From Candidatus Kaiserbacteria bacterium (GTDB lineage Bacteria; Patescibacteriota; Minisyncoccia; Phycocordibacterales; Phycocordibacteraceae): DNA of 64,000 bases. The translations under genes and the position numbers were made by a program. Of the stretch, positions 1 to 64,000 are shown piece after piece. Numbering within the stretch: position 1 is the first letter of the stretch; every line of letters begins with the position of its first letter. The stretch spans positions 177,878 to 241,877 of the forward strand of contig JAHFMN010000001.1 of NCBI GenBank assembly GCA_023264445.1. The letters are read 5' to 3'. The notes below the pieces were generated by a model that had not been told where the DNA came from, made no database searches, and saw only the letters and a program-made list of their open reading frames with translations.

Positions 1-248
1 GGGCGACAGGAGTGATTGATGTAGCGCGCGACATTCTGGCGCATTGAACCATCAATAGTTTTACGGCTATTCACCTCAAAGAGATACTTGCTACGACTTG
101 TGTATTGCTCAGCGGTTGAGAGAGGGCGCCCGACATACTCGATGATGCGTTCCCCCTTCCTAAACGGACGCGCTGCAAAAAGCCCGAGCCCGGCACTCGC
201 ACGCTTCACAACGACATGCTCCGGATAGTCCGGTCTTTTTCTACGCAT
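1..248 (-). CDS. SET-domain protein (partial, C-terminus runs off window start)
   Basis: Hand-translated minus strand from ATG at 248: MRRKRPDYPEHVVVKRASAGLGLFAARPFRKGERIIEYVGRPLSTAEQYTSRSKYLFEVNSRKTIDGSMRQNVARYINHSCR. The GLGLFA...G and ARYINHSC(xPN) blocks are the SET-domain signature. Not in the ORF track because it is truncated. Confidence 0.5.
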   Translation of the reverse strand, partial: MRRKRPDYPEHVVVKRASAGLGLFAARPFRKGERIIEYVGRPLSTAEQYTSRSKYLFEVNSRKTIDGSMRQNVARYINHSCR

Positions 249-258
249 ATATTCAGTC

Positions 259-705
259 TTATGCTTCGGTAGTGGTGCCGTCAAAATGCTCCTCGTGCTC
301 GTCCGCCTTGGTCCGCTCGAGCGTACCGTCCTTATGCGCCGGAGGCGCATACACCGTATAGAGCTTCATGACGCCCGAGCCGGTATTGACGACATTGTGC
401 CGCGTGCCTTCAGGTACAACGACTGCATCGCCTCCCTTTACTTCATGCACGACGCCGTCCAGTATCGCCTGCCCCGCGCCCTCCTCGAACCGTATGAATT
501 GATCAAGTTCGTGTACTTCTTCTCCAATCTCCTCTCCTGGATTGAGACTCATAAGCACCAGCTGGCTGTGCTTGGCAGTGTAGAGGACACGGCGGTAATC
601 TGTGTTTTCTTTGGTCGCCTGCTCGATATCCGTAAGAAATCCTTTCATGTCCTTCGATTCTAACATGCGTGCCAAAAGAGCGTAAGGTATACTGCTGCCA
701 TTCAT
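259..705 (-). CDS. cupin-domain protein
   Basis: 148 aa ORF. G(x5)HxH...E...G / PxGxxH cupin motifs (GEEVHELDQFIRFEEGAG...VVVPEGTRHNVVNTG). Confidence 0.65.
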   Translation of the reverse strand: MNGSSIPYALLARMLESKDMKGFLTDIEQATKENTDYRRVLYTAKHSQLVLMSLNPGEEIGEEVHELDQFIRFEEGAGQAILDGVVHEVKGGDAVVVPEGTRHNVVNTGSGVMKLYTVYAPPAHKDGTLERTKADEHEEHFDGTTTEA

Positions 706-1426
706 GCTCGCCGAACTTGCTCCAAATCAAGGGAAAAAACTTGAGACTTTAGTTGCAGGCATTCCCTACCTGCGACTCCCTATAAAAACGCGGCTCATAA
801 CAGTTGCCGACAATCTGGACGCTCTCCTTGAGGAATACGTTCGGCCGCATCTGTTACCCGGGGACATCTTGTTCGTGAGCGAAAAGGTCGTCTGCATCAC
901 GCAGGGCCGCATCATCCACCGCGATGCCGTGAAGACCTCGTGGCTCGCGCGCCTCCTCTCGAGCAAGGTGAAGAATTATGCCGGCACGCCGCAATTCCGC
1001 GGTCTCGGGCACGGTACGGCACCGGCGATGCAGCTTCTCATTGAAGAGGCAGGATATCCTCGCACGGTTTTTGCAGCAGCGGTTTCGGCGATCACGCGCC
1101 CGCTCGGCATCAAGGGCGCTTTTTATTATCTCGTCGGCAAACAAGCAAAATCCATCGACTGTCCGATGTCGTGGACCATCGAAGAATTTAAAGACTACGC
1201 AAAGCGGGCGCCCCATGACCCGCACGGAGTGGCAAGGGACATCAAGGAGAAATTCGGAGTTGAAGCAGTCATCGTGGATGCGAACTACCGGGGTGCCTTC
1301 TCGCTCGGGAAATCGACTTCCGCAATTTCTGAAAAATTCATTCGCGAGCTTCTACACGACAACCCTGCCGGCCAAGACAGCGAAATGACGCCGTTTTTCA
1401 TCGTCCGCAAAGCGTCTGAAAATTAG
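704..1426 (+). CDS. F420-0:gamma-glutamyl ligase (CofE)-like family protein
   Basis: 240 aa. DILFVSEKVVCITQGR and downstream DAN/G-rich blocks resemble the CofE/F420-ligase fold. The assignment is tentative. Confidence 0.4.
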   Translation: MLAELAPNQGKKLETLVAGIPYLRLPIKTRLITVADNLDALLEEYVRPHLLPGDILFVSEKVVCITQGRIIHRDAVKTSWLARLLSSKVKNYAGTPQFRGLGHGTAPAMQLLIEEAGYPRTVFAAAVSAITRPLGIKGAFYYLVGKQAKSIDCPMSWTIEEFKDYAKRAPHDPHGVARDIKEKFGVEAVIVDANYRGAFSLGKSTSAISEKFIRELLHDNPAGQDSEMTPFFIVRKASEN

Positions 1427-2076
1427 GTTCGGGAATCGGTTTCAGGCCACTCGATAAGCCGGCCCGCCTTGAGTTCCATCGAGTCGGCTCCGCGGACATG
1501 GCGCCAGTTCCCTTTCGGGACGAGGAAGTAGTGCTTCCGCTCCGCGAGTGCATCATCAACCTCCCATACGTCTTTTTCTGTCGTTATCCAATCCGTACCG
1601 AAGCGGCGCATGTCGAGCGGCTTGCTGTAGCACTCAAGCGTCTTCTCTCCTGTGGAGTTCATGAACCATTCGTGGAAATACGAGAGTGCAAGTTCGCGCG
1701 GCGTACGGTAGACCGGGTCGCGGAAGCGGATAGTCGCATGATTCGTCTTGCTGATGGCGCCGTAGCGGCCCCCGCGCTTGTAGAGCGCCACGACATGATC
1801 ATCATCGCCTTTCCCCATCCGCGCAGAGAGATTCATGATGACAGGCGGCTCGCCGGCTATCCAGAGCGCCGTTGCGGCAAGGAGTGCACCCTCAATACAG
1901 TGAGCCTTCCCTTCCCGCAAGACCCGGCGCGGCGATAGATGCGTATCACCCTTTTTCTCCCAGTTCATAGGAAGTGAGTCAAGGAAATCCTGTATCTTGA
2001 TGGGAGTAGTGAGACGCGCGAGCTTCCGATACTCCTCTCGGGTAAGTCCCGATTGTTCAAGCGTGAGACGCCTCAT
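1423..2076 (-). CDS. transglutaminase-like cysteine peptidase superfamily protein
   Basis: 217 aa. GKAHCIEGALLAATALWIAG (Cys motif), then a DDDHVVAL His motif and a later Asp, consistent with a transglutaminase-core Cys-His-Asp arrangement. Confidence 0.4.
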   Translation of the reverse strand: MRRLTLEQSGLTREEYRKLARLTTPIKIQDFLDSLPMNWEKKGDTHLSPRRVLREGKAHCIEGALLAATALWIAGEPPVIMNLSARMGKGDDDHVVALYKRGGRYGAISKTNHATIRFRDPVYRTPRELALSYFHEWFMNSTGEKTLECYSKPLDMRRFGTDWITTEKDVWEVDDALAERKHYFLVPKGNWRHVRGADSMELKAGRLIEWPETDSRT

Positions 2077-2101
2077 GCGCTTAAGGATACCTCACAAAAA
2101 G

Positions 2102-2129
2102 AAAGGGCCCCGCTAAAGCGGGGCCCTTT
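2102..2129. terminator. rho-independent terminator (bidirectional hairpin)
   Basis: Perfect hairpin aaagggccccgc-taaa-gcggggcccttt. A T-run follows on the minus strand, downstream of the 3D-domain gene. Confidence 0.6.
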
Positions 2130-2142
2130 CTTAGGTAGTCAG

Positions 2143-2691
2143 TTATTTGACGGCAAGATCTTTACCCATACTATTCACTACTGCGACAAGCTCGGCCTGC
2201 GTCTTTGGAATGCGATTGATATTCACATGCCCCACAACGCGGACCGTAATACCCTTGCAGATGCCGAGTATCTCGGCTGCATTTTTCATACCCTTGTCAG
2301 TCGTAGCGTAATCGGCCTTCGTGTTGAAGAGTAGGTCGACACGCTTAGTGTAGCGGGCGTTCATCGTGTCGGCGATAACGCGATACCCGATGCGGCGAGC
2401 GACGACGTCGTAGCCGCACGTGTTTTCAGAAGAGATGTCGGATCCATCGATCTCGATGATGGTACCGAATGGCAACTCATCGCCGAGGTCTTGGGAACGT
2501 GCCGCGACAACCTCCGGATTCGAGTACGCGCCCGAGGCGGTCTCAAATGGATTGCTGTCAGTCTGTGACGGCACGGCGTTATAGGCGGTAAGCGTCACCG
2601 CATACGTCGGTAGCACTGACGCCACCGAGCGTGCGGGCTGCATGCCGCCGGACAAAAGCAAAAACCCCATAAGGGCTCCTAAGATAGTCAT
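2143..2691 (-). CDS. 3D-domain protein (YuiC/MltA-like cell-wall binding/lytic transglycosylase-like)
   Basis: 182 aa with an N-terminal signal/TM segment. TLTAYNAVPSQTDSNPFETASG...VAARSQDLGDELPFGTIIEI...YRVIADTMNARY...VDLLF match the 3D (Asp-Asp-Asp) domain. Confidence 0.7.
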   Translation of the reverse strand: MTILGALMGFLLLSGGMQPARSVASVLPTYAVTLTAYNAVPSQTDSNPFETASGAYSNPEVVAARSQDLGDELPFGTIIEIDGSDISSENTCGYDVVARRIGYRVIADTMNARYTKRVDLLFNTKADYATTDKGMKNAAEILGICKGITVRVVGHVNINRIPKTQAELVAVVNSMGKDLAVK

Positions 2692-2735
2692 TGGTGTAAG
2701 TTACCGAAATAGCTATTCGCTACCTCGTTATCTGA

Positions 2736-2764
2736 GATAGTAGCATATTGACATTATTTTGTCA
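2736..2764 (-). promoter_or_regulatory. sigma70-like promoter for the 3D-domain gene
   Basis: On the minus strand: TTGACA, 17 nt, TACTAT. It sits inside a palindrome, ttgacattattttgtcaa. Confidence 0.45.
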
Positions 2765-2770
2765 ATAGGT

Positions 2771-3310
2771 CTAATCAGTCGGTTTTGCTGCCATCCTGCT
2801 GGCAAAAAAATGGCTTACATACGCGCACAAAACACCTATTGCTGCTCCACCAAGAATATCCGATGGGTAGTGGACACCTGCGATGATGCGGCTCATCGTT
2901 ATAAGGCCGGTCGCTATGAGAAAGACGATTCCCCACCTTTTATTGTAGAAATAGAGCGCCATGGACAATGCGAAGAAGAACGTGGCATGCCCCGAAGGGA
3001 ACGACCATGCCGTGTCGGTAAATAGTTGGTGGACCGGGAGCGCATCGAAGGGTCGCGGGCGGTGGTAGAAGTAGCGGATGAGTTCGGTAATGCCGAGTCG
3101 TGCAATCACGCCCGATGCGAACACCACGAGGAAGATTTCGATCTTCTCGCGCCTGGAATAGGCGGAGAAGAACAGGAAGGCGATGAGAACTATGACGAGG
3201 ATATACGCCAGGTATGATGCGAAGAACACGATGATTCCATCAAGAACAGGTGATCGCCCCGCAAGACCATTTAGAAAAAAGAGAATTTGTGTGTCGACAG
3301 TCATAATCAT
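2771..3310 (-). CDS. PAP2-family phosphatase (undecaprenyl-diphosphatase/phosphatidic acid phosphatase type 2)
   Basis: 179 aa polytopic membrane protein. KxxxxxxRP (HRPRPF), PSGH, and SRxxxxxHxxxD (SRIIAGVHYPSD) motifs are present. Confidence 0.85.
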   Translation of the reverse strand: MIMTVDTQILFFLNGLAGRSPVLDGIIVFFASYLAYILVIVLIAFLFFSAYSRREKIEIFLVVFASGVIARLGITELIRYFYHRPRPFDALPVHQLFTDTAWSFPSGHATFFFALSMALYFYNKRWGIVFLIATGLITMSRIIAGVHYPSDILGGAAIGVLCAYVSHFFASRMAAKPTD

Positions 3311-3805
3311 TCAGACTACCGGCATGAACAAACCGATAGCGACTCCGAGGATGATTGCGCCGCCACCAAGGAGCGCCATCCGCGCACCACGCCAGAGCAT
3401 CGGCAATCGAGAGAAACGAGCGCTCGCCATCCCAACGATGAAAAGTCCCAGAACGGATGCCGATATCGATACTGTGAGCGCAGTGCCATCCGAGAAAAAG
3501 AAATACGGGATGATCGGGATGAAGGATGCGAGCACGCAGGAAACGAACATCATGACCGCCGCAATTATGGAAGGGCGGTCATTAACATCTTTCCCGCTCT
3601 CGTACTCTTCGGCCGATTCTTCGGAGAGGAAATCTCCCATCGCCATCGAGAACGCTTCTACGAATGCATACACGATGCCGGTCAGTATGATGGTTGCGCG
3701 TGGCACACCCGCAACACTGATACCGGCGAGGAATCCGACGGTGGAGACGAGACTGTCATTGATACCGAAAACGACGGTGCGGAGATAGAGCGAACTATTT
3801 TTCAT
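3311..3805 (-). CDS. VIT1/CCC1-family Fe/Mn transporter-like membrane protein
   Basis: 164 aa. GINDSLVSTVGFLAGISVA matches the VIT-family N-terminal motif. Multiple TM helices. Confidence 0.65.
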   Translation of the reverse strand: MKNSSLYLRTVVFGINDSLVSTVGFLAGISVAGVPRATIILTGIVYAFVEAFSMAMGDFLSEESAEEYESGKDVNDRPSIIAAVMMFVSCVLASFIPIIPYFFFSDGTALTVSISASVLGLFIVGMASARFSRLPMLWRGARMALLGGGAIILGVAIGLFMPVV

Positions 3806-3870
3806 AGCCCAATGGTAGCATGCAAAAAAAAGAAGCCGGCTGCCAAGAGGCAGCCGGTCGTCTGTAGTGC

Positions 3871-4917
3871 TTACGTATCAAGCACCGACAGTAAATCCGA
3901 CGGAGGCGATACCACCGAAAGTTCCTTTTTCTTGAGCTCGCCGAGATACAGCGAGAGGTACGGGCGGCAGTCATCCGGTCCAAACACCACCACCTGAATC
4001 TTCCCATCCTCCCTGTCCTTGAACTGGTCCAATGTCCCAGCGCTCTTATGTCTCCGGAGGAACCGGAACGCGCCGGCAATGCCTAAGCCAAAGCTAGGGC
4101 CCAGATGCGGCATGACAAACGGCCAGGTGAGAAAGCTAAGAAGGAAGGATTCATGCCGACTGCCGAACTGGAGGGCCTCTTCTTTGAAAAACAGACTCCA
4201 TGGCTGTCGGACGTCCTTCTTTACGCTCGCGAGAGTGCGCGCTCCGGGGATTTCTTCTCCCTCGGCGCACAATACCGGTATGACCGTGGGCTTGAGCGAA
4301 GCATCGGTACACGCATACGCTGCGAGACCCATACTCGTTCCCATGGTTCCTCCCGGAACGAAAAGCAGCGACATCCGGCCTGCCCGCGACCATAACTGCG
4401 GAGCAAGATGCTGCCGGTGTGCCTGCCAGTTCCACGCCCTATCGTACTGACAGGGGTTGTACCAGCCGTCCTGCGCACCAAGCCTGCGAGCATAGGCAAC
4501 CGTCGTTTCGTCGGCGTCGGAAAGCAAATGGACCTTGGTGCGGCGCCCGATCGTCCGTATCGCATCGATCTTGTCATGCGGCACATCGCTCGACATAACT
4601 GCAGTGAAGTCGAGGTCAAGCGCATTGCAGATCTTCGCCATAGCTTCGCCGGTGTTGCCGCTCGTTGCTTCGATGATGCGGGTGTCGCGATTGATATGCT
4701 CCAAGGCAATTCCCGTTCCGATTGCGGCACGAGCGATGATCCACTTGCTATGCTGCGCTTCGCCCGGAACGCCTGCTGCTCTGATGACGATGCCGTCGGG
4801 AGCAAAAGGGTTGAGTTCCGGCGGAAACTCGGGAGAAACCCGCACGAGACGTACGGTTGATGGGTCGGGAATCCTTTGAAGAAACCGTTCCATCAGTAAT
4901 TCCTGGTTTGTGTCCAT
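3871..4917 (-). CDS. PLP-dependent enzyme, cysteine synthase/tryptophan-synthase-beta (PALP) family, with C-terminal extension
   Basis: 348 aa. SGNTG PLP-loop and GTGGT-like glycine-rich loop (VPGGTMGTSMG). About 100 aa of extra C-terminus. Confidence 0.65.
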   Translation of the reverse strand: MDTNQELLMERFLQRIPDPSTVRLVRVSPEFPPELNPFAPDGIVIRAAGVPGEAQHSKWIIARAAIGTGIALEHINRDTRIIEATSGNTGEAMAKICNALDLDFTAVMSSDVPHDKIDAIRTIGRRTKVHLLSDADETTVAYARRLGAQDGWYNPCQYDRAWNWQAHRQHLAPQLWSRAGRMSLLFVPGGTMGTSMGLAAYACTDASLKPTVIPVLCAEGEEIPGARTLASVKKDVRQPWSLFFKEEALQFGSRHESFLLSFLTWPFVMPHLGPSFGLGIAGAFRFLRRHKSAGTLDQFKDREDGKIQVVVFGPDDCRPYLSLYLGELKKKELSVVSPPSDLLSVLDT

Positions 4918-4992
4918 GCGTGACTCCTTCCGAAAAAGAAAAAAGCCCTTTCTGATGTGAAAGAGCGGTCTGGCGGAAAGTGTACTCCTAAC

Positions 4993-5367
4993 CTAGTCCG
5001 GACGCCAACCTTTCTTTATCTTCGTAATCTTGTTCTTCTCATCCATAAAAATGACGGTCGGGCTCATCTTTGCCGCGTCTCTCGCCTCCACCCATGCCTC
5101 ACCGAGGATGATGACTTTGTCGCCCTTTTGGAAGAGGCGAGCAGGCGGACCATTGAGGATGATTTCTCCCTTCCCTTTCTTTCCTTTCACGATGTAGGTG
5201 CGCCAGAGGACGGCGTTGCTCACGTTTGTAATTTGTACCATCTGCCCGGGCAGGAGCCCCGCCGCTTCAAGCAGTGCCTCGTCTATCGTGATGGAACCGA
5301 CATAATTCAAATCGGCGTCCGTGACGGTCGCCCGATGCAGCTTCGCGAGACACACATTTACCAACAT
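4993..5367 (-). CDS. panD: aspartate 1-decarboxylase
   Basis: 124 aa. MLVNVCLAKLHRATVTDADLNYVGSITID includes the processing Gly-Ser site. Strong match to the PanD N-terminus. Confidence 0.85.
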   Translation of the reverse strand: MLVNVCLAKLHRATVTDADLNYVGSITIDEALLEAAGLLPGQMVQITNVSNAVLWRTYIVKGKKGKGEIILNGPPARLFQKGDKVIILGEAWVEARDAAKMSPTVIFMDEKNKITKIKKGWRPD

Positions 5368-5430
5368 ACCGGCGAATATAGCACACCGGGCGGTGCTTCG
5401 CGAATGGTATTGTAAAGATGCTTCTTTCTC

Positions 5431-7524
5431 ATGAGCTTTTCTTTTTTTGCAAATATCATTGCACTCCTTTTTTCCTTCTTCATCGTCGGCGCGATTCTGG
5501 GCGCCTTTTTTTACACGTCTCGGCGAGACAATTTCATCCTTAAGCGGGCGCGTGCAAATCCAATACTGAAACCGACTGAACGGGAATGGGAGAACCGGGC
5601 GGTCTTTAATCCAGCGGCGCTCGCCCTAGGCGGTCGAACGCACCTCCTGTATCGCGCAATCGGGCATGATGGCATCTCGCGTTTCGGATATGCATCGTCG
5701 AAAAACGGCATTACGTTTGATGAGCGGCTCGCAGACCCCAGCTATACAAGCGAATATCCTCACGCAGCGAAGGCACCCTCGCAGATGCGCTACGCACCGA
5801 GCCTGTATGCTTCCGGCGGGAGCTGGGGAGGGTGTGAGGATGGACGCATGGTCTTCATTGAAGGCCGGGTTTATCTCTCCTTCTATGCATTTGATGAGAG
5901 CGATATGATCCGGGTCGCTGTCGCCTCCATCGCTTCCGATGATTTTCTCGCACACCGTTTTGACCGCTGGAGCCCGCCCACCTTCCTTTCCCCACCGGGT
6001 CAGATACATAAAAACTGGGTTCTGTTTCCTGAAAAAATAAACGGGAAATTCGCCGTTCTTCATAGCATTGCACCAACGATTGAGATCGCATACCGGGATA
6101 ACCTTGAAGACGTCGGGGGAAAAGAACCGTTTATAGAAAGCTGGTCGGGGCCGCGTACAAACCTGCCACCCAGGGAGAGCGCATGGGATACCACCGTGCT
6201 CGGTGCCGGTCCTCCGCCCATACACACAGCTGCTGGCTGGCTTGTCTTCTATCATGCGCATGATTCGCTTGAACCAACACGCTACAAGCTAGGTGCATTG
6301 CTCCTTGACCTTGCCAACCCTTCCAACGTGCTTGCGCGCGCCGCCGGACCCGTGTTTGAACCAGACGCCCCTTATGAAAATGATTGGAAGCCTGGGATTG
6401 CTTACGCATGCGGTGCGACAGTCGTGAAGGGGATGCTCTATGTGTATTACGGAAGCGGAGAGATGACCGTCTCAGTTGCATCCGCTCCGCTTGATGCCTT
6501 TCTGCAGGCGCTTCTTCATGGAGAACACGCCTCACTGCAGAAAACTGCACACATCCCCGCTACTAACCAGTCGCGCACTGCCCCGCTGCAACGTGAGACA
6601 AAATCTTTGTGCGCCCGCTCGGTCCTGAATCCCATTCTGCGTCCGCAAGGCGAGAGCTTCGAGAATCTTGCGACCTTCAATGCCGCTGCTATCGATATCA
6701 ATGGCTCGGTTCATATTCTCTATCGAGCCATGAGCATCGACCATGTCTCGACAATCGGCTACGCTCGATCAAAGGACGGCATCCACATAGACGAACGTCT
6801 TTCGGAGCCGGTATATCGTCCGCGCGCAGACTTTGAACAGAAACATTCGCATGCGAATTCCGGCTGCGAAGATCCTCGCGTAGTTATGATTGACGACCGG
6901 ATACATATGACGTATGTCGCTGCCGGTGATGTCGGAAAGGTAAAGGGCGTTATTGCCTCGATCTCTCGCGAAGATTTCCTTGCGAAACGCTTTGACCGCT
7001 GGAGCATGCCTACACTCGTCACCATCGAAGGGATCGACGACAAGGATATCTGTCTCCTTCCCGAGAAAATAAACGGACGGTACGTGCTCTATCATCGAAT
7101 CGGGAACCAGATGTGCGCGGCGGTCATCGACGATCTTTCATTCAAAGAGCGCGTGGCCCGTTGTGTAGAAGTGCTCAAACCGCGCGATGGCGCGTGGGAT
7201 GACCTGAAAGTCGGCATCGCAGGACCACCAATCAAGATAAAAGATGACTGGCTCTTGATCTATCATGGCATCGGGAAAAATGGCGTATACGGGCTTGGCG
7301 TTGCCCGCCTCGACTCCTCCGGCTTGCAGGTAAAGGCTCGTCTTGATGCGCCCATTCTTGTTCCGGAGACAGTGTATGAGAAGCACGGCGAGCGCGATAA
7401 TGTCGTATTCTCGTGCGGACAGGTCGTCCGCGGCGATACGATCTTCATCTACTACGGCGCGGCCGATAAGGTGCTCGGCGTCGCAACCGTCTCGCTCTCG
7501 CATATTCTTGATTCTCTTTCATGA
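5431..7524 (+). CDS. membrane-anchored protein with two tandem GH130-family (DUF377 beta-propeller, mannoside phosphorylase/glycosidase-like) domains
   Basis: 697 aa. N-terminal TM helix, then two homologous halves: ILKPTEREWENRAVFNPAALALGGRTHLLYRAIGHDGISRFGYASSKNGITFDERL and ILRPQGESFENLATFNAAAIDINGSVHILYRAMSIDHVSTIGYARSKDGIHIDERL. Each is followed by DFL..RFDRWS and YYG blocks. Confidence 0.75.
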   Translation: MSFSFFANIIALLFSFFIVGAILGAFFYTSRRDNFILKRARANPILKPTEREWENRAVFNPAALALGGRTHLLYRAIGHDGISRFGYASSKNGITFDERLADPSYTSEYPHAAKAPSQMRYAPSLYASGGSWGGCEDGRMVFIEGRVYLSFYAFDESDMIRVAVASIASDDFLAHRFDRWSPPTFLSPPGQIHKNWVLFPEKINGKFAVLHSIAPTIEIAYRDNLEDVGGKEPFIESWSGPRTNLPPRESAWDTTVLGAGPPPIHTAAGWLVFYHAHDSLEPTRYKLGALLLDLANPSNVLARAAGPVFEPDAPYENDWKPGIAYACGATVVKGMLYVYYGSGEMTVSVASAPLDAFLQALLHGEHASLQKTAHIPATNQSRTAPLQRETKSLCARSVLNPILRPQGESFENLATFNAAAIDINGSVHILYRAMSIDHVSTIGYARSKDGIHIDERLSEPVYRPRADFEQKHSHANSGCEDPRVVMIDDRIHMTYVAAGDVGKVKGVIASISREDFLAKRFDRWSMPTLVTIEGIDDKDICLLPEKINGRYVLYHRIGNQMCAAVIDDLSFKERVARCVEVLKPRDGAWDDLKVGIAGPPIKIKDDWLLIYHGIGKNGVYGLGVARLDSSGLQVKARLDAPILVPETVYEKHGERDNVVFSCGQVVRGDTIFIYYGAADKVLGVATVSLSHILDSLS

Positions 7525-7535
7525 TGTGGAATATG

Positions 7536-7679
7536 CAATGGGGAAAATTGGAGACTCTCGGAGCCGGCGCAGCATGGCAATTGCGGCGCCGAGGGGAGGC
7601 TGCGCCGCAATTTGCGCTGGCGAGAGTGAGTGCGCTGCAGCGCTGGATGCAGCGACACGTGCTCCAATTTTCCCCATTG
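7536..7679. repeat. GC-rich nested-hairpin element closed by an 18-bp perfect inverted repeat
   Basis: caatggggaaaattggag (7536-7553) pairs with ctccaattttccccattg (7662-7679). Internal sub-stems: actctcg/cgagagt, gcaattgcggcgcc/ggcgccgcaatttgc, and the palindrome gcgctgcagcgc. It lies between the GH130 gene stop and the PMM-like gene start. Confidence 0.5.
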
Positions 7680-7692
7680 TGGGTGAATCGCT

Positions 7693-8442
7693 ATGACTAA
7701 ACTCATCATTTTTGACCTTGATGGTACGCTTGTAGAGAGTAAGCAACCGCTTACTGAACACATGGCGGCGCTTTTCGCACAACTGCTTGCCGTTACCCGC
7801 GTTGCGGTCATTTCCGGCGGCGCGCTCCCGCAATTCATGAAGCAAGTCATCGCACCACTTCCAGATGAAGCGAATCTCTCACATCTTTCTCTTCTTCCCA
7901 CGAGCGGCGCCGCGTTTTACGAATACCATGCGGGAGAATGGAAAAAAATATATGAAGAGCGCCTTTCGGAAAAAGAAGTCCATACTATCGAGACCGCAAT
8001 GCGTGAAGCCGCGAAGGAAACCGGTCTTATCGATTTTTCGACAAAGGCATGGGGGGAGCGCATTGAATATCGTGGCGGACAAATAACGCTTTCTGCTCTT
8101 GGACAGCAGGCACCCTTGGTTGAGAAAAAAGAATGGGACCCGACGCACACAAAGCGCCATGCACTTCAAGCGAATATCGCCGCACGACTGCCAGAGTTCT
8201 CGGTCGGTATCGGCGGTGCAACCTCAATCGATGTCACCAAGCGCGGTATCGACAAAGCGTATGGCATCCATAAACTCTGCGATCGGCTTGGCATTGCCGA
8301 GTCAGAAGCGCTATATGTCGGTGATGAATTGGTAAAAGGCGGCAATGACGAAGCCGTATACAAAACGGACATCCAGACGAAGAGCGTCAACAATCCAGCG
8401 GAGACCGTCAAACTTATTGAATCGTTTTTAACTACCGCATAA
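7693..8442 (+). CDS. HAD-IIB hydrolase, eukaryotic-type phosphomannomutase (PMM)-like
   Basis: 249 aa. IFDLDGTL at the N-terminus and YVGDELVKGGNDEAVYK at the C-terminus (PMM family FGDKT..GGND.EI motif). Confidence 0.55.
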   Translation: MTKLIIFDLDGTLVESKQPLTEHMAALFAQLLAVTRVAVISGGALPQFMKQVIAPLPDEANLSHLSLLPTSGAAFYEYHAGEWKKIYEERLSEKEVHTIETAMREAAKETGLIDFSTKAWGERIEYRGGQITLSALGQQAPLVEKKEWDPTHTKRHALQANIAARLPEFSVGIGGATSIDVTKRGIDKAYGIHKLCDRLGIAESEALYVGDELVKGGNDEAVYKTDIQTKSVNNPAETVKLIESFLTTA

Positions 8443-10099
8443 GCCGCACGAGGCGGATGGTCTCAAAAGAGTGGCGGCCATTAAGGGCGTGAAAAATAGG
8501 AGAGAGGCGATCGCCGTTCTCGCTCGCGAGCGCCTCGTGTATCTCATCGATGATATCAAGCGGAATAAGATGAGCGAAGTCGGCGCGGACAAGCTTCCCT
8601 ATCTCGGCAAGCTCCTCCAGGTGCGTCACGATAGTTGAAGCGACAAGACCGCGCTGCTTCGCTGCTTCTTTTAACGTTTTTGAATCCCGCACGGTTTGAA
8701 GCGTCTCGGCGAGACGACCGGGTAAACCAGCGGCAGATTTCCCCCTTGCCTTCTTCTGACTGTCGTCTGCCGCGTTCTCCATCCATGCGCCACCCATCGC
8801 CTTTACAAACTTTTTCTGCATCCCAATCACTTCAGCTTCCGGCATTGCCGCAAATGTCTCTTGCGCCGCCTCCGATGCCGCACGGAAATTCCTATCTTTC
8901 TCTAATATTTCTGGATGCACCTCAAGCGCTCGTTGATTAAGGCCTGTGAGATACACGCCCGAGAGTCGCCGCACGCGCGAAAGCGCGACATACCCCTGTC
9001 CATATTCAAATGCCTTTGAGAGGTCCATTATCGCTGCATCCATGCTCATCCCTTGGCTTTTGTGCACTGTCATCGCGTAGGCAAGCCGGAGTGGTATCTG
9101 GGAGATACTGGCTCTTACCTTGCCCTGTTCCTCGAGCTGCCACTCCATTGGCTCGGCAGTTATGGTCAATCCATTCTTCGCCTCGATAACTGGCATGCCA
9201 TCAGCTCCCCAACCGGCCACAACACCAAGTGTGCCGTTGACGAATTTCCCTTGCGGGGAATTCTTGGTGAACATCACTGCGGCACCTTCTTTAAGCTCCA
9301 ACACTTCAGGAGAGAGACAACCACGTTTGAGTCCCTCGCAGAGCGAATCCTTCCCTTTTGAACTCATCAGGAACTTCTTTGACTTCCCCGGAAGTTTCCC
9401 GAGTTCCGCGCTATTGATGCGGTCGACGTCGGCATTATGCGAGAAGAGTTTCGGTGCATCTGTGGGATGCGTTTCCGCTCCCACATGGCGTGCCATAAGC
9501 TCCTCATAATGCAGTTCTTCAACCTGCCCCGCGCGTATTGCGGAGAGTACATCGAGGAACGTCGCATCATCCTGCCGATACTGCTCGGTCAGATAGCATG
9601 TAATCAGATTCAAATCGCGCCAGACGCTCGATGCATAGGCGAACTCGACCGCGCGCGCTCGCGAGACCGGCGGCAATTGGAAGAAATCGCCCACCAGGAC
9701 CACCGTAAGTCCACCGAATGGTTTGTCGACGCGTCGCACCTCACGACAGACCGCATCCGCCATCTCGAAGGTCGCGGAGGAGAGCATTGAGATTTCCTCA
9801 ATAATAAGCACGCTTGCCTTAGCTATCCTGCGGGCGATGTGTTCCTTGCCCGCAATATGATCTACATCCGCTTTCGAGAGTGATTCGCTTATACCGATAC
9901 CACTCCATGAGTGGAGCGTCATGCCGCCGACGTGCGTTGCCGCGATACCGGTCGCCGCCGTCACTGATGGTTCAACACCGGAGGCACGGAGCCAGTCAAC
10001 AAAAGCATTTATGGTATGTGTCTTCCCACTCCCCGGCTCGCCGGTGAGGTAGACATTCGCACCAGTCTTCAATATCGTGAGCGCCTCTGCCTGCGTCAT
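8432..10099 (-). CDS. PIF1/RecD-family ATP-dependent DNA helicase with C-terminal HTH
   Basis: 555 aa. Walker A in LTGEPGSGKTH, plus VLVGDFFQLPPV and QSQGMS...D helicase motifs. C-terminal HTH-like region. Confidence 0.8.
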   Translation of the reverse strand: MTQAEALTILKTGANVYLTGEPGSGKTHTINAFVDWLRASGVEPSVTAATGIAATHVGGMTLHSWSGIGISESLSKADVDHIAGKEHIARRIAKASVLIIEEISMLSSATFEMADAVCREVRRVDKPFGGLTVVLVGDFFQLPPVSRARAVEFAYASSVWRDLNLITCYLTEQYRQDDATFLDVLSAIRAGQVEELHYEELMARHVGAETHPTDAPKLFSHNADVDRINSAELGKLPGKSKKFLMSSKGKDSLCEGLKRGCLSPEVLELKEGAAVMFTKNSPQGKFVNGTLGVVAGWGADGMPVIEAKNGLTITAEPMEWQLEEQGKVRASISQIPLRLAYAMTVHKSQGMSMDAAIMDLSKAFEYGQGYVALSRVRRLSGVYLTGLNQRALEVHPEILEKDRNFRAASEAAQETFAAMPEAEVIGMQKKFVKAMGGAWMENAADDSQKKARGKSAAGLPGRLAETLQTVRDSKTLKEAAKQRGLVASTIVTHLEELAEIGKLVRADFAHLIPLDIIDEIHEALASENGDRLSPIFHALNGRHSFETIRLVRLMR

Positions 10100-10142
10100 C
10101 CAGACACTCTAGCAGATGACGCTCTCCCTTCGCGAATGCTCG

Positions 10143-10412
10143 TTAGCCGCGATGCGTTCGATTCCAGATACGTGCGAAAACAAAGCCGATGACGTATCCT
10201 GCGACCGCCGTCATGATGACTAGTATCACCGCCGTACCGAAATCAAAGGACTGGACGGCGTATGACACCTTGATCATGTGCGCCCACATAGAGAAATTAG
10301 CGAGCGACTGCGCCCATCCAAACGCAACGAGAACCGCCCACACGAGGTGTAGAAGACCCATAAACGTACCGACGGCAAGTCCGGCCTTCGAAGGATTAAT
10401 ATGATGGTTCAT
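10143..10412 (-). CDS. small membrane protein (hypothetical)
   Basis: 89 aa with 2-3 predicted TM helices and coherent codon usage. Confidence 0.45.
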   Translation of the reverse strand: MNHHINPSKAGLAVGTFMGLLHLVWAVLVAFGWAQSLANFSMWAHMIKVSYAVQSFDFGTAVILVIMTAVAGYVIGFVFARIWNRTHRG

Positions 10413-10504
10413 GAACGGTTATTACTGTTTTATGACTAATACCGTCAAGTATAGCGTCCTGAGGAGACTCCCTAGAGTCTCGAGTGCATAACGAATAATG
10501 GGTT

Positions 10505-11164
10505 CTAGAGCTTCCCGACGAGATCAAGTCCGGGTTCGAGCGTATCCTCCCCAGGTTCCCAAGAAGCCGGGCACACCTGACCTTTGTGCGTCTCCACATA
10601 CTGCGCGGCCTGAAGCTTACGCAGCGTCTCCGCTCCCTTGCGACCGATGGAATTGTCGTTTATCTCCATCGAACGAAGAATGCCTGCTGGGTCAATGATG
10701 AAGGTGCCGCGGAGCGCGAGCCCTTCGTCTGGAGTGAATGCCGCTTCGCCGCCCTCAATGAGCACACCAAACGCGTACGCGAGCTTGCCGGAAGGATCTG
10801 CCGCCATCGGATACTTGATCTCCTTGATGCCTGCCGATGTATCGTGCCACGCCTTGTGCGTGAAGACCGTATCAGAAGAGACTGAAATGATTTCGGCATT
10901 CGCGGCCTGGAATTTCGGATAGAGCTTCGCAAGTTCTTCAAGCTCGGTCGGGCAGATGAACGTGAAGTCTGCAGGATAGAAGACCAGTACGACCCACTTC
11001 CCACGCAGCTTTGACAAGCTCATTGTCTGTATCTCTTCGGCGTGATAGGCCTCAAATTCAAAATCAGGCACCGTCTCCCCTACTTTCACTTGCGAGGTAT
11101 AGTCGCGCACCGCATCATGGAACTCGCCGCAATTTTCGCAATAGTTGCTTTTTGTTTCTTTCAT
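10505..11164 (-). CDS. 2-Cys peroxiredoxin (AhpC/TSA family) with short N-terminal CxxC extension
   Basis: FTFICPTE peroxidatic Cys motif and VCPASW resolving Cys. Start taken at MKETKSNYCENCGEF. The ORF could extend to 11200, but that would overlap the divergent miaA. Confidence 0.8.
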   Translation of the reverse strand: MKETKSNYCENCGEFHDAVRDYTSQVKVGETVPDFEFEAYHAEEIQTMSLSKLRGKWVVLVFYPADFTFICPTELEELAKLYPKFQAANAEIISVSSDTVFTHKAWHDTSAGIKEIKYPMAADPSGKLAYAFGVLIEGGEAAFTPDEGLALRGTFIIDPAGILRSMEINDNSIGRKGAETLRKLQAAQYVETHKGQVCPASWEPGEDTLEPGLDLVGKL

Positions 11165-11190
11165 AAGCGTTTTTGGATTACGTAGGGCAC

Positions 11191-12036
11191 ATGATACCAT
11201 CGCCGCTAATGCAAGTACAAATCCTCTGTATTGCCGGCCCTACTGCTTCTGGCAAGTCCTCTCGTGCCGTTCACGAGGCGCTTGCGCGGAGCGGCGAGGT
11301 TATTTCGGTCGACTCGCGGCAAGTATATCGCGGACTCGATATCGGTACCGAGAAGATTTCGCACGAAGAGATGCGGGGAATACCGCATCATCTCATTGAT
11401 ATCCGTGATCCGCAGGAGAACTATTCTGCCGGAGATTTCATAACTGATGCGAAGCGACTCATCGGCGAGATTATCGCTCGCGGCAAGCTGCCCATCCTCG
11501 TCGGGGGAACGCACTTTTATTTTGATGCGCTCCTGCATGGCCTCCCGATGATTGCAGAAGATCCTTTACTGCGAGAAAAGCTTGAAAAGCTTCCGACCGA
11601 GGAATTGTACGCGCGCATCCAAGAGATGGACGCACGCCGTGCGGCCGAGCTTGACCCGCAGAACCGGCGGCGACTCGTCCGCGCACTTGAGATTATCGAA
11701 ACGAAAGGAGAAGTTCCGGCTCGGACTCCGTCTGCGCCGGCATATGAAGCTGAATGGGTCATCATTGATCCCTCTCGCGAAGAACTGCGTGCGCGCATTG
11801 ACGCGCGGCTCACAAAAGCGCTTGAGCGCGGGCTCATAGACGAGGTGCGCCGTGTACGAGAAAAGGTCGGCGATATTCGCCTGAATGAGCTCGGGCTTGA
11901 ATACAAAATCGTCGGGGAATACCTGCGCGGAGAGCGCACCGAATCGTCCCTCCTCCCTACTCTTTCAGCGAAACTCTGGCAGTATGCGCGCCGCCAGAAA
12001 GCATGGCTCCGTAAATTAGGACATTCACTGTATTAA
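11191..12036 (+). CDS. miaA: tRNA dimethylallyltransferase
   Basis: GPTASGKS P-loop, VDSRQVYRGLDIGTEKI, and GGTHFYFDALLHGL. Start chosen at MIPSPLMQ; the ORF is open from 11173. Confidence 0.85.
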   Translation: MIPSPLMQVQILCIAGPTASGKSSRAVHEALARSGEVISVDSRQVYRGLDIGTEKISHEEMRGIPHHLIDIRDPQENYSAGDFITDAKRLIGEIIARGKLPILVGGTHFYFDALLHGLPMIAEDPLLREKLEKLPTEELYARIQEMDARRAAELDPQNRRRLVRALEIIETKGEVPARTPSAPAYEAEWVIIDPSREELRARIDARLTKALERGLIDEVRRVREKVGDIRLNELGLEYKIVGEYLRGERTESSLLPTLSAKLWQYARRQKAWLRKLGHSLY

Positions 12037-12969
12037 TCAGAACGAACAAGAAGACTGCACATAGATGTCCGTATGATTCCCCTCCCAAGTATAAATATTC
12101 CCACATCTATCCCTTACTTGTGATTGACCAAACGAAGGAGGATTGACGGATGCACTACCATTGGTTCCTAGAATGCAGGATATTACATTTTGACCGATAT
12201 CCACCTTTACTCCACTGCTGTGCGAACCTGCTCCTCCTTCACTTGAATGCCCCACTTCGGTACCGCCAGTAACAGTAGTTGCACCACATCTATTTTTTAC
12301 ATTAACGATTTGGGAAATTGTTGCGGCAGACATGCCTGCAAGAGAGGTACAACTACCATTATTTCGATCACAACAATTACCGCTTGATGACACATTGATC
12401 CCCGGCAGAACACTCGCGTATGAAGCTTGGCAGTCTGCTGTCGGTACTACTTGCACGCCCGGTGGAGGCGTTACAGCGGGAGCAAAACTTCCTGCAAGTG
12501 GAATACAGAGATTGCTTGGGTTGCCGGTGACAAGCTCTGACCATGTACCAAGCGTAGAGGTACCGATTGGGGCATTTGCGTTATACAGCGCTGCCATGAT
12601 GGCATCCACGATGAGCCAGCCCGCAAGAGCAATGACGATGCCGACAATGGTACTGGTAAGAATTCCCTTCGCTTTACTGATGCCGCCTGAATTCACTGGG
12701 TTCACGACAAATAGGAATCCGGAATAGGCGAGCATGAGTGGCATGACAAAGACGATGGCAAGCGTGATGAAAAGACTGATGATGTTGTTGATGACAATGA
12801 TGAGCATGGTCCAACTTGCGGCACACACATTCTGATTGGTGACAACGTCGTTAACGGTAATTTGTTCGTTTGGAATGATGGGGCCGAAAAACGGTATGCC
12901 CGCATGCGCAGCATGCGGCAATGCGAACGAGCCCGCTATGAATACAACGGCAAGGAGAGAAAAACGCAT
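12037..12969 (-). CDS. pilin-like (TrbC/VirB2 / T4SS-pilin-like) membrane protein with Cys-rich C-terminal ectodomain
   Basis: 310 aa. Signal peptide, then a two-helix hydrophobic core (IIVINNIISLFITLAIVFVMPLML...GILTSTIVGIVIALAGWLIVDAI) paralogous to the 23.7-26.1 kb array. A Cys-rich tail (NCCDRNNGSC...) follows. Confidence 0.6.
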   Translation of the reverse strand: MRFSLLAVVFIAGSFALPHAAHAGIPFFGPIIPNEQITVNDVVTNQNVCAASWTMLIIVINNIISLFITLAIVFVMPLMLAYSGFLFVVNPVNSGGISKAKGILTSTIVGIVIALAGWLIVDAIMAALYNANAPIGTSTLGTWSELVTGNPSNLCIPLAGSFAPAVTPPPGVQVVPTADCQASYASVLPGINVSSSGNCCDRNNGSCTSLAGMSAATISQIVNVKNRCGATTVTGGTEVGHSSEGGAGSHSSGVKVDIGQNVISCILGTNGSASVNPPSFGQSQVRDRCGNIYTWEGNHTDIYVQSSCSF

Positions 12970-13057
12970 GTTGATATCATACCGCCCTTCACTACGTTCA
13001 GGAGAGCTTTTCCCCGAGATATTAAAGAAACGGTTCTATGCCTGCTATAATGGGTTC

Positions 13058-13720
13058 ATGAAGAGAAAAGAAAGAATGCATGCAATCCAACTTCGTCACG
13101 AAGGAATGACTTTGAATGAGATCACTGCGCGTGTCGGAGTTGCGAAAAGTTCTGTCTCACTCTGGGTTCGTGACCTCTCTCTTTCGCCTAAAGCTCGTGC
13201 CCGCATCATGAGTCTTCAAACAGCTGGCCAGAAAGCCGCACAAAAGACCAATGTTGAAAAGACGAGAACGAAACTTTCGGCTGCAAAAAATGAGGCGCAC
13301 GAGATGATTCAAACGCTGGATGTAACTCCCAATCTTGCACTTCTGTCCTGCGCATTACTTTACTGGTGCGAGGGAGAGAAAGACAAGAATGATACCACTT
13401 TCACATTTTCTAATTCCGATGCCCAATTAATACGGGCATTTATGAGACTGATGCGGTGCGCACTTGAGTTAGATGAACGGAAATTTAGAGTCCGAATGCA
13501 CCTCCACGAATACCACAATCAGACCCTGCAGAGAAAATTCTGGTCAGACGTAACCGGTATTCCGGAACAGCAATTCTCAAAAACTTATTGGAAACCGCAT
13601 ACAGCAAAAACAATAAAGAATGAATACCCTGGGTGCATACACATTGAATATTATGATGTGATAATCGCCCGAAAGATATATGCAACGGCACGAGCTTTTT
13701 TTGAGAATGTGATAAAGTGA
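13058..13720 (+). CDS. HTH plus LAGLIDADG-like (homing-endonuclease-like) domain protein
   Basis: N-terminal HTH (MTLNEITARVGVAKSSVSLWVRD). The C-terminal LLYWCEGEKDKNDTTFTFSNSDAQLIRAFMRLM fits the LAGLIDADG block pattern (acidic G-x-G, then F.F...D..L). A TATAAT box at 13044-13049 sits 8 nt before the ATG. The ORF is open from 12836 but overlaps the upstream gene. Confidence 0.45.
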   Translation: MKRKERMHAIQLRHEGMTLNEITARVGVAKSSVSLWVRDLSLSPKARARIMSLQTAGQKAAQKTNVEKTRTKLSAAKNEAHEMIQTLDVTPNLALLSCALLYWCEGEKDKNDTTFTFSNSDAQLIRAFMRLMRCALELDERKFRVRMHLHEYHNQTLQRKFWSDVTGIPEQQFSKTYWKPHTAKTIKNEYPGCIHIEYYDVIIARKIYATARAFFENVIK

Positions 13721-13729
13721 ACGCGCAAA

Positions 13730-13800
13730 GGGCCCATAGTTCAATGGTAGAATGCGCGGCTCCAAACCGCGTGATCCCTGTTCGAGTCAGGGTGGGCCCG
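13730..13800 (+). tRNA. tRNA-Trp (anticodon CCA)
   Basis: Cloverleaf by hand: acceptor GGGCCCA/TGGGCCC, anticodon stem CGCGG/CCGCG, loop CTCCAAA, T-arm CCCTG-TTCGAGT-CAGGG. Confidence 0.85.
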
Positions 13801-13810
13801 CCGTCAAATC

Positions 13811-13835
13811 AAAAACCGCCGAAGGGCGGTTTTTG
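13811..13835. terminator. bidirectional rho-independent terminator
   Basis: aaaaccgcc-gaag-ggcggtttt. It lies between the tRNA-Trp 3' end (+) and the rpmG 3' end (-). Confidence 0.6.
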
Positions 13836-13836
13836 A

Positions 13837-13992
13837 TTACTTCTTCGTCTCCTTGAAAAGGACGCGCTTGCGCAAGGTGGGATCGAACTTCATGAGTTCG
13901 ATTTTGCGTTCGGTGGTCTTCCGATTCTTACGCGTCCAGACGACATGACTGGACTTCGTAGACTTGAGCCGGAGCAGGCGGTCTTGTGACAT
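13837..13992 (-). CDS. rpmG: 50S ribosomal protein L33 (non-zinc-binding form)
   Basis: Hand-translated 51 aa: MSQDRLLRLKSTKSSHVVWTRKNRKTTERKIELMKFDPTLRKRVLFKETKK. It matches the L33 C-terminal consensus (TKN.RN.P.RLEL.K(F/Y)(D/C)P...R.H.L.KE.K). Below the ORF-track length cutoff. Confidence 0.7.
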   Translation of the reverse strand: MSQDRLLRLKSTKSSHVVWTRKNRKTTERKIELMKFDPTLRKRVLFKETKK

Positions 13993-14019
13993 GCGACTAC
14001 CGTAGCAGAAATGCCGGAT

Positions 14020-16707
14020 TTAGGCAACGACGCTCTCTTTGGCGCTTGCGCGCGCCGTCCGCGGCGCGCGCTTCTTGGTAACCTCAAAATGCGGCTCATC
14101 ATTCTTGATTGAAACCGTGACCGTACCCCCTTCCATGACCCCTTGGGCAATCATGAGCGAGGCAAGCGGCGTGAGTATCTTGTCCTGTATCGTGCGGCGG
14201 AGCGGACGCGCGCCATATTGCGGGTTATATCCCTTGTCCGCGAGCCAGGTATGCACAGCAGGGTCTATAGAGAGCGCGATTCGCTTCTGCGAGAGACGCT
14301 TCATCACCTCCTCCACCTGCGTATCCACGATCTTGGCAAGCGCTTCTTTCGCGAGCACATCGAAGATGATGATGTCATCAAGGCGATTGAGGAACTCGGG
14401 GCGGAAGTGCTGTTTCAGGGCCTCCATGACCTTCTCCTTCGTCTCCTCATAGCGGGATGCATCGGTCGCGCCGGCCGAGCCGAAGCCAATATGCGCGAGT
14501 CGGTCGATGAACTCGCCGCCGATATTGCTCGTGAGAACGACAATCGTATTCTTGAAATTGACCTTGCGTCCTTTCCCGTCGGTAAGATGACCTGAGTCAA
14601 GTACTTGAAGCAGGATATTGAAGACTTCCGGATGCGCCTTCTCGATTTCGTCAAAAAGCACGACTGCGTACGGGCGGTGCCGGATGCGCTCGGTCAGCGA
14701 ACCCGACTCTTCATAGCCCACATAGCCGGGCGGCGCGCCGATGAGCTTTGCGACCGAGTGCTTCTCCATGAACTCGCTCATGTCCACACGCACGAGTGCA
14801 TCGGCATCATTGAACATGAACTCCGCGAGCTTCCTCGAGAGCTCGGTCTTCCCTACGCCGGTCGGACCGAGAAAGAGGAAGGAACCGATGGGGCGGTTCG
14901 GGTCTGAAATGCCGACGCGTGAGCGCTTCACAGCATCGGTCACCTTCTTCACCGCCGCATCCTGGCCGATAACGCTCTTCTTGAGCTCCTCCTCCATGCG
15001 CGCGAGCTTCGCCACCTCCTCCTCAAGCATTCTTGAGACAGGGATGCCCGTCCAACGCGAGACGACTTCGGCAATGTCCTGTTCGGCTACTTCCTCATTC
15101 AGCACGCGCCGCGACTTCTGGAGCGTCTTCAAGCGCTTCAGCTTCGTCTCCAAATCCTTCTGGATGTGCGGGATACGGCCATAGCGGATTTCCGCGACGG
15201 TGCCGAGGTCGGCGGCGGCTTCCGCATTGTCGGCCTGCACCTTGAGCGACTCAAGCTCTGTCTTGTTGGAGCGGATGCTCGTGAGCACTTCTTTTTCATT
15301 CTTCCACTTGAGCTCGAGCTCGCTCGTCTTTTCTTTCAAATCTGCGACTTCGCTATCAATGGCCTTGATGCGCTCTTTGATTTCCTTTCCATGCTCTCCC
15401 TCCACGTCTTTCTGAAGCGCCTGCTTCTCAATTTCTAAGCGACGTATCTTGCGATCAGTCTCTTCCAAGAGCGGCGGCTTGTTCTCAAGCGCGATGCGCA
15501 GTCCGCTCGCGGCCTCATCGATGAGGTCAATGGCTTTGTCTGGCAGAAAACGGTCGCTGATGTAGCGCGAGGAGAGCTCGACTGCGGCAACGATAGCGCC
15601 GTCGGTGATGCGTACGCCGTGATAGAGCTCATACTTGTCGCGAAGCCCGCGAAGTATGGCAATACCGTCTTCCACCGAAGGTTCGCGCACGAAGACCGAC
15701 TGGAAACGGCGCGTAAGCGCAGCATCCTTCTCGATGTACTTCTGATATTCCTTCAGCGTCGTTGCGCCGATGACGCGGATTTCTCCGCGCGAGAGCGCAG
15801 GCTTGAGCATATTTGAGGCGTCCAGTGAGCCCTCGGCGCCTCCGGCGCCGACGAGCGTGTGCAATTCGTCAACAAAGAGAATCACCTTCCCTTCCGCGCG
15901 TTCTACTTCCTTCATCACGTTCTTCATGCGCTCTTCAAATTCGCCACGGTATTTAGTGCCGGCAATCATGAGTCCGAGATCAAGCGAAAGCAATTCCTTT
16001 CCTTTCAGCGATTCTGGGACGTCGCCTGCCGCCATCCGTGCGGCCAGCCCTTCAGCGATAGCAGTCTTTCCCACGCCTGCTTCACCGATGAGCACCGGAT
16101 TGTTCTTCGTGCGCCGCGCAAGTATCTGGATAACGCGGTTGATTTCAAGATCGCGGCCGATGACTGGGTCAAGCTTATTCTCGGATGCGAGCTTCGTGAG
16201 GTTGCGAGCATACTTAGCAAGGGCACGGAAGCGCTTCGGCTCTGCGGTCTGACCATCTTTTGAGGTCTTGAGTTCCTTGAGTATGGCAAGTGCTGCATCA
16301 CGCCCGATGCCGAAACGCGCAAGGATATCGTTTGCAGGACCTGGATGTTCTATGACGGCGAGAAACAAATGCTCGGTGCCGACAAACGTGTCATTCATCC
16401 GCGCTGCAATCTTTCCGGACGCCTCAAGCGCCTGCGCGAGGTCCGGCGTGAGGTAGATCTGATAGGAAGGCGAGAGTACCGATGCGCTCTCGGGCGCCTC
16501 GAGGTTCTCCAGTACCGAGTCGGCAAGCATGATGGTGTCGACTTCCATGCGATCAAGCATGGAAAAGACGAGAGATTCTTCCTGAAGCACGAGTGCGGCA
16601 AGCAGGTGGAGCGGAGACACATGATTCTGCCCGCGCTCTATCGCGAGTTCGTGCGCTCTACGCACGGCTTCTTTTGCTTTGGTAGTGAAGTTATTGAAAG
16701 GAGGCAT
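14020..16707 (-). CDS. clpB: ATP-dependent chaperone ClpB
   Basis: 895 aa. Clp N domain, two AAA+ modules (GEAGVGKT, GPTGVGKT) and a long coiled-coil M-domain between NBD1 and NBD2. Confidence 0.9.
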   Translation of the reverse strand: MPPFNNFTTKAKEAVRRAHELAIERGQNHVSPLHLLAALVLQEESLVFSMLDRMEVDTIMLADSVLENLEAPESASVLSPSYQIYLTPDLAQALEASGKIAARMNDTFVGTEHLFLAVIEHPGPANDILARFGIGRDAALAILKELKTSKDGQTAEPKRFRALAKYARNLTKLASENKLDPVIGRDLEINRVIQILARRTKNNPVLIGEAGVGKTAIAEGLAARMAAGDVPESLKGKELLSLDLGLMIAGTKYRGEFEERMKNVMKEVERAEGKVILFVDELHTLVGAGGAEGSLDASNMLKPALSRGEIRVIGATTLKEYQKYIEKDAALTRRFQSVFVREPSVEDGIAILRGLRDKYELYHGVRITDGAIVAAVELSSRYISDRFLPDKAIDLIDEAASGLRIALENKPPLLEETDRKIRRLEIEKQALQKDVEGEHGKEIKERIKAIDSEVADLKEKTSELELKWKNEKEVLTSIRSNKTELESLKVQADNAEAAADLGTVAEIRYGRIPHIQKDLETKLKRLKTLQKSRRVLNEEVAEQDIAEVVSRWTGIPVSRMLEEEVAKLARMEEELKKSVIGQDAAVKKVTDAVKRSRVGISDPNRPIGSFLFLGPTGVGKTELSRKLAEFMFNDADALVRVDMSEFMEKHSVAKLIGAPPGYVGYEESGSLTERIRHRPYAVVLFDEIEKAHPEVFNILLQVLDSGHLTDGKGRKVNFKNTIVVLTSNIGGEFIDRLAHIGFGSAGATDASRYEETKEKVMEALKQHFRPEFLNRLDDIIIFDVLAKEALAKIVDTQVEEVMKRLSQKRIALSIDPAVHTWLADKGYNPQYGARPLRRTIQDKILTPLASLMIAQGVMEGGTVTVSIKNDEPHFEVTKKRAPRTARASAKESVVA

Positions 16708-16715
16708 GTGAATTA

Positions 16716-17483
16716 TTACTTCGCTGTACTGGTGGAAGTTGCAGTCGTCGAAGTTGCAGTAAGCAGCGCAGTTATCCTGTCCGTGCTGATGAGGAATCCG
16801 GCAATTCCACCGGCACCGATACCGATGAGATTGCCCGAGAGATCAACTGCCGCGCTTCCGGCGCCTATATCCGGCAGCGTGGTGAAGATGCCTTTTGAGC
16901 TTATGCGGGCGACAATGCCAGTCGCAGCGGAGCCGTCGGCAGTAATCGCAAGCGCGGTCGCGCCAAGGCGCAATTCGCCTGACGGTATAAGGATCGGCAC
17001 GCTCACCTTCGGCAATGCTGCGGTGTCTGAAAAACCATAGATCGTGATGCCACCGCCTTCGTGCGCAAGCGACGCAGGAATGTATGAGCCGTTGGAGAAT
17101 TCAATAAGCGCCTCTTTCGGCAACGCATCAAGCGCAGCGGTGGCGACCGCACGCGACTTGGGAAGATAGGTGCCGACAGTAATAGCTGGCGATGAAGTAC
17201 CGGTCGTCGCCGCATAGATGGCGACCGCCCGAGTTGCACCTGCTCCGATAGCTGCCGTCACGAGGTCTTGATTTGAAGGCGCGGGCGACTGAATGATCGA
17301 AGTTGGCGCAGCCGCGACAGTCTCGATGGTGTGCTCAACGACACGGTTCACCGTCTGCGTCACAAAAGCCGGCGCATGGTCAAGAAGCGAAACCGTAAGG
17401 ATACCCGTTGCAACCGAGGTCACAAAGTTCACGAGGATGGTGAGCAATATGAGCTGAGATTTTGACAGTTCCTCGATGTTCAT
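16716..17483 (-). CDS. membrane-anchored Ala/Gly/Thr-rich protein (hypothetical)
   Basis: 255 aa. N-terminal TM helix. Tightly packed between the cysteine desulfurase and clpB on the same strand. Confidence 0.5.
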   Translation of the reverse strand: MNIEELSKSQLILLTILVNFVTSVATGILTVSLLDHAPAFVTQTVNRVVEHTIETVAAAPTSIIQSPAPSNQDLVTAAIGAGATRAVAIYAATTGTSSPAITVGTYLPKSRAVATAALDALPKEALIEFSNGSYIPASLAHEGGGITIYGFSDTAALPKVSVPILIPSGELRLGATALAITADGSAATGIVARISSKGIFTTLPDIGAGSAAVDLSGNLIGIGAGGIAGFLISTDRITALLTATSTTATSTSTAK

Positions 17484-17495
17484 ATAGCTATGATG

Positions 17496-18626
17496 CTACC
17501 TTTGACCGCTACTGTCAATAAACGACACCTCGCGCGCAAGCGTCTTCGCAAAACGTGTTAATTCACTGCGCTTGACGCCCGGTCCCCAGGAGATTCGCAA
17601 GGTCGCGCGAGCACGTTCATGGTCGCCAGTCAGGGTGAACACTGCCCGTGAGCCCTCCTCTGAATCCGTTTCGCATGCGCTCTTCGTCGAGACGGCGAAT
17701 CCTTTTTCATCGAGAAGCGCCACCAGATAGTCGGTGTCGCGGTCCATGAACGAAAGATTAAGGATATGTGGTGCCTGCGCGCGACCTTCATTTATAAAGA
17801 CACGCGGAATATCATGCATCACTGTCTCCATGAATTCTGCACGCATTGACGCGGCAGAGATGCGAAATGCTTCCCGACTGGCCGCGGCCGCGCGGAGCGC
17901 GGCCGCGAACTTCGCCGCACGTTCTGGCGCTTCGCTCCCTGGACGAAGTCCTCGTTCCTGCCCGCCGCCTTTATATAGAGGAATAAGCGGAATAGTGCGA
18001 TGTGCGATAAGAGCGCCAATACCGCGAAGTGCACCTACTTTTGAACCATCAAACGTAAGGAGGTCCGCACCGAAGTGCGCGCGAAGCATCTTCTCGGTGA
18101 GAGCTGCTTGGCTGGCGTCCACATGCAAGAGTACGTCCGGCCCGATTGCATGCTTCACCTCTCTCGTATTCCAGATAACACCCGTCTCGCCGCAGACTGC
18201 ATCCATTGAGACAAGGAATGTTTCCTTCCGGAGCATTTTTGTGAGCTGCTCGATATCAACCTGAGCATCGCGTATCGGCAACTCCTCTATGGCAACACCT
18301 TCTTCGGCGAGTAATTTCATATTCTCCACCACCGACGCATGCGCGCTTGGCAGGTAGAGAGCGTGAATCTTGCCTGTGCCTCGCGCGCTTCGTGCGCGAG
18401 CGGACCCCAGTATTGCAAGAGCATTCGCTTCCGTCGCCCCACTTGTGAAGATAATATCGTCGCTCTGCACTTCAAGAAGCCGTGCAATGCTCGTACGCGC
18501 CTCTTCAAGCACCTGCTTCGCATGCCTTCCTTCCTCGTGAGGTGAAGACGGATTACCTCTTACGCCAGCGGCGTTATCAAGATATGTTCTTGCTTCCTTA
18601 ATTCGTTGCCACCACATTAATTTCAT
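17496..18626 (-). CDS. cysteine desulfurase (NifS/IscS-like class V aminotransferase)
   Basis: 376 aa. YLDNAA...GNPSSPH, PLP-Lys region FDGSKVGALRGIGALI, and a C-terminal SACETDSEE active-Cys region. Confidence 0.8.
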   Translation of the reverse strand: MKLMWWQRIKEARTYLDNAAGVRGNPSSPHEEGRHAKQVLEEARTSIARLLEVQSDDIIFTSGATEANALAILGSARARSARGTGKIHALYLPSAHASVVENMKLLAEEGVAIEELPIRDAQVDIEQLTKMLRKETFLVSMDAVCGETGVIWNTREVKHAIGPDVLLHVDASQAALTEKMLRAHFGADLLTFDGSKVGALRGIGALIAHRTIPLIPLYKGGGQERGLRPGSEAPERAAKFAAALRAAAASREAFRISAASMRAEFMETVMHDIPRVFINEGRAQAPHILNLSFMDRDTDYLVALLDEKGFAVSTKSACETDSEEGSRAVFTLTGDHERARATLRISWGPGVKRSELTRFAKTLAREVSFIDSSGQR

Positions 18627-18646
18627 TCTAGCGTAATTTGACAGAA

Positions 18647-18868
18647 TCAGCTCTTTTTCTTACCCTTTGTATGGTCCGATCCCGGCGCTGGCCGCTTCTT
18701 CTCTGAAGTCCTCGGGCGAGGCTTCATCGTTGGAGCTTTCGCTGGCACCTCCCTAGCCGGGATCGGATGCAGTTCTGTACCGTACCTTTGTTTCAAAATC
18801 TGACATCGTTCGGAAATACCGAGCGGTGTTTTCATTTCATAGGGCCAGAGCAATTGCACATAAGTCAT
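18647..18868 (-). CDS. hypothetical small basic protein
   Basis: 73 aa ORF 20 nt upstream of the desulfurase, with a Lys/Arg/Pro-rich tail. Weak support. Confidence 0.3.
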   Translation of the reverse strand: MTYVQLLWPYEMKTPLGISERCQILKQRYGTELHPIPAREVPAKAPTMKPRPRTSEKKRPAPGSDHTKGKKKS

Positions 18869-18891
18869 TTTTGTGATGAAATAGAGCCATT

Positions 18892-20361
18892 ATGGCGCGG
18901 CAGACACGACCGCCCATCATCGCGGTGATGGGCCATATAGACCACGGCAAGTCTTCCCTTCTCGATTACATCCGAAAGGCGAATATCGTTGCCGGCGAAG
19001 CGGGAGGCATCACCCAGCATGTCGCCGCCTACATAGCGCTCCACAACGACCGCGCCGTCACCTTCCTGGACACGCCCGGGCATGAGGCATTCAAGACACT
19101 GCGTACGCGCGGTGCGGCTGCCGCCGACATTGCCATTCTCGTCGTTGCTGCGGACGAAGGCGTGATGCCGCAGACCCTTGATGCCCTCGCCGCGATTAAG
19201 GAGGCAGGAATCCCTTTCATAGTCGCCATCACAAAAATAGATAAGAACAATGCGGATATTGACCACACGAAAAATTCTTTGCTTGAGCACGAGATATTTA
19301 TTGAAGGCATGGGCGGCGACATTCCCTATGCACTCGTTTCCTCCAAGACAGGCGAAGGCATACCAGGACTTCTTGATCTGGTTCTCCTCGCTTCCGATCT
19401 CGCTGAGGTAACCGCCGACCCCTCACTTCCCGCAACTGGTTTCGTACTAGAGTCTACACAAGACCCAAAACGCGGTGCTTCCGCGACGCTTATCGTAAAG
19501 GACGGCACGCTCACGCTTGAAGGATTCGTCGTTGCAGGTGATGCGTATGCACCGATACGCTTCATTGAAGACTTCCGCGGCAAGCGAATTGAACAAGCAG
19601 GGCCCTCAGAGCCAGCGCGCATTTCCGGATTCAGCAAGTTGCCCGCAGCCGGTTCGCTTTTCAGCATCGCACAAACAAAAAAGGAAGCCGAAGCACGTGC
19701 GCAGACAAATGCAAAAGAACTCGCAGTGGGGCCTGAACGCAGTGCGGCGGTGGAGGGTATCGTCGAGCTTCCGCTTGTGGTGAAGGCGGACGTCGCCGGC
19801 TCCGTCGATGCTATCGAACATGAACTCGCAAAGATAACCCACGAGCGCGCTTCCATCCGCATCGTTTCTTCGGGCGTAGGATCCATCTCGGAAAATGACG
19901 TCAAGCTTGCGCATGCTTCGGGTGCGATCATCATCGCATTCAATGTCGGGACAGATGCCATTGCCCGCGAGCTTGCCGAACGCGATGCGATTACCATTGA
20001 GACGTTTTCCATCATTTATGAATTATCAGCGAAGGTAGTGGAGCTGCTTGCACAGCGCGTGCCGAAGGTAGCGAGCGAGCAAGAGCTCGGACGCGCGCGC
20101 ATATTGAAGCTGTTTTCTTCAGGTGCGAAGAAGCAGGTACTCGGCGCGCGCCACACATCAGGCATACTTACCGTCGGTAATCGCGTGAAGATACTGCGGG
20201 GCGAGATTGAAGTCGCACGAGGAAGCATCAAGAACCTCCAGCAGGCGCGGGCGGATGTAAAGGAGATAAAAACCGAGGGTGATTTCGGTACTGAAATCGA
20301 AGCACGCGAGCACGCCGCTCCGGGCGATGATCTCGTCGCCTTTACCATCATCGAATCATGA
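18892..20361 (+). CDS. infB: translation initiation factor IF-2 (short form lacking N-terminal domains)
   Basis: 489 aa. [23 protein letters not shown]...[10 protein letters not shown]...DTPGHEAF are G-domain motifs typical of IF-2. Confidence 0.9.
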
Positions 20362-20717
20362 TTCCCAGGAGAGAAACGGGAGGCGGGCGCTCCTCGCAGA
20401 ATCGCGCACTAGAAATCGTGGCGCGCGAGGCGGCGCAGTTTATCGCCCGCGAGGCCGGAACTGAATCGCTTATCACAGTTATCCGTGCAGAAAGTGCCGC
20501 GCATGGCCCCAAAGGGGCCCCCTTCGGGGGCGAACGCATGATGGTCTTCGTAAGTGTCTTCCCTGTAGAGAAGGCTCAGGCGGCGCTTGCCTTTCTGGAA
20601 CGCCAACGTGAAGCGTTCTCGGATTATTTAAAAACGCATGCGCGACTGCGCCTCCCACGCATCGACTTCCTCCTTGATAACGGCGAGCAGTCGCTTTCGG
20701 AAGGAAGCGTACAGTAG
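20358..20717 (+). CDS. rbfA: ribosome-binding factor A
   Basis: 119 aa. ATGA overlap with the infB stop gives the canonical infB-rbfA order. R..R...I..E.A.FI.RE and LRLPRIDFLLD resemble RbfA. Confidence 0.6.
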   Translation: MIPRRETGGGRSSQNRALEIVAREAAQFIAREAGTESLITVIRAESAAHGPKGAPFGGERMMVFVSVFPVEKAQAALAFLERQREAFSDYLKTHARLRLPRIDFLLDNGEQSLSEGSVQ

Positions 20718-20731
20718 TATCATCTAGCGAC

Positions 20732-20803
20732 GGCCCGGTGGTGAAGTGGTAACACAGCGGTCTGCAAAACCGCGATGCGCGGGTTCAATTCCCGCCCGGG
20801 CCT
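20732..20803 (+). tRNA. tRNA-Cys (anticodon GCA)
   Basis: Acceptor GGCCCGG/CCGGGCC, anticodon stem GCGGT/ACCGC, loop CTGCAAA, T-arm GCGGG-TTCAATT-CCCGC. Confidence 0.8.
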
Positions 20804-20833
20804 CAAGCACGAAACGTTGTATCCTGGAGAAAT

Positions 20834-20922
20834 GCCGAGGTGGCGGAATGGTAGACGCACAGGACTTAAAATCCTGAGAGAGCCTAAAAACTCTCATGTG
20901 AGTTCGAGTCTCACTCTCGGTA
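20834..20922 (+). tRNA. tRNA-Leu (anticodon TAA), type II with long variable arm
   Basis: GCCGAGGTGGCGGAATGGTAGACGC, anticodon stem CAGGA/TCCTG, loop CTTAAAA, long variable arm, T-arm GTGAG-TTCGAGT-CTCAC. Confidence 0.85.
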
Positions 20923-20939
20923 CTGATATAGTAGTGAAC

Positions 20940-21779
20940 ATGATGCCTGACGCAATTTGCTATTTCAATGGTTCCTTGGTGCCTTTAAAAGACGCCCGGG
21001 TGAGTCTCATAGACCTCGGGCTTACGCGCGGTTTCGGTATCTACGAGGGCATCACCGCGTTTCAGGGTGAACCGTTCCGCTTCAGCGATCATTGGAAACG
21101 GTTTGAAAATTCTGCACGAGCGCTTCGCCTCTCCCTTCCCTTCTCCGAACAGGAAGTGCTTGAAGCGATGCGTGCAGTCATCGCCGCCAACTCCCCTGGA
21201 GCACGCGCGACGATCCGGATGATTCTTACGGGAGGAGAGGCCGATGGCGGCATTGAGCACGTTGTGGGGCGCGAGACGATCTTCATCACTGCTGAACCAG
21301 CAGTGCCGCTCCCGGAAGCGTTTTACACAAAGGGTGCGTCCATGCAGACGCATGAGCATCAACGATTCCTGCCGGAATACAAAACAACGAATTACATCAC
21401 CGCCGTGCTTCTGCAACAAAAGCGGAAGGAAGCGGGCGCAGTCGAAATATTGTATATCGCAAACGACTCCGTGCTTGAATGCACCGGCAGTAATGTCTTC
21501 ATTGTGAAAGATGGACGGCTCATAACGCCAAAGGATGGCATACTGCACGGCATCACGCGCAAGGTCGCCCTGGAGCTCGCGCAAGGTGCGTATCCGGGAG
21601 AGGAACGTGTAATACCGCTTGATGAACTATTCGACGCAGATGAAGTGTTCATCACCTCGTCGTTTAAAGATATCGTGCCCATCATCACTGTGGATGGAAA
21701 GACTATCGGCTCCGGAGCGCCAGGTCCGATTACTCTTGATTTGATGAAGCGCTTCGCGGAATACGCAAAAACATATTGA
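20940..21779 (+). CDS. class IV aminotransferase (branched-chain amino acid / D-amino acid aminotransferase family)
   Basis: 280 aa from MMPDAICYFNGSLVPLKDARVSLIDLGLTRGFGIYEG. The longer ORF from 20775 would read through the two upstream tRNAs and is rejected. Confidence 0.8.
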   Translation: MMPDAICYFNGSLVPLKDARVSLIDLGLTRGFGIYEGITAFQGEPFRFSDHWKRFENSARALRLSLPFSEQEVLEAMRAVIAANSPGARATIRMILTGGEADGGIEHVVGRETIFITAEPAVPLPEAFYTKGASMQTHEHQRFLPEYKTTNYITAVLLQQKRKEAGAVEILYIANDSVLECTGSNVFIVKDGRLITPKDGILHGITRKVALELAQGAYPGEERVIPLDELFDADEVFITSSFKDIVPIITVDGKTIGSGAPGPITLDLMKRFAEYAKTY

Positions 21780-21893
21780 AGCGAGTGCGTTCATCGTGTA
21801 CTGTTCAAAGCATTGCGCCTATATGTAAGCATATATGCGCTGCGTTCGGCGCAAAAGAATGTTAGATTACTAACGTTCTTTTGACCTCACTTT

Positions 21894-21966
21894 GCGCCTA
21901 TAGCTCAGTTGGTAGAGCAGCTCCCTCTTAAGGAGACGGTCCCTGGTTCGAGCCCAGGTAGGCGCA
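21894..21966 (+). tRNA. tRNA-Lys (anticodon CTT)
   Basis: GCGCCTATAGCTCAGTTGGTAGAGCA..., loop CTCTTAA, T-arm CCTGG-TTCGAGC-CCAGG, acceptor TAGGCGC. There is one G-A mismatch at the top of the anticodon stem. Confidence 0.75.
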
Positions 21967-22077
21967 CAAAAGGGTTCGACTTGCTATAGTTTCAATACGC
22001 TGGGGTATGTAAGCATACTCCAGTCTCGTTCGGGCGATGAGGAAGAATGAAGACATTCTTCCTCATTCCCTCACTTC

Positions 22078-22159
22078 GCTGGGGTGGCGAAATTGGTAGA
22101 CGCACTAGCCTTAGGAGCTAGCGGGGCAACCCATGGAGGTTCGAGTCCTCTCCCCAGCA
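22078..22159 (+). tRNA. tRNA-Leu (anticodon TAG), type II
   Basis: Acceptor GCTGGGG/CCCCAGC, anticodon stem CTAGC/GCTAG, loop CTTAGGA, long variable arm, T-loop TTCGAGT. Confidence 0.85.
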
Positions 22160-22255
22160 CTTGACTTTTCTATAGTTTCGTGTATTATAGTGTGCAGTAA
22201 CAAGGTCTTTTCATTGCAATTCCCAATCAACGTCGATGAGACAGGAGAGATAATC

Positions 22256-23215
22256 ATGACACCGATCGAAAACTTCATTCAGGCTTTCGCGAGCCGGAAA
22301 GCATTCTTCTTCTTCTTCGTGTCCGTGTGCGCAGGACTTATCATCGTCACTGCAATCACGATTCCCGCAGCGTTCTTTCTCAAGCACTATTTGGTGCTGG
22401 GACTTGGTCTCGGGACGGCTTTATGGCTGTACTCAAATGGGAAGGTATTGAAGTTCTTCATGGTTTCGGTTCCTGAAGTAACGGGACTCGTAGCTGTCAA
22501 CCTCCTTACAGGAGATATGAACGCCTACGGGACGGGACTCCATTTCCGTTTCCCATGGGAACAAGTCAAGGAGAGCAACTATATCAATCTGCGGACGATG
22601 AAAACGGACGACAAGCAGGAGACATTTCCCTGCAAAGACGGTCCCGTTATCATCGTTAAGTGGTCGCTCCAGTACCGTTCGTCGGTGGAACAATTGCCTG
22701 CCTATATCGCGGTTGACGAAGAGACCATCAACAAGGGTCTCAACGAGGTGGCAAGCAGTTTCCTAGCCCTCAAGATTCGTGACATGAACTCGGAAGAAAT
22801 CCGAGAGAGGGCAAAAAAAGCCGAGCTCGAGGAAGATCTGTTTAAGCACTTCCGGGAAGAAGCCACCGTCCCGATAAAGATGTCAGACGGGTCAACGGGC
22901 AAGGAAGAGCTGGAGGCGTTCTACGGCATCAGCATCATGTTGGTCACCATCGCCGACGTTGATTTCGAGGTGGACTACCAGAAGGCCCGCTCGACCGATC
23001 AGGTCATGAAAAAGTACAAGGAAACGGCCGAGGCGATCAAGCAGGGCGACGGCAGTATCACAAGCAAGGATGCCCTTGACGGTGTCTTGATGGTTGCTGG
23101 TAAAGGGGTAACGAAAAACGTGATTCAGGAAACCAAGGTGCTGGACGTCACCCCTGCGCTTGCAGACGTTCTGAAAGCAGTGGCAGGAGCATTCTCAAGC
23201 CGCGAAAGGAGCTGA
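22256..23215 (+). CDS. SPFH/band-7 (stomatin/flotillin-like) domain membrane protein
   Basis: 319 aa from MTPIENF, with SD acaGGAGAgataatcATG. N-terminal TM helices, then an SPFH-like region and a charged coiled-coil tail. The ORF is open from 22133 but overlaps the tRNA 3' end. Confidence 0.65.
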   Translation: MTPIENFIQAFASRKAFFFFFVSVCAGLIIVTAITIPAAFFLKHYLVLGLGLGTALWLYSNGKVLKFFMVSVPEVTGLVAVNLLTGDMNAYGTGLHFRFPWEQVKESNYINLRTMKTDDKQETFPCKDGPVIIVKWSLQYRSSVEQLPAYIAVDEETINKGLNEVASSFLALKIRDMNSEEIRERAKKAELEEDLFKHFREEATVPIKMSDGSTGKEELEAFYGISIMLVTIADVDFEVDYQKARSTDQVMKKYKETAEAIKQGDGSITSKDALDGVLMVAGKGVTKNVIQETKVLDVTPALADVLKAVAGAFSSRERS

Positions 23216-23217
23216 AC

Positions 23218-23661
23218 ATGACCACAAGAGCAAAACCGAAGGAAATTGTCGCTGAGAGTCAGAAGATTTTCGGCGTCGTGGAAAAGGGTTCCACGTGGAT
23301 TGCACTTCCGCTTGCGGTCGTAACCATCCTTGCTGTGATCATCTGGGAGCCGGGCACTCCGTCTAAGCCTCCCGAACGTGCAACGCGTTCAGAGGTTCCG
23401 CTCGCGAGTGCGCCGCGGTCGACGTGGCTGAAACTCGTTGTGGATCCCGGAGGAACTTCCAAACGGATACCGCTACCGCTTCGCATGCATCATATCGTGG
23501 TTGCTGGAAACAAGTATCAGCTTCACACGGTATATGCAGACGGACGTGAGTGTGCTTCGTTCGGTAAGGAGACGTGTCCCGAAGGAGCAGTCACGGAATA
23601 CTACGTGACGAACGAGGCACAGGACAAAGACATCCTTTCCTATGCTTTTGTCTCGAAGTAA
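23218..23661 (+). CDS. membrane protein, possible NfeD-like partner of the SPFH protein (hypothetical)
   Basis: 147 aa. Start codon 2 nt after the SPFH stop. One TM helix and a C-terminal beta-rich domain. Confidence 0.45.
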   Translation: MTTRAKPKEIVAESQKIFGVVEKGSTWIALPLAVVTILAVIIWEPGTPSKPPERATRSEVPLASAPRSTWLKLVVDPGGTSKRIPLPLRMHHIVVAGNKYQLHTVYADGRECASFGKETCPEGAVTEYYVTNEAQDKDILSYAFVSK

Positions 23662-23684
23662 GTTCTTTGCTGGAAGTCCAGCGC

Positions 23685-23718
23685 AAAAGCCGACCGATTC
23701 CCGGTCGGCTTTTTTCTT
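23685..23718. terminator. bidirectional rho-independent terminator
   Basis: aaaagccgaccg-attcc-cggtcggcttttttcttttt, between the convergent 23218-23661 (+) gene and the pilin array (-). Confidence 0.65.
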
Positions 23719-23721
23719 TTT

Positions 23722-24003
23722 CTACTGACCGCCTATGGTCCCGGGAGTAAGCGCAGGCAGACTGAAAGAACCGAGCGCGATATTGATAACGCCGTATGCG
23801 CCGAAGATGATGACAAGTCCCAAAAGACCCCAGAGAATGGCGCGGCGACCTTCTACGCGCTTCGTTTCATCGCCAGCACCCTTGATGAATTCAAACACAC
23901 CCCAGAGGAAGACGACGAACGCCGCTGCTGCCAGAAGCAGGATAATGGGATTAATTATCTGAACGACGACCCTCGAGAGAAACGAGTTGAGAGCGTCAAA
24001 CAT
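23722..24003 (-). CDS. pilin-like small membrane protein (TrbC/VirB2 / T4SS-pilin-like), paralog 1
   Basis: 93 aa. IINPIILLLAAAAFVVFLWGVFEF...ILWGLLGLVIIFGAYGVINIAL two-helix core is shared with 5 neighbours. Confidence 0.6.
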   Translation of the reverse strand: MFDALNSFLSRVVVQIINPIILLLAAAAFVVFLWGVFEFIKGAGDETKRVEGRRAILWGLLGLVIIFGAYGVINIALGSFSLPALTPGTIGGQ

Positions 24004-24389
24004 TAGTGAACCTGGACACCAGCTGAAGGAGTACCGCCTGTAGGGCCGGTATTGTTGCCGAAGCTGACCGTGCCGCTAAAGATATTCACGAGGCCCCAGA
24101 CGGAGACCATCACGAAGAAACCGATAAGGCCCCAAAGCATGAGATTCTTACCCTTCTCCTTCACGTCCTCACTATTTGCTCCCCAGATAAACGTCTCAAA
24201 AGCACCCCAGAGGAAGACGATGAACGCCACCGCGAAGAGGACCGGGACGAGGATATTGTTGATGGTATTGATGACGAAGGAACCGACATCGGAGACATTG
24301 CTGATGGCGGCAGACGAGACGAGCGGCAGCGCAAGAGCTGCGAGCGTTCCGGAAGTAAGGGCAGTAACTTTTATCAGAGCTTTTTTCAT
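24003..24389 (-). CDS. pilin-like membrane protein, paralog 2
   Basis: 128 aa. Signal peptide, then NNILVPVLFAVAFIVFLWGAFETF...LMLWGLIGFFVMVSVWGLVNI. Confidence 0.65.
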   Translation of the reverse strand: MKKALIKVTALTSGTLAALALPLVSSAAISNVSDVGSFVINTINNILVPVLFAVAFIVFLWGAFETFIWGANSEDVKEKGKNLMLWGLIGFFVMVSVWGLVNIFSGTVSFGNNTGPTGGTPSAGVQVH

Positions 24390-24472
24390 AGTAAGGGTAA
24401 GTGGATAACGCTGTTATTGTATCGCCCCTAGGGGCAGGGTCAATCGTGCTCCGAGGATTTGTGTGGACAATC

Positions 24473-24964
24473 CTAGATCCTCGGCGCCGGAGGCGCGTTG
24501 TTGCTCACCCCCGTAGCGGGAATGAGGGTACCCTTCACGATATTGACGAGTCCCCACAAGGAGCCAATGATGACGAAACCGATAACGCCCCAAAGGACGA
24601 ACTGCCGACCGGATTTGCGGTCTTCGTCGCTGGCAGCGCCAAGGATGAAATATTTGTAGACACCGTAGAGGAAGACAATGAAGGAAACGGCGATGAGAAT
24701 GGGGACAAGGATTTCGTTAATGAACGACGTAATGAGATCTTTGTAAAAAGTAGCCCATTGTAGGTTCGCACTGCCCGCGCCTGTCGTACTATCTGGCTGG
24801 CAGATACCGGAAACGTTGCAGTGACCGGCCACTGAAGATTGGATGCACTGATTCCCTGTCGCACCGGGATAATCGCAACTTGCATCAACCGCGAAGGCCG
24901 CAATTGGGGCGCCGAAGGCACCTATAAGCGTGAAGAGTGCTACGAGTCTCGAGATTTTTTTCAT
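24473..24964 (-). CDS. pilin-like membrane protein, paralog 3 (Cys-containing ectodomain)
   Basis: 163 aa. Signal peptide, Cys-rich segment CDYPGATGNQCIQSSVAGHCNVSGICQPD, then the conserved core NEILVPILIAVSFIVFLYG...FVLWGVIGFVIIGSLWGLVNI. Confidence 0.65.
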   Translation of the reverse strand: MKKISRLVALFTLIGAFGAPIAAFAVDASCDYPGATGNQCIQSSVAGHCNVSGICQPDSTTGAGSANLQWATFYKDLITSFINEILVPILIAVSFIVFLYGVYKYFILGAASDEDRKSGRQFVLWGVIGFVIIGSLWGLVNIVKGTLIPATGVSNNAPPAPRI

Positions 24965-24975
24965 AGTGTAGTGAT

Positions 24976-25413
24976 TTAGAACGACCTCGGAGTCGGGGGC
25001 GCGTACGAGCCGGCGAGGCCGAAGGTGTTCGCGACGACGTTGACCAGCCCCCAGAGCGATACCATGACGACGAAACCGATAATACCCCAGAGGATAAGCT
25101 TATGTCCGCGCTTGACTGCCTCTTCATCCCCCCTACTGAATATGTAGGCATCCGCGACGCCATACAGGAAGACGATGAATGCCAGAGCGAAAAGCACTGG
25201 TACGAGTATGCCGTTGATGATGTAGAGGATATTCTGTGCGACGCCGCAGATAGTGGTCGTGCAGACGCCGAAGCCGGTACCGGCGTTATAAAAGATGCCC
25301 CAGGTTCCCCCGGAATTTTGTTGAACAATCCCTACACCCTGCGCGAGCGCAGCTACCGGAGTAAAGGCGGCGAGAAATGCGAGAGCGGTGCGGGTGATTG
25401 ATGTAGTAGTCAT
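24976..25413 (-). CDS. pilin-like membrane protein, paralog 4
   Basis: 145 aa. Signal peptide, then core INGILVPVLFALAFIVFLYG...LILWGIIGFVVMVSLWGLVNV. Confidence 0.65.
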   Translation of the reverse strand: MTTTSITRTALAFLAAFTPVAALAQGVGIVQQNSGGTWGIFYNAGTGFGVCTTTICGVAQNILYIINGILVPVLFALAFIVFLYGVADAYIFSRGDEEAVKRGHKLILWGIIGFVVMVSLWGLVNVVANTFGLAGSYAPPTPRSF

Positions 25414-25434
25414 AGATAGGGTAAGTATGACACG

Positions 25435-25722
25435 TCAGGCAGCAGGTGCGACGCCGAGCGTGGATAACAGTATATTCACGAATCCCCAGACCGAAAAGAG
25501 AACTACCATCCCGATAAGGCCCCAGAGGACGAAGTACCGCCCTTCCGCTCGCTTCTTCTCATCGTCGACGTGGAGGAAGAAATAGTTCATAATGCCCCAG
25601 ACGAATGCCGCGAAAGCGAAGGCAAAAATGACGGGCACAACGAAGTTGTTAACCAAACCGATGATGCCGGTATTGCCGCTTCCAACCCAATCCTTGAAGC
25701 TCGTGCCGCCAGAGAGATTCAT
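25435..25722 (-). CDS. pilin-like membrane protein, paralog 5
   Basis: 95 aa from MNLSGGTSFKDW. Core NNFVVPVIFAFAFAAFVWG...FVLWGLIGMVVLFSVWGFVNI. The Arg-rich upstream ORF extension to 25962 is rejected. Confidence 0.6.
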   Translation of the reverse strand: MNLSGGTSFKDWVGSGNTGIIGLVNNFVVPVIFAFAFAAFVWGIMNYFFLHVDDEKKRAEGRYFVLWGLIGMVVLFSVWGFVNILLSTLGVAPAA

Positions 25723-25724
25723 AA

Positions 25725-26147
25725 TTAGCCGCCAAGCGCTTGCACAGTTGCCTTGATGGCCATGGCTATCGCCTGCGACCCGAGCAATACAAGGGAGCCA
25801 ATAACCGTCCAGAGAAGTGCTTTTCGTGCTTCGATAATCTTCGTTTCGTTCCCTTGTGCAACGACAAATAGGTACCCCACATACACCACCATCAGGACGA
25901 CGACGATGCTGCCGATTCGAATCACGAAGGCAAGAATGTTGAGGAGAAATGATTCCAAGCAATTTCCATTACTCTGGCTACAATCGACTCCACTCAATGG
26001 GTTAATGAGGCGAATGCTGGAACCGTTATTACTTCCGCCTCCACTCGTAACGGTCTGATTATTTCCGCCTCCACTCGTAACGGTCTGGGCAAATGCGAAG
26101 GGGGCAAATGCGAGAAAGAAAATAGCAATGATGAAAGAGCGTGTCAT
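25725..26147 (-). CDS. pilin-like membrane protein, paralog 6 (with internal 30-bp tandem duplication)
   Basis: 140 aa. Signal peptide, QTVTSGGGNN/QTVTSGGGSN repeat, then core LNILAFVIRIGSIVVVLMVVYVGYLF...ALLWTVIGSLVLLGSQAIAMAI. Confidence 0.6.
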   Translation of the reverse strand: MTRSFIIAIFFLAFAPFAFAQTVTSGGGNNQTVTSGGGSNNGSSIRLINPLSGVDCSQSNGNCLESFLLNILAFVIRIGSIVVVLMVVYVGYLFVVAQGNETKIIEARKALLWTVIGSLVLLGSQAIAMAIKATVQALGG

Positions 26148-27448
26148 TGTTGCAGTAGAGCGTTTAAGGAACGCTCGGCGGAGGCGAGTGCGGTTTCAAG
26201 CGAGGAGCGACCACTTATCACATCCCCAATCATACCCGAGAAGACAGCGTCCGTAGCCGCAGGCGCTGGGGACAGCCATCCGCGTGTGTAGAGTGCTTCA
26301 GCATATCCGATGGCTGCTATCGGATCGGCAGGAGTAGTAGCAAGTTCTGCGAGAGCTGCTGGTGCGAGTCCGGTTGAAGCCGCAACAGCTGCTTGTGCAG
26401 CTTGGTTTGCAAGCAGTATCGCCGCTTGGTACGCACCGGGGGCATTCTTCGCCCCGCGCGGCATCATAAATGCATACATGAGGCCGTAGGCGCTTTTTAT
26501 ACTTGCTGTTGCCGGCTGCGGCAGGAATGCGACATCGAAATTAAGATTTGGATTCGCAGCGTGCAGGAAGCGCGCTTCAGAAATATATCCGAGGTAGAGC
26601 GCCAAGTCTCCTGCAAGGAATGCCTGCTGCGAATTAGGGAGCGATGCATTCCAGGTGTACGAGACTTTTGAAGGGTCGGTGAACTGCGTGTAGAAGCCGA
26701 CTACGGGCGGTCCGTGAGGCAGGCCGCTCGTCTGTGCCGTTACGCCGAGACTTGCCGAGAGGACACCACTTGCCGCATATGAAGAGAGAGGGACTCCCTG
26801 CTGCAGAAAGAGCGCAGAGAGTATTCCGCGCGCATTGTGGACATTGTCATAGGTGCCAAGTGCAATCAGACCGCGCGTCACTTGCCGCGTCGGGGTGAGC
26901 TCCGCAATTTTCGGGACGAGGCCGACCAGCGCTTCCCAGGTCGTGGGCGGCTGCGCTATGCCGCTACTTGAAAGAATGGAGCGGTTAGAAAAGAGCACAA
27001 GCGGGTCGACGAGAAACGGCACGCCGTAGTAGCCGCCCGGCGCGGTGAAGATGCTGCCCCCTTCGAGGAAGGCGCTTGTAAAGGTGCGCACGGGGAGCGT
27101 TGAGAGATCGATAGGCGTGATGAATTTCGCAAGCGTGCGCAGTTGTTCCTGCGAAGCGAGGACGAGGTCGGGCGCATTACCGGTAGCAATGGCGGCGGCG
27201 AGATCTGACGGAAGCGATGACGGATCCTTCTGTACATACGAGACCGACTTGAGCGATTGGTCAGCGCGTGTAGCGGCTGCGAGAGCCGATTCCATTCCTG
27301 CTTTCGGCAGAGTCCCCCAGATGACGACGGTTCCTACGGCATTTGCATTGCCATTGTTACTCGTATAGGTGGCGAAGACGAAGAGACCGACGAGCGCGGC
27401 GAGACCGAATATGCCGAATAGGATGCCTTGGAAAAGAGAAATTTTCAT
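26144..27448 (-). CDS. extracellular solute-binding protein (ABC-transporter SBP family 1-like), membrane-anchored
   Basis: 434 aa. N-terminal TM anchor, then GTVVIWGTLP...; the length and composition are typical of sugar-type SBPs. No cognate permease in the window. Confidence 0.5.
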   Translation of the reverse strand: MKISLFQGILFGIFGLAALVGLFVFATYTSNNGNANAVGTVVIWGTLPKAGMESALAAATRADQSLKSVSYVQKDPSSLPSDLAAAIATGNAPDLVLASQEQLRTLAKFITPIDLSTLPVRTFTSAFLEGGSIFTAPGGYYGVPFLVDPLVLFSNRSILSSSGIAQPPTTWEALVGLVPKIAELTPTRQVTRGLIALGTYDNVHNARGILSALFLQQGVPLSSYAASGVLSASLGVTAQTSGLPHGPPVVGFYTQFTDPSKVSYTWNASLPNSQQAFLAGDLALYLGYISEARFLHAANPNLNFDVAFLPQPATASIKSAYGLMYAFMMPRGAKNAPGAYQAAILLANQAAQAAVAASTGLAPAALAELATTPADPIAAIGYAEALYTRGWLSPAPAATDAVFSGMIGDVISGRSSLETALASAERSLNALLQQ

Positions 27449-27981
27449 GGCGCTGTAAATATAATACCGTAGTGATGCGCTCCCGCTCTAAATGATTTCG
27501 TCTTGTGGAAGCCCCCGCCGATGAAGAAATCCTCGGCCTCATGCTCGGTAATGACCTGCTCGGGTACCGGACCCATGCCGCCATAGCTGCCGGCCCAGTC
27601 CACGAGCATGAGCTTGCCGCCCGGCTTCAGGACCCGCTTAATCTCCGCGAGAAGCCCGGCACGATTCTCTACCTGAAAGAGTGTGTTTGCGAGGATAACG
27701 GCATCGAGTGATTGGTCGCGCAGGTGCGTGCCGCCCGGCTTCTCGATATCCCCCCAGACCGTATTGATAATGTTCTGGTGGTGCTGGTGCGCATTCAACT
27801 TCAGATGCTTGAGCACGTCTTCCTGGATATCAACGGCATACACTTTTCCACCGTGTCCGATGATGGGTGCTATGGCGCGCGCGTAGTGGCCTGAACCTGC
27901 ACCGAAATCACCGACCTTCATGCCGTCCCGCAGACCAAGCTGAAGGACGTTCTCTTTTGGAGAACTAAACGTAGCGCTCAT
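27445..27981 (-). CDS. class I SAM-dependent methyltransferase
   Basis: 178 aa from MSATFSS. VGDFGAGSGHYA (motif I), VYAVDIQ, and LKPGGKLMLVDW (post-II). The upstream extension to 28194 is rejected. Confidence 0.75.
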   Translation of the reverse strand: MSATFSSPKENVLQLGLRDGMKVGDFGAGSGHYARAIAPIIGHGGKVYAVDIQEDVLKHLKLNAHQHHQNIINTVWGDIEKPGGTHLRDQSLDAVILANTLFQVENRAGLLAEIKRVLKPGGKLMLVDWAGSYGGMGPVPEQVITEHEAEDFFIGGGFHKTKSFRAGAHHYGIIFTAP

Positions 27982-28003
27982 ATGTATAAAATAGCACGCG
28001 CCC

Positions 28004-28063
28004 TCTTCCGAGGGCGCGCAATTAACATATGAAAATGATTCAGGCCGCTCCTCCGGGCGGCCT
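28004..28063. terminator. tandem GC hairpins downstream of the gyrA operon
   Basis: gcgcgccctc-ttcc-gagggcgcgc followed by ggccgc-tcctccgg-gcggcc. No strong T-run. Confidence 0.35.
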
Positions 28064-28069
28064 GTGTGC

Positions 28070-28336
28070 TTAGTGCACCATCTTACTTCGTGACACGCTT
28101 GGCTGACTGGTCTGGCTGCGCATGCTCCACCGAATGTGCGCTTTCTTCTCGAGAGCCACCGCAGCTGCCTCCTCGGGCGTGTGCCCGTACGCAAAGGTAT
28201 CCATCGTCTGCCCCGTGTGCAGACGATCCAGCGAGCCGGTGCCGGGTGTCACAACCCGAACCAGATACGGCATCGGACAGTTCGGGGAGTGTTCAATCAT
28301 ATACGTTTCCCCTGCGAGCATTTCGAAGGCGTTCAT
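28070..28336 (-). CDS. hypothetical small protein
   Basis: 88 aa ORF immediately downstream of gyrA on the same strand. No recognisable domain. Confidence 0.3.
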   Translation of the reverse strand: MNAFEMLAGETYMIEHSPNCPMPYLVRVVTPGTGSLDRLHTGQTMDTFAYGHTPEEAAAVALEKKAHIRWSMRSQTSQPSVSRSKMVH

Positions 28337-28403
28337 GCGGTTCTCCCTTGGGAAAGTTCGGACCGTCTAGATAATACTTCCTAGGTTAGGGTTAGACAAT
28401 GCT

Positions 28404-30881
28404 CTATAACGCAACCATCGAGGCGATAGAATCGCCCTCGCGCATCTTCATGATGCGCACGCCCTGGGTCGCGCGCGAGATTGAAGGGATTTCTGCGACG
28501 CTCGTGCGTATCACCTGCCCTTTCTTGGAGACGACGACAAGCTCTTCATCTTCAAGATTACCGGAAACCACTTTCGCACCGATGATTTCTCCCGTCTTCG
28601 CCGTCACTTCCGCAGTCTTGATACCGGAACCGCCACGACCCTGGATTTTGTATTCAGAAAGTTTAGTACGCTTGCCGTAGCCCTTGCTCATGATAACCAG
28701 AAGTGATGCATCTTTTGCCGCCGCCGGAATCACTTCCGCTGAGACCACTTTGTCACCTTTCTTCACGCTCATGCCGCGCACGCCGCCAGCGGTGCGGCCC
28801 ATCTCGCGCACATCTCCCGCCTCGAAACGAATGCTCTGCCCTTTTGCGGTTACTACCGAGACCGTGTCATCTCTACCCGCAAGATTCGCAGAGACCAGTG
28901 TGTCGCCCTTCTTGAGGTTGATGGCGATGATGCCGGAGCGGCGTACGTCTGCAAAACTCTTTGCCGCCACGCGCTTTGCGGCACCCTCTCGCGTCACGAA
29001 GACGATGGATGACGCTTCAAGCGCCGCGCCCTTAGGCACAGCAAGCACGCCGGTCACCGACTCCTCGCCGGCGAGCGGGAGGAAATTCATGATGGACTTG
29101 CCCTTGGTCGCGCGCTTCCCCTCCGGAATGTCATACATCTTTATCTGATATGCCTTGCCGAAGTTGGTGAAGAATAGGAGGTCGCTGTGTGCCGAGGCGA
29201 CAAGGAAGTGCGTCACGACATCTTCTTCCTTCGTCGCGATGTCGACGACGCCGACGCCGCCGCGCTTCTGCCGGCGATACTCGCTCGGATTCGTACGCTT
29301 CACGTACCCGCCTTGGGTCAGCACGAGCATGGACTCTTCGTCCGGCACGAGATCCTCCGCAGAAATATTCTGCACGCCACCCTTCACGATTTTCGTGCGC
29401 CGATCATCGCCGTATTTCTCCGCAAGTTCCTCAAGCTCTCTCTTTACCACTGCGAGAATCTTCTTCGCGGAAGAGAGAATGTCCTTCAGTTTTGCGATAA
29501 GCGCCTGCACTTCGGTAAGCTCGTCCTCTATCTTCTTGCGCTCAAGCCCGGCGAGCTTGGAAAGGCGCATTTCGAGAATCGCCGCCGCCTGGAGTTCTGA
29601 AAAGCCAAATTTCTTCTGGAGTGCGAGCGATGCGGCGGGGACATCCGCCGCCTTCTTGATAATCGCGATGACTTCATCGATGTGATCGAGTGCTTTGGAA
29701 AGCCCAAGAAGAATATGCTCGCGTGCTTCTGCTTGTCGGAGATCAAATTCGGTGCGGCGCTTTACCACCACCTGACGATGCGTAAGGAAATGACCGAGCA
29801 TGCCCGAGAGTGACAGCATCTCAGGGACGCCATCGACGAGTGCAAGCATGTTGTAGTGAAACGTGCTCTCGAGCGACGTGTGTTTATAGAGCGCATTCAA
29901 AACGGCCTGCGGATGCGCAGTACCTTTCAGTTCAACCACGATGCGGATGTCGCCGCCGGCCGATTCGTCGCGCAAGTCGCGGATACCTTCGAGCTTTTTC
30001 TCGCCGACGAGTTCGGCCATGCGAATGATGAGTTCGCTTTTATTGACGCGATAAGGAATGGAACTGATGATGATGCTCGTATCTTTCTTGCCGTCGTCAA
30101 TGATTTCCGCTTCCCCACGCACCACGACAGGGCCTTTGCCGGTGCTGTAGGCATGCCGGATGTCGGTTTGATTGAAAGCGACGCCGCCGAGTGGGAAATC
30201 AGGACCCTTGATGTGCTGCAGGAGGTCTTCCGTCGTTGCGTCCGGATTCTCGATGAGATGCACGGTCGCCGCGACTACCTCGCGGAGATTGTGTGGCGGG
30301 ATTTCGGTCGCCATACCGACCGCGATGCCAAATGTCCCGTTCAAAAGCAAGTTCGGCAATGCCGAGGGGAGCACACTCGGCTCTTCGCGCGTCGCGTCGT
30401 AGTTGGGATTCCATGCAACAGTCTCTTTCTCAAGATCAGCAAGGAGCGCCTCAGCGATACGCGAGAGCTTCGCTTCGGTGTAGCGCATCGCCGCCGGAGA
30501 ATCGCCATCAATAGAACCGAAGTTGCCCTGTCCGAGCACGAGCGGGTAGCGGTGAGAGAAATCCTGCGCCATCTTCGTCATCGAGTCGTAGACGGCAGAG
30601 TCGCCGTGCGGGTGGTACTTACCGAGCACGTCGCCGACCACGAGCGCACTCTTGCGGAATTTCGCGCCCGGCAGAAGTCCGAGCTCTTTCATCGCATAGA
30701 GGATGCGGCGATGCACCGGCTTCAATCCATCGCGCACGTCCGGCAGAGCACGCCCGGTGATGACCGACATCGCGTAGTCCACATACGACGTGCGCATCTC
30801 GCTCACGATCGATTGACTGATGACGTTTGCAGCAACGGGAGCTACTCCATCCTTATTCATGTCTTCTTTCCCGCGCGCCAT
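28404..30881 (-). CDS. gyrA: DNA gyrase subunit A
   Basis: 825 aa. [29 protein letters not shown] includes the active-site Tyr region. C-terminal beta-pinwheel repeats. Confidence 0.95.
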
Positions 30882-30899
30882 GATAATTCGATGAACCTA

Positions 30900-31247
30900 T
30901 TAAAAAGGTATCGTCGTCTGCTCCGCTTGCTTCTTCACTGATGGAGATGCGGCGTCGATAATTTCGATGTGCGCAGGCGTATTTACAGACTCTGGGAGCG
31001 CGGAAGCGGCGCCCACACCTGCAAGATTCTGGTTCCCGGGCTCCCCCGCCACCGCGCTCGGTTCCTGCCCCGTTGCTCCGGCAAATGAAGATTCCTGGAT
31101 GGAGAACACGCCCGTACTTAAAGAACCCGCGAGCCATACAAGCGCGATGAATGCTGCGCCGACAGTCGCTGAAGCAAACGCAACTTGCTTGCGGATGTGA
31201 TGCGGCTTCCCCTTCACGAGCTCAATGTGATCAAAAATAGTTTTCAT
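30900..31247 (-). CDS. hypothetical membrane protein
   Basis: 115 aa. One TM helix. Sits between the MBL-fold hydrolase and gyrA in the same orientation. Confidence 0.45.
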   Translation of the reverse strand: MKTIFDHIELVKGKPHHIRKQVAFASATVGAAFIALVWLAGSLSTGVFSIQESSFAGATGQEPSAVAGEPGNQNLAGVGAASALPESVNTPAHIEIIDAASPSVKKQAEQTTIPF

Positions 31248-31253
31248 GGCCGA

Positions 31254-31895
31254 TTAGGGTGTTACCACCAGTATACTTCCATCCAGCCCGGCCAAATCCT
31301 TTTTCTTCAGGGTGAGCTTGTCTACTTTCTGGCTCCCGTTCCCCGCCTCTTTCAGGAAGGCATCGAGCGCTTTCGGCTCTCCTATGCCGCTCCAGTGCAT
31401 CGGGACGATGATTTTTGGCTCAAGCGACACTGCAAGCTCATGCGCTTTTGCAGGAGAGAGCACTCCATCGCCGCCGATCGGCACAAAAAGCACATCTATC
31501 TCATCAATACTTTCGCGGGCCTCTTTGGAAAGTTCAGCATCGGCAAGCGCGCCCAGATGCACGAGTGTCATGTCCTCCAGTTCTACGCTGTAGATGGTAT
31601 TGACGGCCTCGGTCTCGCCTTTTCCAAGGCCGTATTTGCTTTTTGAAAGGAATCCTTGAATGACGACACCCTGCCGCTCGTATTCGCCGGGGCCGGTAAT
31701 CGCGAACGGTTTCTTCTCGCCGTAGCTCACCTCTTCAATACCGTTCATGTCTGGGTGGTCGCGCGAGACAAGCGCGATGTCCGTGCCGAAACGGACAGCA
31801 GGGAGCGAAGCGCCCTTGGCTATGGGATCAAAGACGAGCGTGAGGTCGCCAAACGTCACCTTAAAACACTGCCCGCCGTGGTGGGTTATGACCAT
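31254..31895 (-). CDS. MBL-fold metal-dependent hydrolase (beta-lactamase-like, UlaG/Lactamase_B_3 type)
   Basis: 213 aa. ITHHGGQCF...SRDHPDMNG...VPMHWS metal-ligand blocks. Confidence 0.7.
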   Translation of the reverse strand: MVITHHGGQCFKVTFGDLTLVFDPIAKGASLPAVRFGTDIALVSRDHPDMNGIEEVSYGEKKPFAITGPGEYERQGVVIQGFLSKSKYGLGKGETEAVNTIYSVELEDMTLVHLGALADAELSKEARESIDEIDVLFVPIGGDGVLSPAKAHELAVSLEPKIIVPMHWSGIGEPKALDAFLKEAGNGSQKVDKLTLKKKDLAGLDGSILVVTP

Positions 31896-31976
31896 ATAAT
31901 TGCCCCTATTTTAGCATAAAACTCGCGTGTATGAAAGCGCCTTTTGATCTTCTTTTATAAGACCATTTGGGGGCTA

Positions 31977-32004
31977 TTGACAATAGACGAGGTGGGTGTA
32001 TAAT
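31977..32004 (+). promoter_or_regulatory. strong sigma70-type promoter
   Basis: TTGACA (31977-31982), 16 nt, TATAAT (31999-32004). Confidence 0.55.
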
Positions 32005-32078
32005 GTCTAGCAGACGTTTCGAGGAACATTTCGAAAACTTTGGGCTCGTCTCCCGCAAATTAAAAAGGAGAAAGTCTC

Positions 32079-32210
32079 ATGCACGGACCTTCGATGACGA
32101 ATCAACTGAGCGCAACGCGCAATACCTTTATGGACATCCAGGGCGACAAGGACGCGATCGACAACGCGCTCGGCCACGGCGGCCGCGCGGTCAAGACCGG
32201 CGCCGGCTGA
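32079..32210 (+). CDS. orphan 43-aa small protein (hypothetical)
   Basis: MHGPSMTNQLSATRNTFMDIQGDKDAIDNALGHGGRAVKTGAG. SD AAAGGAGAaagtctcATG. Promoter upstream and terminator downstream. Not in the ORF track (shorter than 60 aa). Confidence 0.4.
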   Translation: MHGPSMTNQLSATRNTFMDIQGDKDAIDNALGHGGRAVKTGAG

Positions 32211-32274
32211 CCATCGCCGGGCGGCGCGGGGCTGACAACGCAATACGGCAACACTGCCAGCCCTAACCAAGAAC

Positions 32275-32308
32275 GCGGCCATCCTACGGGATGGCCGCTT
32301 TTCCTTTT
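32275..32308 (+). terminator. rho-independent terminator
   Basis: gcggccatcc-tacg-ggatggccgc + ttttcctttt. Confidence 0.65.
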
Positions 32309-32496
32309 GTGCACAAGACTTGCGAAACGCAGTTGAGCCGAAAAATAACTCTGATACAGTCAAATGTGGATGCCCCCTTACCAAGGATCGGCGTCCACCG
32401 CTATACCTTCTAACAAGGAGGTGTCGATGAAACGCGAGCGACAGCCGGGGCAGGCGAAGAGCGCCTGAATCCCGAGCCATCAGATCTTCCCTCTTC

Positions 32497-32524
32497 AAGG
32501 GGTCCGTGAGGACCCCTTTTTTTA
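32497..32524 (+). terminator. rho-independent terminator
   Basis: aaggggtcc-gtga-ggacccc + ttttttt. Confidence 0.65.
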
Positions 32525-32529
32525 TTCTA

Positions 32530-32558
32530 TTGAGAATCAACCTCTCCTATGCTATAGT
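32530..32558 (+). promoter_or_regulatory. sigma70-type promoter of rpsA
   Basis: TTGAGA, 17 nt, TATAGT, about 95 nt upstream of the rpsA ATG. Confidence 0.5.
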
Positions 32559-32651
32559 CCCCACATCGCGTGCAGGAAAAGTAGATACTGGCTAACCCTC
32601 GGCGCTGCAAGGCACGAGTACCAGCTTCGAAAATCCGCACCGCTTTAATAC

Positions 32652-33770
32652 ATGTCTGAAGAGAAGAAGGCCGCTGTGCCTACTCCGACTATTCATTTGC
32701 CCGAAGGCCACCCGATGGCTGGCCTTGTTGATTCCATCCCGACTCCGCCATCCTCGGGCGACCTCGTCGAGGGCACTATCATCGCGATGAATCGCGGCCG
32801 CGTTTACATCGACCTGCCGCCGTTCGGTACCGGCCTTATTTATGGCCGCGAATATCTAAACGCCGCCGACGTCTTGCGCAAGGCGAATCCGGGGGACGTT
32901 ATCAGTGCAAAGGTCGTGGATCCTGCTGGGCGCGATGGCTACATCGAGCTCTCCCTGAAGGAAGCACGCCAAGCGGCTATCTGGGGCGAGGCGGAAACGG
33001 CGATTCTTTCGCAGACGGCATACTCGCTCACGGTGGAAGAAGCGAACAAGGGCGGACTCATCCTCTCCTGGCAAGGCATCCAAGGATTCCTCCCCGCTTC
33101 ACAACTCTCCAAGGAGCACTACCCGCGCGTGCCGGAGGGCGATAAGGACAAGATTCTCGGTGAACTCATGCAGCTCGTCGGCAAGCCGCTTTCGGTGCGC
33201 ATCATCACTGCGGACGCAAAGGAAGGAAAGCTCATTTTCTCGGAACGCACTGAAAACGAGGCCGAAGAGAAGGCGTCTCTCATTGATAAGTATCAGGTCG
33301 GCGACATCGCGGAGGGAGAAGTGACCGGCGTCGTAGACTTCGGCGTCTTCGTGAAGCTTGAGCCGGGGCTTGAAGGCCTCGTGCACATCAGCGAGCTTGA
33401 TTGGGGTCTCGTGGAGGATCCGCACATGTTCTGCAATGTCGGCGACAAGGTCAGGGTCAAGGTCATTGAGATAAAGGATGGAAAGATCTCCCTCTCCATC
33501 AAGGCACTGAAAGAGAATCCGTGGCACACCGCCGCCGAACGCTACTCGAAGGGTATGGAAGTGCCGGGCGTCATCATCAAGTACAACAAGCACGGCGCGC
33601 TTGCATCTATTGAAGAAGGTGTCGCGGGCCTCGTGCACGTGAGCGAGTTTGAATCACCCGCACAACTGCGCGAGACGCTCGAGCTTGGTAAGACGTATCC
33701 CTTCACCATCGCTCTCTTTGAGCCGAAGGAGCAGCGCATGACGCTCACATACGCAGGAAAGAAGAAATAA
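32652..33770 (+). CDS. rpsA: 30S ribosomal protein S1 (four S1 domains, short form)
   Basis: 372 aa with repeated S1-domain blocks (GDVISAKVV..., GDIAEGEVTGVVDFGVFVKL, GDKVRVKVIEI..., GVIIKYNKHGALASIEEGVAGLVHVSE). Confidence 0.85.
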   Translation: MSEEKKAAVPTPTIHLPEGHPMAGLVDSIPTPPSSGDLVEGTIIAMNRGRVYIDLPPFGTGLIYGREYLNAADVLRKANPGDVISAKVVDPAGRDGYIELSLKEARQAAIWGEAETAILSQTAYSLTVEEANKGGLILSWQGIQGFLPASQLSKEHYPRVPEGDKDKILGELMQLVGKPLSVRIITADAKEGKLIFSERTENEAEEKASLIDKYQVGDIAEGEVTGVVDFGVFVKLEPGLEGLVHISELDWGLVEDPHMFCNVGDKVRVKVIEIKDGKISLSIKALKENPWHTAAERYSKGMEVPGVIIKYNKHGALASIEEGVAGLVHVSEFESPAQLRETLELGKTYPFTIALFEPKEQRMTLTYAGKKK

Positions 33771-33778
33771 ACGCTCCG

Positions 33779-33920
33779 GTGAGTGCGATTTCGGAGTACG
33801 CGTCGGCCTCCCCTGCGGGAGGCCGCGCTCGCTCTCAGCTCGCAAATTTTCGCGCAGACCCTTACGGCGCAAAAATTGCCGTGCTGCTTCGCTTCCGAGA
33901 GCCTCCGAAATCGCACTCAC
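33779..33920. repeat. GC-rich nested-hairpin element closed by an 18-bp perfect inverted repeat
   Basis: gtgagtgcgatttcggag (33779-33796) pairs with ctccgaaatcgcactcac (33903-33920). An inner hairpin ggcctccc-ctgc-gggaggcc and gcaa(a)tt(t)gc-type motifs resemble those in the element at 7536-7679. Confidence 0.45.
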
Positions 33921-33939
33921 ACTCCGCTAGGGGAAATGA

Positions 33940-33967
33940 CGCGGCGCCTTCGGCGCCGCGTTTCTTT
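33940..33967 (+). terminator. rho-independent terminator after rpsA
   Basis: cgcggcgcc-ttcg-ggcgccgcg + tttcttt. Confidence 0.55.
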
Positions 33968-34030
33968 ACATATTGGAAATAAAGATGTATGGTGAGCCCG
34001 GCGTTTTTGCCCTTTTGATGCGAGGTTACG

Positions 34031-34891
34031 ATGGACAGAGCTACAGAGCTCGAGCGGCGCAGACTGCTCGAAGAAGTACGAGGTTTCCTTTCGCCATCTT
34101 CTCCTGGTTTTAGCGGCGAAGAATCGCCGAAGCAGGCGATGGAGCTTTCCGTCGCGCTTGCGACGCGTCTGCTCGTCGATGCGGGGAAAGTCGGTGCGAT
34201 TGCGCTCCTCCGACAAGCGATCAACGACGCTCTCGCGAAGTGCGAGAAAGCGCGGCATCGCGACGTCTGGGAAAACGCGGACGCCGTGTGCTTCCAGGCG
34301 CTCTCGTTGTATCTGAAACTGGCCGATGAGAGCGGTCTCGGATGGCCCGAGCGGCAGGCGGTCATTCTTCCGCAGCTCATCGACATCTACTGGCGCTTGC
34401 CGGACAGGTTCGTGGGACAGCGGGAAGAAAAGACCAACTGCATGTCGTACCTGGAGAACGAGCTCTGCATGCAGAAGTCCAAGAAGCTCATCTTCTCGTG
34501 GGTGGTAGGACGCTGGACGCTCGACCTTCGCCCGTTTGAAGCGGCAAAGGGAAATATCGTCACGGCGTTTGCCTTCATCTGCGATGTGTTCAAGCAGGAA
34601 GAGCAGTCGTCAGGCCGAAAAACGACTCCGCGAAACATCAAGCTCCTCACGAGCCATTCATCCGGCCATGCATTGGTCAATGAGCGACGCAAGCTCATGC
34701 CGGAAGAAAAATCGCTCTACGTGCACATCCTAATGCAGCACTGCGAGCGGGCGAAGCCCGAACAGCTTCGGCCGTGGGTGAAGGACGATCTGCCGGTTGA
34801 AATCATCGAGCTCTTCCAGGGAGTACTCATCCGGACTGGAGATACATCCATCGCTCTGCAGCTCTTGAAGAGCATTCCGGTACCGGCCTAA
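34031..34891 (+). CDS. hypothetical protein
   Basis: 286 aa, coherent ORF with no recognisable motif. Followed by a terminator. Confidence 0.5.
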   Translation: MDRATELERRRLLEEVRGFLSPSSPGFSGEESPKQAMELSVALATRLLVDAGKVGAIALLRQAINDALAKCEKARHRDVWENADAVCFQALSLYLKLADESGLGWPERQAVILPQLIDIYWRLPDRFVGQREEKTNCMSYLENELCMQKSKKLIFSWVVGRWTLDLRPFEAAKGNIVTAFAFICDVFKQEEQSSGRKTTPRNIKLLTSHSSGHALVNERRKLMPEEKSLYVHILMQHCERAKPEQLRPWVKDDLPVEIIELFQGVLIRTGDTSIALQLLKSIPVPA

Positions 34892-34908
34892 TCACAGGCC
34901 CACACCAC

Positions 34909-34935
34909 AACCCCGCCCCCGCGGGGTGTTTTTTT
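34909..34935. terminator. bidirectional rho-independent terminator
   Basis: ccccgc-cccc-gcgggg + tgttttttt, between the convergent hypothetical gene (+) and pth (-). Confidence 0.55.
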
Positions 34936-34956
34936 ACCTGGCAATCAAATTAAAAA

Positions 34957-35553
34957 TTAACGGGTATTTGCAAACTGGGTGGCAGATTCAATCCCTTCAG
35001 CGGCGAAGAGACGCGCCGCTTCGGCGGCTTTCTTCAATATTTTTTTTACCACTGCTTCTTCGCCCGGCTTCCATTTCCCTATCACGTGTTTAATCACTTT
35101 TTCTTCGCCTGATACTTTCTTCGCCTGATTCTTCTTCCCTGTTCCTGAAATGCCGATACGAATGCGTGCGAAGTCCTGTGTCTTTACCGTGCGCATGATG
35201 CTCTCTACTCCCTTGTGCCCGCCGCTTCCGCGACCGAACACCATCTTGAGCGTACCGAGCGGCAAATCGAGATCGTCGTGTATGACTAAAAGATTTTTTG
35301 CCGCCTTCGGGCTCTTCACAAATGCCGCGACTGCTTTCCCAGAAAGATTCATCATTGTCTCCGGCAGGACAAGCGTCGCATTTCCTCCGCCGACCGTGCC
35401 TTTGGCGACAAGCGCCTTCGCAGTTTTATTCAAAACGAACCCATCAACGCCTTCTTGCTTCGCAAGAAGCTCCACTGTGCTTCGTCCGGCATTGTGCCGC
35501 GTCTTTTCATATTCTTTTCCCGGGTTCCCGAGCCCGACGATGACGAGTGCCAT
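34957..35553 (-). CDS. pth: peptidyl-tRNA hydrolase
   Basis: 198 aa from MALVIVGLGNPGKEYEKTRHNAG...HDDLDLPLG...GHKG. The upstream ORF extension to 35772 is rejected. Confidence 0.85.
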   Translation of the reverse strand: MALVIVGLGNPGKEYEKTRHNAGRSTVELLAKQEGVDGFVLNKTAKALVAKGTVGGGNATLVLPETMMNLSGKAVAAFVKSPKAAKNLLVIHDDLDLPLGTLKMVFGRGSGGHKGVESIMRTVKTQDFARIRIGISGTGKKNQAKKVSGEEKVIKHVIGKWKPGEEAVVKKILKKAAEAARLFAAEGIESATQFANTR

Positions 35554-35650
35554 GCGAAAAATACTACCATATGCCGCTCGCAGACTCGCGACACCTCCGG
35601 CAATTATGCCTCCGGCTTGCGTACTACAAACGAACGAGTACAATGCCTCC

Positions 35651-36229
35651 ATGTCTGACACTTGGAAAGGTCTGCTAAAAGATCTTTTCACGCTCGTGCT
35701 CCTTATCATCGTTGTCGTCATCCCCATCCGCGCCTTCATCGTCTCGCCGTTCATCGTGGATGGCGAATCCATGCATCCGACATTTGAGAATCTTGATTAT
35801 CTCATCGTCGACGAGATTCTCTACCGATTCAGCGCGCCCAAGCGCGGCGACGTCATCGTCTTCCGCTATCCGGGCGACCCTTCCATCTTCTTTATCAAGC
35901 GCATCATCGCACTCCCCGGAGAAACGGTCTTCATCAAAAGCGGTGTTGTCTCCGTCCTCACCGCCGACGGGCAACGACTGGCGCTTACCGAGCCCTACAT
36001 CGTGAACGAAGATGCGACCTATACCAAAAACGTCGTCTTGAATCCGGAAGAATATTTCGTCATGGGCGACAATCGGCCAAACTCTTCCGACAGCCGTGTC
36101 TGGGGACCGTTGCCGAAGAAAGACATCATCGGCCGCGTCGACCTGCGGCTCTTGCCGATCGCAAAGAGCGGATTCTTCCCCGGTGCTACACAGTATGCGA
36201 CGAGTACGACGTTCGCAATAGCATCATGA
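35651..36229 (+). CDS. lepB: signal peptidase I
   Basis: 192 aa from MSDTWKG. TM helix, GESMHPT (Ser box), GDNRPNSSDSRVWG (Lys/box E). Confidence 0.85.
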   Translation: MSDTWKGLLKDLFTLVLLIIVVVIPIRAFIVSPFIVDGESMHPTFENLDYLIVDEILYRFSAPKRGDVIVFRYPGDPSIFFIKRIIALPGETVFIKSGVVSVLTADGQRLALTEPYIVNEDATYTKNVVLNPEEYFVMGDNRPNSSDSRVWGPLPKKDIIGRVDLRLLPIAKSGFFPGATQYATSTTFAIAS

Positions 36230-37371
36230 TGCGAGAAAGTATTCCGGCTGAGGAACTTTTCAATAAAGCTCATGCCGTCGGCCAATACTATGGCTTTACA
36301 CCGCTCTCGATGCTCACGGTAAAGAAGCGCGGGAAGCAGCGCGCGAAGCCCGGAATGCCGGAAGCCCTTTCTTCTCTCTCGCTTGATTCGACTGGGGAGA
36401 CAATCGCAAGCTTCCTGAAGCAGTGCCAGAACATCGAGTTCGCACCGAACCCGCGCCAGCCGCTCTTCATCTGGCATACGAACATCGCCCCCGGACGCGC
36501 CGCGCAGAAAAAAGCGACCATACAGTTCCACGCGCTCGGGACCGATCGCGCGCTCGCAGACGCCGTCATCATCCGCGCACTCATCGCGCTTACGCGCGAC
36601 CTCTTCCACGAGGAGCCGGTGGTCCGCATCAATTCCATGGGCGACAAGGAGACGCGAGCGCGCTATGCGCGCGAGCTTGGGAACTTTTTTAAGAAACGCG
36701 CGCACACGCTTCCGGAAGAATGCGTCGCCTGTGCTAAGCACGATTCATTTGCGGCAGCCGAGCTCGCCATCGCGCGGGAATGTGCCGATGATTTGCCGGC
36801 ACCGACCGAACATCTCTCGGATGCGAGCCGCAAACGCTTTGAAGACTTGCTCGAATATCTGGAGATGACCGAGACGCCATACGAGCTTGCGCGCAGCCTT
36901 ATCAGTCGTGGCGGCATCTGGAACGATACCTGCTTCGAAATCCTCGCAGGTGGGCGACGCGTCGCCTGGGGCTCCCGCTATAACGATCTTGCGCGCCACT
37001 TCTTCCCTTCTGCGCCGGTGAGCGCGACCGGCGCCGTCTTCTCAATAGCGAGCGAGGGTATGGCACTGGCGAAAACCAAGCATCCCCGACTACGTTTTTC
37101 CTTCGTACATATCGGCGATGAAGCAAAGCGACTTTCTATCCGCCTCGCAGAAGATTTCAGGCGCGTACGACTCTCGCTCACGCAGGACATCGGCATAGAA
37201 TCGCTCACAGAGCAGCTCCACAAGGTTGAGCGTCGCGATAGCCCGTACCTCCTCATCATGGGACGCAAGGAAGCACTTGAAGGCTCCGCCATCCTCCGCA
37301 ATCGCAAGACACAAGAAGAGACCACTCTTCCACTTGCCGGCCTCGCCGAACGCCTAAAGTCGTTTGCCTGA
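36226..37371 (+). CDS. histidine--tRNA ligase-like class II aaRS-family protein (divergent)
   Basis: 381 aa. HisRS-specific blocks ISRGGIWNDTCFEI (RGLDYY..FE) and GGRRVAWGSRYNDL (GGRYD.L), plus a C-terminal HGPT anticodon-binding-like domain YLLIMGRKEALEGSAILRN. The motif-2 arginine region is degenerate (GRAAQKKATIQFHALG). Confidence 0.5.
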   Translation: MMRESIPAEELFNKAHAVGQYYGFTPLSMLTVKKRGKQRAKPGMPEALSSLSLDSTGETIASFLKQCQNIEFAPNPRQPLFIWHTNIAPGRAAQKKATIQFHALGTDRALADAVIIRALIALTRDLFHEEPVVRINSMGDKETRARYARELGNFFKKRAHTLPEECVACAKHDSFAAAELAIARECADDLPAPTEHLSDASRKRFEDLLEYLEMTETPYELARSLISRGGIWNDTCFEILAGGRRVAWGSRYNDLARHFFPSAPVSATGAVFSIASEGMALAKTKHPRLRFSFVHIGDEAKRLSIRLAEDFRRVRLSLTQDIGIESLTEQLHKVERRDSPYLLIMGRKEALEGSAILRNRKTQEETTLPLAGLAERLKSFA

Positions 37372-37387
37372 GAATGCATCGCTCGAA

Positions 37388-37417
37388 TGGACAATGTCCA
37401 CTTCGCTGTGCTAGAAT
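37388..37417 (+). promoter_or_regulatory. sigma70-type promoter of rpsU (near-leaderless)
   Basis: TGGACA, 18 nt, TAGAAT. The -10 box ends 10 nt before the ATG. Confidence 0.45.
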
Positions 37418-37427
37418 CTTTTTCATC

Positions 37428-37694
37428 ATGACCGCAGGCACACGAGTCGAGGTACGGCGCGGAAAGAACGAGAGTTCTACCGCGCTTATCCGCCGCTTTA
37501 CCCGCAGAGCGCAGGGGCTTGGTCTCGTGCGCGAAATGCGCGACCGCCGCTACTTCGAGCGCTCCAAGTCGAAGAACGTGGGCCACAAGCGCGCCCTCAT
37601 TTCAAAAGTCCGCCGCGAGAAGTACAACGAGCTCGTGAAGCTCGGCAAGATAGATCCGGCAGCCAAGAAGACGCGCAAGGGCGGAAAGCGCTAA
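37428..37694 (+). CDS. rpsU: 30S ribosomal protein S21 with basic C-terminal extension
   Basis: 88 aa from MTAGTRVEVRRGKNESSTALIRRFTRRAQGLGLVREMRDRRYFERSKSK (S21 consensus V.VR.NE..D.ALRRFKR...G...E.RRR.YFEKPS). The ORF is open from 37374. Confidence 0.7.
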   Translation: MTAGTRVEVRRGKNESSTALIRRFTRRAQGLGLVREMRDRRYFERSKSKNVGHKRALISKVRREKYNELVKLGKIDPAAKKTRKGGKR

Positions 37695-37698
37695 ACGG

Positions 37699-38181
37699 AT
37701 GGCAGGAGTTTCCATACAGAACACGACGCGGCGCCTGCGGGCGCCGCGTACTGCGTTTACGGCTATTGCCAAGCAGCTGCTCCCCGGCTGGGACATCTCG
37801 CTTGCCTTCGTCGGCCCGACACAGGCACGCGCACTAAATAAAAAGCTTCGCAATAAAACATACATTCCGAACGTGCTTTCCTATGTAGTTGGAAAGAAGA
37901 GCGGGGAAATCATCATCTGTCCGAGCGAAGCGGCGAAGCAGGCTCCTGATTTTCAACTCTCCTCCTCTGACTTCCTGCTCCTTTTGTTTATCCACGGTGT
38001 ACTGCATATAAAAGGAAGGGTGCATAGTGGTACGATGGAACGATGGGAACGAAAAGTCTTGGCACAATTCGCCAAGGGTAGCGAGCGCGTATATCCGCTT
38101 CATGGCACGACGCATCGCAACCGGCATCGACATCGGGACGTACCAAGTAAAAGTGGTCGTCGTCGAGGAACTCTCCGATAA
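37699..38181 (+). CDS. ybeY: rRNA maturation endoribonuclease YbeY
   Basis: 160 aa. H3xH5xH zinc motif FIHGVLHIKGRVH. The 3' end overlaps ftsA by about 80 nt in another frame. Confidence 0.65.
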   Translation: MAGVSIQNTTRRLRAPRTAFTAIAKQLLPGWDISLAFVGPTQARALNKKLRNKTYIPNVLSYVVGKKSGEIIICPSEAAKQAPDFQLSSSDFLLLLFIHGVLHIKGRVHSGTMERWERKVLAQFAKGSERVYPLHGTTHRNRHRHRDVPSKSGRRRGTLR

Positions 38182-39259
38182 ACGCGGCGGGCGGCAGCTC
38201 CGCATCCTCGGCACCGGCCTCGCCGAGTCAAAGGGCCTACGGCATGGCTACATCGTCAATAAGGAAGAAGTGTCCGCGAGCATCCTTAAAGCAAAGAAGG
38301 AGGCGGAGTATGCTGCCCGCGTCCCGATACACTCCGCCTTCCTCGCCGTCGGCGGCATCTCACTAGATGAGGCGCGCGCGACCGGCAGCACCATCATCTC
38401 CCGCGCAGACCAAGAAATTACGGCGCTTGATATCGAGAAGGCAGGGCAAGCGGCCCGGGAGGCGGCAGCGCCCGGTTTCCTCAATCGTCATGTCCTCCAC
38501 AGCATTCCGCTTGAATACCGAATTGATAATGGCAAAGTGCTCGGCGACCCGCTCGGCATGAAAGGCGTCCGACTTGAAGTGGACTACTTATTCATCACTT
38601 GCCTCGCCCAGCATGAAGATGTGCTTGCCAAGGCGATTGAAGATGCCGATATCGAGGTCATCGATCAGATGGCGTCTCCCCTTGCGGGCTCCTACGTCCT
38701 CCTTGAAGGCGATCAGAAGATGAAAGGATGCGTGCTCGCGAACATCGGCTCGGAGACAGTCTCCATCGTCGTCTACGACGAGGGTATTCCGGTGTCGGTC
38801 AAGGTATTTCCGATGGGCTCGAGCCACATCACCGACGACATCGCACTTGGATTTCGCATCTCACTTGAGGAAGCAGAGCGCGTGAAGCTTGGACGTCTTT
38901 CCGGGCAAATGTATCCGCGCAAAAAAGTGGACGATCTTATCGTGAGCCGTCTGAATACGATGTTCGCACTCATCGACAAACATTTGAAATCGCTGAACCG
39001 CCGGGGTCCTCTGCCCGCCGGCATCATCATCTCCGGTGGCGGCGCCGGCGTAGGTTCCATCAGTGACATTGCGCGCGGTTCACTCAAGCTTCCATCACGC
39101 CTCGCAGAGTTCCGCATCACCACCGATACGAAGATTCGTGACGCGACATGGGCGGTCGCATACGGTCTTGCACTCTGGGGGCTCACCGGTGATACGAACG
39201 CACCGAAACGAAGCATCGGGGCTTCATTCGGGAAGTTTTTTCAACAATTCCTGCCTTAA
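38102..39259 (+). CDS. ftsA: cell division protein FtsA
   Basis: 385 aa from MARRIATGIDIGTYQVKVVVVE (actin-fold phosphate-1 motif)...IISGGGAG. Confidence 0.85.
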   Translation: MARRIATGIDIGTYQVKVVVVEELSDKRGGRQLRILGTGLAESKGLRHGYIVNKEEVSASILKAKKEAEYAARVPIHSAFLAVGGISLDEARATGSTIISRADQEITALDIEKAGQAAREAAAPGFLNRHVLHSIPLEYRIDNGKVLGDPLGMKGVRLEVDYLFITCLAQHEDVLAKAIEDADIEVIDQMASPLAGSYVLLEGDQKMKGCVLANIGSETVSIVVYDEGIPVSVKVFPMGSSHITDDIALGFRISLEEAERVKLGRLSGQMYPRKKVDDLIVSRLNTMFALIDKHLKSLNRRGPLPAGIIISGGGAGVGSISDIARGSLKLPSRLAEFRITTDTKIRDATWAVAYGLALWGLTGDTNAPKRSIGASFGKFFQQFLP

Positions 39260-39329
39260 ACGAGGATTTGCTTCCTCGGATTGTCAATATTTGCATATAG
39301 CGCAAGTCTGATACTATTGCCTGCACAGT

Positions 39330-40580
39330 ATGTCCAAACGCGTTGAACCGGAGATTGAGACATTCGCACGGATTCGCGTCGTTGGTGTTGGCGGTTCCGG
39401 CAAGAACGCCATCAACCACATGATCAATTCAAAGGTGCGCGGCGTTGAATTCATCGCCGTCAACTCCGACGCACAGGACCTCCACCGCTCGCTTGCAAAG
39501 CGAAAGATCCACATCGGCAAGAATCTCACACGTGGGCTCGGCACCGGTATGAATCCCGAGCTCGGCAAGCGTGCTGCAGAAGAGACACGGCAAGAAATCC
39601 AGGAAGCGCTTTCCGGAAGCGATATGGTGTTCATCACGTGCGGCATGGGCGGCGGCACCGGCACCGGCGCATCCGCCATCGTCGCAAAAATTGCGAAAGA
39701 AATCGGCGCGCTCGTCATCGCAGTCGTCACGAAGCCATTCTCCTTTGAGGGCGCACAGCGCAAAGAGATTGCCGAGCGCGGTCTTGCCGAACTGAAGAAA
39801 GAAGTGGATGCGTTCATCGTTATTCCAAACGATAAACTGCTCTCCATCGTTGATACGGAGACCTCCGCAAAGCATGCCTTCGCGATGTGCGACGAGATTC
39901 TGCGTCAGGCGGTGGAAGGTGTCTCCGATATCATCACGACGCCGGGCGAGATTAATACCGACTTCAACGACATCAAGGCCATCATGGAGGGTGCCGGCCC
40001 GGCACTCATGGGCATCGGTATCGCCGAGGGCGACGGGCGCGCCACGGCAGCCGCCCAGATGGCCGTCAATTCCCCGCTCTTGGATGTCTCTATTTCCGGT
40101 GCAAAAGGCATCCTCTTCGTCGTCGCCGGCTCCGACGACCTCGGCATCATGGAGGTGCAAGAGGCTGCAAAGGTCGTGAACGAATCAGTGGACAAGAATG
40201 CGAAGGTCATCTTCGGCATCATGCGCGACGAGAAGCTCAAGAAAGGACAATTGCGCATCATTGTCATCGCGACCGGTTTCCCGGAGAGTCCTTCTCACTC
40301 TGCGCATGCTGGCCCAGAGCGCTCCCTCTTCTCCATGCCAGTGGAAAAGCGTGAGGAAGAGCGCGGTCGTATTTACCATGAGATTCTCTCCGTCAAAGGC
40401 AGTCCTGCTGGTAGCAAGCACGAGGAGAAAGAAGATGAGCCGAAAAGCTCCAAAAAGCAGGAGAAAGAAGACCCTATCGTCACCGCAACGCCCCAGAAGC
40501 GAGAAGAGATTCCTCCTGCTCCAGAAGATGACGAGACCTGGGGAGCGATTCCTGCATTCCTACGCAGACACAAGAAATAA
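39330..40580 (+). CDS. ftsZ: cell division GTPase FtsZ
   Basis: 416 aa. Tubulin signature GGGTGTG (CGMGGGTGTGA), T7 loop, and an acidic/basic C-terminal tail. Confidence 0.95.
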   Translation: MSKRVEPEIETFARIRVVGVGGSGKNAINHMINSKVRGVEFIAVNSDAQDLHRSLAKRKIHIGKNLTRGLGTGMNPELGKRAAEETRQEIQEALSGSDMVFITCGMGGGTGTGASAIVAKIAKEIGALVIAVVTKPFSFEGAQRKEIAERGLAELKKEVDAFIVIPNDKLLSIVDTETSAKHAFAMCDEILRQAVEGVSDIITTPGEINTDFNDIKAIMEGAGPALMGIGIAEGDGRATAAAQMAVNSPLLDVSISGAKGILFVVAGSDDLGIMEVQEAAKVVNESVDKNAKVIFGIMRDEKLKKGQLRIIVIATGFPESPSHSAHAGPERSLFSMPVEKREEERGRIYHEILSVKGSPAGSKHEEKEDEPKSSKKQEKEDPIVTATPQKREEIPPAPEDDETWGAIPAFLRRHKK

Positions 40581-40655
40581 GGGCCGCTCGCAATCAATCA
40601 TTTCGAACAGCAGAAAACCGCCCCTGCCGGCGGTTTTCTGATATAATCTTCTATA

Positions 40656-41579
40656 ATGTACGACCTCATCATCATCGGCGGCGGGCCCGCCGGCGTCGCG
40701 GCAGGAGTGTATGCGGCCCGTAAGCACCTGAAGACTGTCCTCATCGCGGAAGAAATCGGTGGGCAATCGGTCGTATCGGAAGGCATTGAGAACTGGATAG
40801 GGTCGCCGAGAGTCCATGGGGGTGAACTCGCGAAGCTCTTCCGAGCGCATCTGGATGCGGTAAAGGGCGATATCGTCACGCTCGCCCTTGGCGAGCGTGT
40901 CTCCTCGCTTGCAAAGATTGAAGGCGCTTTTAAAGCAACGGTGAAAAATGGCGACGGGTACCGCGCAAAAGCGGTGTTAGTCGCCACAGGTGCTGGGCGC
41001 CGCAAGCTTGATGTACCGGGCGCGGAGAAATTCGAGAATAAGGGCGTCACCTATTGCGCATCCTGTGATGGACCGCTCTTTTCTGGAATGGACGTCGCGG
41101 TGGTCGGCGGAGGCAATGCCGGCTTTGAAACAGCGCTTCAGCTTCTTGCCTATGCAAAATCGGTCACGCTCATCCATCGGCATGAGGAATTCAAAGCTGA
41201 TGCCGTCACTGTTAAAAAGGCATCTGCACATCCAAACATGCACCTCATCAGGAACGCCGAACCGACCGAGGTCATGGGCGAACAATTCGTGACTGGCATG
41301 AAATACCGCGATAAGGATTCGGGCGAGGTAAAAGAACTTCCTGTTACCGGTATTTTTGTAGAAGCAGGGGTCATCCCGAATACCGATTTCGCCGAAGGAC
41401 TTGTGGAGCTTGATTCGATAAAGCGCATCAAGGTCGACCCGCATAATCAGCGTACGAGTGTTGAAGGCGTGTGGGCTGCGGGCGATTGCACGGACGAGCT
41501 CTACCACCAAAACAACATCGCCGCCGGAGACGGCGTCAAAGCGCTTGAAGATATCTATCTCTGGATCAAGGTGCAGTAA
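40656..41579 (+). CDS. trxB: thioredoxin-disulfide reductase
   Basis: 307 aa. GGGPAG FAD motif, CASCDG redox-active disulfide, GGGNAG NADPH motif. Confidence 0.85.
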   Translation: MYDLIIIGGGPAGVAAGVYAARKHLKTVLIAEEIGGQSVVSEGIENWIGSPRVHGGELAKLFRAHLDAVKGDIVTLALGERVSSLAKIEGAFKATVKNGDGYRAKAVLVATGAGRRKLDVPGAEKFENKGVTYCASCDGPLFSGMDVAVVGGGNAGFETALQLLAYAKSVTLIHRHEEFKADAVTVKKASAHPNMHLIRNAEPTEVMGEQFVTGMKYRDKDSGEVKELPVTGIFVEAGVIPNTDFAEGLVELDSIKRIKVDPHNQRTSVEGVWAAGDCTDELYHQNNIAAGDGVKALEDIYLWIKVQ

Positions 41580-41584
41580 TCATC

Positions 41585-42310
41585 ATGCCCGTCATTTCAA
41601 TCATCATCCCGACACTAAAAGAAGAACAATTCCTCGAGCGTACGCTCGAAAATCTAAAGACGCTCCAGGTGCCGCACGAAATCATCATCACCGATGGCGG
41701 CAGTACCGATAGGACACTGGACATCGCGCGCGCCCACGGCGCGAAGACAACTGTGTGGAGTGAATCGCGCCGCCAGACCTTCGGCGAAGCAAAGAATGCC
41801 GGCGCCGCGCGCGCCACGGGAACGTATCTGATCTTCATTGACGCCGATGTACTTATTCCCGAACCAGAGGCATTCTTTACCGAGATGGTAGCGGCGTTTG
41901 AGAAAAATAAGAAACTGGTCGGGATGACTGTCCCGCTCAAGCCATGGCCCGAGAACCATTCCTTTGTAGATGCGTTCTTCAGCGCGCCGCTCAACTGGTT
42001 CTATATCATTTCAAATAATGTCTTTCGCTCGGGAAACTCCTCCGGCGAGTTCCAGATGATGCGCGCGGATGTCTTTAGAAAGGCCGGCGGATTTGGCGAG
42101 CAGCTCGCCGCCGGAGAAGACAATGAGATGTTCCGGCGGCTTGCGTCCTTCGGCCGTACATTCTCCTACTACAAGCTCTGCGTGCGGCACTCCCTCCGGC
42201 GCCCGCACAAAATCGGCTGGCTCCGCACGTATGGCATCTGGATGAAGAATGGGCTTTCGGTCGCACTCCGCGGTAAGGCCGCATACAAGGAGTGGTCCGT
42301 CGTGCGATAA
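41585..42310 (+). CDS. glycosyltransferase family 2
   Basis: 241 aa. ISIIIPTLKEE...DGGSTD...IFIDADV (DxD). Confidence 0.8.
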   Translation: MPVISIIIPTLKEEQFLERTLENLKTLQVPHEIIITDGGSTDRTLDIARAHGAKTTVWSESRRQTFGEAKNAGAARATGTYLIFIDADVLIPEPEAFFTEMVAAFEKNKKLVGMTVPLKPWPENHSFVDAFFSAPLNWFYIISNNVFRSGNSSGEFQMMRADVFRKAGGFGEQLAAGEDNEMFRRLASFGRTFSYYKLCVRHSLRRPHKIGWLRTYGIWMKNGLSVALRGKAAYKEWSVVR

Positions 42311-42354
42311 AAAAGAGAGAACCGCCGAGAGAAGCGAGGCGCTTCTCTCGGCGG

Positions 42355-42723
42355 TCAGTCCTTGTTCGGTAAGAGGACAATAGATACCATGACGATCCAT
42401 CCGACGAACCATCGACCAGTCACATATAGAAGGCCGAATAGGTTCCCGTAGAGCGCGAGCGACTTCCCCACCTTGATGAGCTCGCCCAGACTCCACTCAC
42501 TGTACCTCTCCGAGCCGGCGACAATCAAAAGCCAGATCCATACCAAGAGGGGCACACCGAAGACGTTGAAATACAGCACTCCGACCGTCGTCAGCCAGAC
42601 GTCGAAACCCGGCAAAAGATACACGAGCGGCAACACGGTGAGGTTGAAAAACGGCACCACACCACCGACCAGACTCCAGAACGCCTCCCAATACAGTGCA
42701 TTACGTTTCACCCGGTCCCCCAA
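42355..42723 (-). CDS. polytopic membrane protein (hypothetical)
   Basis: 122 aa with 3-4 TM helices. Confidence 0.5.
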   Translation of the reverse strand: MGDRVKRNALYWEAFWSLVGGVVPFFNLTVLPLVYLLPGFDVWLTTVGVLYFNVFGVPLLVWIWLLIVAGSERYSEWSLGELIKVGKSLALYGNLFGLLYVTGRWFVGWIVMVSIVLLPNKD

Positions 42724-42792
42724 AATAGAAAGGTCTCTTTGGAATCAAAGAGCAGCCGAGTTTTTTATACCTTAGAGGTATACAACTGTCAA

Positions 42793-43797
42793 TCAGCGCA
42801 CGGCGAGGTTGTGTATAAACATATCGGTCGCATGTTCCCAAGAGTATTGTTCTGCTTTTGCGCGACAATTGTCACGCGAAAGCGAGAGACATTTGAGCGC
42901 GGCTTCCTGAAGATTATCGCTTAAGTAGCCGTCCTTCCCTTCTGTAATGATGTCGCGCGGGCCCATGACATTGTGCGCCGCTACCGGGATGCCGCAGGCA
43001 AGCGCTTCGAGAGACACGAGGCCGAAGGTCTCGGTTCTTGAAGGAAAGACAAACACATCGGCAAGCGAGATCCAGTCCACAAGCTCCTGGCCATGCTTGT
43101 AGCCGACAAACATATTTTTCTTTCCGTAGCGTGCTTCAAGCTTCGCTCGGCTGGGGCCATCTCCGATGACCAGTTTCGTTCCGGGCAAATCAAGCGTGAG
43201 GAATTCCTCCGGATTTTTCTCCGGCGCAAGGCGACTAAAGAAGAGGAAGACCGGCGCAGGCAGTGGAGGCAAAGGAGGATTCGGATTGCGAGTGAAGAGG
43301 TCCACATCGACACCAAGCGGTACGACCACGACATTTGTGTAGCCAACCGATTCCAATTCCCTCTTCAGACTTTCGGTTGAGACCATCGTGCGAACAGCGG
43401 CAAAATGGAACCGCCGCAGAGCGGCAAGGACGGGCCACAAGAGCCCGCGCAATCGTAAGTCTATATAGAGCTGGAAATGGCTGTGGTACCAGGTCGTAAA
43501 GGGTATGCCCCGCGCACGGCATACCGAGCGCGCCGCCCACCCGAGCGGGCCTTCGGTCGTGATGTGAATCGCATCCGGCTGGAGCTCCTCGATCATTCGC
43601 GCAACATGGCGGCGAGGAAGAAGTGCCAGGCGGATTTCCGGATAGAACGGCAACGGCAGCGTCATAAATTGCCCCGGCTCGATGAGCATGACGTCATACC
43701 CGCCTGCCTTGAGGAAGCGCACATGCGCATCAAGCACGCGCACCACGCCGTTGACTTGCGGCTTCCACGCATCCGTCACGAACAAGATGCGCTTCAT
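42793..43797 (-). CDS. glycosyltransferase family 4 (GT-B, RfaB-like)
   Basis: 334 aa. C-terminal FVFPSRTETFGLVSLEALACGIPV (E-x7-E motif). Confidence 0.8.
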   Translation of the reverse strand: MKRILFVTDAWKPQVNGVVRVLDAHVRFLKAGGYDVMLIEPGQFMTLPLPFYPEIRLALLPRRHVARMIEELQPDAIHITTEGPLGWAARSVCRARGIPFTTWYHSHFQLYIDLRLRGLLWPVLAALRRFHFAAVRTMVSTESLKRELESVGYTNVVVVPLGVDVDLFTRNPNPPLPPLPAPVFLFFSRLAPEKNPEEFLTLDLPGTKLVIGDGPSRAKLEARYGKKNMFVGYKHGQELVDWISLADVFVFPSRTETFGLVSLEALACGIPVAAHNVMGPRDIITEGKDGYLSDNLQEAALKCLSLSRDNCRAKAEQYSWEHATDMFIHNLAVR

Positions 43798-44408
43798 GAT
43801 TCCGTCTTCTCTACTTCCTTACTCTTCAGAAGGTTTCTGCGCATGCGCCAACTGATGAGATAGTAGCCGGAGATGACGAGAGCGGCGAAAGCGATGACAT
43901 ACTGCACATTGCTGATCATATGCGCGATGCTTCCTCCGAAGCTTTCACCCAGATAATATCCGAGGAACAGGAGCGTGCCGTACTGGAGCACGGCGACGAT
44001 GCTCGCGTATTTGAAAAAGGTACGGAGCGGCATGCTGACCGTTCCAGCGACCACGATAAACGCTGACGCGATGCCATAGGAGAGCTTGCCGATAAACATG
44101 GTCCAGCCGGGGCGCTTCTCCCACAAGATTCGCACCCGCTCTAGATCATCCGGCGTGATGCCAAGCTTCTTAAGCATGCGCTGGACGAAAGCGGTGCGGG
44201 AGCCGAAATGACCGATTGCGTAGTACACGCCGTCCAGACCGACATCGCGGACGAAAAATAATGCCGCAAGGAAATACAGATTGAAATAGTGGAGCGAGGC
44301 GAGCATGCCGGCGACAAATGCGACCACAGGCCCTTCTATGAGAGAAAGCGGGATCAGTATCCAATAGCGATACTGCAGAATAAGCTCCGTAAGGAAGTCA
44401 ATCGACAT
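43794..44408 (-). CDS. DedA/SNARE-associated (VTT-domain) membrane protein
   Basis: 204 aa. LIPLSLIEGPVVAFVAG...F..R...G VTT-domain pattern. Confidence 0.75.
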   Translation of the reverse strand: MSIDFLTELILQYRYWILIPLSLIEGPVVAFVAGMLASLHYFNLYFLAALFFVRDVGLDGVYYAIGHFGSRTAFVQRMLKKLGITPDDLERVRILWEKRPGWTMFIGKLSYGIASAFIVVAGTVSMPLRTFFKYASIVAVLQYGTLLFLGYYLGESFGGSIAHMISNVQYVIAFAALVISGYYLISWRMRRNLLKSKEVEKTES

Positions 44409-44433
44409 TGTTTCCGGTCAGTATACAACGATG

Positions 44434-44520
44434 CGGAGAGGGTGGGATTTGAACCCACGAGGAGCTTTCGCCCCTGCTGGTTTTCGAAACCAGTGCATTC
44501 GACCACTCTGCCACCTCTCC
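44434..44520 (-). tRNA. tRNA-Ser (anticodon CGA), type II
   Basis: Minus strand GGAGAGGTGGCAGAGTGGTCGAATGCA-CTGGT-TTCGAAA-ACCAG-(long variable arm)-GTGGG-TTCAAAT-CCCAC-CCTCTCC-G. Confidence 0.85.
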
Positions 44521-44660
44521 GTGTGCCGCGATTCTAGCATTTCAGCCCGAAAATGATAAGGTTTCATTGAGGCCCTACAATCAAGCCGAACGAGAGAACA
44601 AGCGAGATTTTTGCTTGTTCCGAGAGAGGCGAAGAGTGTATGGCCGTGTGCAAGCAACAC

Positions 44661-44732
44661 GGCCCTATCGTCTAACGGTTAGGACGAGAGCTTTTCAAGC
44701 TCTAAACCCGGGTTCGACTCCCGGTAGGGTCA
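44661..44732 (+). tRNA. tRNA-Glu (anticodon TTC)
   Basis: GGCCCTATCGTCTAACGGTTAGGACG-AGAGC-TTTTCAA-GCTCT-...-CCGGG-TTCGACT-CCCGG-TAGGGTC-A. Confidence 0.85.
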
Positions 44733-44791
44733 CAAATCAAAACTTTATCCAGAGTGAGGACGAATGAGAATCAACTGATATACTTAGATGT

Positions 44792-45364
44792 ATGAATAGG
44801 ACGCTTCTCGTTATTGGAGCCGTTGCCCTCATCGGAGGATTGTTTTTTCTCAATGTACGCTCCCATAGCGAGAAACGGCTTGCTGTGGAGGCCGACTATA
44901 GAGACGCTGTGTATACCATCGAAGGCCAGCAGGTGAGGCTTGAAGACGGTGTCGCTGAAACGGAAGCTGCACCCGGCTCGGCTTCCAAGGTTGTCACGAG
45001 ATATTTCGGTAATGAACTCAAGACCGATCTCGACGGTGACGGCCGCGAAGACATTGCATTTATTCTGACCCAAGAGAGGGGTGGTTCGGGAACATTCTTT
45101 TATGCAGTTGCCGCACTCAACACCAATCAAGGATACGTGGGCTCGGATTCGTATTTGCTGGGAGACCGGATAGCTCCCCAATCTACAAATGTAAGCCAAA
45201 ATCCAAAACACAAGTATGTAGTGGTCTTCAATTATGCCGATCGCGCTTCCGGCGAAGCGATGACGACACGGCCATCAATTGGTAAAAGTGTATACCTGAA
45301 GCTTAACCCTGTGAGCATGCAGTGGGGTATTGTGGAACCAGATTTTAGCGGCGAGTCCAGATAG
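44792..45364 (+). CDS. secreted/membrane-anchored hypothetical protein
   Basis: 190 aa with N-terminal signal-anchor. No recognisable domain. Confidence 0.5.
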   Translation: MNRTLLVIGAVALIGGLFFLNVRSHSEKRLAVEADYRDAVYTIEGQQVRLEDGVAETEAAPGSASKVVTRYFGNELKTDLDGDGREDIAFILTQERGGSGTFFYAVAALNTNQGYVGSDSYLLGDRIAPQSTNVSQNPKHKYVVVFNYADRASGEAMTTRPSIGKSVYLKLNPVSMQWGIVEPDFSGESR

Positions 45365-45408
45365 ATCTTCTCGCTTTCAGAGCAGAGCGCGTATGTATGG
45401 CGGGTGAC

Positions 45409-45437
45409 TTGTCTTTTCGCACATCATAGGTTATAGT
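45409..45437 (+). promoter_or_regulatory. sigma70-type promoter
   Basis: TTGTCT, 17 nt, TATAGT. An imperfect hairpin plus a T-run (45444-45478) follows. Confidence 0.4.
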
Positions 45438-45498
45438 GCAAGGACAAAAGGACCAGCGATGGCCTCTTTTGTTTTTTTAGCTCTTTCAAAGCGAGGGA

Positions 45499-45666
45499 AT
45501 GATGAATGAGGAGGTTGTCAGTAACTTCTTGGAGCCGCTTAGGCAGATAGTCAGGAAAGCGGCAACGCCCGATCAGCAAACGCCGGCGAATGATGGTCAG
45601 GACCGACACATCACATTCGACTGGGCGAGAATCATGGAAGAGGAGAAGGTTCCGGTCCGACCCTGA
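45499..45666 (+). CDS. orphan 55-aa small protein (hypothetical)
   Basis: MMNEEVVSNFLEPLRQIVRKAATPDQQTPANDGQDRHITFDWARIMEEEKVPVRP. GAGGGA 2-5 nt upstream of the ATG pair. A strong terminator lies right after it. Not in the ORF track. Confidence 0.3.
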   Translation: MMNEEVVSNFLEPLRQIVRKAATPDQQTPANDGQDRHITFDWARIMEEEKVPVRP

Positions 45667-45682
45667 ATCTCGCGAGCAGTGC

Positions 45683-45716
45683 CACACGCATCCTTCGGGG
45701 TGCGTGTCCTTTTTTA
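45683..45716 (+). terminator. rho-independent terminator
   Basis: cacgcatcc-ttcg-gggtgcgtg + tcctttttt. Confidence 0.6.
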
Positions 45717-45762
45717 TCCTCGTGTTTCAAGAGAAGTTGTGTCGTGGTATAGTCCCGAGAAC

Positions 45763-45838
45763 GCGCGGTTAGCTCAGTTGGTAGAGCGCTACATTGACGT
45801 TGTAGATGTCGGGGGTTCGAATCCCTCACCGCGCACCA
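45763..45838 (+). tRNA. tRNA-Val (anticodon GAC), CCA encoded
   Basis: GCGCGGTTAGCTCAGTTGGTAGAGCG-CTACA-TTGACGT-TGTAG-...-GGGGG-TTCGAAT-CCCTC-ACCGCGC-A-CCA. Confidence 0.85.
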
Positions 45839-46641
45839 TGCGACCAAAACGGCATTCAAAACACGCCCCAAGGCGTACTTCAGAACATAGGAAAGCTTCC
45901 CAAGGGAAGGTCTATATCTACGGCAAGCACGCGCTTCTGGAAGCGCTCCAGAATGCCCCGCAGGTCATCCGGAAGGTTTTTCTTGCCCCTGACTTGCGGG
46001 ACACGGAGCTGCGCGTGCTCCTGACGAAACACGACATTCCTACTACCTCGCTTACCTCGGGCTCTGGCAAGGTGCTGGTCGGCAGGGACGCTGTGCATCA
46101 AGGAGTCATCGCCCTCATGGATCCCGCTGCCCTTCTCATATCGCTTGATGATTTCCTAGCGACGCTGCACACCAAGGCGAACCCGGCGCTTGCCGTTCTT
46201 GGCGAAGTGCAGGATCCGCATAACGTCGGTGCCATTATTCGCTCCGCCGCCGCTTTCGGTCTCTCGGGCGTCCTCATTCCTGAGCACAATCAGGCGGGCA
46301 TTACCGGAGCGGTTGTGAAGGCGTCTGCGGGAATGGTTTTCCGCGTTCCGCTTGTTTCAATCGGGAACGTGAACCAGACGCTCCACGTGCTGAAGGAAAA
46401 GGGATTCTGGATTTACGGCCTTGCCATGAAGGGGTCGGTCTCGCTCGGAACTGATGTATTTGATGCTCCCACTGCTTTTGTCGTCGGGAACGAGGGGGCC
46501 GGCATTCGAGAAAAGACACTTCAGGTATGCGATGCAACGCTTTCCATTCCCATGCATAAGCGAACCGAATCGCTGAATGCCGCCGTCTCCGCCGCAGTCG
46601 TTTTTTATGAATGGTCAAAGAAGCACCCGGAGGCGTTATGA
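45838..46641 (+). CDS. rlmB: SpoU/TrmH-family rRNA/tRNA 2'-O-methyltransferase (RlmB-like)
   Basis: 267 aa from MRPKRHSK...KVYIYGKHALLEAL. The ATG shares its A with the terminal A of the tRNA-Val CCA. SPOUT motifs VLGEVQDPHNVGAIIRSA, VVGNEGAGI, SLNAAVSAAV. Confidence 0.75.
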   Translation: MRPKRHSKHAPRRTSEHRKASQGKVYIYGKHALLEALQNAPQVIRKVFLAPDLRDTELRVLLTKHDIPTTSLTSGSGKVLVGRDAVHQGVIALMDPAALLISLDDFLATLHTKANPALAVLGEVQDPHNVGAIIRSAAAFGLSGVLIPEHNQAGITGAVVKASAGMVFRVPLVSIGNVNQTLHVLKEKGFWIYGLAMKGSVSLGTDVFDAPTAFVVGNEGAGIREKTLQVCDATLSIPMHKRTESLNAAVSAAVVFYEWSKKHPEAL

Positions 46642-46678
46642 AAATTGCGGCTTATCTGATTGGAGGTAGACTGTTTAT

Positions 46679-47530
46679 ATGAACAGGAAGGAGATAGTCG
46701 TCCTCTATCACAAGAATTGTCCCGATGGTTTCGGCGCCGCTTACGCGGCGTGGAAGCGGTATGGCGACATGGCCGAATACATCCCCGTCGGCTACGGAGA
46801 TTCCGTTCTTGAAAACGTCGATGGGCGTGAGGTCTTCTTGCTCGATTTCTGCTATGAGCTCCCGGGTGAGCTTGAACGGCTCAAGCAGATAACGAAACGA
46901 TTCGTCGTTCTCGACCACCACGAAAGCGCCCGTACGCGGGTCGAGGGCATACCGGAGCACGTGTTCGACGAGAAACATTCTGGTGCAACTATCGCATGGA
47001 GCTACTTCCACCCCGACACGCCGATTCCTCGTCTTCTCCAGCATCTTGAGGATGGCGATCTGTATCGATACGAGCTTCCGGACACGCGCGATGTGTTCTC
47101 GTATCTTGAGGTTCAGCCATATGATTTCAAAGTATGGGACCAGATTGTTCACGCACTTGACTCGGAAATATCGCGCAAACGACTCCTTAAAAAAGCATCC
47201 GAATATACGGAGTATTTTGAAGCACTCGCACAACTCTCGGTTGATGCGGCCAAGAAAGTGCGCTTTGAAGGATACGAATGCTATTTTGCCACGACGCTCC
47301 CCTCTATCACCATGCGTTCCTACGTGGCGCATGAACTGTATGCGAAACTGCCACCTATTGCGCTTGTCGTGACCGCGCATCCAGACGGTTTTGGCGTATC
47401 CATACGAGCCGACGAAACGGTAGACGTCTCAAAAATAGCGGAGAAATACCATGGTGGCGGGCACCCGGGCTCCGCCGGTTTCTTTATTCGAAATGGCACA
47501 GAGATGCCATGGATTGAGATCGAAGAATGA
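46679..47530 (+). CDS. DHH/DHHA1-family phosphoesterase (NrnA-like oligoribonuclease/pAp phosphatase)
   Basis: 283 aa. HKNCPDGFGAA, VLDHH, GGGHPGSAG. Confidence 0.8.
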   Translation: MNRKEIVVLYHKNCPDGFGAAYAAWKRYGDMAEYIPVGYGDSVLENVDGREVFLLDFCYELPGELERLKQITKRFVVLDHHESARTRVEGIPEHVFDEKHSGATIAWSYFHPDTPIPRLLQHLEDGDLYRYELPDTRDVFSYLEVQPYDFKVWDQIVHALDSEISRKRLLKKASEYTEYFEALAQLSVDAAKKVRFEGYECYFATTLPSITMRSYVAHELYAKLPPIALVVTAHPDGFGVSIRADETVDVSKIAEKYHGGGHPGSAGFFIRNGTEMPWIEIEE

Positions 47531-48726
47531 GAATTCTTTCTATCGAGACCTCCTGCGACGAGACGGCCATAGCCATTGTCGAAGCAGAAGGTGATGAACA
47601 GCATGCCGAGTTTACCGTACTCGGGAATGCGCTTCTCTCGCAGATAGACATACATAAGGAATACGGCGGTGTCTTCCCTGCTCTTGCAAAACGCGAGCAC
47701 GCGAAGAATCTCGTGCCGATTCTTGAAGCAGCGCTCGAAGAGGCGGAACTTCTGCACGAAGATATGCAGGTAATTCCGGAAGAGATGCGTTCGGCCATTG
47801 CGAAGATTCTTGAGCGTGAACCCGGGCTCGAGGAGCAATTCTTTGCATTTGTTTCTGAATGCGAACCGCCCGCCATTGACGCAATAGCCGTCACAGCGGG
47901 TCCCGGGCTTGAGCCGGCGCTCTGGGTCGGGATTAATTTTGCAAAAGCGCTTGGACTCCTCTGGGATACGCCTCTCGTGGCGATCAATCACATGGAGGGT
48001 CACATCCTTTCTGCTCTCGCTTCAGAAAGGTCCGACCTTAATGCACGTTTCCAAGGTCGAACCTTGGAAATTAAAGATGCACAGTTGCCCGTGCTTGCGC
48101 TCCTCATCTCGGGTGGACACACCGAGCTCGTGCTGATGCAGGAGTGGCTGCAGTACGAAATCATCGGTCAGACGCGGGACGACGCCGTGGGAGAGGCATT
48201 CGATAAGGTCGCGCGCATGCTTAATCTGCCCTATCCGGGCGGTCCCGAAGTCTCGCGTCTCGCTGAAACAGTGCGCACCGAAGGGCGCACGCACGACATC
48301 ACGCTTCCGCGGCCAATGCTGCATGATGCGACGTGCGACTTCTCGTTTGCAGGGCTCAAGACCGCAGTTCTATATATGCTCAAAGCGAAAACGGATATCA
48401 CCGCGAAGGAAAAAGAACACATCGCACACGAGTTTGAAAATGCCGTCGCTGATGTGTTGTGGAAGAAAACATCGCGCGCGCTTACTGAAACAAACGCACG
48501 TACGCTCGTCATCGGCGGCGGCGTTTCCGCTAATACGCACATCCGCCGCACGTTCGCAGAGAAAATGAGCCAAGAATATCCAAGCGTCGCGCTTCATATC
48601 CCTGCAGCTTCCCTCACGACCGACAACGCCATCATGATTGCGCTTGCCGGTTTTTATCGTGCGCGACGTGAAGACGTGGCGAAAGATATCTTGGCAAGTG
48701 GCAACCTCTCGCTTGCATCAAAATAA
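47527..48726 (+). CDS. tsaD: tRNA N6-adenosine threonylcarbamoyltransferase
   Basis: 399 aa. MRILSIETSCDETAIAIV, HMEGH, and GGVSAN motifs of the Kae1/TsaD family. Confidence 0.9.
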   Translation: MRILSIETSCDETAIAIVEAEGDEQHAEFTVLGNALLSQIDIHKEYGGVFPALAKREHAKNLVPILEAALEEAELLHEDMQVIPEEMRSAIAKILEREPGLEEQFFAFVSECEPPAIDAIAVTAGPGLEPALWVGINFAKALGLLWDTPLVAINHMEGHILSALASERSDLNARFQGRTLEIKDAQLPVLALLISGGHTELVLMQEWLQYEIIGQTRDDAVGEAFDKVARMLNLPYPGGPEVSRLAETVRTEGRTHDITLPRPMLHDATCDFSFAGLKTAVLYMLKAKTDITAKEKEHIAHEFENAVADVLWKKTSRALTETNARTLVIGGGVSANTHIRRTFAEKMSQEYPSVALHIPAASLTTDNAIMIALAGFYRARREDVAKDILASGNLSLASK

Positions 48727-48764
48727 TGACCGGCAGGGAATCCCTGCCGGTTACATCGAAGCCG

Positions 48765-48986
48765 TCACCGCTGAAGATCGCAGATGACGCTGTGAAGATC
48801 GCCATTTGGCGGGCGGATGAAAACTTCGCATTGCAGGCCTTTGTGCACCACCCAGACGAGCGGCTCGGGAGAAAACTGCCCCATCACATTCCGTCTTGCC
48901 TCGACGGTGGTACGGCTCTTTCCCGCCGCATCTTTGATGATGCGCTCCAGTTCTGCTGCGCTTACTGCATTCGAATCCTTCGCCAT
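48765..48986 (-). CDS. hypothetical small protein
   Basis: 73 aa from MAKDSNAV with strong SD aaGAGGAGGgaatgacATG. Divergent from valS. Confidence 0.45.
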   Translation of the reverse strand: MAKDSNAVSAAELERIIKDAAGKSRTTVEARRNVMGQFSPEPLVWVVHKGLQCEVFIRPPNGDLHSVICDLQR

Positions 48987-49055
48987 GTCATTCCCTCCTC
49001 TTAGGCCGGAAGTACCCGATACCACTATGCCTTAATTCGGCCAATCGTTCAAGGA

Positions 49056-51239
49056 ATGCTATATTTTGAGTCAATGGACGAGAAATTCCTGAAGCCGTAC
49101 GACCCGGCAGCAACCGAGTCGCGCATCTACAAAGAGTGGGAGAAAAGCGGGCTTTTCAACCCAGATGAGTGCGTGAAGCAGGGGGCCACAGAAGCAACCG
49201 CGCCAGCGTATTCCATCGTTCTCCCGCCACCAAACGTCACTGGGCGGCTCCATATGGGCCATGCACTTATGCTTGCGATCGAGGACGTGTTTATCCGTTT
49301 CAAGCGCATGCGGGGCTTTCGCACACTCTGGGTTCCCGGTACCGATCATGCCGCTATCGCGACGCAGTCAGTCGTGGAGAAGCAGATAAAGAAAGAGGAG
49401 GATAAAAGCCGTCACGATCTCGGGCGCGAAGAATTGCTGAAGCGTATTGAAACGTTTGCTGCCGAAAGCCACGATACCATCGTGGGCCAACTGAAGACGA
49501 TGGGGGCCTCGCTTGATTGGTCGCGCGAGGCATTCACACTTGATGAGACCCGCACTCGCGCGGTACGCGCGGTGTTCAAGCAGATGTATGATGCGGGACT
49601 CATTTACCGAGGACTCCGCATTGTAAACTGGGACCCGAAAGGCCAGACGACTATCTCGGACGATGAAATCGTATATGAGGAACGGGCCGGAAAGCTTTAC
49701 ACATTCCGTTATGCGAAGGACTTCCCTATCCCTATCGCTACGACCCGCCCTGAAACAAAGGTGGGCGACGTCGGCATCGCCGTCCATCCGGACGACGTTC
49801 GTTATCAGTCCTTTGTCGGAAAAGAATATGATGTCGTCTTTTGCGACGTACCTATCCATATAACGGTAGTAGCTGATACAGCGGTCGATCCTGCCTTCGG
49901 CACCGGCGCAGTTGGACTCACCCCCGCTCATAGCCAGACCGACTGGGATATCGCCGATCGGCATGAGCTCTCGCACGAGGTTATCGTCATAAATGAGATT
50001 GCCAAGATGACTGTCCCCGGTCGACTCAACGGGAAGAAGGTCGCGGAGGCGCGCGAATTGGTCGTGCAATGGCTCAAAGATGAGGGCCTTCTTGAAAAAG
50101 AAGAGGATACCGTACAAAACATCGCGACGGCAGAGCGCACGGGAGGCGTGGTAGAACCTTTGCCAAAATTGCAGTGGTGGGTTGATGTAAACAAAGAAGT
50201 TCCTGGTCGTGGGAAAACGCTCAAGGAGCTCATGCTAGAACCCGTACGTTCCGGGGCTATCAAGATTATTCCCGAGCATTTTGAGAAAACATACTTCCAT
50301 TGGATAGAGAATCTGCGCGACTGGTGCATCAGCCGACAGATCTGGTATGGACACCGCATCCCCGTATGGTATCGAGACGAGGAGGTGCAGATCGGCATCG
50401 AACCAAAGGAAAGCGGGTGGGTGCAGGATGAAGATACGCTTGATACGTGGTTTTCTTCGGGTCTTTGGACCTTCTCCACGCTTGGCTGGCCGGAACAAAC
50501 AGATGATCTCACCACATATCATCCGACCGACCTTCTTGAGACGGGGTACGAAATACTTTTTTTCTGGGTCGCACGCATGATTCTCATGACCGAATTCACG
50601 CTGGGTACGATTCCCTTTAAGACCGTGTACTTGCACGGCACCGTTCGTGATGCAAAAGGCCGCAAAATGAGTAAATCACTTGGTAACGGCATTGACCCGA
50701 TCGATATCGCCGCGAGATTCGGCGCGGACGCCGCGCGGATGGCGCTCATCGTCGGCAATACGCCCGGCACCGATATGCGCATCAGCGAAGAGAAGATAAA
50801 GGGCTATAAGCACTTCGCGAACAAGCTCTGGAACGTCGCTCGGTTTATTTTAGAAAATACACAAGGAGCATCTATCGAGGCATCACTGACCCCCAAGGAT
50901 GCACAACTGGCTGCCGATGTTGAAGCGCTCACAAAAGAAATTACTGATGATATTGAAAATTATCGGGTGTATCTGGCCGCTGAAAAAATCTACCACTATG
51001 TGTGGCACGAACTCGCTGATAAAATCCTAGAGGAATCAAAGCCAATTTTTGCGGGAACTGATGGAGGTGCTACACAATCTCGTGCTGCCTTGCTCCTGCT
51101 CCTGCTCACTCGGATTCTGAAACTCCTTCACCCCTTCATGCCCTTCATCACAGAAGAAATCTGGCAATCGATGCCGACCAAAGATTCGGCTTTCCTCATG
51201 GTTGCACGATGGCCGGAGTCGGCTGCCGGTGTGCGATAG
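49056..51239 (+). CDS. valS: valine--tRNA ligase (compact form)
   Basis: 727 aa. PPPNVTGRLHMGHA (HIGH), KMSKSLGN (KMSKS), editing-domain blocks. Shorter than typical ValRS, with no C-terminal coiled coil. Confidence 0.9.
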   Translation: MLYFESMDEKFLKPYDPAATESRIYKEWEKSGLFNPDECVKQGATEATAPAYSIVLPPPNVTGRLHMGHALMLAIEDVFIRFKRMRGFRTLWVPGTDHAAIATQSVVEKQIKKEEDKSRHDLGREELLKRIETFAAESHDTIVGQLKTMGASLDWSREAFTLDETRTRAVRAVFKQMYDAGLIYRGLRIVNWDPKGQTTISDDEIVYEERAGKLYTFRYAKDFPIPIATTRPETKVGDVGIAVHPDDVRYQSFVGKEYDVVFCDVPIHITVVADTAVDPAFGTGAVGLTPAHSQTDWDIADRHELSHEVIVINEIAKMTVPGRLNGKKVAEARELVVQWLKDEGLLEKEEDTVQNIATAERTGGVVEPLPKLQWWVDVNKEVPGRGKTLKELMLEPVRSGAIKIIPEHFEKTYFHWIENLRDWCISRQIWYGHRIPVWYRDEEVQIGIEPKESGWVQDEDTLDTWFSSGLWTFSTLGWPEQTDDLTTYHPTDLLETGYEILFFWVARMILMTEFTLGTIPFKTVYLHGTVRDAKGRKMSKSLGNGIDPIDIAARFGADAARMALIVGNTPGTDMRISEEKIKGYKHFANKLWNVARFILENTQGASIEASLTPKDAQLAADVEALTKEITDDIENYRVYLAAEKIYHYVWHELADKILEESKPIFAGTDGGATQSRAALLLLLLTRILKLLHPFMPFITEEIWQSMPTKDSAFLMVARWPESAAGVR

Positions 51240-51288
51240 TAAGACTTGGCTTAGCGGCCCGGAGCGCTATCGCACACCGGCAGCCGAC
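51218..51288. terminator. 22-bp perfect inverted repeat hairpin enclosing the valS stop codon
   Basis: gtcggctgccggtgtgcgatag (51218-51239) pairs with ctatcgcacaccggcagccgac (51267-51288), leaving a 27-nt loop. A TACAAT box 7 nt before the prsW-like ATG follows. Confidence 0.45.
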
Positions 51289-51314
51289 GAAAGGCCTGCT
51301 ACAATACGAGAGAC

Positions 51315-52025
51315 ATGACGGTCACTACGCTCGGCTACGCATTCTTGGGCGGGCTTCTACCCTCGTTCATCTGGCTCTATTTCCTCCTAAAAGAAGACTC
51401 TCGTTGCCCGGAGCCGCGTACGCTTATCGCGCTTGCCTTCGTCGCTGGGATGCTAGCGGTACCCTGCGCGCTCCCGCTCGAGCAGTATGCGAAGGCACAC
51501 CTGGGAAGCAATACCTCGATTCTGACCGCATGGGCGCTTATTGAGGAATTATTGAAATACGTCATGGCTGCGATATTCATCCTATGGAGACATGCGGTCG
51601 ACGAGGCGCCTGATTATGTCATCTATCTGATTACGGTGGCGCTTGGCTTTGCCGCCGCAGAGAATATGCTCTTTTTGCTTGCGCCGCTCTCAGACGGGCA
51701 CTTCGCGGCAAGCTTCTTCACGGGCGACTTGCGTTTCCTCGGCTCCACGCTACTTCATGTCGTCGCTTCTTCCATAATCGGTTTCTCTCTGGCTTTCTCC
51801 ACAACCTATCATCCTGTCGGACGTGCCGGCGCTGCGGCACTCGGACTTATCCTCGCCATAGCATTGCACACTGCGTTTAACACGCTTATCATACAAGCAG
51901 GTGCTTCGACCGCGCTCGCTGCGTTCTTCCTCGTCTGGATGGTCGCCGTTGTCTTTTTTGCGACATTCGAAGTGCTTAAATATTTCCAGTACCACAATCT
52001 TCCTAATAATTCGCAGTCATTATGA
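51315..52025 (+). CDS. PrsW-family intramembrane metalloprotease
   Basis: 236 aa. EELLKY (EExxK), AAAEN (FxxxE-like), and LHTAFN (HxxxN) motifs within TM helices. Confidence 0.7.
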   Translation: MTVTTLGYAFLGGLLPSFIWLYFLLKEDSRCPEPRTLIALAFVAGMLAVPCALPLEQYAKAHLGSNTSILTAWALIEELLKYVMAAIFILWRHAVDEAPDYVIYLITVALGFAAAENMLFLLAPLSDGHFAASFFTGDLRFLGSTLLHVVASSIIGFSLAFSTTYHPVGRAGAAALGLILAIALHTAFNTLIIQAGASTALAAFFLVWMVAVVFFATFEVLKYFQYHNLPNNSQSL

Positions 52026-52504
52026 ACAAAAAGCCTTCATTCTTTGAACGTCTTTCCGGCAGTGCTTCGGCTAATGATCCTTTCGATTCGTTTGAAGACG
52101 AAACGCCAGCCTCCTCTTCGACTGCACGCAAGGAATCGCGGCCAGCGCCGCTCGAGGATGATGCTCCAGGAAGCGAGGGTCAGCTCCCTATCGATGTACA
52201 TCAGACTGCAAATGAAATCATCATTCGCGCCTTCGTCGCAGGTGTCCGACCTGATGAACTCAATATTTCCATAAGCCGCGACCGAGTTGAGCTCGAGGGC
52301 TCGCGCATGGAGCGCGAGCAAGTCTCCGGTCCTGATTATTTCACTCGTGAACTATTCTGGGGTTCGTTTTCGCGCGCGGTCATGCTCCCGCAAGAAGTAG
52401 ACGTCGAGGGTTCCTCCGCAAACGCTAAGGATGGCCTTCTGACCATCATCCTCCCAAAACTCGATAAAGCAAAACAGACCAAACTGCGCGTAAAGTCAGG
52501 ATAA
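52022..52504 (+). CDS. Hsp20/alpha-crystallin family small heat-shock protein
   Basis: 160 aa. Alpha-crystallin domain with GLLTIILPK. Confidence 0.85.
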   Translation: MNKKPSFFERLSGSASANDPFDSFEDETPASSSTARKESRPAPLEDDAPGSEGQLPIDVHQTANEIIIRAFVAGVRPDELNISISRDRVELEGSRMEREQVSGPDYFTRELFWGSFSRAVMLPQEVDVEGSSANAKDGLLTIILPKLDKAKQTKLRVKSG

Positions 52505-52515
52505 ATGCGGAGGAA

Positions 52516-53601
52516 TTATTTGAGCGTAACGGTCGTTTGAAGCGGCCGTTCTGTTTGTATGACAACCGTGAAAGATAATCGCTCGATGACACGTCCGTCA
52601 ACGGTCTCGACATCCACCCGCCACTTCCCCGCCTCGGTTATCGGAAGCGAGGAATAGCCACGATATCCGTTGTCGCGACCCCCGGCGATTGAGTAGGCAA
52701 TTGATGCCTTGATTATCCACTGCTTCTTGACCTCATCATATCGCTGCCAGCGATGCACGATATCCGTTCGAAGCGTCGTCGGTGCGAAGACAGAACTGTA
52801 GGCGGAAAGCGAATCCCCAAGGAAAAGATGCATGGTCGGCGAGAAACCTAGGTACCGGACCTGCCAGGGCTCTGGTTCGCTCGTTGCAAGATACGCGCCC
52901 GGGACCCGCCACACCGAGTGGTAAATGCCGGCCGCCGAGGAAGAGAGTGGCAAAGGTGGTAGGAGGTTGGTGAAGTAGAAGAGGTTGATAAGGACTAGTA
53001 CGACGCATGCGCCCACGCGAACCCGCCAGACATCAGCAAGGAAACGATCACGCGCGAGTCTTCGGAGTAAGGCGGTGAAGATCGCAAACACGACGACTGC
53101 GAGCACGCCGCTCTCGAGAAACGTCAATGTCCCTATGGTACCGGTATATATCGGCACAGTAAAAATCGCATAGGAGTAGAGTGCGAAGAAGAAAAGGACG
53201 CTCGTAAACACGAGCCGGGCGTGATATTGGTGAAAGTATTCGCTTCCGAGGAATACGAGGAAAAGGAAGAGAAGAAAGGGCCATGAGGCACCGAGGACCG
53301 CGGAACGCCCATAGAAAATAACAAAGCCGCTCCAGAATCCGCCAAGCGCAAACTGGACCGCGATGGGGAGCAGGAGACGCAGACGAGAAAGTATAAGGCC
53401 CGGATCTGGACGCGATTCTATCCAATGCAGAACCGGAATCGAGATGAAGCACACGGCAGCATACGCAGCGAAGAGTACTTGCGTCTGCCAGAGATCGACA
53501 CGCACGAAGACCAGATTATCGACAATGAATCCGGCAACCATCGCGCCCCCGGAGAGATGCCGCTCGTACTGCCGTATCCATGCAAAGAGTCCTTGAAACA
53601 T
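52516..53601 (-). CDS. polytopic membrane protein with C-terminal soluble domain (hypothetical)
   Basis: 361 aa with about 8 TM helices. The start codon is 3 nt from tRNA-Phe. Confidence 0.55.
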   Translation of the reverse strand: MFQGLFAWIRQYERHLSGGAMVAGFIVDNLVFVRVDLWQTQVLFAAYAAVCFISIPVLHWIESRPDPGLILSRLRLLLPIAVQFALGGFWSGFVIFYGRSAVLGASWPFLLFLFLVFLGSEYFHQYHARLVFTSVLFFFALYSYAIFTVPIYTGTIGTLTFLESGVLAVVVFAIFTALLRRLARDRFLADVWRVRVGACVVLVLINLFYFTNLLPPLPLSSSAAGIYHSVWRVPGAYLATSEPEPWQVRYLGFSPTMHLFLGDSLSAYSSVFAPTTLRTDIVHRWQRYDEVKKQWIIKASIAYSIAGGRDNGYRGYSSLPITEAGKWRVDVETVDGRVIERLSFTVVIQTERPLQTTVTLK

Positions 53602-53604
53602 GGT

Positions 53605-53677
53605 GTGCTTGGACCCGGGCTCGAACCGGGGACCCCTTCCTCTTCAGGGAAGTGCTCTACCAACTGAGCTATCCAAG
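53605..53677 (-). tRNA. tRNA-Phe (anticodon GAA)
   Basis: Minus strand GCTTGGATAGCTCAGTTGGTAGAGCA-CTTCC-CTGAAGA-GGAAG-GGGTC-CCCGG-TTCGAGC-CCGGG-TCCAAGC-A. Confidence 0.85.
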
Positions 53678-53691
53678 CGCTCTAAAGCGGC

Positions 53692-53976
53692 TTATTGACC
53701 GCCTTTATAGGAGTTTATCAGCTTTTGTAATTCAGCGTAAGTCGGGAAACCGAAGGGACCAGAATTCTGTATCCCGATAGTGGAAGAGAATTGCGAGACG
53801 AACGGCTGCAGGTATTGCTGATAGAGATAGAGCGGCAGAGCGAGCACGATGATCCAAACGACGACTCTCCCCACAAAACCGAGCCACTGATCACGGCGGA
53901 TGGCACGGAGCATCTGATGGTTGTCTTTTGTCAGTACGCGGAGCTCCTCAAGCGTCCGTTTCAGTTCAGGATCCAT
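53692..53976 (-). CDS. hypothetical small membrane protein
   Basis: 94 aa. One TM helix. Sits between the giant repeat protein and tRNA-Phe. Confidence 0.4.
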   Translation of the reverse strand: MDPELKRTLEELRVLTKDNHQMLRAIRRDQWLGFVGRVVVWIIVLALPLYLYQQYLQPFVSQFSSTIGIQNSGPFGFPTYAELQKLINSYKGGQ

Positions 53977-53991
53977 ATGATATGAGCAGCA

Positions 53992-56970
53992 TTAGAGTCC
54001 AAGCTCGGCTTTTAATGCTTCGAGTTTCTGTATCGTAGAAGATCCTATATAGCCAGTGCCCTTGGTTCGACCATTCGGCACGAGTATCTCATCACGGTAC
54101 TTCTCTTGGAATTTTATGACGGCAAATCTTGTGCGAGGACCGAAGTACGTTATCTCATTTCCGGGAGAGCCGGGGCCCGAATCAGCGATTTGCGTCGCGG
54201 GATCACTATTGAGAATCTTCTGAAGGATGAGCACGTTATTACCTTCAGAACCCACTCTCATATCGGTGAAGATGCTTGGAGTAGTGGTGGTCTCATTTGC
54301 CCGATTGTTTGTTTCCGATGCTGATGGAGCGCGTGGAGTCTCTGGTGTCGGCGGTGTTGATGCGTCTGTGGATTTTGGTGGTTTGGTTGCCGTTTGGGTA
54401 GAAACAGGGACCTTGAGAGATACTTTTGCACTCTGGCCGCCACCCATGCACGAGAGAGTAAATACTTTTGTTGAAGTAATGTTGCCGAACTGATGCAGAC
54501 CTGAAGTAGGCAAGAAGATGCCGTTCCAATCCCCCGTTGCGGTACAGGAAGTCGCAGGAGATGTCGCATTCCACGAGAGGATAGTGGAACCGCCGGGAGA
54601 AACAGAGGAAGGGTTCGCAGTTAATTGTACTTCGATAGATGAACGCGCCCGTTCAGCGACAGCAACCGTTATGCTTTTCGTAAATTGATATCCATTTGCA
54701 CCGGTACAGGTGAGTGTATAGGTCTGATCGTCAGTTAAGTTACCCGTAGAGAAGGTGCCACTCCTCGTTTTGGTGCCGCTCCATGCCCCCGAGGCCGTAC
54801 AGGAAGTCGCACTTGCGACCGACCACAAGAGCGTGGATGCACCATTGTAGCGAATGGAGGATGGGGACGCAGAAAATGCTGGGGTGGGGAGAGTTTTTTG
54901 CAAGGAAATGGCACTTACAGAGGTTATCTCCGGGGATGCACAGCTTGTATCACTGGGCTTCTGTGCAGAACAGGAACCGTTGCATTGTATGGCACCCGTA
55001 CTAATCTGGCCGCAGGCGTTCGGGCTGGAGGTGCAGGCCGCACCGTAGCCGGCTGGAACATCCGGTGTTTCCGCATCACATACTCCCTCATCCATCGTAC
55101 CGGAATTGGTCTGCCCGCAGGCGTTCGGGGCGGAAGTACAAGATTGAGAGATATTTACTAACGTTACTATTGGACACTCCAAATCAGAGGGTTCAACTGC
55201 AGAACAGGAACCATTGCAACTGATAGTGCCGACATCGGTCATGCCGCAGGCGTTCGGGCTGGAGGTGCAGGCCGCACCGTAGCCGGCTGGAGTCGCCGGT
55301 ACGTCTGCATTACAAACACCATGTACTACCGTACCGGTACTGGTGGAGCCGCAGGCATTTGCAGCGGAGATACAGGATTGGGCGGCAGTAGGTGCAGCGG
55401 TAGCGGCAGTAGATGCAGTAGGAGTAGAGGCCGGACAAGAAGCGTTGGAAGGCCTTCTGGCCGAGCAGGAGCCGTTGCATTTTATCGTACCGGAATTGGT
55501 CTGCCCGCAGGCGTTCGGGCTAGAGGTGCAGGCCGTGCCATAGCTCGCAGGGGTCGCAGGTGTTCGCGCACTGCACAAACTGTTGCATCCGATGGTGCCG
55601 GTACTCCTTTGTCCGCAGGCGTTCGGGCTGGAGGTGCAGGCCGCACCGTAGCCGGCTGGATTCGCAGGAATTGAAGCGCTGCACGAGCCATTGATGACGG
55701 TCCCGGTGTTGGTCTGTCCGCACGCATTTGCGGCGGAGGTACAAGAAACAACTGCGAGAGGTGTCACCGGACAACTTGCATCTGATGGCTTTGCTGCCGT
55801 ACAAGAGCCATTACACCCAGTCGTGCCGGAATTGGTCTGCCCGCAGGCGTTCGGGGCGGAAGTACAACTGGAACCATAGGTAGGAGGATTGGCGGGAGTT
55901 GAGACATTGCACGAACCATTACAACCGATAGTGCCGCTGTTTCTCTGACCGCACGCATTTGCGGCGGAGGTACAGACCGTGTCGTAGCCGGCTGGATTCG
56001 CAGGAATTGAAGCGCTGCACGAGCCATTGATGACGGTCCCGGTGTTGGTCTGTCCGCAAGCATTTGCGGCGGAGGTGCAGGACTGAGGAGCGGTAAGTAT
56101 TGATTGAGTATCTGCTTGAACCGTTACGGTTGGTGCCTGCAAGAAAGGTACGCTTACTATTTTTTTAACCTGCACCAGCTGAAAATTAACGGTGTTATTG
56201 CACATAATCCAGAAGTTTATGAACCTCGTCTGGATAGGATTAAAAAAAGTTCCTAAGAGCTTCATCGAGACGGTGCCAGAAGTCGGACGTTGTGCAATAG
56301 CGATACTGGAACCAACATTCGAGTTGTACACGAGCTCATAATCGGCGTACGCGTTCAGTACGCAGTAGGCCGCATTGCTTGTAGACCAGCTTATGGTTGC
56401 CGTATCTCCGACGGAGATTCCTGACGATGGAGAAACAGTAAAGCTATCTATGGTCGGCGGATTCGCTCCTATGGTCGTCGTCGTGGGCGGTGGAGAAGAT
56501 GGAGGATTAGCAACCGTAAATGTTCTCGGTGTTCCTTGATAGATTGCACCTTGGCTGATTCCGGCAAAGAAAATCTTGTGATCGCCAGGCGCCAATACTC
56601 CTAAGTTTGCTGTAAAGGCGTTTGCGGGCGCAATTTGGTGTCGGTACGCACTACATGCTTCAAAATTGCTTTCCTGCAGGGTGGTCGCTAACGGGCAGTC
56701 GAGCACATACCACATCACGAGGAAGTTGTATGCGGGATTGATATTTCCAGAGATGGTGACCGGGGATCCGGTAGGATATGGGTTGAGTAGCGAATAGGAG
56801 AGTACGCCGCTCACCGTTGTCGCCCCACCTATATTGACTCCTCCCGTCACGGCGCCTCCTATTTGCGCTTTGGCGGTAATTGGCAAGAAACTGAAGAAAA
56901 GAATCGGGAGGATAACAAGAAAAGGCTGTGCTGACCTCCCAAACTTGCTTGCAAAAAATTTCCTACTCAT
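53992..56970 (-). CDS. large secreted Cys-rich tandem-repeat surface protein with Ig-like domains and C-terminal peptidoglycan-binding (PG_binding_1-like) domain
   Basis: 992 aa. Signal peptide, then about 10 copies of CTS[AS][AP]NACGQxxxGT...C...P(A/S)xY modules. Ig-like segments follow (…SC.A.G.W.G…T..Y.L.C.G). The C-terminus DMRVGSEGNNVLILQKILN...ITYFGPRTRFAVIKFQEKY matches the PG-binding fold. Confidence 0.8.
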   Translation of the reverse strand: MSRKFFASKFGRSAQPFLVILPILFFSFLPITAKAQIGGAVTGGVNIGGATTVSGVLSYSLLNPYPTGSPVTISGNINPAYNFLVMWYVLDCPLATTLQESNFEACSAYRHQIAPANAFTANLGVLAPGDHKIFFAGISQGAIYQGTPRTFTVANPPSSPPPTTTTIGANPPTIDSFTVSPSSGISVGDTATISWSTSNAAYCVLNAYADYELVYNSNVGSSIAIAQRPTSGTVSMKLLGTFFNPIQTRFINFWIMCNNTVNFQLVQVKKIVSVPFLQAPTVTVQADTQSILTAPQSCTSAANACGQTNTGTVINGSCSASIPANPAGYDTVCTSAANACGQRNSGTIGCNGSCNVSTPANPPTYGSSCTSAPNACGQTNSGTTGCNGSCTAAKPSDASCPVTPLAVVSCTSAANACGQTNTGTVINGSCSASIPANPAGYGAACTSSPNACGQRSTGTIGCNSLCSARTPATPASYGTACTSSPNACGQTNSGTIKCNGSCSARRPSNASCPASTPTASTAATAAPTAAQSCISAANACGSTSTGTVVHGVCNADVPATPAGYGAACTSSPNACGMTDVGTISCNGSCSAVEPSDLECPIVTLVNISQSCTSAPNACGQTNSGTMDEGVCDAETPDVPAGYGAACTSSPNACGQISTGAIQCNGSCSAQKPSDTSCASPEITSVSAISLQKTLPTPAFSASPSSIRYNGASTLLWSVASATSCTASGAWSGTKTRSGTFSTGNLTDDQTYTLTCTGANGYQFTKSITVAVAERARSSIEVQLTANPSSVSPGGSTILSWNATSPATSCTATGDWNGIFLPTSGLHQFGNITSTKVFTLSCMGGGQSAKVSLKVPVSTQTATKPPKSTDASTPPTPETPRAPSASETNNRANETTTTPSIFTDMRVGSEGNNVLILQKILNSDPATQIADSGPGSPGNEITYFGPRTRFAVIKFQEKYRDEILVPNGRTKGTGYIGSSTIQKLEALKAELGL
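54930..56079 (-). repeat. intragenic tandem DNA repeats (about 105-120 bp units, higher-order ~324 bp) encoding the Cys-rich modules
   Basis: Recurrent strings such as ggccgcaccgtagccggctgga and ctgcccgcaggcgttcgggc on the plus strand. The protein repeat spans about aa 298-680. Confidence 0.7.
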
Positions 56971-57173
56971 TGTGGAGTGGTGGGAGTTAGCATGGGAGCT
57001 AGCTGTGCACGCTCTTCTGCAGAAAGCGAGTTAAGAACCGCCGCCGCCGTTTGACTGTTAAGCGGCTGCAGTATTCCTGAATCCGTCACTATGTGGCTAT
57101 TCTTATAATTAAGAAGGTAGATGACAAGCGCTAATGCGAGAAGGAAGATACATGCACTGGAGACGTATTTCAT
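56967..57173 (-). CDS. hypothetical small membrane protein
   Basis: About 68 aa from MKYVSSACIFLLALALVIYLL; the alternative start at 57224 is possible. Stop overlaps the giant-protein start. Confidence 0.35.
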   Translation of the reverse strand: MKYVSSACIFLLALALVIYLLNYKNSHIVTDSGILQPLNSQTAAAVLNSLSAEERAQLAPMLTPTTPQ

Positions 57174-57301
57174 AATTACCTGCCCCGTCGATAGATCTTC
57201 GGGTTCCATGGATACCAAGATCATAGCCCGGTTTTTTTGATAAAAATAAGTTATTAACAGGCCTTTTTGACGTAAAAAGTCACAGAATTGCACACTGACA
57301 G

Positions 57302-57373
57302 TGCCCCCTCCAGGAGTCGAACCTGAATCAGCTCGTTAGGAGTGAGCCGTTCTATCCATTGAACTAAGGGGGC
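57302..57373 (-). tRNA. tRNA-Arg (anticodon CCT)
   Basis: Minus strand GCCCCCTTAGTTCAATGGATAGAACG-GCTCA-CTCCTAA-CGAGC-TGAT-TCAGG-TTCGACT-CCTGG-AGGGGGC-A. There is one A-C mismatch at the base of the anticodon stem. Confidence 0.65.
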
Positions 57374-57378
57374 TAGGG

Positions 57379-57621
57379 CTATGCGGTAATGCCGAGGGAG
57401 GACACGAGCCTCTCCTTATCAAAACCGATGATCATGTCGTTTCCGACAAAAATGACCGGTACGCCCATCTGGCCGGATTTCTGTATCATTTCCTGGCGCT
57501 TTTCCAGATCTTGCGCAACATTATAATCAGTATAGGCAATTCCCTTTTCCTTTAGGAAATCCTTGGTCATCTGGCAGAAGTGACAAGTCGGTGTGCTGTA
57601 AATAGTAATGGTTTTGTCCAT
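57379..57621 (-). CDS. glutaredoxin-like protein (NrdH/Grx family)
   Basis: 80 aa from MDKTITIYSTPTCHFCQ (CxxC) and GVPVIFVGNDMIIGFD. Confidence 0.7.
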   Translation of the reverse strand: MDKTITIYSTPTCHFCQMTKDFLKEKGIAYTDYNVAQDLEKRQEMIQKSGQMGVPVIFVGNDMIIGFDKERLVSSLGITA

Positions 57622-57742
57622 GTTCGTAGTGTTATGCGGGAAGTATACCACCTACAGTTATCCACAGAAATAGCAGTGCGGGTACCGGGAATCGGACTCG
57701 GGTCTCAACCCTTGCCCCGTTAGATATTCATCTATTTATCTG

Positions 57743-57813
57743 TGCGGAATGGGAGAATCGAACTCCCGCCCGTTGCTTGGGAAGCAACTGTTCTACCACT
57801 AAACCAATTCCGC
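57743..57813 (-). tRNA. tRNA-Gly (anticodon CCC)
   Basis: Minus strand GCGGAATTGGTTTAGTGGTAGAACA-GTTGC-TTCCCAA-GCAAC-GGGC-GGGAG-TTCGATT-CTCCC-ATTCCGC-A. Confidence 0.8.
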
Positions 57814-57869
57814 ATCTATCTAACGGGGTTGGAAGTCGGTCGACTTCTACCACTAAACCATACCCGCAA

Positions 57870-58208
57870 TTAGAACCAGTCAAATATCTTCTGCCACCAC
57901 GGGGGTGTCGTTGTCGGCGCTTTTTGCTCAGGCGGCACTACCACGATAACCTCTTCTCCGGGCCTCGCAACCCCAAAGGCCGTCCGGATGGCTGCATCCT
58001 TCCCGCGCTCGGTTTGCAGTGATGCGACGTTCGCTTGAAGCATTGCTTTGCGCTCCTCAAGCGTTTCGTATTGCCACTTTGCGTCGTTTGCCTGCGTGAC
58101 CGCTATCTGTGCCTTTCCGACGAGCCCCCAGATGAGCGAGAGCAGCCAGAAAGCGACGAGCAGCAGGATGCCGATGAGAACCCCTTGTCGCCACTGTTTT
58201 GCGCGCAT
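57870..58208 (-). CDS. septum-formation initiator-like (FtsB/DivIC/FtsL-type) bitopic protein
   Basis: 112 aa. One TM helix followed by a coiled coil (LEERKAMLQANVASLQTERGK). Confidence 0.45.
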   Translation of the reverse strand: MRAKQWRQGVLIGILLLVAFWLLSLIWGLVGKAQIAVTQANDAKWQYETLEERKAMLQANVASLQTERGKDAAIRTAFGVARPGEEVIVVVPPEQKAPTTTPPWWQKIFDWF

Positions 58209-58229
58209 CCTTTTTAGTATACCAAGTCC

Positions 58230-60041
58230 TCATTCGGCGGAGGATTGCACCATTTTCATGAATACTTCTTCAGGAATATTGACCGAGCCGGTCCCCCGCT
58301 CCAGCAATTTCTTCTTCCCACGCTTCTGCTTCTCGAGAAGCTTCTTCTTGCGCGAGACGTCGCCGCCATAGAGATACCCGGTCACGTCCTTGCGCATCGC
58401 GGAGAGTGTCCTCGACGCTATGATGCGTCCACCGGATCTCGCCTGAATCTTCGTGACAAAGAGCTGCTTTGGAAGAAGTCCGTGCAGCTTCTCCACCATC
58501 TTCTCTGCCTCCTCCTGGACTCGCTTGCGCGCAACCACGCGCGCAAACGCCAGCACCGGTTCGTCCGCAACGAGCACATCGAGCCGGACGACATCGGCGC
58601 TCCGTTCGGGAAGAATATCGTACGAGAGCGATGCATACCCCGAGGAAATACTTTTCAACTTATCAAAGAAGCCGCGCATGAGTTCTCTAAGCGGCATCTC
58701 CGCAATAATCTCGATGCGACCGTCGTGATACGTCTCGGTGCCGATGGTAATCGCCTCATGGTCGTAGAGCATCTGTACTAGCGCGCTGACTGCGTGTGCG
58801 GGGGTAATGATGATGACGCGCGCCCACGGTTCTTCTACCTGCGTGATTTCGCCGTGCTCGGGAAACCGCGATGGCGTGTAAATGACTTCGCGCGTTCCGT
58901 TTGCCATCGTCACCACGTAGGAAATCGTCGGTATCGTCACGACAAGCGAAAGGCCAAATTCCCTCTTCAAGCGCTCGGTGACGATTTCAAGATGCAGAAG
59001 CCCGAGGAAGCCGCAACGGAATCCCCTGCCAAGCACACCTGAAGACTCCTCTTCAAACGAGAGCGACGAATCAGAAAGCCGTAGGCGCAGAAGCGATTGC
59101 CGGAGTATGGGAAGATCGTCCTGACTCTCTGGATACACCGAGGCCCAGACGACCGGACGCGGCCGCTCATACCCGGGAAGTGTCGGAAGAGCGCCCTTTG
59201 CCGTACCGATAGTGTCGCCAACTGCCACGACGCCCGGCTCTTTGATGCCCGTCACGATGTAGCCGATTTCTCCGGCCGACAACGCGTCGGCCGGACGTTC
59301 CTCCGGAGCAAAGATGCCGACCTCAAGCGCGACGAATTCTTTTCCTGCCGCATGGAAGGCAAGCGACTGCCCTTTCCTAAAGGTGCCATCGAACACGCGC
59401 AAGTACACCGCAACACCGCGATGTTTGGAAAAAGAAAAATCAAAGATGAGTCCCCGCGGTTCCTCGCCTCCGGCGACTGCCCCCTCGCCTCCTTCGCGCG
59501 GAGGCGGCACGCGCTTGATGATGGCTTCTAACAATTCATCCACGCCGTCTCCTGTCCTTCCTGACACCATAAGCACCTCTGCGGGTGCAATATTCAGGAG
59601 TTGCGCGAGTTCGCTTTTTACCTCGTCAGTGCGTGCGGCAGGCGAATCAATTTTTGAAACGACGGGGATGACGGTGCACCCTTGCGCCCGCGCGGCCGCG
59701 AGCGTCGTCAGGGTCTGCGCCTGAATGCCCTGTGTGGAGTCAACGAGGAGAAGGACTCCTTCAACTGCATGGAGTGCGCGCGAGACTTCGTAGGAGAAAT
59801 CGATATGTCCGGGCGTATCAATTAAATTGAGGACGTACTCGCGATATTGCATCCGTACGGGCTGCATCTTGATGGTGATGCCGCGTTCACGCTCAAGATC
59901 CATCCGGTCAAGCACCTGGTCGCGCATCATCCGTTCTGGAATGGTCCCCGTGCGCTCCAGTAAACGGTCGGCTAGGGTCGACTTGCCATGATCCACATGG
60001 GCGATGATTGAAAAATTGCGGATGAGTTTCGGGTTTATCAC
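58230..60041 (-). CDS. lepA: elongation factor 4
   Basis: 603 aa. IRNFSIIAHVDHGKSTLADRLL...DTPGHIDF, and the LepA-specific C-terminal domain. Confidence 0.95.
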   Translation of the reverse strand: MINPKLIRNFSIIAHVDHGKSTLADRLLERTGTIPERMMRDQVLDRMDLERERGITIKMQPVRMQYREYVLNLIDTPGHIDFSYEVSRALHAVEGVLLLVDSTQGIQAQTLTTLAAARAQGCTVIPVVSKIDSPAARTDEVKSELAQLLNIAPAEVLMVSGRTGDGVDELLEAIIKRVPPPREGGEGAVAGGEEPRGLIFDFSFSKHRGVAVYLRVFDGTFRKGQSLAFHAAGKEFVALEVGIFAPEERPADALSAGEIGYIVTGIKEPGVVAVGDTIGTAKGALPTLPGYERPRPVVWASVYPESQDDLPILRQSLLRLRLSDSSLSFEEESSGVLGRGFRCGFLGLLHLEIVTERLKREFGLSLVVTIPTISYVVTMANGTREVIYTPSRFPEHGEITQVEEPWARVIIITPAHAVSALVQMLYDHEAITIGTETYHDGRIEIIAEMPLRELMRGFFDKLKSISSGYASLSYDILPERSADVVRLDVLVADEPVLAFARVVARKRVQEEAEKMVEKLHGLLPKQLFVTKIQARSGGRIIASRTLSAMRKDVTGYLYGGDVSRKKKLLEKQKRGKKKLLERGTGSVNIPEEVFMKMVQSSAE

Positions 60042-61720
60042 GGTTGTGCGGGCTCTTCGGCAGAAGGTGCAAGTGCGCTCGTGCGATTCATCGGTACGCG
60101 AATGAGGCGCGAAATAGAATCGGCAACGATGAGAAATTCTTTATTTTCGAGAAAAAATAACGTCAGTCCCGCAGCACAAAGACCGACGATGCCCGCAATA
60201 CACCCTTCTGTGAAGACAGCGGCGAGCGTCGTCAGAGGCGCAATACCTCCTTCGATAACGAGTGTGCCGTATGCAGCGGCACCGGCTGTAAGAGCGGCGA
60301 CACCGCCATCAGTGAGCGGCCGAATAAGCGTACGCGCGAGGCCGGGAGAAATAGCCCAAGTTGCCACAAGTGAAAGGAGGGCAAGAAATATCTGCCCGAG
60401 CGTCGCTGCGAGCGCGACGAGCAGAATAGCCGTACCGGGAACGTCGCCGACCTTGAGGAAAGCGGCAAATGTAGCGGGAAACCCTGCTGCCGGCATTGAA
60501 AGAAAGAACATAGCGAGCAGCACGGAAAGAACGCCCCCAGCGATCTGATATGCGAGCGGCCGCCAGGACTGCCGCACTGCGTAGAGCGCGCGCGAAAAAA
60601 GAAGCACAAGTCCTTGCGCCGCAAGTCCTACCGCAAGAACGGCAAGAAGAGCAGCAGTCAGACGCGTTGCATTCCAATCAAATGCACCAGTCCCAAGAAT
60701 CACGCGCACGATATGCGCCCGCAAGACCACGATGAGGCCGAGCGATACCATTGACCAGAGAATGACGTGCCGCGCGCTCGCTGAAAGGATGCCGGTAAAC
60801 TCTTCGCGCCGCTCGAGAGCAGACGCTTCGGAGAGCGCTGGGAATGCCGCCACTGCGTAGGAGGAGCCTATAAGCGCAAGTGGCACTGCCTGTAAATTTC
60901 CGGCAAAGGTGAAGACAGATACTGCACCCGTGCCGATTCTTGAAGCAAATGCTGTCAGAACTAGTGCCGTGATGGAACCCATCCCGAGCGCAAGCGAACG
61001 CGGTACGGAATCTCGTATGACCGGCATCATGAGTGCGAACCGCGGCAAACGAAAGCGCGGTATGACCCCTGCGTCCATAATCACTGGAATATTGACGAGG
61101 AGATACGCGAGCGCGCCGATGATGACTCCGGCACCAATACCGGGAAGCCCCCACACGGGGTAGAAGAATACCGCTCCCATAATGATGCCGAGGTTGTAGA
61201 GGACCGGCGAGATTGCAAAAAGCATGAAGCGCCGATGTACCTGTGTCACGCTTCCGAGGATGCCCGAGAGCCCGAGCAAAAGCGGCTGCAAGAGCAGCAT
61301 GCGCGCGAGCAGGATGAATTCGGATTGCTGTGTGGATGCCGCAAAGCTCGGATAGAGGAAGGTGAGAAATTGCGGCATGAAGACTGCAAGCACTACACAG
61401 ACAAGCCCTCCGATACCGAAGAGGAAGGTCGCGGATTCGGAAAGAAGTCGCCGCACTGCTTCCCGATCCATGCCGGTAATGCGGGGGATGAGCACGTAGG
61501 CGCTCACGAGCGAAGAGACGAGCGCGAAGACAAGGTCTGGCACGCGAAACGCAGCGTAATAGAGGTCAAGCACCTGGCCTGCGCCGAAAGCGTGCGCGAA
61601 CGCCCGATCGCGCAGAAGAGCGAGTACTTGCGAAGCGAGCGTGAGCGCCGCGAGCAAGTACGCGGCCTGATGCAGGCCGCGTACAGGTGCCGCGATACGC
61701 TCGAAAATCCATCGAACCAT
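60038..61720 (-). CDS. murJ: lipid II flippase MurJ (MviN family)
   Basis: 560 aa with about 14 TM helices. An N-terminal LLRDRAFAHAFGAG...DLYYAAFRVPDL signature. Confidence 0.8.
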   Translation of the reverse strand: MVRWIFERIAAPVRGLHQAAYLLAALTLASQVLALLRDRAFAHAFGAGQVLDLYYAAFRVPDLVFALVSSLVSAYVLIPRITGMDREAVRRLLSESATFLFGIGGLVCVVLAVFMPQFLTFLYPSFAASTQQSEFILLARMLLLQPLLLGLSGILGSVTQVHRRFMLFAISPVLYNLGIIMGAVFFYPVWGLPGIGAGVIIGALAYLLVNIPVIMDAGVIPRFRLPRFALMMPVIRDSVPRSLALGMGSITALVLTAFASRIGTGAVSVFTFAGNLQAVPLALIGSSYAVAAFPALSEASALERREEFTGILSASARHVILWSMVSLGLIVVLRAHIVRVILGTGAFDWNATRLTAALLAVLAVGLAAQGLVLLFSRALYAVRQSWRPLAYQIAGGVLSVLLAMFFLSMPAAGFPATFAAFLKVGDVPGTAILLVALAATLGQIFLALLSLVATWAISPGLARTLIRPLTDGGVAALTAGAAAYGTLVIEGGIAPLTTLAAVFTEGCIAGIVGLCAAGLTLFFLENKEFLIVADSISRLIRVPMNRTSALAPSAEEPAQP

Positions 61721-61807
61721 CGCTCTATAGTACCGTCATTCTTGGCTAGCACCAAGTGAACGGAAAGTGAGTTTACTTGTCCGGAGCGAACGCAGGAAGG
61801 AATCTTT

Positions 61808-63964
61808 TTATGGCGTCGAGGGTATCGTGAGCAGATTCGCTGGGAATGGATTCTTGCCCGACTTTAGGGCTGTGATCTGGGGAGCGATTGTTGTTGCATT
61901 CTCGCTTGAGAGCGCAGCGATTGCCTGCAGTTGTGCAAGCGCAGCCGACATATTCCCCTGCTTCGCATAGACTGCTGCCAGGAAGTAGCGAGCATTCGCG
62001 AATTCTCCATTCGCCGAGATGGAAGCGGAAAGGGCTTCGACGGCACCCGGGAGGTCGTTCGACGCCGCTCGCAAGATACCGACCTGGAGGAGAATGCTCG
62101 GATCGTTCGGCGTGAAGTACGCAGCGGCAAGTGCGGCATCGAGCGCCTCTTTTACATTGCCGTCCTGGACCTCAAGCTGTGAGAGAAGGAAGATGGCGGG
62201 AGTGTAGTCCTGCTTGAGCGTGATGGCCGCTTTGAGGTCTTCCTTGGCTGCTTTGATATCTCTGTGGGCGACATCGAGCTGTGCAAGGATGAACGGTATC
62301 TGCGGATTCGTCGGATTGAGCTCCTGCGCTTTTGCGTACGCAGCCTTGGCACTGTCATATGCGCCAGTTACTCCGAGTGGGACCGCTTGACTGTACAAGT
62401 TCCCGAGCACGAGCCAATTCTGGTAATCGGAAGGAGCAAGATTTGTTGCGGTAAGAGCGACACTGATGCCGGAAGAGAGCGTTGTTTGAAATGCTTTCTG
62501 AGCCTCCGCAAGCGGCATCGTCGTAGAATTGACTATCTGACCGAGACGTTCGCGCGCGGTGCTCGCAGAAATCTGATACGCCCCAGCAGAAGGTGCAAAC
62601 GAGATTGCAGTCTGCGCTGCTGCATCGGCTGCATCAAGATTGCCGGAAGCAAAAGCGGCTCTCGCCGATGCGAGCTGGGTCGTGGCGATATAGTGTCCGA
62701 CGAGCGCATAGGCGGTCACGACTGACGCCAGGAGCAGAATCGTCAGTGAGAAGACGATGATGAAGCCGAGTCGCGGACTTCGCGAGAAGATGACGCCGAA
62801 CTGACTGCTTCCGGTGCCGAAGCGAGTCATCGATATGAACACGCCGGCGAAGAGGAACATGAGCGCCAATATGATGACGTTCGGCAGATCAAAGATCGCG
62901 AGAACGAAGAGATAGATTGATGCAATGAAGGAAAGCAGTGCCGCATAGCGGGCAAACGTGTCTTGTGGAGTGCGCAGGACGAGCATCCGTACGCCGTAAA
63001 AGATAAACAGCGCGAAGAATGCGATCCATGCGAGTACGCCCACGAGCCCGGTCGTCGCTACGGATGTCGGGATGAAGCCGATACCGGAGGAAAAGTCGAG
63101 GTTCCAGAAGACGGTTGAGTTGAGCGCCGCATCGCGGTATTTCAGCCATTCTACTCCAAACGTGCCCGGGCCCGTACCGAAGACCGGAGCGGTGGAAAAC
63201 GTCTTTTGTGCGACTAGGTAGGTCGACTGCCAGGACGGACGGACGTTCAGTTCATTCACATGGAGCGTCTGCGCGAGAGCGCTGCCGAGCGTCCCGCCAA
63301 TGAGAAAGAACAGGGAAATGGCGAGTATGGCGAGCGGCAAGACGAGCGAACGGCTTCCCTCCTCACTTGTGAGCGGCTGTTCGTCAATGACCGTGATGTC
63401 GTCGAGGTCGCTGTCTGCCGTGTGAGATCTTCGTTGCATCACCGACTCAACGAAGAGTCCAAGCGATGCGAGGGCGAGCAACACCCAGACGAGAGAGACG
63501 TTTGCACTGGCAATAAGGACGAGCGCGCCGGCACCGCTTATAAGAAGCATGCGACGCGTACGCTCAGAAAGTTCCACCTCGCGCAGCGTGATGAGAATGC
63601 CGATAACGCCAAGACCGAGGAGAGAGGCGAGGTCTCTGAAGGAGCCGACGACCGAGAAGGACGGGGAGATGGTGCTTGGAGCGACTTGTCCGACAATGAC
63701 GATCAAGAGCTCGACGGCGACCACCGCACCAAACGCCCAGGCACAGACTTGTAGGAAGAAGCGTATCTGTTCGAGGTGTCGCAGCATGAGTGCGGCGAGG
63801 GTGCCGAGAACGGCCGCGATGAGCATGAAGCCGAGCGTATCCGACTCAAGCATCGTTCCCCAGAGTGCACTCGTAAACGGAATGCCGGAAAAAACAGATG
63901 AAAGTACGTAGGCGAGGACAGGAAGCCAGAGTGCACCGATAAGTATGGATGGCGGAAGAATCAC
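61808..63964 (-). CDS. O-antigen ligase (Wzy_C)-domain membrane protein fused to C-terminal TPR repeats
   Basis: 718 aa. N-terminal polytopic region with a large loop, then TPR-like A/L-rich repeats (AYAKAQELNP..., LGNLYSQ...). Confidence 0.65.
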   Translation of the reverse strand: MILPPSILIGALWLPVLAYVLSSVFSGIPFTSALWGTMLESDTLGFMLIAAVLGTLAALMLRHLEQIRFFLQVCAWAFGAVVAVELLIVIVGQVAPSTISPSFSVVGSFRDLASLLGLGVIGILITLREVELSERTRRMLLISGAGALVLIASANVSLVWVLLALASLGLFVESVMQRRSHTADSDLDDITVIDEQPLTSEEGSRSLVLPLAILAISLFFLIGGTLGSALAQTLHVNELNVRPSWQSTYLVAQKTFSTAPVFGTGPGTFGVEWLKYRDAALNSTVFWNLDFSSGIGFIPTSVATTGLVGVLAWIAFFALFIFYGVRMLVLRTPQDTFARYAALLSFIASIYLFVLAIFDLPNVIILALMFLFAGVFISMTRFGTGSSQFGVIFSRSPRLGFIIVFSLTILLLASVVTAYALVGHYIATTQLASARAAFASGNLDAADAAAQTAISFAPSAGAYQISASTARERLGQIVNSTTMPLAEAQKAFQTTLSSGISVALTATNLAPSDYQNWLVLGNLYSQAVPLGVTGAYDSAKAAYAKAQELNPTNPQIPFILAQLDVAHRDIKAAKEDLKAAITLKQDYTPAIFLLSQLEVQDGNVKEALDAALAAAYFTPNDPSILLQVGILRAASNDLPGAVEALSASISANGEFANARYFLAAVYAKQGNMSAALAQLQAIAALSSENATTIAPQITALKSGKNPFPANLLTIPSTP

Positions 63965-64000
63965 ATTTCCGCGCGCCAGGCGCGCGAGGATATAGAGTGC

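Follow-up and report, generated by a model that had tools for sequence, protein, structure and literature searches.

A tRNA-Gly(CCC) gene nested within the broken halves of another in a Candidatus Kaiserbacteria genome: a probable scar of tRNA gene replacement

In a 64-kb stretch (the window) of contig JAHFMN010000001.1 from a Candidatus Kaiserbacteria bacterium, one of the ultra-small Patescibacteria, the minus strand at 57677-57867 carries a second tRNA-Gly(CCC) gene in two halves, on either side of a complete tRNA-Gly(CCC) that is itself closed by a perfect 12-bp inverted repeat; all of these elements lie where an initial annotation had put them. We consider it fairly probable (about 0.6) that tRNA gene replacement has left a scar here, at a hotspot; the scar is free of any nuclease gene, and its probable driver is a homing endonuclease, a link to the nuclease that we infer from relatives. 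In those relatives the spot is taken by a small nuclease gene, so that the scar would be one of repeated, possibly selfish, tRNA gene replacement.

Results

The inner gene (57743..57813, minus strand), which we term allele B, is a complete tRNA-Gly(CCC) that scored 70.4 bits with the Rfam tRNA model and was called by ARAGORN over 57742-57813; it is presumably the working gene. Sequence comparison found it 100% identical to the sole tRNA-Gly(CCC) of three related loci (L005, L084, and L181; related loci are designated here by L numbers) and also to the endonuclease-linked tRNA of L167. A repeat search placed the arms that enclose it at 57817..57828 (left, CCCCGTTAGATA) and 57715..57726 (right, TATCTAACGGGG), both read on the minus strand and pairing at every position. 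Whereas the 12-bp repeat itself was correctly recognized from the start, the 13-nt strings first given for its arms were one base too long, and the 3' string was mis-transcribed: the actual sequence is ATATCTAACGGGG, so that only 12 bp are perfect, in agreement with the title under which the repeat had been reported. When the surrounding 1 kb was shuffled, an inverted repeat of 12 bp was reached in only 1 of 300 shuffles. Within the 16-nt trailer of the inner tRNA (CAGATAAATAGATGAA; 57727..57742, minus strand), TAAATAGATG directly repeats the leader TAGATAGATG, and the first nine nucleotides of the right arm (TATCTAACG) match the 3' flank of the same allele in L167 (TATCTAAAG) at 8 of 9 positions. 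No homologue of the insert flanks was found among ∼180 related loci; their likeness to the trailers of L167 and L181 is short and suggestive only.

The outer halves belong to a different allele, here termed allele A. Their 5' part (57838..57867, minus strand) matches positions 1-30 of a tRNA-Gly(CCC) profile (nhmmer; 57867-57838) and comprises the acceptor strand GCGGGTA, the D-arm, and the 5' strand of the anticodon stem, CGACC. It is the sequence of L081 and L004 (GCGGGTATGGTTTAGTGGTAGAATGCGACC) save for a change of TG to GT at linear positions 24-25, which introduces a G10-G25 mismatch in the D-stem. This remnant had been described as 24 nt long, but it extends through CGACC into the anticodon loop, where a damaged loop half (57829..57837, minus strand) reads GAC, a 3-nt insertion, followed by TTCC (positions 32-35) and AA, as compared with the intact TTCCCAA loop of L081 and L004. 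The 3' part (57677..57714, minus strand; profile positions 38-71 at 57710-57677) consists of CAA (positions 36-38), an extra G, GGTTG, the variable region, the T-arm, the acceptor strand TACCCGC, and a final A. Relative to the same two loci, a G to A change in this part leaves an A-C mismatch in the T-stem and the T-loop has changed from TTCGATT to TCCGATT, while the anticodon loop as a whole has gained three nucleotides, lost one C, and acquired one G. The variant TCCGATT by itself is no sign of decay because the intact genes of L109, L132, and L163 have it as well. The two acceptor strands pair at 7 of 7 positions, as had been claimed, and the outer T-arm is nearly intact.

Also as described earlier, a self-complementary hairpin, GAAGTC-GACC-GACTTC, occupies 57832..57847 (minus strand) in the MFE fold. 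It is made from D-stem and anticodon-stem sequence of the outer tRNA together with the inserted GAC, and the three changes from allele A all strengthen it. The insert between the halves measures 114-116 nt, rather than the ∼130 nt first estimated, and is located between anticodon positions 35 and 36, with junctions TTCC/AA-CCCCG and CGGGG/CAA. Downstream of the outer halves, the flank CTGCTATTTCTGTGGATAAC is common to the window and L185.

An empty site, which the initial annotation had put forward as a check, exists in related genomes: at the same position L081 and L004 have an intact, uninterrupted single gene, and it is this gene that the outer halves match as allele A. On sequence comparison, the outer halves are identified as the orthologue of that gene, apparently broken at 35/36 and decayed since. 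With its defects uncompensated, the outer tRNA fits one of the readings offered earlier, a disrupted pseudo-tRNA.

The same comparison bears on whether the resident gene alone, through slippage or a template switch and without foreign DNA, could have given rise to the locus, or whether the locus could be an assembly chimera. The D-arms, said to be identical at 17 of 17 positions, in fact share a longest identical run of 16 nt, which could mediate slippage, and the inner tRNA has short repeats, both direct and inverted, around it. However, inner and outer tRNAs differ in every stem but the D-arm, the differences are compensatory, and each tRNA is a separate allele found alone elsewhere. The structure also recurs in independent assemblies: the 220-nt unit is reproduced exactly in an ENA assembly (L161), and a Logan assembly (L162) matches from the end of ftsB to the end of its contig, just past the inner tRNA. 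Because these assemblies agree, the nested locus is not an assembly artefact. Local duplication or chimerism, largely refuted on this allele comparison, thus seems to us hardly credible.

The locus occupies a slot whose upstream border is an ftsB/divIC-like gene (57870..58208, minus strand), with its stop codon 2 nt before the outer tRNA, and whose downstream border is a glutaredoxin gene (grx; 57379..57621, minus strand; Pfam PF00462 on the identical locus L161). By synteny, ftsB marks a conserved slot across relatives, and the host lineage is bacterial by LepA, MurJ, and FtsB. A promoter and terminator scan of the slot found no sigma-70-like promoter and, on the relevant strand, no terminator; transcription is probably by read-through from lepA-ftsB. 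The lineage has a bacterial RNase P RNA. Searching Rfam with the region and 16 related loci, at gathering and permissive thresholds alike, returned only tRNAs and one RNase P RNA, and no Rfam family matched the hairpins or the insert.

Among relatives with at least 76% LepA identity, the slot after ftsB holds at least four tRNA-Gly(CCC) alleles, together with nested dead copies, an inverted gene, and a nuclease cassette. An uninterrupted single tRNA is found there in L081, L004, L003, L005, and L084; a GIY-YIG cassette in L001, L163, L167, L177, L179, and L185; and a nested unit with no ORF in the window, L002, L006, and L085. The presence of a GIY-YIG endonuclease cassette in the same slot of relatives lay beyond the view of the initial annotation.

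Nesting of this kind is not confined to the window. At least five further loci have a hairpin-closed tRNA inside a dead copy of itself, in tRNA-Gly(CCC) genes (L002, L006, L018, and L048) and in tRNA-Arg(CCT) genes (L033 and L030), with varying combinations of inner and outer alleles, and L085 is probably one more nested Gly locus. Every nested unit has a strong leader-trailer helix, of -16 to -32 kcal/mol, whereas 117 ordinary tRNA genes have a median of -11.3. Partial tRNA-Gly fragments adjoin the gene in 10 of 43 loci located by LepA synteny, as compared to 3-4 of 47 for tRNA-Arg and 0 of 33 for tRNA-Phe, in keeping with gene replacement.

Such recurrence, in Gly and Arg genes alike, might be explained by a MITE-like non-autonomous transposon with 12-bp terminal repeats and a passenger tRNA, which would be moved by a transposase acting in trans, prefer cognate tRNA genes, and involve no homing endonuclease. 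Its termini would be the perfect 12-bp repeats; the AA or CAA on both sides could be a 2-3-bp duplication, with one anticodon C missing; and L002 and L006 have one common element within two different outer alleles. We nevertheless regard this explanation as unlikely. The arms differ completely between units, those of the window being unrelated in sequence to the arms of the other nested units, which leaves no common transposase site in evidence; moreover, the tRNA's own first 2-4 nt form part of one arm in L018, L033, and L030. No transposase gene was found near any unit, and no target duplication was seen in the other nested units. The proposed search for other copies of the 12-bp arm found none in the window other than the two arms themselves, allowing up to two mismatches, and none in viral contigs (0 matches). 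The suggestion of a tRNA-targeting mini-element therefore stands insofar as hairpin-closed, tRNA-carrying insertions recur in cognate genes of several genomes and in two tRNA species, but mobility of the element in the window is unsupported, given its one copy there and the different arms at different loci.

A further possibility, raised earlier as an unusual processing substrate, is that the outer tRNA is functional, with the insert removed as in bulge-helix-bulge (BHB) introns and split tRNAs, or as a two-piece tRNA left after RNase P and RNase Z release the inner one. The fully paired acceptor stem and nearly intact T-arm would suit such a tRNA, as would a fold of the whole region better than that of its shuffles (z = -3.2). 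In the split tRNAs of Nanoarchaeum, complementary intervening sequences bring the halves together, and the 12-bp helix of the window, close to the junction of two separated halves, recalls that arrangement. A BHB motif, however, has two 3-nt bulges on opposite strands with 4 bp between them, at the exon-intron junctions, whereas here both unpaired CAA triplets lie in a multibranch junction that adjoins a single end of an unbroken 12-bp helix. The locus differs from archaeal split and BHB tRNAs also in its bacterial host, its defective outer tRNA, and the whole redundant tRNA within its insert. Any excision leaves either a loop of at least 9 nt or a Gly body with the anticodon CCA, so that a 7-nt anticodon loop is not restorable; the mismatches are uncompensated; and the product would only repeat the anticodon of the inner tRNA. 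In L002, L006, L018, and L048 the outer tRNA lacks positions 26-31 altogether, and in relatives the same tRNA is uninterrupted. We judge a functional interrupted tRNA to be extremely improbable.

Several specific versions of an interrupted or alternative tRNA were tried and rejected. ARAGORN in intron mode, an earlier proposal for a check, gave no acceptable outer tRNA, and only an 80% threshold produced a "Trp(cca)" with a 9-nt loop. Joined directly, the outer halves were read by ARAGORN as Val(aac) or Trp(cca) with oversized loops, and as Gly(ccc) only with an artificial TTCCCAA loop. The position of the insert, inside the anticodon loop at 35/36, is the one typical of group I introns in Patescibacteria tRNA genes, but a cmscan of 57600-57950 with E values up to 10 recovered the inner tRNA only and no intron core. 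Taking CUUCCAA in the 5' part as the anticodon loop of a tRNA-Gly(UCC) fails because the complementary 3' stem strand is absent.

In L104, L081, and L185 a 3' fragment comes after the tRNA. Anticodon loops are a frequent target of tyrosine integrases, whose integration leaves tRNA fragments displaced. The locus could accordingly be what is left of an integrase-mediated island or prophage in the anticodon loop, almost wholly deleted, with the element's own tRNA copy remaining between the halves, and tRNA-targeting integrative elements follow the same logic, inserting into the gene while preserving its function with sequence that they bring, and leaving a fragment displaced. Integration, however, yields one hybrid tRNA and a partial direct repeat, not a complete foreign tRNA between halves. 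Here a complete tRNA rather than a 3' part is supplied, both old halves are kept, and the tiny insert of 114-116 bp has no ORF and ends in an inverted rather than a direct repeat. No integrase gene was present among the ORFs of the window slot or the genes around the tRNA slot in annotated related loci. An integrase remnant thus appears very unlikely.

The nuclease of the relatives is encoded by ORFs of ∼90 aa that match Pfam GIY-YIG (PF01541, E ∼1e-13), and the predicted catalytic residues (the Tyr of GIY, the Tyr of YIG, Arg, and Glu) are invariant in 12 sequences of these proteins. In 12 distinct contexts, 7 of them in the ftsB-grx slot, the ORF is directly upstream of a tRNA-Gly(CCC), and its end overlaps the tRNA start by 10-21 nt in the contexts for which both coordinates were compared. 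Most of these ORFs lie 3' of a dead tRNA fragment and tandem hairpins. Two loci relate the cassette to the window: L167 has, in order, an allele A 5' remnant, tandem hairpins, the GIY-YIG ORF, and the tRNA of allele B, and L185 has the GIY-YIG ORF, an intact allele A, a 3' remnant of A, and the downstream flank that it shares with the window. In L130, L155, L168, and L173, a break or hairpin insertion occurs at CTTCC/CAA, which is 35/36, the insertion point in the window. Breakpoints that recur in the tRNAs of relatives are 17/18, 25/26, 35/36, and 55/56, a pattern no more than suggestive of site-specific cleavage and donor-templated repair.

Several observations weigh against such an origin. 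The 64-kb window, searched in six reading frames, contains no GIY-YIG gene of the relatives' family; nor does it contain canonical tandem hairpins, and its inverted-repeat arms have no sequence kinship with those hairpins. Because GIY-YIG DNA identity tracks LepA identity, the cassette looks long-resident, and recent horizontal transfer of the nuclease gene is unsupported. A phage origin of the family was likewise rejected, as there are no relatives on viral contigs. By inspection, no resistance polymorphism was evident between nuclease-linked and unlinked tRNAs.

Discussion

The sequence of events that we propose begins with a resident allele A gene directly after ftsB, which would have been broken in mid-anticodon between positions 35 and 36. 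We infer that the cut came from a small GIY-YIG endonuclease belonging to the family that resides in this slot in relatives. There, the replacement tRNA-Gly(CCC) has the nuclease gene fused at its 5' end, and the nuclease would have left similar dead fragments, some of them broken at 35/36. DNA of 114-116 bp would have been joined into the break, bringing with it a complete allele B tRNA-Gly(CCC) from another lineage and the 12-bp inverted repeat around it. The allele A halves would since have been a decaying pseudogene, with no role left other than that of transcribed leader and trailer. Allele B would presumably be freed from the read-through transcript by RNase P and 3' processing, and the 12-bp helix would fold the inner tRNA apart from the homologous outer halves. 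The window would be a nuclease-free product or derivative of such a "cut and replace" process.

More broadly, and at somewhat less than even odds, we suggest that Patescibacteria may harbor undescribed tRNA-homing elements, made up of a replacement tRNA with a GIY-YIG gene fused at its 5' end, of tandem hairpins, and of hairpin-closed derivatives that have no nuclease. Such elements would disable resident genes for tRNA-Gly(CCC), tRNA-Arg(CCT), and tRNA-Phe by cutting inside them, and would simultaneously supply a new allele; the result would be serial, Russian-doll replacement and a natural "cleave and rescue" drive. Our literature search found no description of nested tRNA genes or of GIY-YIG genes at CPR tRNA genes.

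The nearest parallels differ in instructive combinations. SegB of phage T4 is a free-standing GIY-YIG homing endonuclease in a tRNA gene region (PMC2330249). As in the relatives of the window, a small GIY-YIG nuclease gene is located among or next to tRNA genes, and neighboring tRNA DNA is inherited with it; in both systems, nuclease-free alleles occur in relatives. Unlike SegB, the Patescibacteria cassette is on a bacterial chromosome, with no relatives of the nuclease on viral contigs; its putative nuclease ORF overlaps the tRNA by 10-21 nt; and what remains of the old tRNA gene is dead halves, accompanied by tandem hairpins. A nuclease gene is absent from the window itself. In the rRNA genes of CPR bacteria, GIY-YIG-encoding insertions that are neither group I nor group II introns have been described, tending toward the tops or bases of stem-loops, in a report that nowhere mentions tRNA (PMC11270868). 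The tRNA case has in common with these insertions the phylum, a GIY-YIG gene in a non-intron insertion within a gene for a structured RNA, and the tendency toward such stem-loop positions, but its target is a tRNA gene. Because a tRNA cut at the anticodon cannot work in pieces, the insertion, unlike those in rRNA, would bring a complete replacement gene. Patescibacteria tRNA genes also contain group I introns at 35/36, reported for Asn, Asp, and Thr with Gly unmentioned (PMC13011429). The phylum and this unusual site are the same as for the insert in the window, which, unlike those introns, has no core, is 114-116 nt long, bears a tRNA, and separates exons that cannot be rejoined to a valid tRNA.

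These observations account for tRNA pseudo-fragments in CPR metagenome assemblies, and perhaps for contig breaks there too, and they are a warning for annotation that bacterial tRNAs taken to be "split" may be scars. They also provide small, possibly site-specific GIY-YIG nucleases as candidates for testing. Few genes in a genome are normally as stable as those for tRNAs. If the nuclease link holds, this would be a homing system that spares the cost of hitting a tRNA by bringing a replacement instead of splicing, a third solution beside introns or inteins and the partial tRNA copies carried by integrases.

Results

Read on the minus strand, the nested region (57867-57677) begins with the outer tRNA from position 1 to the 5' strand of its anticodon stem (GCGGGTATGGTTTAGTGGTAGAAGTCGACC), followed by GAC-TTCC-AA, the left arm of an inverted repeat (CCCCGTTAGATA), GAT, the 71-nt inner tRNA-Gly(CCC) (57743-57813), CAGATAAATAGATGAA, the right arm (TATCTAACGGGG), CAA-G, and finally the anticodon-stem 3' strand, variable region, T-arm and acceptor of the outer tRNA (GGTTGAGACCCGAGTCCGATTCCCGGTACCCGCA). 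ARAGORN and Rfam called only the inner tRNA (70.4 bits), and a tRNA-Gly(CCC) profile matched the outer remnants at positions 1-30 and 38-71. The sequence, the profile and both programs thus bear out the initial annotation, which had described a complete tRNA-Gly(CCC) in perfect 12-bp inverted repeats between Gly-like remnants. Several of its measurements required correction: the identical D-arm run is 16 nt rather than 17, the 13-nt arm strings were each one base too long, the 5' remnant exceeds 24 nt, and the insert in the outer tRNA is 114-116 nt rather than ∼130. The repeat has no mismatch, and its 12-bp length was reached by 1 of 300 shuffles of the local 1 kb; no other copy of its arms was found in the window, the fetched related loci (L-numbers) or viral contigs. 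When the tRNA and one copy of an ATAGAT direct repeat are taken out, what remains is a perfect hairpin of 12 bp with a loop of 6 nt, a hint that the tRNA may have entered a hairpin loop. Because the 220-nt nested unit is present letter for letter in an independent ENA assembly, and a Logan assembly matches the locus up to its own contig end just past the inner tRNA, the arrangement is not an assembly artefact.

Genes for LepA, FtsB/DivIC-like and MurJ-like proteins and glutaredoxin (grx) lie in the window, as does a 992-aa ORF (53992-56970, minus strand) with many Cys-rich tandem repeats of ∼45 aa (..CTSAANACGQTNTGT..CNGSCSA..) that probably encodes a repeat protein, either secreted or at the cell surface. 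The window is most closely related to metagenome-assembled genomes of Candidatus Kaiserbacteria and other Patescibacteria, and the order lepA, ftsB, tRNA-Gly(CCC), grx, tRNA-Arg(CCT), tRNA-Phe is widely conserved. The outer halves are orthologous to the intact single tRNA-Gly(CCC) after ftsB in L081 (85% LepA identity) and L004 (allele A, GCGGGTATGGTTTAGTGGTAGAATGCGACCTTCCCAAGGTTGAGACCCGGGTTCGATTCCCGGTACCCGCA); this is the kind of empty site that the initial annotation had proposed to look for in related genomes. Compared with this gene, the outer tRNA carries TG→GT at linear positions 24-25 (producing a G10-G25 mismatch), a 3-nt insertion after CGACC, an additional G ahead of GGTTG, an A-C mismatch in the T-stem and TCCGATT for TTCGATT, and it lacks one anticodon C. 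The T-loop change is not diagnostic of decay, since TCCGATT also occurs in intact genes (L109, L132, L163). This T-loop, with C in place of the near-universal U55, was seen in the intact, apparently sole tRNA-Gly(CCC) of several Patescibacteria (L109, L132, L155, L163, L182).

Allele B, the inner tRNA, matches the sole tRNA-Gly(CCC) of L005, L084 and L181 at 100% identity. Local duplication was considered as an origin and is excluded, because every stem apart from the D-arm differs between alleles A and B, with compensatory differences. We find that DNA carrying allele B interrupted allele A at positions 35/36, in the anticodon, and that allele A has since decayed. With its outer halves now a defective orthologue of an intact gene, the locus fits the earlier suggestion of a disrupted pseudo-tRNA.

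The outer halves do not form a spliced or split tRNA, and the suggestion of an unusual processing substrate is not supported. The minimum free energy fold of the locus (−73.8 kcal/mol, z = −3.2) comprises the outer acceptor stem, a small hairpin, a short GGGU/ACCC hairpin and the 12-bp helix, which carries the inner cloverleaf as its cap; since the two CAA triplets share one end of that helix, there is no bulge-helix-bulge. An Rfam search detected no group I core in the region. ARAGORN in intron mode called nothing on the outer tRNA at default stringency; at 80% stringency it returned 'Trp(cca)' with a 118-nt intron and a 9-nt loop, and Gly(ccc) was obtained from the outer halves only after artificial repair of the loop. 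Positions 26-31 are altogether missing from the outer tRNA of other nested loci, which also argues against splicing. Separately, a crude scan for a T-arm with a matching acceptor strand flagged tRNA-like genes of 111-139 nt (L022 ∼7550-7685, L030 ∼3780-3940, L052 ∼1110-1250; acceptors GCCGAGA/TCTCGGC and GGCTGGT/ACCAGCC), which may be intron-containing or otherwise interrupted tRNAs.

Nesting and replacement events recur in the clade of the window. ORF-free units in which 5' and 3' remnants of another tRNA-Gly(CCC) enclose a complete inner tRNA were found in L002, L006, L018 and L048; L085 is probably a further case, its contig ending too early to tell. One common element lies in two different outer alleles in L002 and L006, and the inner tRNA of L018 has as its 5' flank the sequence that natively precedes the outer tRNA of L048, an identity suggesting that a tRNA resident in one lineage can act as invader in another. 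The same architecture is seen where tRNA-Arg(CCT) is nested in a dead tRNA-Arg(CCT), in L033 (∼6810-7072; arms CCCCATCATAATGC/GCATTATGAGGGG) and L030 (∼3200-3461; arms CCTCGTAAAATGC/GCATTTACGGGG), whose arms open with CCCC, close with GGGG and covary between the two loci. The leader-trailer helix was −16 to −32 kcal/mol in 7 of 7 nested units, against a median of −11.3 for 117 ordinary tRNA genes. In a set of 160 loci collected through LepA alone, tRNA fragments lay beside the gene for Gly in 10 of 43, Arg in 3-4 of 47 and Phe in 0 of 33.

Other irregularities accompany these loci. A conserved insertion of ∼95-130 nt (TGAGRAATGGG..GACCCATTYCGCAAGACC....TGTAAG) lies in the outer tRNA-Arg of L033 (∼6965-7045) and L030 (∼3350-3435) and in a pseudo tRNA-Gly of L097 (6236-6340); an Rfam search of the three gave no match, and the insertion may represent a small intron, a ribozyme or a MITE not described before. 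After the nested tRNA of L048 is a hairpin, TGAAAAGC..GCTTTTCA plus TCCCTCGC (3895-3945 and 6666-6698), with a second copy upstream of lepA (91% over 33 nt); this copy marks it as a dispersed small element or terminator and rules out its TCCCTC as a mutated anticodon loop. Antisense copies of a tRNA 3' end (..GCCGGGAATCGAAAG.. / TGCGGGATA..CGGGAATCGAA) lie just downstream of tRNA-Gly(CCC) in several genomes (L081 ∼3385-3460; L185 ∼1995-2080; 15-40 nt downstream in L088, L022, L023 and L029). In L180 the entire tRNA-Gly(CCC) is inverted between the ftsB/divIC-like gene and grx (1554-1624, minus strand).

A dead tRNA-Gly 5' fragment is followed by two tandem hairpins (∼30 nt each, consensus YCCGCC...GGCGGR), an ORF of ∼90 aa and tRNA-Gly(CCC) in L130, L155, L118 and L001, the last of which is one of the closest relatives found (84% LepA identity). 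The ORF matches Pfam GIY-YIG (E about 1e-13), with invariant catalytic Tyr, Tyr, Arg and Glu; the nearest solved structure, UPF0213 protein BH0048, was a weak match only (E = 0.33). A database search returned 672 homologues at E up to 1e-5, many on short contigs, and the few with source names were from Patescibacteria or unclassified bacteria. In 12 of 12 distinct contexts examined, tRNA-Gly(CCC) comes immediately after the ORF, whose end overlaps the tRNA start by 10-21 nt in all 9 where both coordinates were compared; in L001, L130 and L167 the ORF's stop codon is the TAG of the D-loop GTTTAG. Seven contexts (L001, L163, L167, L173, L177, L179, L185) are located immediately behind the ftsB/divIC gene, where the window has its nested unit, and grx follows in five of them. 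In relatives, this slot is thus filled by a GIY-YIG gene that has its catalytic residues intact, is fused to tRNA-Gly(CCC) and comes with matching remnants. Identity between the nuclease genes follows that between their hosts, which means that the cassette may be old and in part domesticated. A more distant GIY-YIG gene has the same layout at tRNA-Phe in L015. A PDDEXK_3 nuclease domain lies inside the GTPase domain of a LepA annotated at 765 aa in L167 (1-1029), and a separate PDDEXK_3 gene near the cassette in L168 (2461-2856); these may be further selfish insertions.

Tandem hairpin pairs were located in L001 (6786-6849), L130 (5893-5962), L155 (3786-3843), L163 (1422-1487), L168 (1400-1485), L173 (1850-1911, 1939-1999), L118 (5413-5497), L104 (∼5505-5545) and L015 (∼9012-9062). 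They are GC-rich (YCCGCC..GGCGGR or CCCCGAC..GTCGGGG), belong to no Rfam family and sit in dead tRNA remnants at 4/5, 10/11, 13/14, 17/18, 25/26, 35/36 and 55/56, most of them 8-24 nt upstream of the GIY-YIG start codon and some alone. A motif scan placed them almost only beside GIY-YIG/tRNA loci, with a few isolated single hairpins elsewhere.

The window itself has neither a GIY-YIG gene nor canonical tandem hairpins. In L130, L155 and L168, remnant and hairpin join at 35/36, which is the window's insertion point; 17/18, 25/26 and 55/56 are further recurrent breakpoints. Three loci connect the cassette with the window. L167 carries an allele A remnant, hairpins, GIY-YIG and a tRNA identical to the window's allele B, and L185 carries hairpins, GIY-YIG, intact allele A, a ∼155-nt insert, a 3' remnant of A from the T-loop and the window's downstream flank CTGCTATTTCTGTGGATAAC. 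L173 is a nested arrangement that includes the nuclease gene (5' remnant of positions 1-9, GIY-YIG, full tRNA, two 3' remnants), and in one of its 3' remnants the hairpin pair lies exactly between CTTCC and CAAG.

Discussion

The locus is a disrupted pseudo-tRNA housing its own replacement, and it is real and reproducible. We propose that the GIY-YIG nuclease would break the tRNA gene. Where donor and recipient have common flanks, repair from a cassette donor would copy the nuclease gene and tRNA, leaving one-sided remnants; for poorly homologous pairs such as alleles A and B, a short donor fragment might instead be end-joined, yielding ORF-free nested units like that of the window. RNase P would presumably mature the inner tRNA (L018 has a class A RNase P RNA that scored 95.2 bits, just under the Rfam gathering score of 100), and the 12-bp helix may insulate this tRNA from the homologous outer halves.

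GIY-YIG-encoding insertions that are not introns are known from CPR rRNA genes, in a paper that does not mention tRNA (PMC11270868), and T4 SegB is a GIY-YIG homing endonuclease promoting inheritance of a tRNA gene region (PMC2330249). For CPR, our literature search turned up no account of either nested tRNA genes or a GIY-YIG cassette beside tRNA-Gly. The locus fits best as a variant of mobile DNA of the homing-endonuclease or tRNA-targeting kind, and it is one instance of a recurrent turnover of tRNA genes in Patescibacteria that apparently has not been described so far.
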